Below, one piece after another: positions 1 through 64,000 of a stretch of DNA of 64,000 bases. A program made the translations under genes and the position numbers. The notes under the pieces were generated by a model that had not been told where the DNA came from, did not search any database, and saw only the letters and a list, made by a program, of their open reading frames with translations. The stretch spans positions 6,510,001-6,574,000 of the forward strand of contig OX638159.1 of NCBI GenBank assembly GCA_951804945.1, written 5' to 3'. Position 1 is the stretch's first letter. Each line of letters opens with the position of its first letter. The DNA is from Podarcis cretensis (taxonomy: Eukaryota).

Positions 1-300
1 TAAGAGATGTTTTCAGGGTGCATGGCAAGTTGGTTAACCCACACTTTCTAACCTAGTTATCCTGCCAATTTTTGAATGACAAAAATTCCAATATGCAAAT
101 GATGGGAAATAGCACTGGAAAGAGCAGGATAACAACCAAATACTGGCAGAGTCAAACAACTTCCACACTAGCAGATCAGGATGACAGCTCAGTAAACAGG
201 TGACATTGTAGAACAACTGTACAAGTTTTATGCAAATGTTTCAGCATTAATGTTCATTAAGCAGTTGGTCTGGAAGCTCCCTAACAGGTTTATTACTTAC

Positions 301-390
301 GAGCTTCATTCATCATCTGCCAGCTTCACCAAATGACTTTTCAATCTTCCAGGCCATTTTCAGAAGCAGCACTTCATTCTCTTCCTGCAC
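301..390 (-). other. Candidate spliced exon (90 bp, probably 5' UTR or start-codon exon) of an unidentified minus-strand gene
   Basis: Minus strand reads ...gctaat (branch-like)...ttttgcatttgaactacag|GTGCAGG...GAAGCTC|gtaagt. All three frames contain stops, so it is not an internal coding exon. Confidence 0.35.
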
Positions 391-1119
391 CTGTAGTTCA
401 AATGCAAAATGCACATTAGCTAGAGAGTGTATATGATGTAAAACTGACACCTGTCTGTTTGCTATCTTGCACGAACAACATTCATGAGTGACACATCCCA
501 GTCTAATAGATTTTCCTAGGGCTGTTGGTGTAAGCTACTAAAATCAGTCATTTGGGCACTAGAAATTAAGCCATTTCACAATGGGCAGCTAAAAATATGC
601 ACCTAAATCCTCTACCTGCTTTCCCCTTTGTTGACTCATTAGATCGCTAAGATCATCAAGGGAGACTTTATTCATGACACTGAAATCCACAGATTGCCAC
701 CTGACAGAAACACAGAAGCAGGCATTTTCTGCCATTGTACCTGTGCTTTGGAAAAACTCCCCCCCCCCCCATCTTATAGATAACACTATGTATTATGTGT
801 TTCAGACATCTTTTGAAGACATACCTTTCCCCTCAGGATTACAAATGCACTGTGTGTACATGCACACATGTATCTCCAGGTGCTGCTTTATTGTTATACA
901 GTTTATATTGATGATTTTATTGTATCTTTTATGTGTTTGCTGTGCACTGCTCTGAGATTATTTTAATAATAAGCTTGGAAATGTTCCCAGATAGATAAAT
1001 AATTGTCCCTTCTTTAGTCATATCCCAGCACTGACAATTATATTTCGGAACCCCATAAGGCTCATTTCTCAGGGTTATCCGTGACTGACATTTGGAAACA
1101 AACCACCACCGTTCTTATA

Positions 1120-1565
1120 CAGTGGTACCTTGGTTTAAGAACAGCCCTGTTTAAGAACTACAGTGGACGCTCGGGTTGTGAACGTGATCTGTGCGGGAAG
1201 CACATTCGCAACCCGCCGCGTCTGTGCACGCATGGGTCACAATTTGGTGTTTCTGCGCATGCACAAGTGCCAAAACCTGGAAGTAACCCATTCCGGTACT
1301 TCAGGGTTTGGCGCGGTGTGAAACCCAAAATCGCACAAGTCTCTAACCCAAGGTATGACTGTTTATTCAGCTTACAAACTCCACAAAATCAGAAGTGGTG
1401 TCCTGGTTTGCGAACTTTACCTCGGTCTAAGTACAGAATCTGAATGGTGGGAAGGCACTGGCTGTGGGAGGCCTCATTAGGGAAAGCGCGCCTCTGTTTA
1501 AGAATAGTTTTGGTTTAAGAACAGACTTCCAGAACGGATTAAGTTCGTAAACCAAGGTAGCACTA
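1120..1565. mobile_element. Tc1/mariner (pogo/Tigger-like) MITE, outer element
   Basis: TA-CAGTGGTACCTTGGTTTA ... TAAACCAAGGTAGCACTA-TA terminal inverted repeats (TIRs) flanked by TA. Confidence 0.8.
1161..1361. mobile_element. Tc1/mariner-type MITE nested in the 1120-1565 element
   Basis: Starts after TA with CAGTGGACGCTCGGGTT and ends AACCCAAGGTATGACTG; it interrupts the outer element. Confidence 0.7.
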
Positions 1566-2214
1566 TAGTGGAAAGGTATGTGCATGTTAGTGCATCCTAA
1601 TATGTAATGCAAAACATCTTTACTTCAGTATATGAATATTGCTGACGTCGTTTCCAAAATCGTATTTAAGGTTTCATTTTGTTTTTTAAAAGAACCTGTG
1701 ATATAGTTTCCTGAAAGGAACTCAGTCAAAATTGCATGTTGCATGAAGAAGTAATAACTGAGATATCTCTTCATTGTACAGGATGGTTTCCATCATGATT
1801 CTCAAATTACATTCTGCTTTCATATCCAATACCATCTCAAAGGGAACTTGGGTTTTTTTTAATTGGGAAAAAGTACAATATTTCTGGAGATAAAAGCAAA
1901 CAGCTGAAAACCATTCTCTCCTTATGGTCTTGGCCTGTATTATAATCGTTTCCCTTCAAAGTAAGGGTGATCTGAGTAATACCAGGTGTACACAGTATGT
2001 GTGCTTTATTTTATATTGGTCTGTTTTGCCCTCATTTTTTAATAATTTGTACCTTCTCCAGCTATTATGTATAATTCCCAGCAGGACTTCAAAAAAAGAG
2101 TTAATTGTTGTGGACCATGTAAGATTGGGCAATTGGCCAAAAGCAACTCAGGATGCCCAGATTGCACACTTCTGAACTAGAGAAAGAAAAGAAGGGCATG
2201 TTTTTTGGACACTA

Positions 2215-2605
2215 TACACACCTCCTGGAGGATGTACATATTGCCTGGAAAGTGTACAAACTGAAGTCAAGATATGCACATTCCCCAAGGCCTGCTGAAG
2301 ACTGTATAATGGCTAGATGGTATACAAAATTCAGTACTGCAATGAAAATTCCCCAAAGCTAATTGGAGAGTTCTGCATATTGGCCAGAGAATGTACAAAA
2401 TACAGTTAAGATATGCACATCCCCCCATGTTGAAACTATGCATAATGACCAAAGAACATGCAATGTTGATAAACGCAAATTCCCCAAAGCTTCTTGAAGA
2501 TTGTGTATATTGACTGGAAAATATGTACAATTTCCTCTCCGTGGACAGATTATGTGCACATTCTCCATACAGCCTGGTGAATCTGCATAATGGCCAGTTG
2601 TTTTG
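2215..2605. repeat. Degenerate tandem array with ~60-80 bp units
   Basis: Recurring (c/a)a(c/a)attcccc ... gcatattgg/ataatgg ... tgtacaaa motifs, with units starting near 2277, 2347, 2417, 2477 and 2558. Confidence 0.5.
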
Positions 2606-2920
2606 CACTTTAATTATTCAACTTACATTAAACCTAACAACTACACTGTGCTTTATATCTGCATTGGGCTTTATTTTTCTTCCTGACTGGTTTTAAACTG
2701 CTAAAAGCCAGTGTCTTCTTGTCTTGGGATTTAAATATGTTTTTCCCTTGCTTCCCTTGTCTTGCAAGCTCCTCTAAGGGGCTAACTAAATATGCTCATA
2801 AATATGCAACAGGTAGCTACAGCAGGTCGGGGAGATCTCATGCACACATGCCAATGAGGCTAGGAGTCTCAGAAAAACAAAGACTTCCATTGGTGCCATT
2901 AGACACTTTTTAGCCTAAGG

Positions 2921-3173
2921 CATGGGTAGGCAAACTAAGGCCCAGGGGCCGGATCTGGCCCAATCGCCTTCTCAACCCAGCCCGCGGATGGTCCGGGAAT
3001 CAGTGTGTTTTTACATGAGTAGAATATGTGTCCTTTTATTTAAAATGCGTCTCTGGGTTATTTGTGGGGCATAGGAATTCATTCATTTTTTTCCTTCAAA
3101 ATGTAGTCCGGCTCCCCACAAGGTCTGAGGGACAGTGGACCAGCACTCTCCTGAGTAAGTTTGCTGACCTTTG
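2921..3173. mobile_element. hAT-type MITE (short form)
   Basis: Ends CATGGGTAGGCAAACT ... AGTTTGCTGACCTTTG; perfect 8-bp TSD GCCTAAGG at 2913-2920 and 3174-3181. Confidence 0.85.
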
Positions 3174-3242
3174 GCCTAAGGTTCATCTTTGTCTAGGTTG
3201 GAGGCAATTGGTCTCTCTCTCTCTCTTTTAGCTTTATTAGTA

Positions 3243-3465
3243 CAGTGGTACCTCGGGTTAAGTACTTAATTCGTTCCAGAAATTCGTTAACATGAAACTG
3301 TTCTTAACCTGAAGCCCCACTTTAGCTAATGGTGCCTCCTGCTGCTGCCGCGCTGCTGGAGCACAATTTCTGTTCTCATCCTGAAGCAAAGTTCTTAACT
3401 TGAGGTATTATTTCTGGGTTAGCGGAGTCTGTAACCTGAAGCGTATGTAACCCAAGGTACCACTG
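3243..3465. mobile_element. Tc1/mariner (Tigger-like) MITE
   Basis: TA-CAGTGGTACCTCGGGTTA ... TAACCCAAGGTACCACTG-TA. Confidence 0.85.
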
Positions 3466-3491
3466 TAAATTTATTTAAGATTCAACAATAA

Positions 3492-4263
3492 AGACTCTCC
3501 TCCCTGAAAGAGAGGGGAGTGGTTGTGGGCGGGAGCCCGAGCACCGCCCAGCAGGGGGGCATTTGCCCCCTGCCTCCAGCTCACCTGGCTGGTGCTCACG
3601 CCCCCCTCCTGTGGCCATCCAACCAGGTGCCACGGAGGGGGCGTGTTCAGCAGCCTTTTGCTGCAGTGCCAGCCTCTCCCCGGCCTCATTCTTCGCCATC
3701 GTCTTGTTGCGAGTCACCCACCCTCCACTCCCTTTGAGTTAGGGCTTAGGTCATTGGCCTTGCTATGGACCTTAGGTTGGTCACCCTGGTTGCCCAGGGG
3801 GCCTGGTAGGAGTTTTTCATTTGGCATTAGGCTTTTTGGTTTTTTCGCCTACCTCATAGCAATCGTCACAACTTTTGTGGTATTGGTGGGTAGGTTAGGC
3901 ATTGGAATAATGTGTTGTGGTGTGTCGAAGTGCTAGGTGTGGCCATCGCCTATGCCTTCAATGTTTAGGGGTATTTCGTTAAAGGAATCTGGCGGTCGTG
4001 TATTCTGTCCGATGCCTGCTTGGCGGGAGGCCATGGCACGACCCTCGGTTACAGCAGGAGGTGAGCCTATAGTTGGATCAGCATCAACAGGCTCCACCTA
4101 CTGGTGAATAAACCCACTTGTTTCGATCCAATGCCTAAGCCAATACCTTTTCATTGCTGTAATCAATAAAGTTGTGGCCTTTTCTAGCCCATTAACCTTA
4201 TATCACGTGTCCTTGTGTCTTCATTTCACTTCGCGGGGTCGGGTCCTCGAACCACAACAATAA
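3492..4263 (+). mobile_element. GC-rich LTR-like element without TG..CA ends, possibly a DIRS/Ngaro-derived repeat
   Basis: Abrupt GC/CpG-rich block with AATAAAGTTGTGGCC near 4165; flanked by a direct repeat CAACAATAA at 3483-3491 and 4255-4263. Confidence 0.5.
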
Positions 4264-5668
4264 TTCAACAGTAACTGATACATCAGTTCACTATTTGCTA
4301 CAGTTGACCATCTTTAACAATAGTTAACAAACTACAAAACATCGCTTAACAGTCTCAGTTGAGGACTTAACAGATAAGCTTCCCTATGTGCTGCCTTCGC
4401 AGTGATAAATGGGCTTCTCCAACTCTGTAGCTAGTTCAAGAAAACAAGATGCATAGCTGCCTGCTACGTATTTAACTGAATGCCTAGTGTGGCCCTGATC
4501 CATGCAGCTCAGGGCTAAAATGAACCAAAGGTAAAAACAGTGGTGGGTAGGAGTCCCTACGCTTGGAACCTACTCTGCTCACAGCCTCAGTTACTTGAAG
4601 TATAGAATCCTACAACCATCCACTACACCCATTTGGGTTCCTTCAAGCATCCACAGCCCCCAGCTAACCTAAGTTGATGATCAGGCACATAGAAGAACAG
4701 CTAATGTAGGAGGAATCTACAAATACAATCCTGGTAAACTGGAACTGAGAAACTGTGTAATCAAAACAGGGATCTTTCTTTGATGTAATGACTGTGCCCA
4801 CGCACACACAAAAGAAACTAAATAAGAAATAAGAGGGGGGGAGAGATTGGGATAAGGGGGGGCAATGATTTACCAAAATGAGGGAATCTGGACTATTTGG
4901 GGCACATCAGGCAGCTTTTAAGGTACGAAGCTTAATTTTTTTCTAATGCGATTCTGTAGATAATAAACTTTTTTTAAAAAAATATTGGGCAGTATCTCAT
5001 AAGTTATTTATTGCGGATCATTTTAATATAAGTCCAGGCTGGGTGCCAGTTTATGGAGCTTTTAATGGTCTTTTTGCATTTATTTTAAGTTCGATTTCCT
5101 ACTCATGCAGAATGTCCTTTTATTTATCCACCAAATGGAACACAGTGAATGTTGAGCCAGAGTTAAACTCAGCAAACCCTGACGTTCTCCCATCACACAT
5201 TTGTCAGCTCCGTCTAGAAAAAGAGGCGCTATGAAAACAGTTTTGCATTTCTACAAGTTTGCCATGTACGCAAATAGATATTTGAGTGCAGAATCCACCC
5301 ATTACACCTTCTATAAAAGCAACAACACTGGTCTCTTATCCTTTTTGGCAGCAAAGAATAGAAATTAATCAACCTGTCAATTTCAGGATCTATCAATATT
5401 TTCAGTCTTGTTTTCAATTAGTTCCATTTGTGCACCAGTCTGCATTTTTTTGAACTCCATGTGAAAATTTATCCTAATAAACATATTTTTAAAATCAATA
5501 TTTTGTACATTCTTTTCACTGACGTAGGCGTCCTGGTATGCACTTTCCTCTAATTTACTTATTTTAAAAAATACACATTACAAAATTTGGAGAAATGTAA
5601 ATTTCTAATGTTTTGGTTCACATATTGGTTCGGGAAGTTAGAATTAGGCAAGTTCAAATTAAAACTAC

Positions 5669-5902
5669 AGAGGTGAGGTTACAGGGAATCAGGCAGAGGG
5701 CCTTCTCAGTAATGGCGTCTGCCCTGTGGAACACCCTCCCAGCAGATGTCAAAGCAATAAGCAACTATCTTACTTTTAAAAGACCAGAGGCAGTCCTGTT
5801 TAGGGAAGTTTTTAATGTTTAATGCTGTATTGTGTTTTTAATATTCGGTTGGGAGCCACCCAGAGTGGCTGGGGAAACCCAGCCACATGGGCGATGTATA
5901 AA

Positions 5903-5945
<43 letters not shown>
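5669..5945 (+). mobile_element. L2 LINE 3' end fragment
   Basis: Encodes RLQGIRQRAFSVMASALWNTLP; 3' UTR CCCAGAGTGGCTGGGG and (TAT)n tail; same family as the 28543 and 61731 copies. Confidence 0.8.
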
Positions 5946-6339
5946 CTGAGATTCCTGTATTGCAAGGGGTCCCTTCCCACTCTATGACTCTATGATTCAA
6001 CTAAATCATTTTACACATAGAACAACTTTTGTAATTACAAAATAACTCCGCCGCCATTTCCTTCCCTCATATGCTCCCTGTACCACACCTAAATTTGCTG
6101 CAGAGGGCCTCCAGAACAGATTTGGGAGGTGTGGGCAGAGGAGATGAAGGGGAAGTTCCATTGTGCTCTTGAAATTATTTCCATGTGCACACAACCCACA
6201 GAGTTGGTATATAAATAGCTATTTTCTACAAGGGAATGCGTGCAGAACCTCCAGCTCGCATGCCTCATTAGATCTGCCAGGCCTCCCCATTTGGTCCACC
6301 AGGCCACGTTGGTCAAGTTACATCAGTTCTGGGGCAAGT

Positions 6340-6710
6340 AAAGTCATGGCATCATATTCAATCCTCCATTTTGATGCCGAGCCATTCATGTATGGTTGTG
6401 TGTGGATACTCAGTCATCGGTGAATATACCTAACAGAAGTATAGATCAAGTCCCATTCTGCAATCTTGTCAACAAAGATATCACAGAAGACCTGATCAAA
6501 CACTTTTCTGAAATAAAGATACACTATGCTCACAGCATTCCCATGATCTACCAGACAATTCTATCACAAAAGCAGAATAGGTTGGTTTGGCATGGGTGGT
6601 TGTTTTTTCTTGATTAAGTCATACTGGCTCCTGGTGATCAATGCATTGTTTTTCTGCGTTGACTGCTATTGTAGAATTTTTCCCAGGATCACCTGAGGAT
6701 GAGATATTTC
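6340..6710 (-). mobile_element. Old, degraded CR1 reverse transcriptase fragment
   Basis: Minus-strand translation GNAVSIVYLYFRKVFDQVFCDIFVDKI...VRYIHR*L...MNGSASKWR aligns by eye with the CR1 RT motif GNAVDxVYLDFSKAFDKVPHDIL...NGSxSxWR; contains stops and frameshifts. Confidence 0.75.
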
Positions 6711-7226
6711 ATATCATCTGCTAAATTATGCAGCATAAGCAACTATCAAAAAATAAATCAATTTGTCTAATTTGGTAGGATAATTAATTTGTCTTTTTCT
6801 TGGCATAGAATTTTGGCTATCTATGTGTGGAGTTCTTATTTTTTATCTTTTTATCGCAGAATACACAGCTCTGACATTACATTTGCCTTTTTAAAAAAGA
6901 TTTTCAAAATCAGTTATCTACCAATTACAGTCAGAGCATTACCTGGGCAACAGTGAACTTATTTCATTAGTTGGATTCAGCTTGCAACAAGATAAGAATG
7001 CTCTATGCTTTCTGCATTCTAGTAAACCCCTGGGCAAATGGACATCATCATCTTGTGTGTCAAGCTTTTTTGAAAAGAGTATAGAGAAAAGAGATTGTAA
7101 CTGAATTCCTTCTATAGTAGCTGAGGTGAGAACTCCTCAGGAATTCAGTCTCAAATTGCAAAACCATTGCTTGTGAGTATATCTCCTAAGAGAAATTTTA
7201 TCATAGATTATTGTACTGTGGCCTAG

Positions 7227-7606
7227 TAAAGGTAAGGATAAAGGACCTCTAGACAGTTAAGTCCAGTCAAAGGCGACTATGGGGTTGTGGCACTCATCTC
7301 ACTTTCACGCCAAGGGAGCCAGTGTTTGTCCACAGACAGCTTTTTGGGTCATGTGGCCAGTGTGACTAAACCGCTACTGGCGTACGGAGGACTGTGACGA
7401 GTGCCAGAGCGCACAGAAACACCGTTTACCTTCCCGCCGCAGCGGTACCTATTTATCTCCTTGCACTGGTATGCTTTCGAACTGCTAGGTTGGCAGGAGC
7501 TGGGACAGAGCAACAGGAGCTCATCCCATTGCGGGGTTTGAACCGCCAACCTTCCAATCAGCAAGCCCAAGAGGCTCAGTGGTTTAGGCCACAGAGCCAC
7601 CCGCGT
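7227..7606 (-). mobile_element. Sauria SINE
   Basis: Reverse complement of the GACGCGGGTGGC head, the AAGTAGATAAATAGGTACCGC-like core and a degenerate ACCTTT tail. Confidence 0.9.
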
Positions 7607-9032
7607 CTAGTATATAGTAATACCTAATATATGGTAATACACTGACATCCATGTCAGGCAAATTGTAGTAGAAACACGTATAAGAGAGCAATCCAGAGGG
7701 GGTGTTGGAGGATGAAAGGCAGGAGAACTGCCAGATCCCAAACCCTGCCGTGCTTGAATTTGTAGGGTAGAACGGCAGTGAGGGCAGCCTTTCCTTTTGT
7801 GTGTGTGTGTTTCTCCAGCTTGGTCTCAACGGGAAGGAAAATCCATCTGTTTTGGTGTCAGGGAAATGGTTCAACACCTCAGTGACCACCTCTTTCCATA
7901 TGAACTGAGCCAGACACTGATCATAATCTGAGGGCCTTCTTTTAGGATTGCCATATTTCAAACAGTGAAACTCCAGACGGCTTTTTTTGGCAGAGTTGTT
8001 GTGCCTCCGGACAAGCAGCTTTGATAACAGGACTAGGGTTTGTGTCTGACAATTTCAGGTTTATGTTCTGCTGAACTGGCACCAAAAGTCACAGAAACTA
8101 AGTGTAAACTGATTTGACAGAAGTAGTTGTGTGTGATCCAGAGGCAGAAGGACTCGAGTGTCCAGCGTTTTCCAAGCAAGCACAACTAACTGAACAAGTA
8201 AAGAACACAGAAAAGACAATGCGATCTATTACTTCCCCAAATCACTGTGGCTGGAGAGCTCAAGTAAAATCATTTCCTCTTATTAGATGCTATGGACATC
8301 AGTCACAAAAGAGCCTTTACCCTCTACCCATCTGCCATTTTCCACACACGGCAAACTTAGAAATAAATGTTTACTTTTTGCTGAAATACTGTATGATTTT
8401 TATTTTTTTATGTTCAAATCTCACAATCACCTGAAATTACTTCAGAACCCCACCTTCAATTCAGTGAGCTTCAGAAATAATCTGCTTCAGTTCGGACAAG
8501 TCCCAAATGTCTCTGAAGGGTTCCATTTGAGTTTTTGATTTGGAATTCTTCTAAATTTGATGCACAAAATCTTAGTAATACATCAACACACATATACATT
8601 GGTTCCCATACACACAATCTGAAGTCCTTTTGCAGGGTATAGGATCATCCATGCTGGAGCTTGTGCATGTTCAGTGTATGCATGTAGAGTCCGTGATCCT
8701 TGAAGGCAGAATGGATGGAGGCAGCATTAGCAGACACAACCCTAAACAGCCAACCAGAACAAAATAATAATCTTCATCTGATAAGTAAGGAGAGCAATAC
8801 AGACCTGCTGAGGCAGGAAGATCACTGGGCCATTTGTACATGAATTAATATCTGAATGGAGCTCTCTCTCTCTTTCCATATATAAACACAAGCCATGCAC
8901 AGGCAAGATAATTGGTATGGATCTTTCATTCACATCACTCTGCTGATAATAATGGGGAAATGTGCATTGACAGAATGCACTGAGCAAGTTGGGGAAGTTA
9001 ACAGAGATGTCCTTTATGAATAATCTGATCGA

Positions 9033-9103
9033 GTGTGTGTGTGTGTGTGTGTGTGCGCACGCGCACGCGCGCGCACGCGCGCGCACACACACACACACAC
9101 ACA
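9033..9103. repeat. Compound (GT)n-(GC/AC)n-(AC)n microsatellite
   Basis: About 70 bp of uninterrupted purine-pyrimidine alternation; the (GT)n and (AC)n arms are complementary. Confidence 0.95.
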
Positions 9104-9948
9104 TTCTCTACCTCCTTTAGCACATTTTTGCCTGACTGAGCTGTAAGTGTACATCAGGCAACTAGGGAGTATTATCTTCTACAGAGTTCAGTGCAAAAAG
9201 CTCTGATAAATAGCAACAATAAAGCTTTCAAGCATTACAATCAATACTTAATGGAATAATGTAAATCCAGCCCATGGATGACTGGGGGATTCTGCTATCT
9301 AGCAAAAAGCAAGAGATTGATGCACAACTGCAAAGGTGCTTCCTTTTTTCTGATGTAAGCTGAGAGGAGGATACAATAATGCACTAAAGTTGCTTGGCTT
9401 GTATTGTGCAGATATTGCTCTTTTCATCTTCATTTTTAATGGGAGGGGGGAGCCCCAGAGACTCAGTCTCTCCCAAAGCTCTGCTTAAAAAAAGTTATGC
9501 TGTTCTCCTCTTTAGACACATTTACACATCTTCCATCAGCTTGGGGTGGGGGGCGAGGGGAGAGATTTCAGTAACAACCCCCCCCCCCCACACACACACA
9601 CAACCACCACCAAAGAAACAGATCTGCCTTGAGGCAGCAGAAAATGCATGCGATAAGGGAATAGCCATGAAGTGTAAAGGAGTATTTAGGATTTAGACGT
9701 CTTTGACTGGAGACTGTATAGGCAATGTGAAGGATGTGTGAAAAATCCAAAATAAAAGCACAAGAATAAGGAGGATATTATAAGAGAGCTTGCTTGAAAG
9801 TCACAACTGTCCACAAAAGAACATGGTAAAGATGGAGTTGACAGGGAGACATCAAAGAAGACTAAAGGCATCTCCATACTAGAGAGAAAAGAGGGGGAAA
9901 GAGTAACATGGAGTCGCCTTCATTTGTACTAGAGTACAGGATCAGATA

Positions 9949-10077
9949 GGGACGCGGGTGGCGCTGTGGTCTAAACCACAGAGCCTAGGGCTTGCCGATC
10001 GGAAGCGAGATGAGCGCCGCAACCCCAGAGTCGTCAGCGTCTGGACCTAACGGTCAGGGGTCCCTTTACCTTTACCT
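9949..10077 (+). mobile_element. Internally deleted Sauria SINE (head fused to tail)
   Basis: GGGACGCGGGTGGCGCTG head joined at ...GATCGGAAG|CGAGATGAGCG... to the 3' part with CCTTTACCTTTACC. Confidence 0.9.
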
Positions 10078-10107
10078 AGTTAACTAGTTCCATTAACACA
10101 GGAATAT

Positions 10108-10468
10108 GGCGGGTGGCGCTGTGGGTTAAACCACAGAGCCTAGGACTTGCAGATCAGAAGGTCGGCGGTTCGAATCCCCGCGATGGGGTGAGCTCCCGTT
10201 CCTCGGTCCCTGCTCCTGCCAACCTAGCAGTTCGAAAGCACGTCAAAGTGCAAGTAGATAAATAGGTACCGCTCCAGCGGGAAGGTAAACGGTGTTTTCG
10301 TGCACTGCTCTGGTTCGCCAAAAGCGGCTTTGTCATGCTGGCCACATGACCTGGAAGCTGTCTGTGGACAAATGCCGGCTCCCTCGGCCTATAGAGTGAG
10401 ATGAGCGCACAACCCCTGAGTCGTCCGCAGCTAGACCTAATGGTCAGGGGTACCTTTACCTTTACCTT
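10108..10468 (+). mobile_element. Sauria SINE (lacks the first ~5 nt)
   Basis: B-box GGTTCGAATCCC, conserved core and (ACCTTT)n tail. Confidence 0.95.
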
Positions 10469-11109
10469 TACAAGATCAGATGGGCCAAGGGTGGTGAACC
10501 ATTCTTGGAAATGCAATAGGCTTGTTGTTGTGGGAAAACTGCCTATTCAGAGTTGACCCAAGCCCACTTTGTTTGTTTCTCTCTAGAGGGAGAGGGAGAG
10601 CAGGGTCACACCTTGTAGCCCTGATCCTGCTATTATATGTCTACCTGCCATGGTGGTTCATGTATTGGATGGGGCGGACTTTGGTAATCTTTATGTGCAA
10701 TGAGCAGGACTGTAATTGTGAGAGGAGAATGACTGGAAAGGGCTTCTGTCGAAAGCAGGGTTTAAATCACTGCCTATCCTGCTACTGGGAACATATTTGC
10801 TGGGGTTACATTTATGAGGAGAATCTCTTGTTAACCTGTCAACAGCACAGTGCAAGCCATCAGACTTTGCTGCCACCATGTAAAATGAGCTGAAAGAACT
10901 GGGTATACCCTGCCAAAAAAAAAAAAAAAAGGCAAAACATTCACAAGGAAATAGTCTGCAGCCCCAACTGTGGCACTCCATTTCAGCCTGATTTTGGCAC
11001 CAATTCACCATTACGTCAAGTTAGATGAAGTTCCACATGGAGTATATCATTATTTTTGCTCCTCTTCTGACTTTAGAATATGCCTTCATTTTTACTTACC
11101 ACATGGCTT

Positions 11110-11553
11110 ATGTGTGGTACGGAAGCTGTACTACCCAGAACAGGATGGGGTTGTGCAGAGTTGTTAAGGCAGCAGAGAGCATTGTTGGCTGCCCACTCTC
11201 CACCTTAGAGCAGATCTATGCCACAAGGTGCCATAGGAAGGCACTGGACATAGTAAAAGATCCATCGCATCCTGGTCACTGTCTCTTCGAGCTCCTGCCG
11301 TCGGGACGGAGATACAGGACGATGAAGACAAGAACGAGCCGTCTCAAGAACAGCTTCTTCTCCAGAGCGATCTCGGCCCTGAATGGGAAACCTGGACTTT
11401 GAAAGTCATCTAATCTTCCTTGCTGTATTATATTGTATTGTTTTAATTAGTGTTTTTATAGTTGTTCTGATTTTGTGTGGAGTGCCCTACCTGGGTGGAT
11501 GGAGCAGCCAAGTAATTTTCGTTGTCCCTGAGAGGGGGCAATGACAATAAAGA

Positions 11554-11595
<42 letters not shown>
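11110..11595 (+). mobile_element. Rex1/Babar-type LINE 3' end (5'-truncated)
   Basis: ORF 11025-11402 ends WYGSCT...RVVKAAESIVG..L..IY..RC.RKA..IVKDPSHPGHCLFELLPSGRRYR...RTSRLKNSFF, the typical Rex1 RT C-terminus; followed by AATAAA and a (TAT)n tail. Confidence 0.8.
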
Positions 11596-11596
<1 letters not shown>

Positions 11597-11654
11597 CATA
11601 TCTACATGTGTAGCTAATTTTAAATTATTATTTTTTAACTAAAGCCATTTTAAA

Positions 11655-12022
11655 AGACGCCTGCTTCTTGGGAGAAGGGCAATGACAGGCCTAGACAGCA
11701 TCTTGAGAAGTAGAGACATCACCTTGCCAACAAAGGTCCGTATAGTTAAAGCTATGGTTTTCCCAGATTGTGAAGCTGAGGCTCCAGTACTTTGGCCACC
11801 TCATGAGAAGAGAAGACTCCCTGGAGAAGACCCTGATGTTGGGAAAGATGGAGGGCACAAGGAGAAGGGGGCGACAGAGGACGAGATGGTTGGATAGTGT
11901 TTTCGAGGTTACCAGCATGAGTCTGACCAAGCTGCGGGGGGCAGTGGAGGACAGGAGTGCCTGGCGTTCTCTGGTCCATGGGGTCACGAAGAGTCGGACA
12001 CAACTAAACGACTAAACAACAC
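11655..12022 (+). mobile_element. Bov-B (RTE) 3' fragment with an internal ~170-bp deletion
   Basis: Encodes DITLPTKVRIVKAMVFP / KLRLQYFGHLMRREDSLEKTLMLGK; CAA tail; 14-bp TSD AAAGCCATTTTAAA at 11641-11654 and 12023-12036. Confidence 0.92.
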
Positions 12023-12190
12023 AAAGCCATTTTAAAGAGGATGACATTCAGTGTGACATTCGGGGTAACAGGCTTCTGGGTTAGAGTTGTCCTTGAACAT
12101 GCTAGGGAATTTTTGGAAGTCAGCTATGAATTTCATTTGCAGAACCAGCTTTCAGCTCTTTCTTTTTGCCATGTTCCACAAACATTTCAA

Positions 12191-12553
12191 GGGACGCAGG
12201 TGGCGCTGTGGGTTAAAGCCTCAGCGCCTAGGACTTGCCGATCGAAAGGTCGGCGGTTCGAATCCCTGCGGCGGGGTGCGCTCCCGCTGCTCAGTCCCAG
12301 CGCCTGCCAACCTAGCAGTTCGAAAGCACCTCCGGGTGCAAGTAGATAAATAGGGACCGCTTACCAGCGGGAAGGTAAACGGCGTTTCCGTGTGCGGCTC
12401 TGGCTTGCCAGAGCAGCGATGTCACGCTGGCCACGTGACCCGGAAGTGTCTCCGGACAGCGCTGGCCCCTGGCCTCTTAAATGAGATGGGCGCACAACCC
12501 CAGAGTCTGTCAAGACTGGCCCGTACGGGCAGGGGTACCTTTACCTTTACCTT
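12191..12553 (+). mobile_element. Young Sauria SINE
   Basis: Full length with 13-bp TSD ACAAACATTTCAA (12178-12190 and 12554-12566); nearly identical to the 44519 and 59929 copies. Confidence 0.95.
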
Positions 12554-12782
12554 ACAAACATTTCAAATGCATATCTCAGTTCAAATGGGTACACTCTGCA
12601 TTGACTCCAACTATCCCAACCTACCAGAGACAACTTTAAGTTCTTATGCTGGGAAGCCTTTTCAAAGTTTCATGCATATGATTGTGGCCAGTGGTCCTAC
12701 TTTACAGAGGGCAGTCCTCTTTTTGAAGCACTATCTAGTTCAAATCTAGTTTAAAGTTTAAATCATAGCAGTTTAATCTGGC

Positions 12783-13797
12783 TTGCTTATTTAACATATA
12801 TGCAGAATTCATCATGCGAAAGGCTGGATTGGATGAATCCCAAGCCAGAATTGAAATTGCCGGAAGAAATATCAACAACCTCAGATATGCAGATGACACA
12901 ACTTTGATGGCAGAAAGTGAGGAGGAATTAAAGAACCTCTTAACAAGGGTGAAAGAGGAGAGTGTAAAATGTGGTCTCAAGCTCAACATCAAAAAAACTA
13001 AGATCGTGGTCCCGTCACTTCTTTGGAAGTCTTTAAGCAGAGGCTTGACAACCACATGTCAGGAGTGCTCTGATGGTGTTTCCTGCTTGGCAGGGGGTTG
13101 GACTCAATGGCCCTTGTGGTCTCTTCCAACTCTATGATTCTATGATTCTATGACCTCCTGGCAAACAGAAGGGGAAGAAATGGAGGCAGTAAGAGATTTT
13201 ACTTTCTTGGGCTCCATGATCACTGCAGATGGTGACAGCAGCCACGAAATTAAAAGACGCCTGCGTCTTGGGAGAAAAGCAATGACAAACCTAGACAGCA
13301 TCCTAAAAAGTAGAGCCATCACCTTGCCGACAAAGGTCCGTATAGTTAAAGCTATGGTTTTCCCAGTAGTGATGTATGGAAGTGAGAGCTGGACCATAAA
13401 GAAGGCTGATCACCGAAGAATTGATGCTTTTGAATTATGGTGCTGGAGGAGACTCTTGAGAGTCCCATGGACTGCAAGGAGATCAAACCTCTCCATTCTG
13501 AAGGAAATCAGCCCTGAATGTTCACTGGAAGAACAGATCCTGAAGCTGAGGCTCCAATACGTTGGCCACCTCATGAGAAGAGAAGACTCCCTGGAAAAGA
13601 CCCTGATGTTGGGAAAGATGGAGGGCACAAGGAGAAGGGGACGACAGAGGACGAGATGGTTGGATAGTGTTCTCGAAGCTACCAGCATGAGTTTGCCCAA
13701 ACTGCGGGAGGCAGTGGAAGACAGGAGTGCCTGGCGAGCTCTGGTCCTTGGGGTCTTGAGGAGTCAGACACGCTAAATGACTAAACAACAACAACAA
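12783..13797 (+). mobile_element. Bov-B (RTE) LINE 3' portion, interrupted by a CR1 tail
   Basis: RT motif NNLRYADDTTL (ORF 12814) continues in ORF 13150-13776 (DAFELWCWRRLLRVPWTARRSN...); (CAA)n tail. Confidence 0.95.
13019..13153 (+). mobile_element. CR1 3' tail inserted inside Bov-B
   Basis: Matches the CR1 end at ~40565-40698 (TTTAAGCAGAGGCTTGACAACC...CCAACTCTATGATTCTATGATTCTATGA). Confidence 0.9.
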
Positions 13798-13980
13798 AGA
13801 GTCGTGCTAAAATCAACTGGTTACAATAATTGTGGTAGAATCATCCTTTCACAAGCAAAGAGCTGCACTCGCCACAGGGTTGTGTATACCTTCTCATCTC
13901 ATCTTATCACCACGATGCATAGAGGCCAAACAGGAAGTGGCAAACAAAATTGTGGACAATGAATTAACATACATCTAAAC

Positions 13981-14050
13981 CAGTGCTTTTTTCTGGGGGT
14001 ATTCCAGGGTGTGCAGTACCAGCACCTTTTTAAATAGAAGAAAAGCACTG
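13981..14050. mobile_element. 70-bp hAT-type mini-MITE
   Basis: TIRs CAGTGCTTTT / AAAAGCACTG; perfect 8-bp TSD ATCTAAAC. Confidence 0.85.
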
Positions 14051-14740
14051 ATCTAAACTGTGGAAAAACAAAATCCACACTAAATAGTCTCCTTGAGGAA
14101 CAAAAGCCATACTGGTTCTCAAGTCATAACCCACCCTTATTATCCATCAACAGAGTTGCCACATGGCATCCTAGTCTCTGACCTAATTTAGCAGAGGGTT
14201 GTCCCGTGAGACTGCTTTTTAGTGGCTCTGAGGAGGAGGCAGGAGAGAGAGGGACCGGGGCTGAAATTCTGCCATATGCCATAACATATGTACAGTCAGC
14301 TTACACTGAACTGAATTTATGTCAACATGTGGCCTTCCCATTTAAGCATATCATGACAAATCCCAACCTCAGTTACACCCTCTGCAACCACATTGCCTTA
14401 GAAACACAAACCACTGGGAAATATTTGGGCTACAATAGCCCGTAGACGCTGCCAAACGATAAAAGTATTTTAAATATAAATTCAAATATTCTTCACAAAC
14501 CCCCAGTCTCTCCCTCTCTCCCTTCCCCCATGCTGTTTCTCTTGCACACAAGCACAACATGTCAAATCAAATACATTTTCAACTGGCTTGTGTATGACTC
14601 TTTAAACATGACCCAGACTAAGTCACTTTGGGATTTGGAACCAAAGCCATGGGGCCGCTTATGAGATAGAGTTTGGGCTCTGAAAATAGCTATTTGCTCA
14701 CCAGCATGTTATGAGTGTAAGAAGAGGGAGACAGAAAGTA

Positions 14741-14999
14741 CCGTACTTTTTGCTCTATAAGACTCACTTTTTCCCTCCTAAAAAGTAAGGGGAAACGTGT
14801 GTGCGTCTTATGGAGCGAATGCAGGCTGCGCAGCTATCCCAGAAGCCAGAACAGCAAGAGGGATCGCTGCTTTCACTGCACAATGATCCCTCTTGCTGTT
14901 CTGGCTTCTGAGATTCAGAATATTTTTTTCCTTGTTTTCCTCCTCCAAAAACTAGGTGCGTCTTGTGGTCTGGTGCATCTTATAGAGCGAAAAATACAG
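14741..14999. mobile_element. Tc1/mariner (pogo-like) MITE
   Basis: TA-CCGTACTTTTTGCTCTATAAGA ... TCTTATAGAGCGAAAAATACAG-TA. Confidence 0.8.
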
Positions 15000-16741
15000 T
15001 AAGTGTAAGCAGTAAGGACAAAGTAGGATATGTGGAAGATTATGGTGAGTTGAGGGGTAAAAAGCCCACATGGTTTTGTTCCAGGACACTTAGTCCACTG
15101 CTGGGCACAAAATGATTCCTCAAGAAGCCACCTCAGATCAGAGACAGCCTTACTGTTAGACGACGGAGGGCACTTCAGGCAGCAGTTGCTAAGGGACGGA
15201 GAGTAGTGGCAAAGTGTTGGAAGACAGGACTGTGTGTGTTACATCGCCTGCCCTGTCCTGCTAGCCTGCTGCACTCAGGTGAGCTGGAGGACACTGTCCC
15301 ATTGCCAGTGTTGAAATAAGGTTCAACAGGAGCTCAATCTTTTTATTTGCCTTGGGTAGGAACATATTTTGGTCTGGCCTTCCCTGTGAACCTGTTGAAG
15401 GGCAGGATGTAAACAATGTTATAGCTCTCACTGAGACCATTTACCAGCCAAGGATAAGCCATAATGGAAAGATGCAGGAACACAATGAAGACAAGAAGCA
15501 AAAATCCTACACCCACTTTCTATCTATAGTTTGCTAAAATTGCAGAAAACAAACACCATCATCTTTGTGAGAAATGGGTCTGGAGAATAGTGTAGCTTTA
15601 TGAATGTGAAGGCTCCACACCCTGACAAATCTGAGGGAGAAGAAGACAAGCTGCCTCTACATATGTTACAGCATATGGCAGAAATTCAGAACCACTCAGT
15701 CTAAGTTATTCTTTGTCCTCAGAGTCAACAAATGTCTGTGTTAAATTAGGTCAGGGTCTGGGCGAATCTTTGTTTGCTCCAGCACCAATTAACTGGAGAT
15801 AAAAAATGATAAACCATGGATGACTAAATTAGGTATTTCAGCAACAGAAATGATTTAAAGTAGATTTATGGGGTATATTTAACTATGACCAAAATTTCTA
15901 TGCAAGTTTTAAGAGTTTGGCCTCAATTCCCATGATGTTGAGGGAAGCTCCTTTGTTCTTTTAAAGGGGTGTTACATTCAATAACTTGATCTGAAAATAT
16001 TTAATATGCGTTTGACTAAATAGCTACAGCTTTTAAGATTTTGTTGAGTGCTTTGGTTGCTCCTGGACTATTTTGCATAGGAACTTTATCATCATTAGAA
16101 GTACCAAGTACCAACCTTTTCATTTACCGTAGTTTATGTATTTTGTAATGATTACATATATTCCAGTGGTGATCTGAATATATATCATCATTATGATTGC
16201 TGTGGCACATTTAAAGAGTATTTAATATACCTTCTTCTATCTCAGAATAACAATATTTTTATGATATTCAACCTCACTAACCTAGATAGCACCTTTGCCC
16301 CACCATCTGCCTGTATTTCCTCTCAAACTTACCTAAGGCTGCTCAGTGGTCCTTAATAGGAAGAGATATGTCTAATGCTCGTAGGGCCAAAGTTAGAAAC
16401 TTCCTGGCAAACATTACAGATGCCCTTTTCACATGTCTGTGAGACATCCCAACATTTTCTATTTTAGGCCAACATTGAGACCTACAGATTTTCTCAACAG
16501 ATTTTTTTTTTTAAAAAAATCAATTTAACTGGACCATCTGAACAACTGCAGTTGGCCCCTAGTACATGCAAAGAAATAAAAATAATAAGGACAATAAAAT
16601 ACACAAGTAAAGTGACCAACGAAGGCATTAACTAAGTGACTTTACATGGCTATGAATACTCATTTCTTTTTTAAAAAAATAGGTGGGGATTAGCAAAGGT
16701 ACTTGGATTGTGAGAGTAATGCACAGGTCACAGTCAAATTT

Positions 16742-17032
16742 GAAGAAGAAGAAGAAGAAGAAGAAGAAGAAGAAGAAGAAGAAGAAGAAGAAGAAGAGTT
16801 TGGATTTGATATCCCGCCTTTCACTCCCTTTAAGGAGTCTCAAAGCGGCTAACATTCTCCTTTCCCTTCTTCCCCACAACAAACACTCTGTGAGGTGAGT
16901 GGGGCTGAGAGACTTCAGAGAAGTGTGACTGGCCCAAGGTCACCCAGCAGCTGCATGTGGAGGAGCGGAGACGCGAACCCAGTTCCCCAGATTACGAGAC
17001 TGCCGCTCTTAACCACTACACCACGCTGGCTC
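16742..17032 (-). mobile_element. Squam3-like (MIR/CORE-derived) tRNA SINE with (CTT)n tail
   Basis: Minus strand has a tRNA head (GTGGTGTAGTGGTTAAGAGC...GGTTCG), CORE-like GTGACCTTGGGCCAGTCAC and a long (CTT)n tail. Confidence 0.85.
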
Positions 17033-18507
17033 ATTTTACATTATGTAGAGCTTCAAAAAACTAAAATTACTTCACCAAATACTTAAAATACTTAGTTAAG
17101 TATGTTTCCTAGGAAATGAATCTGGTCTGGTTGAAGCAGCAGTAGGTACATTACGAAGAATCCTTCAGAGTGGGAAAAAAATATTTACAGAGTGTGAGGA
17201 GCAAAGCTGCCTTTCAAGCCCCTCATTTCTTCCCACCTCCCCTGTTTTATAGATGGATTTTCTGCCGATGCTGGTCCTTTCTGCTACTTTAGAGGCACAC
17301 TGGAGGCTATTCAAAATTTTATGTTCACAGACACACAAAAAATCAGTTTTCTAAGACCTGAGGTTACAATAAATATTATCTTTCCAAACTCTACACCACA
17401 AAAGCAAGCTGCAAAGATCAGCTGCTTCACGGAAGCAGTGATTTAAGGGTTTGTACTACAGTGTTCACTTCTCATAAGCCCCTTTCACATGTTAATCCTG
17501 TGATGGCAATCCATAGGTTTACAGGGAAGTGGATTGACTTTCAGTAGATCACAATGAGGGAGCTGCTCTGCTATGTGTTAAACCTGGACCCATAACTAAG
17601 TCATCTATGAATGATATAGCAAGACCTTTGGCCTTGACCCTGAGGTCACGTGGATCCTTCCCATGGCCAAAGAATGAGTGTGGCCTTCTGAGAGAGAAAA
17701 GCTTATTCACCCAGGCCTCAATGTGCATATGCTTCCACAGGAGCTAGAACCCTGTGTGAGTAAAGGTGGACTCACCAAGACTTTTCCTTCCAGGTGTCCA
17801 TGTTCAATGTGTGGACATTGGTGGAAGGAAGCCGCACAACATCAGGGCCAACTCTGCCATTCCACTGTGCCTTAACTTACGAAGTGTGTAAGTATAGTGA
17901 ATTATAATTGCTGAGTTTCAAAACTAGTAAAAGTAGATTTGTACCAGGAAGAGAATCCATGCCATCTGAAGATAGCACACAGGAAGAGAGGGAAAAGTCC
18001 TAGTGTAGTATGCACAGTGTTGCAGTTCATGAGCCCATGGGTTCAGAGAGCTCTCTGGAAAGATAGACATGGACTTTGATTTTATATGCCATGTGTGCTG
18101 AAGTCTGTCTTTCTCTAGGTGAAAGCACATGATTGTACATCAAAGTACTAGAACTGTCACAAACTGCATGTCATAGAGCAACCATAGGGAATCTCTTCCT
18201 CTGTCTGATGGAAGCAGCAGAAAATATCTTCTCTGATTTTGTTTTTGACAGGATGGCTTCTCTGACAGTAGTTCCAGAATAAGAAAGGCTTGATCTGATT
18301 GCACATAATTGATTTAATGTCATAGTTTCCCAATGTACTGCGGAAAAAAATATTGTATATAAGAAAACACTAGGCCTCTTTTAAAGATGGGTCAAAATAA
18401 TTGAACTCATTATTTTTTATTTTAAAAAGATGAACCAGCAAACCCAGAAATAATTTATTACTGTTAACTTGGGCCTAAGTTTCTTTCAGATCACATGCAA
18501 CCATAAT

Positions 18508-18510
18508 GCG

Positions 18511-18559
<49 letters not shown>
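18508..18559. repeat. (CG)n(CA)n microsatellite
   Basis: Read directly from the sequence. Confidence 0.9.
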
Positions 18560-18562
<3 letters not shown>

Positions 18563-19097
18563 TCCCTTTATGAATTTTGTATTATCGTAATATTGAGCGA
18601 GGGAACCTCCATGGTGCACTGAATATACACTTTATAGAGTCTAAAGCATTTCATGGCAGAGACTGTTCTTCAGGCACACTGATTAATAAAAAAATTCCCA
18701 AGTTATAAGTCTTTGAGGCAGTATTGGAGACTTATTTGTTCCATCATAGCTGTGAAGACTCAAAATAATAGGCTCAACACGATACCTCTTCAGTATATCT
18801 TTGAGGTTTCCTTTCTCATAATTCTGGGTTGGTGCGTTGTCTCTTTTCCTTCCTCTTACTTGATTTGACCTCCAGAGGCTCAGGTTAGGTAATGGTGCAT
18901 TAGAAAACCTACAATAAACATAGTAAATAAAGACCAATCACCTAGGGAGGTATATTTGACTAAATAATGGTGTGAATGCATGAAGGCCACCACTGAAACA
19001 ACAGAAAGCATGGTGGATACAAGACTCCCACCTATGGGAGAAGTAGAGCCACAAAATGATGGTCAAACCACCCCATCTGCTGTCCTGATGGCGGCTG

Positions 19098-19235
19098 CTT
19101 CTTCTTCTTCTTCTTCTTCTTCTTCTTCTTCTTCTTCTTCTTCTTCTTCTTCTTCTTCTGGCAATCACTCGTAGCTGAGTAAGGTTGTCTTCCATAAACA
19201 TGGTTTTAACAACGAGTCCCTAAGTGACTGTGGAG
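19098..19235 (-). mobile_element. Short 3' end of a non-LTR element (RTE-like) with (GAA)n tail
   Basis: Minus strand ...GGAAGACAACCTTACTCAGCTACGAGTGATTGCCA(GAA)n; the family assignment is from memory and tentative. Confidence 0.5.
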
Positions 19236-20428
19236 TTGTGGTGCTCCACTGCTCGGCTCCCAGCTGATGTTTAGAATTGCTCTTTTGTGTTGCAATCCTA
19301 TATGCATTTGCTAGGAAGTAAGTTCCACTGACTTCAACAGCCTTATACTTACAGCATTATAGTGTCATACCTATGCATGTCTTTTCAGATTCTATTTAAT
19401 CTGTTCAGAGCAGAGCTGGCCCAGCCATTAGGCAGAGTGAGGCCACTGCCTCAGGTGGCAGAAGTTCCCAAGACAAGACCCCACAGCCTCTCATCTGATT
19501 CAGTGGTGAAGAAGCAGTCTCAGCATCAGTGCCCATTTCAGGCAAAATTGTGTTCATTTGGGGTGAGATCTTGCCTGAAATTGACACCATCTTTCCCAGC
19601 AGCTGATAAGACAGGGCACATGGTGGTGGCAGTGGCAGGGTGTGGTGGCGGCGGGAGTGGCGGCTGCAGCAGGGCAGAGAGGCACTTCCTGTTTCATCTC
19701 CTGTGGTGAAAAGGGACATGTCACCCCTGATTCAGAGTCTGTTGAATCCCACACCTGCTTACCTGCGAGTATGTCCAACTGAACTCAGTGGTGCTTACTT
19801 CTAACTGGATGTGCACAGGGCTGTGCTATGAGGGTCCTAGATTGTGCTCACATTGTTACTTCTGAAAAGTCATTACTATTGCCCTAAACACCTTTATTTT
19901 TGCGTTTCTATTTACTTTTCTGCCTTACTTTAGTGTCCACTGCAACTACTTATAACTCTTGTAAAATCTAAAGCTAGTCTGTTTTCTTAAAAAAAAAAAA
20001 TGTTGTTCCCCAAAGTTGTAAAGATAATCTTTTTTGTAAGGCTCTGGTGCAATTGACTTGCAGGATCAAGCAGTTCATTTAAGAAAACATTGCCTATATC
20101 TTATTTAACAAAAGTTTAATCACGGATTTAAAAAAAAAAAAACGGAAAGGAAAGAATAGATCTGTTTGCCTTGAGAAGTTTTGGTTTCCCTGATTTAACA
20201 GACAGAGAGCTTCTATGGCTGGGGGGCTACTTTGTTCCTCTGAAAGTGGCTACTGAGGAACCTTGGAACATAAATACATTCAATAAGCCAATAATTCTGC
20301 CTGCATTTGCTGCTGCTCTTGAGGGTATCTCCATGCTGGCAAACAGAAGGGTAATGGGAATTAGAAGGAGGGGGGAAAGAGTAATAAAAATATAAATCAC
20401 AAAAGGAAGGAAATCCATTTGGTCCTTG

Positions 20429-20617
20429 NNNNNNNNNNNNNNNNNNNNNNNNNNNNNNNNNNNNNNNNNNNNNNNNNNNNNNNNNNNNNNNNNNNNNNNN
20501 NNNNNNNNNNNNNNNNNNNNNNNNNNNNNNNNNNNNNNNNNNNNNNNNNNNNNNNNNNNNNNNNNNNNNNNNNNNNNNNNNNNNNNNNNNNNNNNNNNNN
20601 NNNNNNNNNNNNNNNNN
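20429..20617. other. Assembly gap
   Basis: Run of N. Confidence 1.
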
Positions 20618-21041
20618 TTCACTCTGTAGCATCCTGATTCTTTAATCCATACCATCAGGTTTTGATTATTATTAAGCATATATTACCCATGCAAGACAGA
20701 GGAGGAGGGGGAGGGAGAGGAAAGAGGGAGCAACAGCCAAGATATGATTTCTGCACAAATGGTACACCCTAAAGCTCTTTGGAAATCTGTTCCTTTTATC
20801 ATAGGTGTATATACAGGTCTCATTTTCTACCCCATCTGTGCCTGTGATATCTCCTTTTAAAAATTGTTAAATTTACTGAAATAGTATACATTCTTTGGAA
20901 GCCACCCTTGTGAATCATAGATCACTGATAAATAGGATATGTCTGGATGATATCTAATTAAGTCAGGGTTGGAGATCCTCCATCCCAGGGCTCAATGTGG
21001 CCCTCCAGTTTTCTCTATCCGGCCCTCAGAACTCTCCCCAG

Positions 21042-21680
21042 CAGTAGTGTAGCATGGGCAGGGCGAGGGGAACCATGGCCACAGGCTCAGAATTCTGAGG
21101 GGCACAATCTGGCGCCCCCACAACAGGCTCCGTTGCTAAGACCACATGGCTGCCACCTTCTGGAGCCATGGGGAGGCAAGCCGCACCTGGGCCGAGCCTC
21201 TGGGGCTGCGGTGGCGCCTCCTTCTCCTTGCGGCTGGTGAACAGATGCCTGCCCATGTGTGTAACTCCAGCCAACCGGAGCGTGGATTTTCCCGACCCAT
21301 GTCAGTCCTTCCCTGGGGCCTCCCTTCTGGCATGTGTCCTTAGGTAAGGTATGGAGCCACCCAATCATGCAGGATCCACCAGCACTCATCCTTGAGTTGC
21401 ACAGCCAATGAGAAGCAGCTGCGCTTGGCACCTCGACCTGCTCTCCACTGTCCTCTTACTAGACCTGCTGCAGCTGTGACTCTGGCACTGCTGGGATGCT
21501 GCCAAGCCTACCAAAGAGTGCCAGCTATCGCTCCTGATAGGATCTGATTGAGCTGAGAGGGTGAACATGGTAACCTCCATGAGGAGTAGGGTCTGTTGAC
21601 TCCCATACAACACCTGCAAATAAGGTTAGGGGCACAACCCTTGTCTTGCCCCGGGAACTGGCAACGCAGCTATGCCACTG
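21042..21680. mobile_element. hAT-type non-autonomous element nested in an older element (~20964-21900)
   Basis: TIRs CAGTAGTGTAGC / GCTATGCCACTG; perfect 8-bp TSD CTCCCCAG at 21034-21041 and 21681-21688. Confidence 0.85.
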
Positions 21681-23873
21681 CTCCCCAGGCGACACTCCTC
21701 ACTGCCCCCCAAGTGTTTTTGCTTGACTAGAATGCTTGACTTGAACTCTGATTATGCCTCTGGTTTCCTTGGATGGAAGACAGAGAGGGTGAGTGTGTGT
21801 TTATAGAAATGAGCCTACTACATAAAGATAAACTTTACATTTCTTGCTTTTGCCACAGGCCATGCCCACCTTGTGGATCTTGAAAGATTGCCCAGGAACC
21901 TGATTTTCAAGGGGAGTGCAACCCCACCCCAAGCAGGCTAGATCCCAGCACCCTGAACTGCCTCCCAACTGACAACGAGGCCCATCTGTCTTGTCTGGTT
22001 AAGTTTCCATTTTTTTCATCCTCCTCCAGTCCATTTTCAATGCCAGACATTGATTCAGAACATCAGCAGTTGGTGATGGAAAGGAGTAATAAGAGTTGAG
22101 TGTTATCCACATACTGATGACACTAAGCTCCAAAGGCCTGGAGAGCCTCCCGCAGTGCACAGGCCACAGGATTGGCCTTTGCTATATGAAAAGAAGATCA
22201 TTATGTACCAGAGGAGATCTATGCAAATAGCATCAACCCAGCTCTCCCCATTTCAGGTTGCAGCTCAGGGCAACTTGACATCAGCTGAGCCATTTACTCA
22301 TTGGCAAGTCTGAAAGTACAGCCTATAAATCAAGCTGCATTGTATTACTCACAGCACCCTGTGGAAAATCTAAGTGAAAGTGCATGTGTAAATGTAGGGA
22401 GTGGGAAAAGCTTCTGTCTCTTGCCACTCCCACCCAACAATGGTCATAGAGCAACCACATCCTTTATTAGCCTTTAAGAACAGTTATTGTTTCAATGTGT
22501 TCCAATGACTCTGAATCAGCCAGCAGTGGCAGCAATGCTCAGTGTACAAGTCTCCTGAGTGTCACTGGATCCCAAAGCCAGTTCCTGGTGCATTTGGCCA
22601 CTTGTGCTGCCGGCTTCCTGGGCAGGCTGGAAAATATATTAAACACAGTTGTAGAGAGTCCCAGTTCCCTGCTCTCTCCCTGTCTAATCCCTTTGCAGGC
22701 TTCCAAGCTTAAACTGCAAATGTCATCACCACGAACGCAGTAGTTGAATCCAACAGGTGGGGTAATAAAACATGACATTTCCAGCCAGTTTAATTGTACA
22801 GGGTGTGATGGGATAGATTTTCAGTACAAACAGGGGTTTAGTTTATGTCTGTGACAAGGCCACAGACCTACTCCTCTACCATGTAGCCACATGATCTAGG
22901 GTGTTAAGTTCCCACCTGCAATATACTTTATGACCTTTCAGGTGATGAAACTTCTGACCTATAGCATTCTCATCTTTGCTGGTTCAGCTGTTGGGTGGTG
23001 ACAACTTGCTAGACTCTGTGCTGGGGCTAACTGTGATTTACTGCACATTAGAATTAAAGCATTAGCATGAGATTCTTGTCCACCCAACCCTAAAGGGCTT
23101 TGGCCGCCGTACAGCTGACTCTCTAGAGGAAATTACAACAAGCCAGGATTTGCTGTGAGCCTATTGCCGCCTAGTGCCAAAACAGTTCATAAATTTAACT
23201 GCAGTGCATATCTACCATGTGTTGTGTTCTCTCTCTCTCCCCCCCCTCCTGCTGCCCCCCTCCCACAGCCCTCTTTCAGATATTATGACAGTTTCACAGC
23301 CTCTCTGAAGGCTGCCTTTAACAAACAAAATGTTCTGGTTTCAAAAATAAATATACGGCGTCTGTACAGAGCTGCTTTTTAAACACTGATATTAAATATG
23401 AAACAGCTATTAATCTGGAAAAGCAAAGATGATGTGCAGAAACTCCATGATCAGCAACACAATAGTTCTAAGCAGCCAAGGAAATTGATTCCTTCATCGT
23501 ATGAACCTCTGATGGAATAGTATCTGCAGGAGGGGCTCTCCTTCAAAGCACAGTGACTGGTTATAAAAAGAGGTTCAACAATCTCTAGGTATCCAGGCAC
23601 CCATTTGTAGAGGACTTTGTATATCAGCTGGTAGCTGATTGGGAGCCAGTACCAATTGGTTTAAACTTAACCCATGGTTTGACCCTCATGCAGGGGGAGG
23701 GTCTCACAACAGTTCAAGCTAAGTAGTAAAGACAAGAAGGAAAATCCAGATTGCCCAAACTATGGCTGCTCCACTTATCTCATTAAGCTCCCCTAATGTA
23801 TCTTTGATGAGGGGGAGCCATTCCAGAGCAACTTCTTTGCCTAACTCAAGGCTTTTCATTCAAGAATAGGGTA

Positions 23874-24051
23874 CAAGGGTGCCAACTTGAATAAAATTTG
23901 GGGAGGGTTAAGCCCCTCTCTGCAAAAAAAATCACAATACGTGGTATGTGCACACCATTTGAATGGCAAGCCCATCAACTTTGGGGGGTGGCCCCCTCAA
24001 ATATTTTTGGGGGGGTCAAAGAGGCCTCATTCCTAGGAGTTGGCTCCTATG
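23874..24051. mobile_element. hAT-type MITE
   Basis: Ends CAAGGGTGCCAACT / AGTTGGCTCCTATG; flanks ATAGGGTA / ATAGGGAG (6/8 match). Confidence 0.65.
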
Positions 24052-27000
24052 ATAGGGAGCCAATTTCTATCAAGCCCACTTCAGTTTTCAAACGTTCTGA
24101 AGCTTCTTGAGCAGGGAAGGGCTTCTGTCCAATCAGAGAATTCTACTTAACCTAAGCAATCTTTTTCTCTATCCTTTTTTAAAAAGGGGGAGGGGGCTGA
24201 AAGTATCATTTTCAGTATTCTGCTTTCATAACAATATAACAGTTGGTGGAAAGGCTGCTTTGTAGAACAATTCTATGCAGCTATCTTCATAATACTATAA
24301 TATTAAGCCTTTTTGGTTTAAGCAAAAGCCCAACATGTACAATAGAATGTGATTATTCACCTACCACTATTGTCCTTAGAATCTATTAGAAGGTTGAAAT
24401 TTATGCCATTTTTAAAGAAAGGCTGATGGTTGGACACTGCGGTCTACAGGACTGTGACAGCACCTGCTGTTCAGAAGTATTCAGGCGCACTGTAAAATTG
24501 CTTTGCTTCTCTGAAGTGTCTCTTGTCTAATAATTCTATGCCAGAGCTTAGAAAAATCTTAATAGACTAGAGACACTGGAATGTGGGTTGGAGGGCATGT
24601 CCATTGTTTTCTGATACAGCACGTTTTAGTTACAGTGTGTCTGGTTGACAACTGCAAGCATCATTCAAAGCCCATTGGTCACAATTTGGAGTAGACCAAG
24701 GTCACATTCACACCATGCATTCAAAGCACTTGAGATACCACTTTGAGTTTTCATAGTTCCCCCCATGGAATTTGAGGAGCTGTAGCTTGATAAGTGCACT
24801 GAGAGTTGTTATTCATTTCACAGAGCTACAGTTCCCAGAGTTCTTTGGGAAGGAAGATTTGATAAACTACAGCTCCCAGAATTCTTTGAGGGTAGCCTTG
24901 TGTGGGTAAAGAGGTATCCTAGAGTTTGTAATGTACGGTGTGAAGGTGGCCCAAGTGAATATTTAAGAAAGAATTCTCCAAATTCTCCAAAAGAGCAAAC
25001 ACCAAGCACAGCCTGTACTGTCTTCAGCCTTCACTGCCACTTTGACCCTCCTCCTTTCTCCCAAATGAAATTTACAAGGAGATGGAGCTCAATGGCAGGG
25101 AAGGGCGGATACAGCATGTTTTCATTCAAAGTGTTCTCAGCAACCATCCTCAGAAAGTCACACCTCCACTTAGGAAAAACTATAGATCCCAGCATTCTTT
25201 CTCCTGGATCTTTCCAAACCCCTCAATTGTTGTTTTTGAGCCTCCGAATTCCAGAGGTCAGCACCATCCATCTCTCAAATTTCCACAAAAAATCCAATGT
25301 TAGGCATTGATATCAACATCCAGCAGGCTTATTTAGCTTAGACACTTAAAAGAATCAAATCAATGCTTAAAAATCATAAAAATTATTTACACAATTACTG
25401 GGGGAAAGCCTGTTCCTTCTTATTACCTAGCTGTCCTTTTCTGATATATAGATAGGGATATTCCCTCAATTACTCATCTTTAAATAAATCCCTATGCTTA
25501 GTACAGTTATCTGTCTTTACTAATCAAAGTCAGCAAACAATGAGCAAAGAGGATATAGAATTGCTACCCGGAAAATCTCAGAAGGTGCAAAAAGCCCTTT
25601 TTTTCTTTATAAAATATAAAAAGGGTCTCAGGCATGTAAAACAATAATGACAAACATTATATGCCACTTTCTACCCTCTCTAAATTGAGTTGCACTCTAG
25701 GGTTTTCCTTCCCTTAAAAGAAAAAAAAATTGCTTAAAATATTTAATATTGGTGGCAAGTTTCATCTTGATGTTAACAACTTATCTGGCTGGGCTACTAT
25801 TGCCAAGTATTTTGCTTCCTGATCCCACTAAAAAAAATCAATGGAAATGTTGCCATTGGCTGCAAAAGGAACTGGTTAGGCCCCCAAAGCCTGCTACAAT
25901 AGTAAGTGTTCTTGCGGACTGGCCTCTGTGTGTCCAATCGGAATTGTTATGAATGGCCCTTTCAAAGCTTGATTGATGGGTCAGGACATGCCTGCCTTGT
26001 TACTACACAAATGAGGAACAAGGTTGATGGAATTCTAAAGAAAGCAATCCCTTATTGAAAGCCTGCTAACAGGGCAGCTATTTACTACAGCTCAGTCAAG
26101 CAGCCCCTATTCACAGGAGCAAAGCCAGGAAGACAAAAGAAATTACGCGTTCATGGCTCTCAGGCAAAAGCCATCGCCAAGCCATCTCGGGGGCAGGATG
26201 AAGCCATTAAACAATGAGACATACCAGAGCAATTATGGTAATCACTTAGCGTGTTTGAAGCCAGGAGAGAACAGAAGATCTGTGCCATCACATCACTTAC
26301 TTACTAGCAACCTTCTGTTGTTTTTACCATTCTCTCTCCCTGCCCCCCCCCCATTGAAATTCTGGGTTTTGTGAGATTTTTGAGTTGCCTTGCCGGGTTT
26401 AGTCGCACAACGGTATACAAATTTGCTAGCAATCAGAAAAGGTAACCACTTAGGATATGATTGCTGCTTTCAAATCCCACATCACTCATGATGGAAGTCA
26501 GTCCTCTGTATGCTCTGGCCACACACAAAGATGAGCTGCACCAGGCCTGCCCCACCCCTTTCCGCTTCCCCACAGCTGCAGTAACATGGTAGCACACTTG
26601 GCTCACGGCGTGGCCAGATCCTGCAAACAAACAACTCCCCACACAGTGTGAGCTGCCATGTGGGTCATTTTTTAAGCAGCAACTCCCAACTGTTTTGACC
26701 CTGAATTCTGGCAGCAGAATGATATGGCTTGATTGCATCTTTGGGCCTATATTGTTTTAGGAAGTGCAGTCCAAACACTGGAGCTGCATGTTATTCTGCT
26801 TTCAAAAGACCCTGCTGTTTCTGATTTCATTATGAAAACTCCCCGTCCAATGAGAGTTTTCCAGACTGTTTTCCTTATGGCATGCCAGGAAAGAACAGCT
26901 GTAAGTCAATACATACAATGCTTCATCAAAATTTAAGCAACCCAGGACCATAAATTTTTAAACTGGCTTGATTAACTTCGCAGTGAGAGAAAAAGTCCTG

Positions 27001-27576
27001 AAAGAGCTCAAAGGCAGCTCCCAACAAACATCCATCAGCAGGAGCATCTTTTGCCACTGACCTGGGAGAACATTAGCTTTGAAATACCCCCAAATGGTAT
27101 AGGCTCTCACTTTGGGCTTTTCTGGGCGACCCATGTTCACCTTTTCTGCATCTAACACCATGTGACATGAGGCACAAGAAAACACAAGCCACAGCTGCAA
27201 AGGATAAATCAGAAACACACGCAGAGAGCAAGGCTGATTCTTCTTTTGCAGCTCGAATTCAGTGGGTTTTTTCGAATTTTGCGCCTTTTTGGTCACACTG
27301 CACAGTGACAGAAAAGGGGACCAGATTCAAAAAGCACAAAACTCAAACCACAGATGCAAAGGAAGAACTGGAGGCACTATCTAAGTGTGCTCCCAATGCT
27401 TCCTCACCAGCCATGGTGTGAAAGTGTAACGCCTGCTATCATATGTTGCCAAGTGATTGACAGGTGAGCCCATGAAGGGTTGCCCACCTTGGGATCCAGC
27501 CCTCCAAACCACAAGGTGGTTGCTCACCTTTGGTATAGAATAATTTTGAAGGTAAACATTTCCTACACTGTTCAAA

Positions 27577-27579
<3 letters not shown>

Positions 27580-27628
<49 letters not shown>
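27580..27628. repeat. (TA)n microsatellite
   Basis: Read directly from the sequence. Confidence 0.95.
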
Positions 27629-27632
<4 letters not shown>

Positions 27633-27696
27633 ACTGGTGCAGCAAATACTTTTTTTTACTGGAAGTTGCCATTTAATGGAGACTATCCCTCCTAAA

Positions 27697-28051
27697 GGGA
27701 CGCGGGTGGCGCTGTGGGTAAAACCTCAGCGCCTAGGACTTGCCAATCACATGGTCGGCGGTTCGAATCCCCGCGGCGGGGTGCACTCCCGTCGTTCGGT
27801 CCCAGCGCCTGCCAACCTAGCAGTTCAAAAGCACCCCCGGGTGCAAGTAGATAAATAGGGACCTCTTACCAGCGGGAAGGTAAACGGCATTCCGTGTGCT
27901 GCACTGACTCACCAGATGCAGCTTGTCACGCTGGCCACGTGACCCAGAAGTGTCTGCGGACAGCGCTGGCTCCCGGCCTATAGAGTGAGATGAGCGCACA
28001 ACCCTAGAGTCTGGCAAGACTGGCCCGTACGGGCAGGGGTACCTTTACCTT
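27697..28051 (+). mobile_element. Sauria SINE
   Basis: Full length; 13-bp TSD TATCCCTCCTAAA at 27684-27696 and 28052-28064. Confidence 0.95.
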
Positions 28052-28542
28052 TATCCCTCCTAAAACCCTCAACATTCCACTCTTTCAGACATTTTTCATG
28101 CTTGTTTTCAGCCACTGATTCCCTCATCGACTGCTGCTGCTTTAGAGCCATTGGTTTTTTTAAAAAAATAACTTGAAAGGGATTTCATGATCCCAGCCAA
28201 TCAGGGATCACATAGACAACATAATGATGTCATGGCCTTGTGTAGATAAATCAGATTTGGCAATGTACTAATGTTACCAAGGGTAAACTGCTGAACTCAT
28301 GCATCTGCTTATCTCACCTTGACATGCTGAAAATGAGGTTTCTACAGGCTTCCTACCCCTCAAATTTAGCTCCTGAATTCTTACCCAAATTGGCTACTAG
28401 CACACAGTCACCCTTGTTAGTCTGAGCTCTTTTTAATGGAATAATTAAACAAATGGGTGTTACTTACCCTCTTCTCACACATCTGCTTAACTCACCTTGA
28501 TATTTTATCAGTTAGGGCTCCTCGTAGCATGTGGGTTCTCAT

Positions 28543-28942
28543 GTGTTGATGTTGACCTTTAAAGCCCTACACGGCCTCGGCCCCGTATACCTGAAGGAGC
28601 GTCTTCACCCCCATCATTCTGCCCAGACGCTGAGGTCCAGTGCTGAGGGCCTTCTGGCGGTTCCCTCACTGTGAGAAGCAAAGCTACAGGGAACCAGGCA
28701 GAGGGCCTTCTTGGTAGTGGCACCCGCCCTGTGGAACGCCCACCCATCAGATGTCAAAGAGAAAAACAACTACCAGACTTTTAGAAGACATCTGAAGGCA
28801 GCCCTGTTTAGAGTTTTTAATGTGTGACATTTTAATGTATTTTTAATCTTTGTTGGAAGCCACCCAGAGTGGCTGGGGAGACCCAGCCAGATGGGCAGGG
28901 TACTACTACTACTACTACTACTAATAATAATAATTTATTATT
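28543..28942 (+). mobile_element. L2 LINE 3' end
   Basis: Closely similar to the 61731 copy (TFKAL.GLGPVYLKERL...); (TAC)n(TAA)n tail. Confidence 0.88.
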
Positions 28943-28991
28943 AAAGCCTTATTGGGAAATGCAGAGCAGAATCAATGTGATTAGTTGTCTT

Positions 28992-29429
28992 TTTTTTTTT
29001 TTAAAAAAAAAAAGATATTTATTAAAGTTTCCAATTAACACATAAAAACACAAACAACAATAAAAACATACACAAACACAATACTAAAAACATGTATAAT
29101 TTCAAATCTTAATTCTTAAACCTAATTTCCTCGACCTCCTCGCACCTCCCCCTTCTGTATTCTAATTCCATTTATCTAATCAGCAAATCCATTCCCTTAT
29201 TTCCCATTATTTTTTATAATTCTGTTCTTTTTCCTTAATCAGCACCCCTGAAAACCACAAAATTTTAAAACTCATGTCGATTCTAGTCTTCATTAATATT
29301 ATAGTGTTTGCTTAGATAGTCTTTAAATTTCTTCCAATCTTCTTCCACTGTCTCTTTCTCCTGGTTTCGGATTCTGCCCTTCATCTCTGCCAGTCCCATG
29401 TAGTCTGTCAACTTCATCTGCCATTCTTC
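28992..29429 (-). mobile_element. 5'-truncated L1-clade LINE fragment
   Basis: Minus strand encodes EEWQMKLTDYMGLAEMKGRIRNQEKETVEEDWKKFK, homologous to the ORF 37798 C-terminus; AATAAA and poly(A); 15-bp TSD GTGATTAGTTGTCTT. Confidence 0.9.
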
Positions 29430-29458
29430 TCGGCCTTTTGGCTAAGATCAAGTGTAGT
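29426..29458 (+). pseudogene. RNU2: U2 snRNA fragment (nt 5-37), retrocopy fused to an L1 in the opposite orientation
   Basis: CTTCTCGGCCTTTTGGCTAAGATCAAGTGTAGT is an exact 33-nt match to the conserved vertebrate U2 5' end, including most of the branch-point recognition sequence GUAGUA. Confidence 0.92.
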
Positions 29459-30821
29459 GATTAGTTGTCTTAAAGTGATCAGAAGTGGGGAACCTCTGTC
29501 ATTCTGAGCACCACATTTATTCATGGGCAACCTTCTGGAGAAAGCATGCTGGTAGTAGGCAGGGCCAGAGGTTAAAAAAAAAGCCAGTGGGATAACAGAT
29601 ACAACTCTTATCCTTTGTACAGCCCAACAGAAGTAAGAGGTGCATCTTTCCATCCTCCATCCAGGAAAGCAAGAGGAACTGCCTCAATTCAAGGACACAC
29701 TCCAGCCAGTCCTGAGGGCCAGACAGAGAGCCCTGGAGATCTGCATTTGGACACCGGGTCCAAGGTTCCCCACCCTGTCTTAAAGTATTAATATTAAATG
29801 ACTTGGGCAGGAATCCTGTTCAGCAACCTGCTGAATCTAATGAAGTTTTCAAGCAATTTTTTGTTTATTCCCCTTTCCTCCTGATTCCCCCTGCACCACC
29901 TAGAACACTGTTCCAGAAGGTGCGTGTTATGTACGCCAACCCCGTGGAGGCATGAGGGAAAGGGGAGCCAAGAAAGTACCTTATTCTATAAGCAGAATTC
30001 CACACACAGAACTCTGGATCAAGCCCCTTATTCGTTGGGTAGCCCATGTATCAACTTTTGGTGAAATACATTGTTTTGTTTTTCCTCCGGCAATGGCAGT
30101 AATTTTGCTTTTCTTAGTTGTCTACATCTGGGAACTTCACCTTAGTTGTCTACGTCTGGGAATAAGTTTGATTATGCACGAAAGCTCTCCTCTAGATCCG
30201 ATGTCTTGCTAAGGTGTTTTCAAAACCTTTCCATCAGTATCGAGGGTTATGTTTACCTGTGTGACGTTTATGGAGAGTGAAAACACAGAATATCATAACA
30301 ACCTCAGAGAAGCTCTTCAGAACAGTACTTTATAATGGATGCGGTCATTGTAACTTGTATATTCAGATTGAGGCCACATCATTTAAAAGTCTTCATAGAG
30401 GATGTTTAGCACAATATAGCTACTATAAGATTATCAAGAAACCAAGGCACTTTTGCTCCATATATTTTGGTGTAATCTTATTCATTTTGTGGTACAATAT
30501 CTGTATTGTGAGTCACTGAATCACACAGTCATATATACCTCTATCCTATGCTGCAAGGAGCTTATGTTCTCTTTATTGTTCTTTTTTGAAAAATCTAGTT
30601 TTACAATGTGCCCAGAATGTGAATATGGGAGATAATTTGCAAATACAATGATTGCAGAACAATCATTCATTCATTCATTCATTCTTCTCCCTCATTCAAT
30701 GAAGAGGGAGGGTGGATCATTTTTCCTCTGCGGAAACATCTGAAGATTAAATGAAATGTTCTCAGTTCATCATCATAATGTATTAGTTGCTTTATAAATA
30801 ATATGTGCAACTTGCTGTACT

Positions 30822-30953
30822 ACAGGGATGAGGAACCTGTGGCCCACCAGACGTTGTTGGAGTCCAGTTCCCACCAGCCCCAGTCAACAAGGCCAATGGT
30901 CAGGGATGATCAAGTCCAAGAACATTTGGAGGGCCCCTGGTTCCTCATTCCTG
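30822..30953. mobile_element. Degenerate palindromic hAT-type MITE
   Basis: CAGGGATGAGGAACC ... GGTTCCTCATTCCTG; related to the 44077 element. Confidence 0.6.
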
Positions 30954-32743
30954 CTTTAGAGAAAACACACACAAGGCACTTTCCACAGGTTCCCACCCGC
31001 TTTATTTTTAAGTGAGGGGAATCTTTGTACAATCTGAGAGAGAGGGAAAGGAGAAAAAAGTTAAATAATACAATAATTAATTTGGCAATAAGTAATAATC
31101 TCTGCACCAAAGCCAAACAGTACATGAAGAGGGGAATGCAAGGCAGAAAAGATGAGTTCTAAATAATTTCTGTAAAGTGAAACACTGAATAGGCCATTCA
31201 ATATTACAAGGAAGATTATTCCACACATACAGATCAAACCAGTACTCTACATTTATTAAAGCTAAATTTTCAGTAGGAAAGCAATAAGCAGTAATATCAT
31301 GCCAAAACAAAAACATAACCTACACTCATTGACATATGGGAGCAGGGATAATTTCACTTAGAGTAGCCACTGAATTTACTTCAAGAAATAGAGGACACCA
31401 ACAATAGCCCCAGACATGTGGGCAAGCAAGCTGCTGTTGAATCCAGAAAAAGGCAGAAGTAATGTTGATATGGGGTTCTGCTCTACATTGGGCCGGATTT
31501 TTGAAAGCCTAGTAAGTTCAAAACACAGCAATCAGAGAGTTGTATCCAATGCTAGTCCTACTCAGAGTAGATTCATTAAAAATGGTGGCCATGACTAACT
31601 TAGGTTCATTAATTATGACTAACACTGGCTACAGCTAGCATTATAATAAAACCCGCAACTTTTGTCAGATCATATTACTCCGTTGTTATTCAAGTTTCAT
31701 TGATTTTCAATTTGTTTCCTGACCCAACTCAAAGTCTTGGTTTAAACCTACATTTGAGGAGGTTGTAGACCTGAGGGCCTTTGGATTCTGCTGGACTACA
31801 ACTCCCATAATTGCTGATCACTGGCCATGCTTACTGGGGCTTTTGAAAGTTGGAGACCAACTACATCTAGAAGTCCATACGTTTTCTATCCTTACCTTGT
31901 GTTATCTAGGACTGTCCCATGAAGTGTTTTCTTCCATAGAAGCTGACTGCAGGCATGTCTCATTCAACATCTGAAGTCCTGTGAATTGTCCTCTTCCTAT
32001 TTGAAGTAAGTGGGTGAGAACACAAAATATTATTTTAATGTGGCAGCAGATATGTGGAATGCCCTCCCTAGAGTGGCTACTTGCCCACTTCCCTACCTGC
32101 AATTCAACAAACAACAACAACATGGCGGTTAAAGAAGATGTTCATAATTGAGTTATTCATTGGCTGGCTGTATTCTATGACAGCTGTGCTTTCATGCAAA
32201 TTGTTGTTGGTCTTTTTTAATGGATACTTTAGAAACCTTGATGGGTATCTGATGGAAATAAGGGATACCAAATGTTTTTTGGGGGTTTTAATTTAAAAAT
32301 GGAAAGGCAGTGGATGAAAGTGAAGTGAAGAGACACTTGAATGGTTTGCATGATAGGGCTGATTTATTATAAGCAAACCCATGACTCAGTCTGGCAATCT
32401 TGACTACTGCACACACAGAACAGGTGTTCCACAGATGCAGCCTCTGTGGGATTCCAGTGCCTGAGATGAAAAAAAGAAGAGTACAGGAGGAAAGGAAAGG
32501 ATTTGGAAGAGGAACCTTATTCCTTTCCAAAATGTGTGCCCTGAGAGAACAGCTAGTGCTCTGTGAGAAAAACAAGGCCTGGAATATTATAGGCAGTATG
32601 TTATTAAAAAGGATTATTAAAGCAGAGATGGTCAGTCAGCAGACCTCTGGCCCCCACCATTGTTTTCTTTTCTATAAATGGATGAAAGTAAGCTTAAGGC
32701 TTTTCTAATGAAAGCATTTAAAACTGCCCCTTTTATATAATAC

Positions 32744-33481
32744 TGTTGCACAGCACCCCAATCTCCAGGTGGTGTGAGATTGCAGGCATTCCAGGCTCTT
32801 ACCCAGGGCTCGTGCTTACTTTTGGGAATGAGGCACAGAGGAGATTGTGGTGTCTCTATAATATATGGTTTATTTACACATATATACCACCTGAGCCTAC
32901 AATGCAGGGGTTCACAGCATTAACACCCCACAGAGGCAGAATTAGGACAGCGGGACCCGTTTTGCCGTATTGGGTGCTGAGCTTAGGGGGTGCCGCAGGG
33001 GGGTGCAGCTCTGACATAGTGAATTGAACATAATGGAAGGTGAGAGGCAGGGGGCACCAAATTTTGACCAAAATCTGCCCCTGCACCCCAAAAGGGTCTT
33101 GTTTGTCCCAAAACCACAGCCTTAGATTGAAACTGAAAGCAAACATCATTCTCTTCCTCTCTGGCTTTTTTCAGCCTGTGTCTTTTCCATCCAGTTTCTC
33201 GGTCGTATAACACAACTCTTTCCTAAAACTCCTCTTTGCCCTACTAAGAATCTAAGAGGGGGAGGGGACCCACCCATTTGCCACCAGGCACAGAGCCCCC
33301 TTTCTTCTGTTCTCTTAATGGACAATCACCTTTCCTTTTTTTTCTCCTTAATGGTCCATCCCCCCAGGCAACCACCTCATGAGGAAGCTAGCCTGGTTTC
33401 TATTTTAACACTTGCTCAGATATTTTAACACTTGTTGGGTCCAGGGGTTAGAATATGTCTGGCACTCACACACACATAACA
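32744..33481 (-). mobile_element. Solo LTR with a nested MITE
   Basis: TGTT...AACA termini with 4-bp TSD ATAC (32740-32743 and 33482-33485); AATAAA on the minus strand near 32870. Confidence 0.65.
32931..33083. mobile_element. DNA-transposon MITE nested in the solo LTR
   Basis: TIRs CAGAGGCAGAATT / AAATCTGCCCCTG; 7-bp duplication CACCCCA. Confidence 0.75.
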
Positions 33482-33828
33482 ATACATACATATCTAAACC
33501 ACAGGCCTGTTTTTTCCTCCTCAGTGTTTCAGTAGCAACTATATTTCCACCAAAGAAATCCTTGATGGAGGCATGCTGCTATATTGCAAAGATCACTTTG
33601 ATGTCTGAAAATGCTAAGAACAATACTAGAACTTAATAATAAACAGATTTGTTCAATTACAAGGTAATTTTCCCTGTTAAAAATCTATAAGTAACAGCTA
33701 GGAGTAGCAGACAAATTATTGTGTTTCTATGAGTAACACTCATCAAATTCATTGGAAGGCAATCATAGCTAAGTTAAAAAAACATTTCCCACAGTTCCAT
33801 TAATAAGACAAGAAAACGTTCTCAAGGG

Positions 33829-33830
33829 GT

Positions 33831-33899
<69 letters not shown>
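33829..33899. repeat. (GT)n(GA)n compound microsatellite
   Basis: Read directly from the sequence. Confidence 0.95.
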
Positions 33900-33901
<2 letters not shown>

Positions 33902-33909
33902 GTCCTTAT

Positions 33910-34314
33910 TAGGGATGGGTGAGAAATTAAATTCAGTTTGTATTGACTCTACCTAAGTTGCACACACAGTCATCCTTTGAAAATCACACACCTCCAAATT
34001 TTGCAGTGGAGTTCCCCAGTCAAGTAATGTGAACAAAAAACTGCATATATTGGGGTAAAATGTGCATAAAAATGTATAATTGCATACAAATCATAAAAAT
34101 GCATTATATTAGGGAAATCGCTTTACAAAAACGTGTTTTAGGGGGAATTGCATACAAACGTGTGCATATTAGGAGGAATTTACACTAAAACACTGACAAT
34201 TTTTCATGAAGAGCGTTTCCTAAAAATATTATCACACCAATAAAGAAATGTGGAGAACTGAAGAATGGAATGAATAACTCAATTATGAAGAATTGACTGA
34301 TTCGCCCATTCCTA
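33910..34314. mobile_element. Old hAT-type non-autonomous element
   Basis: TIRs TAGGGATGGG / CCCATTCCTA; flanks GTCCTTAT / GTCCACAT. A related AT-rich fragment lies at ~5420-5660. Confidence 0.65.
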
Positions 34315-36267
34315 GTCCACATTTCACTATTAGATTTCTTTTTAGATTCTGCACGCAGTGCCCCAGCTACAGTAGAGTATATAATTGTAAAGCACTGATA
34401 GATGGCACCATAAAGCTGCGTAAATTATCAGGAAGGTTTTAGAAAAAGAAAGTACACTTCTGGTCACTAGACAGAGAACAGGAGACCATCCGTCCCCAGC
34501 TTGGCAACCTATAGCCAAAAGTATGGTGGCCCCATCCAAGCTTGAAATGGACTCTACAGGATCAAGAAGCAAGGTAAAAAGGTTGGTTTCTCCTAAATCC
34601 TATCCTTGCAATATTTCCGCCTCCCCATTCCCTTGTCCACTCCAGCACTTCAAGACGTTCAGCAATGAAAAGTGAGACCCTGAAAAGTCTACATGCGGCA
34701 GGAAGGGAGAGGCATGCCCTACCCAACCATTACTCTCATTAATTCTATGGATATTTGGGTTGTCACCCACCCTCTCATGCAGTCCAATCCAATGAGATCT
34801 CTTGGGTTTCAGAAGCAGGCACACATACACACAAGCAGGTATATAAACAATGTTTTGTTTTTAAAATGAGGCAAAACCTTGTTTCTCAGTCCTGTGTGGA
34901 ACCATGAGTTTATTTCCTACTAGAATTATCACCACCCCTTCCCCAAACAAAAGGTCATGTGTTTCTCTTGAAACGAAAACAAAAACAAAGGGAAAATTAT
35001 CTCATTGTAATTACTGCAAGACAAATGCAATCTTTTAAAAGGCTAACTGTATTATTTGTATACCCAGGAGATTGCAATGGTACACATGTAATGCGGCCTA
35101 ATCAGTTTGTCTTAGCAAGACCTAACAGTGTTGATTTGAAACAGCTGAACTAAATCAACAGCTACCTTGAGCCAAAGGCCTTTGGAGAGCAATTAGAGTC
35201 AAACCTTGGGTTTTGAACCCAATATGCTCTGTCAGTCTCAGTGATTTGTGTTTGTTGTACTCAGCCTCATTTCCTGCATGAAACATGAAGCTGTATAAAG
35301 AGGAAAAATTCCCAAGATTCAAAAATATTTGACCTCAGTGCATTTGCTAGCATGAAAGTACACATGTCTAAATGACCATTTTGGTTTGTAGTACAAAGTT
35401 CTATTGATGTTGGCAGACTGAGCTTCCCCATGTCAAAGCCACATGAATGGTTTCAGGTTTCAGCCAAAAAATGTTTTCCACATGCTTTAGTGTGGGCCAA
35501 TTTACACAGCGGATTCTGCAGGGTTGTGGCCAAGTACTTCATAAAGGGCTGCCTTCTTTGGGATCAGGGAAACCACAACAGACACATTGCTAATGCAATC
35601 TAATTATCTGTTTGGATATTTTTCCAGATGTATCCAGTGTCTAAAAATACTGCAATAAAAAAGGTATTATTTGTTCTCCCTTGGACTGAAATAGTGGCAT
35701 AAATAACAACCTGCTTGTCTAGAGGGAAAGTTATGACAGTGTAATTCTATGACAGCCTTTAAAAAACAGTCAAACAAAACAGAACACCCCGAGGGCTGGC
35801 TATCTGATGCTTCTCATTTGAATTAGCCTCTGAAACAAAAGCCATGACTCCATGCGGAGATTCTTTTTCATGAGAAGATGCATGCCACAATTACAAGTTC
35901 ATTTCCTCCATTTGTGGTTTGTAATTTGATTTTGGGTTGGTCAATTTGATACATAACAAAGATATACAATGGTGTGTTTTGTTTTTTTTCTCTTTTGCTG
36001 GAAGAAGCCCAGTGATTATTGTATCCTGTGCTGTATGACAGTGGTGTGATTTCATTTCCTCAGCGTTGCTAAAACATGTTACCCAGTAGCCTCTTCGCTG
36101 CCATAGTCATTAGTTCTTTGAGCAATGAGGAAATGGTTGATTGTGATGAAGTCTTTTGGTGGATTGTGATGTTATTTGTGCACAAGCAACACATACAAAA
36201 CATGGCTGTCTCTCAACTACCTGTAACAGATTCTACAAGGAGCTGCTTTTCAAAAGGGCCCAGAAAG

Positions 36268-36560
36268 TGCAGCTGGTCCAGAATACAGCTGCCAAGTTGC
36301 TAACAGGCAGGATATATTAATTCCAATTTTGAAACAACTTCAGTGGCTTCCAGTTGGTTTCTGGGCACAGCTTAAAGTTAAAGTGATGCTTTTGATCTTT
36401 AAAGCCATACAAATAGTGGGACTGCCTCCTTTCATGTAAGCCTAGCTCAGATCATCTGCAGTTTCCTTCTCCATATTCCCTGATCATCAGAGGTGAGCAG
36501 GTGGGTGGGAAGGACAGCTCAACTCTTTCAGTAGCTACAATGAAGTTATGGAACTCCCTT
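36268..36560 (+). mobile_element. Old, degraded L2 fragment
   Basis: Remnant QLVQNTAAKLL...L.WLPV.F.AQLKV...LIFKA motifs. Confidence 0.6.
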
Positions 36561-37765
36561 TCCCAACAAAGCTCATCTTACACTTTTTCTCTCTACTAAC
36601 CTTTTGGGTTTATTTCAGAGAGCCTTTGGGATCAAGCAGGAGATATTTTTTTCTTCTGATGATTGGTTGTGGTGGGTTTGGGGTTTGTTTTTGTGTGTGT
36701 TTTTTTGCTGGTTGTTTCATGACAGTTTATGGGTTTCGAGCTATGTCATAAGCTGCTTTTGGGGGCATACCTGGTTAAAAAATGGAGCAAAGTATTGGTA
36801 ATTAGTTAGTTATTAGGAATTTGGTATGCAATGAGGTTCATGGCTGCTATTGTTTCATTAATCCCCATTTTTAGAGTAGCTGAAAGTAAGGAATTTCTAA
36901 GTTGCCTTCATTCTCTGTGGAAGTCATTGTGCACAACAGTAGATCCACCACAGTACGTGATGGAAAAATTCACCTCCTGGATCCATTGTTAGCAAAGGTT
37001 ATGTGTGTTTTGCTCTGGAAATAAATTAATCCCTTTGGGCAAAAGACCATGATTTATTTTACCTCCACTTATATCTGCATATCAGGATGAGGTAAAGCAC
37101 TGAATTATGAAGAAGAGATGCTTATAAATAACCGTCCATTCTAGTTCTCTTCTGGATTTAGGGGTTCTGGTCTATTGTGTCCTGGACACTGAGCAAGGCC
37201 GATATACTTCCTTTTTGTCATTCTGTCTTTCTAGAAATTGTAAAGATAACTGGTGGGGTTCCGGTCTGACCTCTCCAAAATAATGGCTCTTATTTTGAAA
37301 ATCTGTGGAGATTTTATAAAATTGAAAGTATTACTACATGTACATCCAGGTTCGTGTACATACATCTATGACATATTAAACAACAACAAAATGCCCTTTT
37401 GTTTTGCCTTAATGGTTGGTTTGGAATAATTGCTAATTGCACAATTAAACTGATATGGTCAGGAGAAAACATTATCTGTTTTGAAGTATTTTTATGTATG
37501 TATGTATGTATGTATGTATGTATTACACTATCCTTGTAGCAAATGTCTAAAACCCATTAGGGCTCCTGCTGAAACTGACCAGATATATTAAGTTTACTGA
37601 CATCATCTTTTCTTTCACTGCATGTAAAAAGAGAAAAATCATGTCAGTGACAAACTTCCTACTCAGTTTCGTATTAGTCAACTACAAACTTCCTGCAGTC
37701 TTAAACAAATCGCTCTCAACCACATGCAAAGGGGTTGGTAGTTAGCCAATCTGAGGAAGGCTGAC

Positions 37766-38971
37766 TGGAAAATAAAACTCCCAGGTGGCTTTCACCAATG
37801 GAGGCTAAGGAGGTAAAGAAACTTAATATGAGAACTAATTGGCCAAAATATTGTGAAATTTTAGAACAAGAAGGTGGTGAATTTAAACTACAAAGTTTTG
37901 AGAAAATAAAGTCCAAGGTATGGGATTGGCTCCATTATTTTCAAATAATGGAGGCCTACAAACAAGACAGGAAAATTGGTTTCCAGGTGGAGAAATCGAA
38001 ATTAGAAACAGAACTGTTAGAACCCAATACTAAGAATTTATCAAGAATGTATAACTTGCTGTTGAAGTGGAATACAATAGATGAGACAGTGAAGCCAGCT
38101 ATGATTAGATGGGCACAGGACATAGGTCATGACATTATGTTTGCTGACTGGGAGCAGTTATGGACCACAGGTATCAAATTTACGGCATGTAATGCCTTAC
38201 AAGAAAACATTATGAAAATGATTTACAGGTGGTACATGACTCCAGTCAAGCTTGCGAAGATTTATCATTTGCCCAATAACAAATGTTGGAAATGTAAAGA
38301 GACTGAAGGTACCTTCTTCCACCTTTGGTGGACCTGCCCAAAGATTAAGGCCTTCTGGGAAATGATTTATAATGAGATTAAGAAAGTACTTAAATGCACC
38401 TTTCATAAGAAACCAGAGGCATTTCTCTTGGGTATGGTCGGCCAGCTGGTGCCGAGGAAGGATAAAAATTTCTTTTTGTACGCTACTACGGCAGCAAGGA
38501 TTCTTCTAGCAAAGTATTGGAAGACACAAGAGCTACCCACGCTGGAGGAATGGCAGGCGAAAGTGATCAATTTTATGGGACTGGCAGAAATGACCGGCAG
38601 AATCCGCGACCAAGAGAAAGAGACTGTGGAAGAAGACTGGAAGAAGTTTAAAATATATCTTAAGAGTTACTATAAAATTGAGGAGTGCTAAAATGCTAAG
38701 GGAAAGGAAGACGTAGAATTACAGCGGTAAATTTTGTTTGATTTAGGGTGAAATTGAAAGGGAGAATGAATTTATATTTAATTGGCTAAAAGGGTTGTTG
38801 AATAATTGTTAAAAATAAAAGGATGCAAAAAGGGGAAGGTATGGGGAAGTCCGAGAAAAGAGGCTTATGGAAATAAGGTTAAGAAATTATGATTTTATGT
38901 GTTTGTTTCTATGTTGTTTTTGTTGTGTTTGTTAAAAATTGGAAAATTAATAAAAAAAATTATTTAAAAAA
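37766..38971 (+). mobile_element. Young 5'-truncated L1-clade LINE (ORF2 C-terminal zinc-knuckle region, 3' UTR, poly(A))
   Basis: Uninterrupted ORF to 38691 with the CCHC motif CWKCKETEGTFFHLWWTCP; AATAAA and A-rich tail; perfect 18-bp TSD AATCTGAGGAAGGCTGAC at 37748-37765 and 38972-38989. Confidence 0.93.
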
Positions 38972-39634
38972 AATCTGAGGAAGGCTGACAGAATGCAATA
39001 GGAGAAATCTGTCCAGCCCTAATCAATGTTTGCTTTCTTTGAAGGATAGCCTTTCTCTACTTTTGTTTTAATCAGACTGGATGCACTCTTCAATAGCTTT
39101 ACCATGTTTTCTCGTTCTTTATGCCCATCTTGCTGTCTGTTCAACGGAGATTTGTACCCAATTTACATAAATTCACATTTTGAACGATTTCTCAGAAATG
39201 TGAAATCTTCCATTTTTAAACCTAGAACAAATTCATTCCACATTTTGCATAGTTTATTTATTTAAAATTTTTATATTCTGCCTTTCGGGCCTAAAGGGCA
39301 GCTAACAAGTCCAGTGTTAAAGACAATACATTTTGATATCATGAATAATGTTATCATTAGCAGGCCTGTAGACTTTTGGAGTTATACATGTCCATTAATC
39401 TGAGTCAAACTACTTTTGAGTATCAGTGCTAGGATTGTTCTGCCCCTTCTCTCATTCCACTATATGCTTAGTTATTCCCAGCTAGTTGTCAGGGAGCATT
39501 GGAACCCACATACCAGAAATTTCAGACTTCATTACTGTAGCATTGCAATATTCTCCATGGTTTTAACCAAGGTTAGCTTTTTTAAACAACACCCATAGTT
39601 TCACTGACTGTCTGGAGTGAGCCAGAAGCCAAGA

Positions 39635-40698
39635 ACCGGAACTCAGTGGATTTGTAAATGGCTGACTGACCGAACCCAAAGGGTGCTCATCAATGGTTCC
39701 TCTTCATCCTGGAGAAGAGTTACTAGTGGGGTGCCACAGGGTTCTGTCTTGGGCCCGGTCTTATTCAACATCTTTATCAACGACTTGGATGATGGACTCA
39801 AGGGCATCCTGATCAAATTTGCAGATGACACCAAACTGGGAGGGGTGGCTAACACCCCAGAGGACAGGATCACACTTCAAAACGACCTTGACAGATTAGA
39901 GAACTGGGCCAAAACAAACAAGATGAATTTTAACAGGGAGAAATGTAAAGTATTGCACTTGGGCAAAAAAAATGAGAGGCACAAATACAAGATGGGTGAC
40001 ACCTGGCTTTAGAGCAGTACATGTGAAAAGGATCTAGGAGTCTTGGTTGACCACAAACTTGACATGAGCCAACAGTGTGACGCGGCAGCTAAAAAAGCCA
40101 ATGCAATTCTGGGCTGCATCAATAGGAGTATAGCATCTAGATCAAGGGAAGTAATAGTGCCACTGTATTCTGCTCTGGTCAGACCTCACCTGGAGTACTG
40201 TGTCCAGTTCTGGGCACCACAGTTCAAGAAGGACACTGACAAACTGGAACGTGTCCAGAGGAGGGCAACCAAAATGGTCAAAGGCCTGGAAACGATGCCT
40301 TATGAGGAACGGCTAAGGGAGCTGGGCATGTTTAGCCTGGAGAAGAGGAGGTTAAGGGGGGATATGATAGCCATGTTCAAATATATAAAAGGATGTCACA
40401 TAGAGGAGGGAGAAAGGTTGTTTTCTGCTGCTCCAGAGAAGCGGACACGGAGCAATGGTTCCAAACTACAAGAAAGAAGATTCCACCTAAACATTAGGAA
40501 GAACTTCCTGACAGTAAGAGCTGTTTGACAGTGGAATTTGCTGCCAAGGAGTGTGGTGGAGTCTCCTTTTTTTGCTGTCTTTAAGCAGAGGCTTGACAAC
40601 CATATGTCAGGAGTGCTCTGATGGTGTTTCCTGCTTGGCAGGGGGTTGGACTCGATGGCCCTTGAGGTCTCTTCCAACTCTATGATTCTATGATTCTA
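39635..40698 (+). mobile_element. 5'-truncated CR1 LINE (RT domain to 3' tail)
   Basis: GVPQGSVLGP, KFADDTKL and [11 protein letters not shown] motifs; ORFs 39617 and 40043 are in the same frame, split by one TAG; (ATTCTATG)n tail. Confidence 0.96.
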
Positions 40699-40714
40699 AG
40701 TCCAATCATTCTGA

Positions 40715-41217
40715 TCATAGAATCACAGAGTTAGAAGGGACCCTGTGGATCACCTAATCCAGTCCCTTGCAATGCAAAAATATGTAGCTGCCCCATATAG
40801 GGACCAAACCTGCAGCCTTGTCATTATCAGCTGCACTCCACGTGTCAGGAGTGTGTGCAGGAGCCAGGCCCTGTGACTGGTAGGGCCTTGCAGGACTGGG
40901 GCCTTCCTGAGTTTGGCCTGGAAGGACAAGGCACGGCCGCACAGGTGAGGCTTGACAGAAGACTCGTAGCACCTGGTGGCAAGGGCCAGGAGGGGTATAT
41001 AAGACCGGCATTTCCCTCTGGCTCTTTGCCACAGCAACACACTACCCACCTAGCTGTGCTTCGGCTTCCTGGCTCCTGGTTTCCTGATTTGTGGACTCTT
41101 GGCTTCCTGATCCCTGGACTGCTGATTCCTGCTTCCCAACCTCTATCCCAGTCCTGACGTACCAAGCCAGGACTCCGACTGCCTGTAACCCGGATTGTGA
41201 CACCAAGCAACTGAGCT
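40715..41217 (-). mobile_element. tRNA-derived SINE with CR1-type tail, split by a solo LTR
   Basis: Minus strand reads AGCTCAGTTG (A-box) | LTR | GCTGATAATGACAAGGCTGCAGGTTTGGTCCC (tRNA-like) ... GTCCCTTCTAACTCTGTGATTCTATGA (CR1-like tail). Confidence 0.7.
40843..41202 (+). mobile_element. Solo LTR (Gypsy-like, 360 bp)
   Basis: TGTCA...TGACA termini, TATATAA box at ~40996, 5-bp flanks CCACG / CCAAG. Confidence 0.8.
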
Positions 41218-42223
41218 TTCCAGGCTCAGGACAGGAGAAAAATCCAAGAATTGAATGGAAGGGCTGTCAGGATCATACCAGAAGCAGGACTGGAAAACAA
41301 GCCAGGAGTCAGGACTAAAGAGCAGTCACAGCAGTCACACAAAAGTAAGACCAGATACCAAGTAAAAAATCAAGAGCAAAGATGACTGGAAATACAGAGG
41401 CCCATGAGCACTCAGGTAGATGTTGTTGGCCAAGCAATGAAGCGGATGCTGCTAGGACTTTGCATCGTTTCAGCCACATCCCACAAAACCACTGTGAACA
41501 TCATTCCTCATTTCCCCCATGAACCACCAGGTTGAGCAGAGATGCCAAAGTAATTGGACTTAAACAGGATCAACCGGCTACTGTGGTTGGCTTAAGTAAA
41601 TGCCATACACGTAGCATGCCAAATACACTAGTCCTGGCAAGTTCGCTAGGAATATTTTTGGCATTTCATCCCCCCTTGATTCATCCAGGCTATTTCCTGG
41701 CACTAATGGTTGGTTATCCGGGAGCCAGACTTTGGGGTTTGTGGGTTTTTTGTGTGTGTGATCTTTTAAAAACATGCATTATAGACAGCATGTGCCAGTC
41801 TTGTGACCTAGGAGTGGTTAATGTCGGGTAAGGAAATTAATCCGAAAAGCATAGTGCCTTAGGAGATATTTCCAGAGCTTTATATTCCAACTACTATTTA
41901 GAAAGCAAGGCATCTTTTGGCTCAGCCTCTCTTACCACAGACATGGTGTGCCTTGTCCTTTTTCACTAAATCATCATTATTGTATAATGTTACATAATAA
42001 ACAGATTCTGGAAATCATTGAAAATGTTACCTAAACTGATGCTCAGAGTCAGATGCAGACTGAAGGCCACACACTAGGCCCTCAGCCAAGCAGATACAAA
42101 GTCAATTAAGGGACATTATCAAAAACAAGCTGACTAGCAGTTACCACATATAGCATGCCTGAAGTTTTCAGAAAATATATATGTTCAACTAAACTTTGGC
42201 ATTAGCACTAAGGTTGAGAATTA

Positions 42224-42269
<46 letters not shown>

Positions 42270-42379
42270 CGCCCGCCCACCCACACCACAGTCTATGCTG
42301 CCTTGGGGCATTTTTACCATGATTTCAGAGAAGAGTGATCAAACCAAAACATCAATAGTGTTGCTTTATCTTGCCCATA

Positions 42380-42692
42380 GAGGCAAGTGGCGCGGGGCGC
42401 CAGGGCACCAAGTTCTGGAGGGCACCAAGTTCTGGAAGGAAGACGCAGAGGCTGGGCACGGCGCCTCCCAGCATCAGCTCGCCGCCCTCGCCCACCTCAC
42501 TGAAGCAGCGCTGCGCTCGGAGCCTCCGCCTCTTCCCCGCTGTAGGAGCTGCCCTCCAGCCGCTGCCTGCCTCCTCCAGCCCCCAAAGCTGCCGGCAGTG
42601 CTGTAAAAAGGTTGGCAACTCTGGGAAACAGGGAGGGGGGGTGCCGGAGGGATCTTTGCACCATGACGCCAGATATACTTAAGACGGCCCTG
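42380..42692. mobile_element. GC-rich non-autonomous DNA transposon fragment
   Basis: GC-rich block ending in a hAT-like terminus GACGGCCCTG; left end not resolved. Confidence 0.5.
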
Positions 42693-42946
42693 CCATCAAG
42701 TCACCTTTACTGATGTGAGGATGATTTTAAAAGCTGTAAAGCAGCATTCTCTGATGGGCTGGTCATCAGAATGCAAGATCAAGCCAATCTAATCCAGCAT
42801 AATGTTCTCACAGTCCAAACTATGGGAAACTTGCAAGCAAGACCTGAATGCAATAGCATACTGCCTCCAGCAGTGGAAGGTCCAGTATGAATTCTTTTTG
42901 AAGGAATTGTTTTTCAACCTATGGCTGCAGTGGAGTGCACTCTTAC

Positions 42947-43046
42947 GCTTTCGGTTCTTCCTTTGCAGCCCTGGTTTGAATACAAACCCCAACTGCGAAG
43001 GACAATTCTTCCCTTGCAGTAATAGCTTGAACTGCAAAGGAATAAT
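42947..43046 (-). other. Candidate spliced exon (100 bp)
   Basis: Minus strand tatttctttgcag|ATTATTCC...CCGAAAGC|gtaaga; no recognisable protein. Confidence 0.25.
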
Positions 43047-43121
43047 CTGCAAAGAAATAATTATTTGGAGGAGAAGGCAATGCTCTGCCTCCACACTTGG
43101 AAGCAATAATGCCTCTGAATA

Positions 43122-43737
43122 AAAGGTAAAAAAAAGTAAAGGTAAAGGACCCCTGGACGGTTAAGTCCAGTCGATGTTGCGCTCATCTCGCTTTCAGGCC
43201 GAGGGAGCCGGCGTTTGTCCACTGACACTTCACAGCTAAGATTCACCTTCTGTTGTGTTGGCAGGGTGGTCCCTCCCCCTACCTGGCCAATCTCCTGGAA
43301 ACACCTCCCCAGGCGGGATTGGGCAACTGGCTGAGGTAGGCAGAGACCTCCAGGTATCCAGCCTGGGGAGGGCGAAGCCAGCCCGTACTACCAGGAGCCA
43401 CACTGGGATCTGGGGGGCTGCGCGCTACCACGCAAAAGGCACCCTCCATTTGATGTGGGGAGCGGTCATTCCGGGGCAAGTAGCCAACATGACTAAGCAG
43501 CTTCTGGCGCAATGGAACACCATGACAGAAACCAGAGCACACGGAAATGCTGTTTACCTTCCTGCCACAGCGGTACCTATTTATCTACTTGCACTGGTGT
43601 GCTTTCGAACTGCTAAGTTGGCAGGAGATGGGACAGAACAACAGGAGCTCACCCCATCATGGGGATTCGAACTGCTGACCTTCCAATCAGCATGCCCAAG
43701 AGGCTCAGTGGTTTAGACCACAGCGCCACCCACGTTC
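43122..43737 (-). mobile_element. Sauria SINE interrupted by a ~235-bp unclassified insertion
   Basis: SINE halves at 43122-~43230 and ~43468-43737; TSD TGCCTCTGAATA / TGCTTCTGAATA. Confidence 0.85.
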
Positions 43738-43751
43738 TGCTTCTGAATATC

Positions 43752-43895
43752 AGTTGCTGGAAAGCACAGGAGAGGAGAGTGCTTTTATGCTCGTGGTCCT
43801 TCTTGCACCTTTCCCACAGGCAACTGGTCGACTGCTCTCAGAACACGATGCTGGACTCAACATGACCTTGGTCTGATCCAGCAGGCTATTCTTAT
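43752..43895 (+). mobile_element. Old CR1-type 3' tail
   Basis: ...GATGCTGGACT...TTGGTCTGATCCAGCAGGCTATTCTTAT resembles CR1 3' ends. Confidence 0.55.
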
Positions 43896-44076
43896 CTCTC
43901 TTTTTTGTCTTCCTCTGCAGTCTTTGGCACTTTTTGAATTTGGAACCTTTTCCAGCTGCCAGGAACCAAATTTTGAGTACAAAGGAAGAATCAGGAGTGC
44001 ACTTAGAGTACTTCCTTTTCATCTGTCACAATCTGAACTTTCCTACACCATGCCTCATTTCATATATGTCATAAGG

Positions 44077-44212
44077 CAGGCATAGGCAAACTTTGTCCTC
44101 CAGATGTTTTGGGACTACAACTCCCATCATCCCTAGCTAACAGGACCAGTGGTCCGGGATGATGGGAGTTGTAGTTCCAAAACATCTGGAGGGCCGCGTT
44201 TGTCTATGCCTG
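44077..44212. mobile_element. Palindromic hAT-type MITE (136 bp)
   Basis: CAGGCATAGGCAAAC ... GTTTGTCTATGCCTG with long inverted arms; TSD TCATAAGG / TCATAAGA. Confidence 0.88.
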
Positions 44213-44518
44213 TCATAAGACATAGGAAAGGTGAGTATGGATCATCCAAAATAGCTTGGTTGGCACTCTCCAAAGCCTAGTGTGCCTACTTAGGTCTGTA
44301 GGCCAGAGATCTCCCATCACTGCAATAAGATTAACCCAGGTCTTCTTTTCATTTACTTAGTAAACATACATATGCATACATTACTAAACTGCAGGATTGT
44401 GTGCATCTTAATCTCAGGGACAAAGGTTCGAGCTCCACATTGGACAAAAAGTTTCCTACATTACAGAGCATTGGACTAGTTGATCTCACATATCCCCGAA
44501 CATTTATCCAATGGAAAT

Positions 44519-44871
44519 AAGGTAAAGGTAAAGGTACCCCTGCCCGTACGGGCCAGTCTTGACAGACTCTGGGGTTGCGCGCCCATCTCACTGAAGAGGC
44601 CAGGGGCCAGCGCTGTCCGGAGACACTTCCGGGTCACGTGGCCAGCGTGACATCGCTGCTCTGGCGAGCCAGAGCCGCACACGGAAACGCCGTTTACCTT
44701 CCCGCTGGTAAGCGGTCCCTATTTATCTACTTGCACCCGGAGGTGCTTTCGAACTGCTAGGTTGGCAGGCGCTGGGACCGAGCAGCGGGAGCGCACCCCG
44801 CCGCATGGATTCGAACCGCCGACCTTTCGATCGGCAAGCCCTAGGCGCTGAGGCTTTAACCCACAGCGCCA
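44519..44871 (-). mobile_element. Young Sauria SINE missing its first ~10 nt
   Basis: Near-identical reverse complement of the 12191 copy. Confidence 0.95.
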
Positions 44872-44964
44872 TCAAATCAGAAACCGGGATGGCTTCTGTA
44901 TATCCAGGAATGGATATCACGTATATCAAGTGTCCCTGGAAAATAGGAACACTTGGAGGGTCTG
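44872..44964 (-). mobile_element. Truncated end of the CAGACCCTCCAA-type MITE family
   Basis: Reverse complement CAGACCCTCCAAGTGTTCCTATTTTCCAGG...CCGGTTTCTGATTTGA matches the start of the 54336 element. Confidence 0.75.
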
Positions 44965-45242
44965 CCTTTGTGTTCCCTTCCAACTCCACAATTCTGTTAT
45001 TCTACTTACAAAATATACATGACATTAAATACACCTTTCCCTTTAAATGATTGGGGGGGTGTTTCTTCAAAAAAAAAATCATCATTTAGGGAGGGAGGCA
45101 GATAATTAAATAGAGCAGAATAGGCATAGAGGGAGAACTTAACTCTTTCCTCCACTAAAGCCCCTCCTCCAAAACAAGTATTTTCATTGGGGGGAAATCC
45201 AAAATGCTCACAGTGTGGAACATTCCATCCAAAGCAAATACC

Positions 45243-45243
<1 letters not shown>

Positions 45244-45288
<45 letters not shown>
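45244..45288. repeat. (AC)n microsatellite
   Basis: Read directly from the sequence. Confidence 0.95.
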
Positions 45289-45292
<4 letters not shown>

Positions 45293-45768
45293 AAATATAT
45301 ATTCCTTAGAATATCCTCAGCAGGTGAGAACTGAGTTGTGCCCCCCCATGCCTGCACTAATTGTGATAATTATTGCACATGCCCAAGCTGATGCAATTTG
45401 CATTTCTAAAAAAAACAACAACTGCAAGTTAAAGAGGCATTTAACATCACATTCATCCTTCAGACAAAGTAATCCATATGCAGAAAATCAGTGCATTTAC
45501 AAAAAGAGTGTATGCCTAATTCTCAGAAAAGTGAGGATTTCCCCCCTCTATTGACTTTAGTTATACAAATAAAAGCGACTTAAATAAGATCAGCTCCTGG
45601 AAGCCATTGGGGCTGTGTGTTCCAGGAGTTTTGGGAAAACTATTGTTATATCATCCTTTTTACAAAATGGATACATTCCACAAACAAGTTTGGATGAACT
45701 GTGTAACATTTTCTTGGCTGTCCAATCCACTGCAGAACCATAGACCAAATGTTTCAGTCTGTCATGTA

Positions 45769-45990
45769 CAGTTGTACCTTAGATCTCAAACGCTTTGGCT
45801 CCCAGTCGTACCTTGGCTCCCAAACAATCGAACCCCGGAAGTGAGTGTTCCTTTTTTTGGACGATTTTCGGAAGCCGGATGTCCGATTGGCTCCTGTAGC
45901 CAATCGGAAGCCACGCCTTAGTTTTCGAACGGTTCCGGGAGTCGAACAGACTCCCAGAACGCATTCTGTTCGAGAACCAAGGTACGACTG
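45769..45990. mobile_element. Tc1/mariner (Tigger-like) MITE
   Basis: TA-CAGTTGTACCTT ... AAGGTACGACTG-TA, with an extra internal TIR copy CAGTCGTACCTTGG at 45803-45816. Confidence 0.8.
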
Positions 45991-47039
45991 TATTGGCAAA
46001 AATATTGTCCGCACGCACAGTGATTCCAGGAGTACAGACACCTCTCTGTATTCTGGCATACCATGGTAAGCACTTGAAGGCAAGTGTGGATCACATACTG
46101 TAAGAACAACAACATAAATCCGCTGAAAGTAGCCTCTGCGCAGATGTCTCAATCCTGGAGAACTCCATTTTCATATACTGTGATGTTAGCCTCGTATTTC
46201 AAATAACATTTCCATGTGATTCGTGCAGTCCTGATACATTGTCAAACAGAGGGACAAGTGTTTTCAATTGCCACAGAGAAAGGCAGGAAAACCTTCAACA
46301 TCCTCAAGCTATTTCTAAAGGCAGCACTTGGCGACACGTGGCACAGTTTGGAAACAGACAGGCATACACTCCACAAGCCCTAGAGACGATTGACCTTCAT
46401 CAGGCTTTTTCTTCTTCATTCAACCAAGCTTCCTGAGAGGAAGAGGGAAAAAATCAGGTTCTCTTCAGAGAAAGCAAATATATATAATGCTCAGTGTCAC
46501 AGTAAAGGCCTAGTGATGGTGCTTAAAGCTGTTTTGGAACATCCTCACACCCAAGAAAGTTATCAGGCTGGCAGTGTCTTTGTAAAGCTTAGCTGTCATT
46601 TCATTCAAGAGGAGGCCTATGGGTAATCATTTAATCAAAACCACGGCTGTGATTGCTACTTGTGATGAAAATTACAAAGCTGAGGCAGCTTCCAAACCAG
46701 GATTACAAATGGGCCTTGCTTTTTTTTTTAATCCCCTCCTTTTTTTGAGAATGAAAATAAATTCCCCGTCCGGAATATTGGGTCCAGCAAGCTTCCCAGT
46801 TCAGCTCCGTATCCCTGGAAGCTCTGAGCTGGCCTAGCAGAATAATGCAGCGGTCCTGAGTCCATGTGAGAAAGGGATAAATCAAGTCCAAAAGACAGAT
46901 CGGTTCTTATCTCTAGAAGCGTTTATTTACAAGCCATAAATCAGTCTCTCCATCGGAGTTTTCCTGCATTCTCCGTGCTTCCAAAAGCACACAGACACAG
47001 CCTGTCTGTTTAGCTGTGTCTCTCAGCGTCTCTCGGTAG

Positions 47040-47102
47040 AACTGAAAGTAACTCTCACAGACAAAGCCTGTGACGTAAAGCCCTGCTTCCGGCCCCTCCC
47101 AG
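47040..47102 (-). promoter_or_regulatory. Candidate promoter motif cluster (Sp/KLF, ETS, CRE-like, Inr)
   Basis: Minus strand GGGAGGGG-CCGGAAG-CAGGGC-TTTACGTCA ... TTCAGTTC in unique, locally CpG-retaining DNA. Confidence 0.35.
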
Positions 47103-48286
47103 ATGCAGGGCACCACGGAGTTTTAACCCTGTCTGTTCCAAACTCCACACTTTTTCCCTTTTGCAATTGAGTAAAAACAAACTATAGTACCCTTAAATGT
47201 AGCAGGAGATTAAATGTAGGGGAGATTCATCTGGACAAAAGCAGTATTCCCTCCTTTTTCTTCCCCAGCACTTAAGAGAAAATGGCATAATTGAGAATCC
47301 GTGGAAAGCATACCCAACGGCACATCACACAAATTAAGACTCTCTTGTACTAGAAGACTCTTCCAAGTGTTTTGCTGCTTTCGGTTGTATCAGCACTTGG
47401 CAAAAGGGTATGTAGCATTTAAAATTACAAACACACACACATACACACAAAGAGAGAGAGAGAGAGAGCTCTTCGCCTTGAAAAAAATAGAAGAAAAATG
47501 AAACTTTTAAAGCATTTAAATCATGTGACTCAGAAGCAATAATGGACAGAACCAATACTCAGTCATGGATTCAGACTAATCTAGCATCATAACACCTGGA
47601 AAAGACACAGTGGATCATTTAGCCCCAACCTATGTAATAAAAAACATAGTGATGCATTTCCAAACTTTCTTGAGCATTTCAAAGAAAAATAAATTATGCA
47701 CCATCAATTGGCAGCTGTACCTTATTACAAAATAGTTTTCCTGGTTTAGAAATTTCACCTACTATCTTATCTACATGAAAGGCTCTATTCCGAATGTTAG
47801 ATCAACTCTAAAGTCCTTTTCATGTAGTGAAAACACTTTTTGTAGGACTCTCCATATGAAATATATAGGGGTAGGGCTTGCCACTCAAATCTCATTGGCT
47901 GCCCATTGTGTGTTCACTAAAGTTGTTTTGACCATATGCTAAACCAGTGCTCTGCCCCCACCCTTATTTCCCAATGGGTAGCATGCATAATTCTTCTTAT
48001 TTGCTTTACAGTATCTTCTAGTTCCTGTATCATCCTACACCTCCTCTTTTGGATCTTCTAAAAAAATGTTACTGCAGTTCCCAGAAGTGAAAACTGTGCC
48101 CCTGATGAGCTCTTTTCAATGTTGAGTCCCATTATGTACTGAGTTTTGGAAGTGACGCTCCAGTTGACGCAACCTAAGATGACCCTGGCTGATACTGCTA
48201 CAACAAAAAAACATTCTTTTCTGCTTGTTACCTACTGACACCCTTCAACTGTTCTCTGAAGAGCTTGGAGGTCATTTATTACTTTA

Positions 48287-48563
48287 ACTCCAGCGGGTGC
48301 AGAATGCTGCAGCGAGGCTCCTCATGGGGTCTCTGCCATGGGAGCATATTCACCCAGTGCTTTTCAAGCTGCACTGGCTCCCGGTGGAGTACAGGGTCAG
48401 ATTTAAGGTGCTGCTTTTGACCTTTAAAGCCCTTCACGGCCTAGGGCCCTCGTACCTACGGGACTGCCTCTCCTGGTATGTCCCACGGAGGACCTTAAGG
48501 TCCATAAATAGCAACACCCTAGAGGTCCCAGGCCCTAAGGAAGTTAGATTAGCCTCAACCAGA
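48287..48563 (+). mobile_element. L2 LINE ORF fragment (second subfamily)
   Basis: QNAAARLL...HIHPVLFKLHWLPVEYRVRFKVLLLTFKALHGLGPSYL, a typical L2/CR1-clade C-terminus. Confidence 0.88.
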
Positions 48564-48668
48564 AATGCCCAGTGATTCCCTTATTTTATCTCCATTACCA
48601 CACACAATGCAAGAACAACATAATGTTGATTATTTGTTGCATGCTTAACCTCGGTTAAGCTTAACCTT

Positions 48669-48922
48669 GGAGCCAGTGTGGTGTAATGGTTAAGAGCGGT
48701 AGTCTTGTAATCTGGGGAACCGGGTTTGCGTCTCCGCTCCTCCACATGCAGCTGCTGAGTGACCTTGGGCCAGTCAAACGTCTTTGAAGTCTCTCAGCCC
48801 CACTCACCTCACAGAGTGTTTGTTGTGGGGGAGGAAGGGAAAGGAGAATGTTAGCCGCTTTGAGACTCCTTAAAGGGAGTGAAAGACAGGATATCAAATC
48901 CAAACTCTTCTTCTTCTTCTTC
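48669..48922 (+). mobile_element. Squam3-like SINE
   Basis: Forward copy of the 16742-17032 element with a short (CTT)n tail. Confidence 0.85.
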
Positions 48923-49079
48923 GGTGTCAGGTGCTGGGATAACTGCATTTCTCTTCAAAATGTCACAACTTTCCACTTTTGCTTCCCATTCTTGGTCTGC
49001 CCATCACCCCATCCTCAAAGAACACACATTTGGGAAGGTCCATAGCTTAATGGTGGAATAGATGCCTAAGTATTTAACA

Positions 49080-49195
49080 GGCTCAGTGGTAGAGCACATG
49101 CTATCCATGCAGAATGTCCCAAGCTCAATTCCTGGCATCTTGATATTGGTCTGGAAAATCACCTCTCTGAGCTTCATTGTAGACAGCACTGAGCA
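49080..49195 (+). mobile_element. Old tRNA-derived SINE head
   Basis: GCTCAGTGGTAGAGCAC (A-box) ... GCTCAATTCCTGGCATCT (degenerate B-box). Confidence 0.5.
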
Positions 49196-49849
49196 ACTTA
49201 ATACAAAGAAGTTTGCTGTGTCTTCTTCATGGAATCTACATGCATATAGTTGGACATGTATAGGGTTGGTGCAGAAAAGCTAATGAGCATGTAGAGCAGG
49301 AATGTTCTATCTGTTCCTGTGTCCCCCCCCCCCAATGTTGTTAGACTTCAACTTCCATTAACCCCAGACAGTATGGTCAGGGACAGAGAGTTGTAGTCCA
49401 ACACCTGGATAGCAACAGGTTATGCATCCTTGAAACAGAGCTTCTGGCCAGCTCAGCCAGCAAGAGCTCAAATTTACCAATCCACCCATGCACTCAATCA
49501 GTAAGTTTGTGCATCTTAATGAGGCACATATAAGGTAGTTCCTTGCCTTTATGCTATCCTGCTCTGATAAATGAGCTGACCATGAATATGCATATAGACA
49601 CTCATTGCCTCACCCATATAGTTACAGGAAATGAGGCAGTCCCAGTCCTAGGACAGGTGACAACAATTAAAACACAAGGCAAGGGTTTACTTTGCAGTCA
49701 TCAGGTTTGTTCACTTGGGAAGGTAATCCAAAACCAATTTGCACATTACCTTTGGTTACTTATTTCTTTCGCAAGTTGTCTACATGCCTCTAACAAGGGA
49801 GCCAAGAACTCACACACTGCAACTGTAGCACTTTCCACATCTACTAGAC

Positions 49850-50300
49850 CATGGGTAGGCAAACTAAGGCCTGTGGGACGGATCAGGCCCAATTGCCTTC
49901 TGGATCCAGCCTGCGGACGGTCCAGAAATCGCTGTGTGGATCGCCAGCATGCACGTTCATTCCCTCTCCCTCACACGGTGGCGGCGCCTCCTCCCTCCCT
50001 CCTCCTGGCTTCTCCCCGCCCTGCCTAGAGGAGGAAGGAGGCTGGGCTTTGTTGGTGTCAGCAGCAGCAGCACTCGAGCGGCTGCCATTTTAAGCAGCCC
50101 CTCTCCGGAGCCCTTTCGTGCGCTGCTCATCATCCCGCTGCCGCTGCCGGCCCCTAGCGCTCGCAAGTCACAGGTAAGCAACCACCAGGGCTTGTGGTGC
50201 TCTTGCATCACCCCCCCCCCTCCCAAAATATAGTCCGGCCTCCCACAAGGTTTGAGGAACAGTGGACCAGTCCCCTGCTGAAAAAGTTTGCTGACCCCTG
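49850..50300. mobile_element. hAT-type MITE, long form of the 2921 family
   Basis: Same termini CATGGGTAGGCAAACTAAGG / AAGTTTGCTGACCCCTG; TSD TACTAGAC / GACTAGAC; GC-rich interior. Confidence 0.88.
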
Positions 50301-51449
50301 GACTAGACAGATCCATGTTGGAGTCTTTATAGTTGTAGATGCCACTATAGCTGCATAGAGCATATTCCCAGCTTACACATTACACTGCACATGAGTGTAT
50401 GCAAATGAAGGAAAGGGATATGGACCAGTAGACAAACTATGGATATACTTTTAATATCAAGAAAGGGACTATTTTAGGTGGGCAAATGATAAAATATAGA
50501 TCCATGACTAGTTGTTATTATTTATGGTTTGAGCATTCCGATTTGTTTTCACTGAGGTTATACATTGTCATGTCAAGCAATTGTCACCACATACATCCAT
50601 GTTCCCATCACATTTTCTTATTGTAAAAAAGTCTGATTTGGGCAGAGCAATCAGCTTTAACTGAGAGTGATCTGTTGCATGGCACCGTTTTAACTGAAGA
50701 TGTCTGGCATTGAAACTGAGGACACCCATGTGCAAAGTACATGCTCTGCCCCAAAGCTGTGGTCCAATAAAAGTCTGGCCATTTATTGAGCCATGGGAGT
50801 GCGCTGTGTCTAGGTTAAGCCGGAAGGACCATTCCTTAAATGCTCTAACAGATTAGAGTTGTCAATTGAATTGAAGCTGGGGTGTGGGTCTGTATTCATT
50901 GACATCAGGACTAGGAGCGCTGGCAAGATGGAAGAAGAGAGGCAGGCGGGGACCCTAAACATAGTTGCAGCAAGACCACATGTCAGGAGGCTAGATCCAA
51001 TGGTAGTTACTGGAATTCTTTAGTTCTGTGCATGTATTTTGCACCAGGTCCACTTGGTGAATCCCAGGGTTCTGGTAAAAAAGAAGAGAAAAGAAAAAAT
51101 AGCTATCACATGCCTGGAATCGGTCTACCCTATATGTTGCTGCCTCAAAACTTTTATGGATTTCCCAACTTCCCAAGATAGTTATGAGACAGCGGCTTTC
51201 CATCTGTGGATCCAAGATCCTTCCCCTATTGAGTACCAGTTACCAACATTCAACATATAAAAACAGGAGCTTTCACAGATAAGAGAGAGTCACAATATTG
51301 TTTCTTTAAACAAATAATAAATTATAGGGTTTTGTTTATGATACAAGATGGGAGGAGAGAGATCATTAGCTATTAACTATCCCCTGTTTTACTAATTTCT
51401 AGTCATCATTTTAGATGCTACAATTGTGGCTATTATCATTCCCCATCCA

Positions 51450-51589
51450 NNNNNNNNNNNNNNNNNNNNNNNNNNNNNNNNNNNNNNNNNNNNNNNNNNN
51501 NNNNNNNNNNNNNNNNNNNNNNNNNNNNNNNNNNNNNNNNNNNNNNNNNNNNNNNNNNNNNNNNNNNNNNNNNNNNNNNNNNNNNNNNN
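51450..51589. other. Assembly gap
   Basis: Run of N. Confidence 1.
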
Positions 51590-51857
51590 CTTGTAGCAGC
51601 AAGCCAGATGGGAAACACAGATAAAAAGAATCCAGTTTCATAAGATTCTCTACTCTAAAATTACAGTAGCATTCAAATTAACCTGAGATGGGGAAACATA
51701 TTTTCAATACCCTGGAAAGAAGACTTTTTCCCTGAATGTAATAAACTAGGATTAGAAGTATGCTAAACGTTTGTTATTAACCCCCAAAACACATATGCAT
51801 GTGGTACACTTGACACATTCCACCTTCTATTTTACCCTCATACCAGTCCTATGAATG

Positions 51858-51945
51858 AGACTAGATTGACAGTGAATGGGCCAAAGTCACACAGCAGGGA
51901 TAGACTAGATTGACAGTGAATGGGCCAAAGTCACACAGCAGGGAT
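51858..51945. repeat. Perfect 44-bp tandem duplication
   Basis: AGACTAGATTGACAGTGAATGGGCCAAAGTCACACAGCAGGGAT x2. Confidence 0.9.
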
Positions 51946-52267
51946 TAGAACCTGGGATTAGAACCTCATTCGTAGTGATCCTAAGAAGGGGTAGCTGATG
52001 TGTGGCCCTCACCATGTTGCTGGACTACAATTCCCATCAACCAGCATGGTCAGTGATCAGGAATGATGGCAGTTGGAACCGAGGAACATCTGGAGCCTCA
52101 AACATTAGCCAATCCTGATTTAGAAAGTTTGATAATATTACTGACACTGAATAACCGGATACTGAATTGAGCTGAGCTCAAAGGGCTGGTTTTGAGCCTG
52201 CATAGCTCAAACCTCCCATTTCTACAAGAACCACCTTTTCCTACATGAATTTCCCCACACCCTGATA

Positions 52268-52498
52268 GCTTGGTGTAGTGGTTAAGAGCGGTGGACTCGG
52301 AATCTGGTGAACCGGGTTCGCTTCCCCGCTCCACCACATGAAGCTGCTGAGTGACCTTGGGTTAGTCACACTTCTCTAAAGTCTCTCAGCCTCACTCACC
52401 TTACAGAGTGTTTGTTGTGGGGGAGGAAGGGAAAGTGATAAAGCGGGATATCAAATCCAAAATACTCCTCCTCCTCCTCCTCCTCCTCCTCTTCTTCT
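52268..52498 (+). mobile_element. Squam3-like SINE, internally deleted, with (CTC)n tail
   Basis: TGGTGTAGTGGTTAAGAGC...GGGTTCG head and CORE segment. Confidence 0.8.
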
Positions 52499-54335
52499 AT
52501 CCTCTGAGATATGTTTGGATGATGGCAACAAGACAGCAGGCCTTTTCTGGGGAATGTTCTTCAAGGAAGCTTGCCAGCTGCCACCACCACCTTTTTAGCA
52601 CCAGGCAAAGCTGTATTTATTTTGTCAGGTATATGGGCATTGATAATGATCTGGCAATCAGTGGTTACTTTTTGGTGTTTGAGGTGGACATCTTGGTTTA
52701 AAGCTATTGTGTATAAGAGTACTTGGTTTAAAGCTACTGTGTATAAGAGTACTTTTAGTATATTTTCATTGTTTTTCTGGTTACACTGCCTTAGATTGTA
52801 TTTTAGGCCACAATCCTAGCCTCACTTACCTGGGAGTAAACCCTAATGGAACCCATAAGACTTATTTCTGAGCAGATGTGCCAATGGTACTATGTGCCAA
52901 TAGTATTATGTGCCAATAGTATTTTGATTCTCTTTTTGTAAGTTGCTTCAGGACTTCCTTTGCTTGTGGGAAGTGTTGAATAAATTTAATAAACTAAATT
53001 AAATCATATGGCTGGATGGCATAATTTGAATTGCATCATGTTGCTGGAGGGCATGAACTGGTCCTTGCAATACAATACCCATGCTGCCACTGGCTTCACT
53101 TGTAGAAAATGGGAGAATGGCAATGGTGTTCTTTCTACTAAGACGAGTGGGGATGTTAGCATTGAAAAGTTTCATTTCCTGGAATCTCATGTATCTCCAG
53201 GGAGCATGGCATCTATTCAGAATAAGGACCAGTATGGTGGTTTGTACAGATTTTTTTTGAGTGTTGAATCCTGTTAACAAATATCTGGGTCAATTAAATC
53301 ATAATGAGAATATAGCAAACTGCAGGGGGGTGAATTTTGAATTGGTGGGTGGTATAGGAATGTAAAAAACATAGTAGTGGGAATGCAACTTATTTCAGAA
53401 AGCCTCTGTAATCCAGATTTATTTTTGAAGCTGACAATAGCCTCCATGTATGTGTCTATTTCCACCACTCTGCCAATGACAACCATCCAGCTCTGAGATA
53501 GCAGCTAAGTTGGAAGTACAGTAACCACAGGACAGGATAGGATACCATATTTGTATTGCCTAAATAACATGTCTGTTGAGGACATGGCAATTAACAGCTG
53601 CAATTTCCAGGCATTTCTGAGCTTGACAGAACATGGAAAGCCCTTAGCACAACATTTTTCAAAAAAATAATTTACTATAACACTTGCTTGACATGGGTCC
53701 CATGGCTGAGCTCCTCATAAATTTTCTCCTTCAGTCATCAACCCTGCAAGATAAGCTCCTGTTATTTCTCCCATATTACAGAAGGCAGGCTGACGCTAAG
53801 AGATAGAATTTTCCAAAAGCCACCCAGTGAGTTTCATGGCCAAAGGCCAACCTAGATGTGATGTTAAATGTGTCTTTGCATTAACATGCGGTATTTCTTT
53901 TTAACACAAATAAGAGATGCAGGGAGCAGGGAGGCTTCTGATAATTATCAGGACTGCAGCAGGTGCAAAGGGAGAGTTTAACCCTTTCATCCCCTACTGT
54001 AGTTTTGACGCAAATCACTCCTCCCTGGCTCATCAGTACTGTACTCTGCTTTGTACAGGTTTGTAACTGAAATAACTTTCTGTGGTTACCTATGTTGCAC
54101 ATAACGTTGAATTAAAATAATAACAACAGAAAAATACCAAAAAAGGAGCTCTTTGCAATGGAAAGAAAGCAACTTTGGCCCTAAGTGGAGATATGACCTA
54201 GGAGATTTCCTTTCCACTTTTATTCATTCATGTGAACCAATCAACATACATCTATTAGCAGAGGTCAACAGAGTTTTGCTTCCAGTCTTATTATTCATAT
54301 ATCCAAACAGGGCTCAGAATCTTTGAGAGATAAAC

Positions 54336-54674
54336 CAGACCCTCCAACTGTCCCTGTTTTCCAGGTCCCTGATTTAGAGAACCTTTCCTGGTTTCTGATC
54401 TGATCCTGGAATGTCCCACTTTTCCTTAGGAGGTCCCTATTTTCATGGAAGAAATGTTGGAGGGTATGGAGTTATCAGACCCCCGAGCCATCTGAAGGCA
54501 ATCCTGTATAGAGATTTTTAAAAGGTGTTTAATGTTTTGTTATGTTTTTATAAATGTTGGAAGCTGCCCATAGTGGCTGGGGCAACCTAGTAAGATGTGT
54601 GGGGCATAAATAGTAAAATTATCATTATGGAATGGGACGTCCCTATTTTCATTGGAGAAATGTTGGATGGTATA
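54336..54674. mobile_element. Composite MITE with two right ends enclosing an L2 3' tail
   Basis: Left TIR CAGACCCTCCAAC; right-end copies ending GTTGGAGGGTATG (~54468) and GTTGGATGGTATA (54674); duplication GATAAAC at both outer ends. Confidence 0.7.
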
Positions 54675-57600
54675 GATAAACTATTGCATGGTTATCATGG
54701 AATTCAGGCCTTTATGTATTGCCTTGGCATTTCTCTATTGATGCACGGAAAGTAATTAGGAGATTTTCTCCTAGTAAGGTAACAGCATAACAGTTTAATA
54801 CATTTAATAGTATTCATTGTTAGGGAAGTGAGCCAAACGTTGAGTAGTAGCAAAACGTCCATCATTATGACAAACAGAAACATGTAGTCAGTGTATGCGC
54901 AGAATGCATATGCACTGAATGGTTGATGGAGAATGGATCACTCTGTGTCAAGAAGGTAGACAGCTGAAGCAGGAGATCCACTGCATAAGCACATATGTTC
55001 TCCTTTTGATGATTTTTCAGAAAAGGAGGCAACCCAGAATGAGGGAAATGCTTTCTGCTCTCACTCTGAATGGCTTTTGTGACCTCATAATGTAGTCAAA
55101 TCCCTATACTGCTAATGGTGTTTATCCATCAGAATTAGGTCACAAAGCATTGTCCTCCCTCTAGATTGGCTTTGTAGTATTGGCTTCTTGGCATCATGAT
55201 GTTCATACATATTCTCTGACGACCTGTATTCACCTTAGCATGGAATATTTTATCCCCTCAAGCCCCACCTTATAGTTGAACAGGAATGAATAGCAGTCAC
55301 ACACATATTAAAGGAACACAGAGGCAGGGTACAAAAACTTATCCCTGTCATCCCCAGTGATTAATAGTCAAGCCTGCTCTTGCTGCATGGCCTAATCCTA
55401 GGATCTGCATCTTATGCAAGAGTGTGATGGAAAGTTGAGTGGGAGGTAATGTCAGGAGCTGGCTTTTATCTTAAATATATATTTGCAAATTGGGAGCCCA
55501 TGGGGATTCGCAGCAAGAGACACACTTTTGATAAATCTTTCCTGCATAATGTAGTTACATGAGATGGTTGAGTTTTGAGGCTAGATAGTTGGTTCCTGCA
55601 CACCTAACTCTGAATAGTAGCACTTATAACATGAGTCCAAAACCTAGATAGTACATTCGTATGGTGGGAGATGGAGGTGGGAATACAGGTCAGAGGATGT
55701 ATTCCTCGTGGTAGAGAGGCGCTTCAAATGACCATCATTTCATACTTGATTTTCAGTTATTTGAAGCTGCCAGAGTTCTGGCCCACTGCAGCTTTCAAAA
55801 GGCCAAAGAGGGGTGATTAAATTAGCACCAGATGAAGCATTGTTCCACCTATTCCAATTAAAAGTAAATTCCTTCCCAAAAGATTTCCTTACTTCAGAGT
55901 ATCAGAGACCTTAAAGGCTTATATCATCTTGAACTGGAGGGGATATGATCAAGGGTTCCATACTTCCATTAACCCTAATTACACTGCCAGGATACAATAA
56001 GATGACTGTATGGAAGGGCAGAGCATCCTCTTTCCAAACCATATTATAAAACTGTTCCATCCTGTTTCTCCATTAATCTCTCGCTGTGTGTTTGTATCCA
56101 TATGAAAATTTGTATTCAAACAGATGTTTCATTCACACTTAATTTCATATTTTATCACGGTATATATATTGTACAGTATACATATATATTGTACATATTT
56201 GTATTTTCTTAATGTACTTTATCCCAAAATACACATTTTTCAATGCATGTATTGAAGGAGGGAAAATTAAGGTCAGTTCTCATAAAAAATATGGACCAAA
56301 CAAAACCCTCCTCGACCTCTAGTTGTTAAAGAGTTTGATCAAGCCAAAACTCCTGCCCAGCTGCCTCCAACAATCTTTACCTCCTGGAGTGCAATGACCC
56401 TTCTCAGCCCTTATCTGGCCTTTTCTTATTTTTTTTTTTTAAACTTTTTGCATACCTGGGATTGCATCCAGTGAATGTGCAAGCAGAAGGCAGCTTGCAA
56501 AACCAACCTTTCCCTTCCTGTTCACCCTCTTGCTTCCCTCTGTATCCTCCACAAAAGTCTCTCTGGAGGGTTGCTACCCTTCCAGAAGATCCTTCTGTCC
56601 TATTTCAGGGGATTCCTTCCTTGCTCTGCATTGTTCAGGATGGAGGACCAACATGACCCCCTGGAAAGGCTTCTGAGGGTGTGTCCTGCGGAGCGAGAAG
56701 AGTGGGGGAAGATTGGCTGGGCAAGCTGACTCTCACTTCTGCAACTGCTGGATACAATCGTATTTTTGCAACCCTTCGGTACAACAAGCAGAAGACTAAC
56801 AAGAGACCCCTTGACGCAGAGATCACCTTGACCTGAACCTCCTGTTTTAATTGCTCTTCTCTTTTAATGTGATTCTGTTATGTTATAGTTCAATTATGAA
56901 CACTTGTAATTTAAAGTTTAAATGGGGTTGTTGTATATCATATCGTAATTATAGTGCATTTTTAATTAGTATGCATTTTAATAATGTTGTGCAATTGAGA
57001 GTTTTAAAATATATATATATTGTAAACCACTTAGTCATCCTCTAGGCATTAAGTGGTGTGTATATATAATAATCAATAATAAAAATTATTGCATAGCTCT
57101 TTTTTGCCATCCTGCTGGAAGGTACAGGGTGACCAAGTTGGCTATTAGGGATCATAACTTAGAACCCAACATATAATATGAATGCCCACTCCATCCTGCA
57201 CTTTGTAAAAGGATGGGACATATTTCTTCATCAATAATTTATTTCAGTACACTCCGAAAAGTACTTACAGCTCTATTGTGCAGTGTTACCCTGTTGATAT
57301 ACTCCTCCTCCAGGCAAGGGCCTCACATCTTTGTAAGTTGCAGAGTGGCTGTCAAACAAATTACAGCAAAGTGGTTCTTATCAGGCTCTTGGTGGATTTT
57401 AACAGGCATGCAACACCATCTGACCCATCTGATTTCCTTTGAATTTAAAAACGGAGCTTATTCTTCTCGTGCCAAATGTAAATAATTTCGCTTCCATTTC
57501 CTATCCAGAGAATCTGACTAGTTCAAAAGCATTTCAACAAATCTTATCTGCCTCATATCCTGCTGACTGGCACAGTTCTGGACTTCAGCCTGAAAGCCAA

Positions 57601-58639
57601 AAATGTTTTGGCTCCAAGACGCAATAGGAAAGAAACAACAAAGAAAACTGGGAAAGTCTTAGTGACTTATAATGGAAGTGCTGAAAACTGTAGGGATTAT
57701 TATGTTTATTTGGTTTTTCATTGAAGTATTGTGGGCTGCCATTTTCTATTAATTTTTCCCCAGGAAATCTTTTTGGAGGATTGCATAACAAAACTTTGCA
57801 TTTATTTCATCAGCAGCATAGTTCGTTCTTCTAAAAGTGTGTATATATTGGCCTCTATTCGATTCTTCGTTCCTCCTTAATGAAGTGGTTTTCCAAGTTT
57901 TCTGCCCAGAGGGAAAACTTTCCACCCTGACACATCTGCCTGTTGGAGCTCACTGCTGTCTTGTGTTAGCTGAAAGTGGGATCTAGAACTCATCCAACAT
58001 TTGGAAGGAAAGATCAGTGACAGACATTCAAGGAGCCTTGTTCTCAGCTGTTGATCTTCTCTTTAAGGAACCCTTAATAAGCTTCTAAAAGTTGCCTAGA
58101 ACATAATTTGAAAACACTGCCTCAATGCCAGAAGCTTTATGGGCTGCAGAAGAATGTAGTTATTCTCCATAAGAGATGAAAGCCAGGGGAAAGTCAAGGA
58201 TTTAGTATTCTCAAGCAGCTAAATGATCCAGCAGGAACAGTGCCGAGTTCATAAAATGTAGCACATTCTGGCTGTTATTGCTGGCCGGGAAGCTAATATG
58301 CTCATGTATAGCAAACAATGGCACAAAACAATAAGTGTCTTTGATAGTACATTGATTCTTAAAGCAATACCTATGAATCATTGTATGAAGTCTGTGGAGG
58401 ATATCCTGAATTTTAAAGAGTGCAAGCTTTATGGAAGGAAGGAAAGGAAAACAAAATACCATAATTTGGAGAAGAAAAGCAGTCACTTACGGGTCACATC
58501 CACACAATACATTTAAAGCACATGGCTTGTCCCAGAGACTCCAGGGAACTGTAGTTTAGCCCACACAGAGCTATAATTCTCAGCACCCTTAACAAACTGC
58601 AGTTCCCAAGATTCTTTGGAGAAAGCCATATGTTTTCAT

Positions 58640-58999
58640 AAAGGTAAAGGACCCCTGACAGTTAAGTCCAGTCGCGAACGACTCTGGGGTTGTGGTGCTC
58701 AAGTTGCTCTATAGGCTGAGGGAGCTGGTGTTTGTCCGCAGACAGCTTCCGGGTCACATGGCCAGCAGGACTAATCCGCTTCTGGCGAACCAGAGCAGCG
58801 CACGGAAACGCCGTTTACGTTCCCACCGGAGCGGTACCTATTTATCTACTTGAACTTTGACATGCTTTCGCACTGCTAGGTGGGCAGGAGCTGGGACAGA
58901 GCAACGGGAGCTCACCCCGTCACAGGGATTCAAACCTCCGACCTTCTGATTGGCAAGCTCTAGGCTCTGTGGTTTAGACCACAGCACCACCCATGTCCC
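58640..58999 (-). mobile_element. Sauria SINE
   Basis: Reverse complement of a full-length element. Confidence 0.92.
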
Positions 59000-59510
59000 T
59001 AACCCAACCAAACCCACCCTAATTCAGTGGTGAGTTTGCCATCCTAATCTGTAAACCTTCTTTCACCATGGCTTGGGCACTCTGATTATATTTATTAATA
59101 TATAAATAAACTATACCCCACCTGAAAGATCCTAGGGAATATGGACAAGAAACGTAAGAACAATATACAGTACACAGAAGCTAAAGGCATATGTGCGCTT
59201 AAAAAAACTTGGCAGTAAATCATTAAGACAGAAGTAGAGACATTGGTGGTGAGGAGTATACCTCCTATTTGCCAAGTCACAAGAGCCTGGGTAAAGAAAA
59301 ATGATTTCTTTGTTGAAACCAAAGAATGCAAGACACACACACACCTCCAAGGAGCAATGATTTTGTGTGCCCCCTCATCCAATTCCTAGTGGGGACCATG
59401 AGGACAGCCTGCCTCCCACCAATTTTAAGGAACCCACTGGTATTACAGGAGGAAATCCTGAAAATATCTGGGCCCTGGGCTATTTAGGGCTTTATAAGCC
59501 ATTGCTAGCA

Positions 59511-59904
59511 GGGACGCAGGTAGTGCTGTGGTCTAAACCACTGAGCCTCTTGGGCTTGCCGATTGGTTGACAGTTCAAATCCCTGTGATGGAGTGAGCTC
59601 CCGTTACTCAGTCCCAGCTCCTGCCAACCTAGCAATTCAAAAACACGCCAAAAAAGTGCAAGTAGATAAATAGGTACCACTCCGGCGGGAAGGTAAATGG
59701 CGTTTCCGTGCGCTGCTCTAGTTTCGGTGTTCCATAGAGCCAGAAGCAGCTTAGTCATGCTGGCCACGACCCAGAAAAACTGTCTGCCGACAAACGCCGG
59801 CTCCCTCGACCTGTAAAGCAAGATGAGCGCAGCAACCCCAGAGTCGTCTGTGACTGCACTTAACTCTCAGGGGTTCTTTACCTTTACCTTTACCTTTACC
59901 TTTT
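59511..59904 (+). mobile_element. Sauria SINE (older subfamily)
   Basis: TSD TAAGCCATTGCTA at 59495-59507 and 59905-59917. Confidence 0.93.
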
Positions 59905-59928
59905 TAAGCCATTGCTAAGAAACATCTT

Positions 59929-60134
59929 GGGACGCAGGTGGCGCTGTGGGTTAAAGCCTCAGCGCCTAGGGCTTGCCGATCGAAAGGTCGGCAGTTCGCA
60001 TCCCTGCGGCGGGGTGCGCTCCCGCTGCTCGGTCCCAGCGCCTGCCAACCTAGCAGTTCGAAAGCACCTCCGGGTGCAAGTAGATAAATAGGGACCGCTT
60101 ACCAGCGGGAAGGTAAACGGCGTTTCCGTGTGCG

Positions 60135-60165
<31 letters not shown>

Positions 60166-60312
60166 CCAGAGCAGCGATGTCACGCTGGCCACGTGACCCG
60201 GAAGTGTCTCCGGACAGCGCTGGCCCCTGGCCTCTTAAGTGAGATGGGCGCACAACCCCAGAGTCTGTCAAGACTGGCCCGTACGGGCAGGGGTACCTTT
60301 ACCTTTACCTTT
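59929..60312 (+). mobile_element. Young Sauria SINE with internal (GGCTCT)5 expansion
   Basis: TSD TAAGAAACATCTT at 59916-59928 and 60313-60325. Confidence 0.95.
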
Positions 60313-61248
60313 TAAGAAACATCTTGAATTAAGTCTGGTAGTGCCCAGAAAGCCTGTCAAGAATATTCAAGGTAAGTACTACACAATCCCGTTTTGCTTC
60401 TGGTAGCCCCATTTTATGCTAGCTGCTGCTTCTAGACCATTATCGAGGGTAGTCCCACACAGAGCACATTACAAAAATCAACCATGGGTTACTGATAGCA
60501 GGCTATCCAAGCCTAGGAATAGCTGTAGCTAGAAATAGGCAATTGTTGACACCAAAGCCACCTGGGGCTCTAGTGTAAACTGTGAGTCAATTAGTATGTA
60601 CCTGTTCTGTTGGGGAAGTGCTACCTCATCCAAAACAGCCCACCTTCCCAGTTCCCAGAAAAGCCCATCCGCTGCAAAAGTGGTGTTCCTTCTATATCCG
60701 AAATATGACTGAATGAAAAACGCATGCACAACATTTCCCCAGCATTCATAAAACTCTTGAATACAAGCTCATTCCCCACAGATAAGTCTAACATATATGA
60801 CTATGGGTTATCTATGACCTTCAAATAAATATATATATATATACTTGTGGCTGTTCTCCAAGAGCAATTCCTCCAATCCATGCCCTTCCTGGCATGCTGA
60901 CTGCTGTTGTTTTTAGAGAGTCACAGAATTATTTCATTTTGTTTCAACAAACGTTCCCTATTATGCCTTTTCTAAATAAGCAGCTTCCTGTTACAGCCCT
61001 ACAGCGCAGCATGCTTCCGACTATTTTGAAGAGCCTCAAAAGGAAAGGAAATATGTAAGGCTCTGAAGCAAGTCCCCTGTATTGCGGAATAGATTTGAAC
61101 AGGAGGACAAATACCACGACTTTCAACAGTTATGCTCTGCAATGCTCATGATAGCAAACTGAGCAACTTAGCTTTATAACTCCTCTAGTCATAAGACAAA
61201 AGTGCATGTGATTATTCAGGAATGGTCTAATAAACATTATTGTTTGTA

Positions 61249-61330
61249 TTGCTGTATTGTTTTTAACACTTGATTGGAAGCCGCCCAGAGTGGCTGGGGA
61301 AACTCAGCCAGATGGGTGGGGTATAAATAA

Positions 61331-61385
<55 letters not shown>

Positions 61386-61420
61386 TACTACTACTACTAC
61401 TATTATTATTATTATTATTA
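61249..61420 (+). mobile_element. L2 3' UTR and tail only
   Basis: GGAAGCCGCCCAGAGTGGCTGGGG followed by (TAT)n(TAC)n. Confidence 0.8.
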
Positions 61421-61730
61421 GATTTTGAGTGCATAGTTTCACAGATACACAAGGGAGGCATGAATGTTACCACCCTGGGCTTCTTTGGGAGAAAGGGCAG
61501 AATATGAATTCAGTAAATAATAATCTATAATACTATGGGAATTCTGGTTTCTAAAGACAGGTAACCATTTTCTGTGCATGCTCCCTTAAAAATACAACCC
61601 TCTCCAGGCATTCTTAATTTGTATGTTTGGAGTGATGGAGGCTACCTGTGCTCCTGACCTTTCAGTGTTGAGTGAGGAAGTCTAAAGGACTATACATGTT
61701 TGACTGAATGTGCTTACTATGCTTTCTGGC

Positions 61731-62143
61731 ATAGTACGTTTCCGAGCACAATTCAAAGTGCTGGTGCTGACCTTTAAAGCCCTAAATGGCCTCGGCCCAG
61801 TATACCTGAAGGAGCGTCTCCTCCCCCATCATTCTGCCCGGACGCTGAGGTCCAGCGCCGAGGGCCTTCTGGCGGTTCCCTCATTGCGAGAAGCAAAGCT
61901 ACAGGGAACCAGGCAGAGGGCCTTCTCGGTAGTGGCGCCCGCCCTGTGGAACGCCCTTCCAGCAGATGTCAAAGCGATAAATAACTACCTGACATTCAGA
62001 AGACATCTTAAGGCAGCCCTGTTCAGGGAAGTTTTTAATCTGTGATATTTTAGTGTATTTTTGGTTTTTATGGAAGCCGCCCAGAGTGGCTGGGGAAACC
62101 CAGCCAGATGGGCGGGGTACAAATAATAAATTATTATTATTAT
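61731..62143 (+). mobile_element. L2 LINE 3' end (young)
   Basis: Open frame VRFRAQFKVLVLTFKALNGLGPVYLKERL...RAFSVVAPALWNALP...FRRHLKAALF; (TTA)n tail. Confidence 0.92.
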
Positions 62144-63529
62144 AAGGAAACCCGATCCAGATCAACTATGCCCAAATGCCTGGCACAGGCCAAGTCCCCC
62201 CTCTCATTTTTCACCCAGAATACCTTCTTTCCACACTGAATCTTTTCCTCCCAGTGTGGAATACATCATCCCAACCTTCGAAAGGAACTAAAAATTATCA
62301 GAAATAGCAGTAATTCACTGTTCTTGCCATTCACCATTTGATGATCTTCTCATACAATGATAGATGGGTACCCGCTCCTTGTGCTGAGACAGAAAATTGC
62401 CCCTTTGCTTCTCATCCAAGAAAGGGAGTCCATCCTTTGAAGGATTTTATTTCAAGAAAGTATGTTATAGGGAAGGAGAAGCCTGTGGGCACAGCGCCCT
62501 TCGAAACACAATAAACACGAACTCTTCAAGTGGGAATGTAAAATGTATTCTGCTGAAGCCTTTGGCCTTATCAACTGCAGCGTAGTATATAACAAGGTCA
62601 TTAGTAACAAGCCCCACACAATGGAGAACATACATCAGCAGCAGAAAAGCAAACATTGGTCCAAAACATCACAATAACTTCCTGTACCTGTTCTTGTTTG
62701 CTTGCTGAGCTCTCAAACATTGTGAGTCTCTGAAATACATAAAAGCGTAACAGCTTGAGTCAATATTTGCGAACCAAAGTGAACGATTTTATTTAGCACG
62801 ATGACTGGACCTACTGAACAAATACATTATTTTGTATGCCAGCATAACAAGAAGAGGCCAGCCTGCAAAAACAACCGGCGTTGTTGAGCCATTTACGGCA
62901 TATGGTTGTATCTGGGAAAAGCTATTGACTGTTGCAAACGTACACACACCAGGAAGAGATAGAAACTTAAGTGAATCATTTTCTGCTTCTGCCTATAGTT
63001 CTGTTAAAAGATTGTGGGGTGCCTGGACCACCCTTCTAATTCTGGGGTGCCAGGCATTGAATTTAGCATGTTAAAATATAAACCATGTTGTTGTTGTTTT
63101 TAAAAAAAAGCCAGGCTTGCTTCCGGGTGAAGTAATTACCTGAAGAGACGCACCAGTAAAAGAGCTCAAAAGACAGAGTGATGGTCTGGCAAAGATTTCT
63201 GCTGGACACAGAGGGGTGGAGCTCTGCCCTGGGCTCTGGGTAGTTCGCAAAAGACAATGCAGAGTTGGGAGGGAGGAGTTTCAGAATTGCAGTGGGCTGA
63301 TGCAAGCGAGAAATAGTTGTGTTTTTGCAAGCAGTTTACAAGCTGCAGGGAAGCAGAGTCAGAACACCATGGGGCCCGGCAATATTTGATCCAACATTGT
63401 AGCCATGAGAGAGAGGAAACCTGCTTTGAACCCCTCCACAGGTTGTATAATTTCACACCGCTTGGAGCCTGGGTTGACGTGTAATAGTTCCTTCTATGAT
63501 AAAGTCAACCTGATGCTATATTACTCTAG

Positions 63530-63664
63530 TAGGGTTGCCATATGTCCTCTTTTTCCAGGACACGTCCTCTTTTTCATGGGTAGAGCCATCATAGCAATTC
63601 ATAGTTAAAAGTAAAAGTCGGCAAATGTGTCCTCTTTTTTGCTCTTCACAAAATGGTAACCCTA
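63530..63664. mobile_element. hAT-type MITE
   Basis: TIRs TAGGGTTGCCAT / ATGGTAACCCTA; no TSD recognised. Confidence 0.7.
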
Positions 63665-64000
63665 GACAGGATTGCCATTGGTATTGCTTGCTTTTAAGTC
63701 CGTACGCACACTTTGGCCTTAAATTTCAAGTGATACAACAGTTGGAAGGTCCCACTCATATAAAATCATCTTGTTAAGTTTCCATCATTTGCAACAAGTG
63801 GTTCAGAATATGGATGATCCAAGTGATTCATAAAGAAAATAACTGCTTTTTGAACATAGCCGGATGGGAGAAGGGGTTGATTTCAACAGAGAGAAAAACA
63901 ATAACATACAGGAAATCAATAAGGAGGACCTGGGAAAGAGTAGCCATTCTTTTCCAGTGCAATTAAGTCTGACCCAGGGAGTCTTTTAGCCCTCCGGTGT

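Follow-up and report, generated by a model that had tools for sequence, protein, structure and literature searches.

Structure of the composite insert

Between positions 28977 and 29471 of the 64-kb window (the whole stretch of DNA analysed here), the 3' end of an L1 on the minus strand, 438 bp in total, and a piece of U2 snRNA on the plus strand lie together within one 15-bp target-site duplication (TSD). The U2 piece is antisense to the L1, the 5' ends of both parts meet head-to-head at 29426-29429, and the insert has an endonuclease-like site at the end that carries the L1 tail as well as two short overlaps, one between the two parts and one between U2 and the TSD. The features are listed below with their coordinates in the window.

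28977-28991, no strand: TSD, left copy, 15 bp, exact
28990-29002, minus strand: L1 poly(A) tail, 13 nt, its first 2 nt common to the TSD
29003-29013, minus strand: run of 11 T immediately before the L1 tail
29014-29282, minus strand: L1 3' UTR, aligning to the 3' UTR of the sister L1, with AATAAA at 29018-29023
29283-29429, minus strand: end of L1 ORF2, last 48 codons and stop, 5' truncation at about 29426-29429
29426-29429, no strand: inner junction, 4-nt overlap of the L1 Glu-Glu codons with U2 nt 5-8
29426-29458, plus strand: U2 snRNA nt 5-37, truncated at both ends, with stem-loop I and most of the presumed branch-recognition sequence
29457-29458, no strand: outer junction, 2 nt common to U2 nt 36-37 and the TSD
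29457-29471, no strand: TSD, right copy, identical to the left copy
29467-29475, plus strand: putative first-strand nick context GTCTT/AAAG, resembling the L1 endonuclease consensus
37766-38971, plus strand: sister L1, truncated at its 5' end, its ORF2 end open over 308 codons

The initial annotation had placed a 15-bp TSD around a minus-strand L1 3' fragment with poly(A), and the two copies are indeed exact. The 15-mer cannot be extended at either edge and occurs only these two times when both strands of the window are checked; at one fixed place it would be expected by chance with a probability of 1.5e-9. Exact direct repeats of at least 15 nt, spaced 100-7000 bp apart, number 30 in the window, where many fall together within pairs of copies of a repeat, and given this number the weight of the TSD comes from its location at the L1 tail and at the U2 end. 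No separate TSD was found for the L1 or the U2 part alone, the longest shared words being 4 and 5 nt. The right TSD copy is followed by AAAG, which gives the target GTCTT/AAAG on the presumed first-nicked strand and bears out the earlier proposal that the empty site resembles an L1 endonuclease target. The endonuclease consensus is found in the L1 orientation only, as the opposite end (28975-28981) is not T-rich on the minus strand.

The run of 11 T ahead of the tail was absent from the initial annotation, and the sister L1 likewise has a short T-rich stretch in front of its tail. Together with the tail and the first target letters, the T run forms a near-perfect inverted repeat at 28988-29015, which may be a feature of the family or a product of slippage.

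The U2 piece matched 33 of 33 consensus positions (5-37) of Rfam RF00004 with 39.9 bits (E 2.2e-6), a score that lies under the RF00004 gathering score of 46 bits. At the gathering threshold, Rfam returned 0 families anywhere in the 64-kb window, and a tRNA search of the window found none. The assignment to U2 nt 5-37 on the plus strand, inverted relative to the L1, stands as originally made except for its 3' limit, which is ambiguous between nt 35 and nt 37. According to the Rfam structure line, nt 36-37 belong to the unpaired region after stem-loop I, and they fall into nt 33-38, which we take to be the branch-recognition sequence. Since the insert lacks a U2 promoter, an Sm site and any complete ORF, no function is expected of it; the single copy at this locus is dead and shows no sign of being functional.

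To the left of the insert, a high-copy repeat (28543-28942) ends in CTA/ATA triplets about 35 bp before the TSD. This repeat, which we take to be an L2-type 3' end, is 88% identical to 61758-62128. A Pfam scan of 146 of the 193 stop-to-stop frames of at least 75 aa gave two matches, both of them reverse transcriptase fragments (RVT_1) at 12769-13776 and 39608-40528, presumably RTE/BovB-like and CR1-like.

Parts of the region 28700-29900 are contained in 19 of 22 public sequencing runs (shares 0.17-0.67). Contigs from four of these runs, examined on the left flank and the L1, consisted only of short pieces of two repeat families, and most of the L1 3' UTR was covered in this way as a repeat family. 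None of the contigs extended across the stretch, and depth was nil at 28900-28999, which was skipped as a repeat. Since such contigs are repeat relatives only, the run shares say nothing about whether the locus was filled or empty.

The L1 family

The closest reference for the L1 part is the sister copy in the same window, with which the insert shares 109 of 144 coding nucleotides. The sister ORF matched human L1 ORF2p over its C-terminal part (E 3e-11, the best match among solved structures). A Pfam scan of this ORF gave no match. Its best protein relatives were Podarcis sequences, from P. lilfordi and P. muralis (5 of 8 matches, 63-85% identity), which makes a lacertid lizard the likely host. 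Two P. lilfordi proteins shared 69-71% identity over 45 aa with the 46-aa ORF2 remnant of the insert. A 24-nt L1 pattern had 0 matches in metagenome contigs, and 0 of 593 pattern matches were confirmed as relatives. The sister L1 is flanked by an exact 18-bp TSD (37748-37765 and 38972-38989), so this family can make TSDs of about 15 bp; for the L1 clade, a peak at 13-15 bp has been described (PMC4245944). The nick context of the sister copy, AGATT/GGCT, fits the L1 endonuclease consensus poorly.

The two junctions

The position of the inner junction follows from the reading frame of the L1. The motif PTLEEW is present at this point in the two closest Podarcis proteins as well as in the sister L1, and because the insert retains both Glu codons while the Leu is lost, the L1 would end at about 29429, with U2 starting at 29426. 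Three of the four letters of the overlap are fixed by the Glu-Glu of the family LEEW motif. The fourth, a wobble base, is not the same in the sister copy, with which the overlap letters agree at 3 of 4 positions only, and matches an 8-contig loose-end consensus of related L1s from run X19. We infer the full 4-nt overlap proposed in the initial annotation from these comparisons and regard it as supported.

At the outer junction, the 2 nt shared by the U2 end and the TSD were confirmed. An overlap of 2 nt is expected in about 1 of 16 cases by chance, and the published range is 1-5 nt. By visual inspection the TSD seemed able to pair further, with U2 nt 36-46; this pairing was rejected as background, 56% of 6633 control sites being equally good in duplex energy and 27% of 6633 in an anchored alignment. 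Overlaps at inversion junctions are described in PMC2912911.

Probable origin by twin priming on two RNAs

In our assessment the insert very probably derives from one L1 insertion in which twin priming took place on two RNAs and the products were joined over the 4-nt overlap. That both parts belong to a single event is suggested by their common TSD, a feature of the sequence itself. In the proposed course of events, L1 ORF2p would nick the plus strand at GTCTT/AA, and the T end thus exposed would prime on the L1 poly(A), from which about 440 nt would be copied. Ahead of completion of this first copy, the minus strand would be nicked 15 nt away. The 3' end at the second nick could then pair over about 2 nt with the unpaired U2 nt 36-37 and be extended toward the U2 5' end. 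The two new 3' ends would finally anneal across the 4-nt overlap, with the loss of U2 nt 1-4, and would be filled in either through repair or through a jump of the same reverse transcriptase from the U2 RNA to the L1 cDNA.

Several lines of evidence favour twin priming. One exact TSD surrounds both parts, neither of which has a TSD of its own, and the target agrees with the endonuclease consensus when read in the L1 orientation but not in that of U2, a criterion used by Doucet et al. (PMC4476161). The same work provides a human U2/L1 precedent with the same profile, and in the human set of Law and Burns 10 of the 11 antisense U2 pieces start beyond nt 1 (PMC13174262). Internal copying of U2 by lizard L1 machinery has moreover been reported in the form of tailless anole copies (PMC5322556). 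The anatomy of the insert matches the published class of twin-priming chimeras, which supports the two-RNA origin put forward in the initial annotation.

Counting against twin priming is the outer overlap of only 2 nt, with longer pairing no better than background. The inner overlap, too, shrinks to 3 of 4 matching letters when the sister copy serves as reference. The U2 end at nt 35-37 is also untypical of the human antisense set, in which none of the 11 ends lies at or before nt 41 (PMC13174262), although short U2 pieces may be missed in that set. Furthermore, twin priming is not established in sauropsids, since the NAR 2014 study of LINE 5' junctions (PMC4245944) observed no 5' inversion when human L1 was active in chicken DT40 cells.

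Alternative origins

The short overlaps bear on a first alternative, in which a single L1 insertion took place and end-joining at the L1 5' end took up, as filler, a U2 cDNA synthesized elsewhere. Overlaps of 2 and 4 nt are as short as in microhomology-mediated joining, extended primer pairing is absent, and LINE inserts with 5' extra nucleotides and repair joining have been described (PMC4245944, PMC2912911). The place and direction of the U2 piece speak for priming instead: its end sits at an internal-priming hotspot, its orientation is the one that priming at the second nick must produce, and random capture would not predict that 11 of 15 human U2/L1 chimeras are antisense, as they are in the data of PMC13174262. 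We therefore consider filler capture unlikely.

A second alternative separates the two parts in time. A tailless U2 retrocopy would have made the 15-bp TSD, and a later L1 would have inserted at its 5' edge with deletion of U2 nt 1-4 and no TSD of its own. Tailless U2 copies of similar length are common in the anole: in the list of Noll et al. (PMC5322556), which contains 64 such copies, 44 are 33-39 nt long with a median of 36, length being used here as a proxy for the 3' end. The TSD of the present locus, read in the U2 orientation, does not start with the A-rich tailless target TT/WAAAAWW described in the same source, whereas the L1 orientation fits the endonuclease target, and a second TSD is absent. 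Coincidence would also be required, since independent insertions are expected to yield 0.002-0.07 abutting U2/L1 pairs per genome, a rough estimate with assumed copy numbers and genome size that was made before requiring the absence of a second TSD. Two successive insertions are accordingly quite unlikely.

A modification of twin priming was considered because of the left flank, where 17 bp (28963-28979) resemble U2 nt 24-34 in 10 aligned letters, a likeness equalled by 1.7% of 42,389 control sites in a test that was post hoc and one of three. U2 RNA might have helped to choose the second nick by pairing with the target strand, once opened, over the site of the later cut, followed by priming and a 3-nt slip in the repeated branch-recognition triplet. 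If true, a passenger RNA would assist lizard L1 in placing its second-strand cuts. The likeness is most probably due to chance, given the post hoc choice among three tests and a register 3 nt off the priming register, and we regard such guidance as very unlikely.

That the assembly artificially joined unrelated repeat reads is barely credible: the window holds two N gaps (20429-20617 and 51450-51589) and a spanning contig was not seen among the contigs of four runs, but a misjoin would not yield an exact 15-bp duplication at both ends together with an endonuclease-like site.

Implications for lizard L1

Twin priming on two RNAs, if it produced this insert in a single event, would show a native L1 of a lizard to be capable of starting reverse transcription from the second nick and on a foreign template, an ability documented for mammalian L1. 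Routine twin priming by lizard L1 is plausible, with one locus as its basis. The locus raises the question of whether twin priming is general to amniote L1 and whether the U2 33-39 hotspot is used by both nicks. The initial annotation had placed the priming at the branch-recognition sequence of U2. Nothing in this is particular to the locus, as the end of the U2 piece is the usual one among the tailless anole copies (PMC5322556) and pairing with the target extends over only 2 nt.

Comparison with known systems

Chimeras of U6 and L1 that arise by template switching or ligation contain full-length sense U6 and were rejected as a model for the present insert, which has a truncated antisense U2. 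The anole screen of Doucet et al. covered U6 only, and those chimeras were described as template switches (PMC4476161).

Keno and Utopia insert into U2 genes and are then followed by U2 from nt 39, as described in PMC4640811. The present locus resembles them in having a LINE beside a U2 fragment that is broken near nt 37-38, and we asked on this ground whether the arrangement could be that of a U2-associated element family, be it Keno, Utopia or a SINEU-like U2-headed LINE. U2 nt 37-38 adjoins the Keno/Utopia site, Utopia is reported from Anolis in the same source, and the left flank is faintly U2-like. The remaining anatomy makes such a family exceedingly improbable. Unlike in Keno and Utopia, the U2 piece lies inside the TSD, at the 5' end and antisense, the target is not a U2 gene, and the L1 tail is followed by the TSD and unrelated, non-U2 flanking DNA rather than by U2 nt 39 onwards; the LINE family, moreover, matches L1 ORF2p. 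SINEU, which like Keno and Utopia is defined in the work of Kojima and Jurka 2015 (PMC4640811) and Kojima 2015 (PMC4494074), and a U2-headed LINE were rejected as well, as U2 is antisense here, unlike a head, and the relatives of the insert continue as ORF2 upstream of the junction.

The tailless U2 retropseudogenes of Noll et al. 2015 share with the insert the internal unpaired region from which U2 was copied, over about 33-39 nt (PMC5322556). They differ in having a TSD around U2 alone and in being primed at an A-rich first nick, whereas here the left TSD is separated from U2 by 438 bp of L1, and the L1 holds the endonuclease-type end. The insert was therefore not classed as a tailless retropseudogene: its U2 end fits the hotspot, but the TSD does not directly flank U2 and the target is not A-rich. 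When the tailless anole copies of at most 41 nt (47 of 64) were set against the human antisense ends (0 of 11), Fisher's test gave p 4e-6, but as species and detection methods differ between the two sets, we do not use this comparison as evidence.

Law and Burns 2026 list 15 human U2/L1 chimeras, 11 of them antisense according to the strands as counted in this analysis (PMC13174262). Most human U2/L1 chimeras in this list are antisense. Of the 11 antisense U2 pieces, nine have their end at nt 53-66 and the others at nt 107 and 169, and antisense chimeras of small RNAs (U2, 5S, tRNA) with LINE-1 are ascribed to twin priming in this source. In the present insert, too, a piece of small RNA that lacks its first bases lies antisense at the 5' end of the L1. 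The insert differs from these chimeras in that their set is human only and dated via multi-species alignments, and that their U2 ends lie further 3'. Of two further papers, the accessible text of PMC5381506 did not yield the word 'inversion', and that of PMC5389967 mentions twin priming only among its references.

An inverted snRNA/L1 chimera in a squamate was not found in the literature searched, which had subscription papers mostly outside its scope. The novelty suggested in the initial annotation thus holds for the squamate host and not for the inverted U2/L1 class or the two-RNA model, both of which were presented by Doucet et al. 2015 (PMC4476161). In that work, 7 of 30 human snRNA-repeat chimeras are inverted, inverted chimeras of U1, U2, U5 and U6 with L1 are described as Group IV, and twin priming on two RNAs is proposed. 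Row 2 of its Table S1 (U2_3'trunc-L1) gives a U2 end at nt 55, a TSD of 14 and a 2-nt junction, and the targets in this table include CTTTT-AA and TTTCT-AA. The present insert differs from the U2/L1 chimera of Doucet et al. in its probable lacertid rather than human host and in its U2 end (nt 35-37 versus 55). It resembles Group IV in that an snRNA without its 3' part lies antisense to an L1 that is truncated at the 5' end and has a poly(A), with one TSD (15 bp here, 14 bp in the human case) and a 2-nt target junction, as well as in having the endonuclease consensus in the L1 orientation alone, and the same mechanism is proposed for both. With respect to the literature searched, only the squamate host is new, while the class and the mechanism have already been published.
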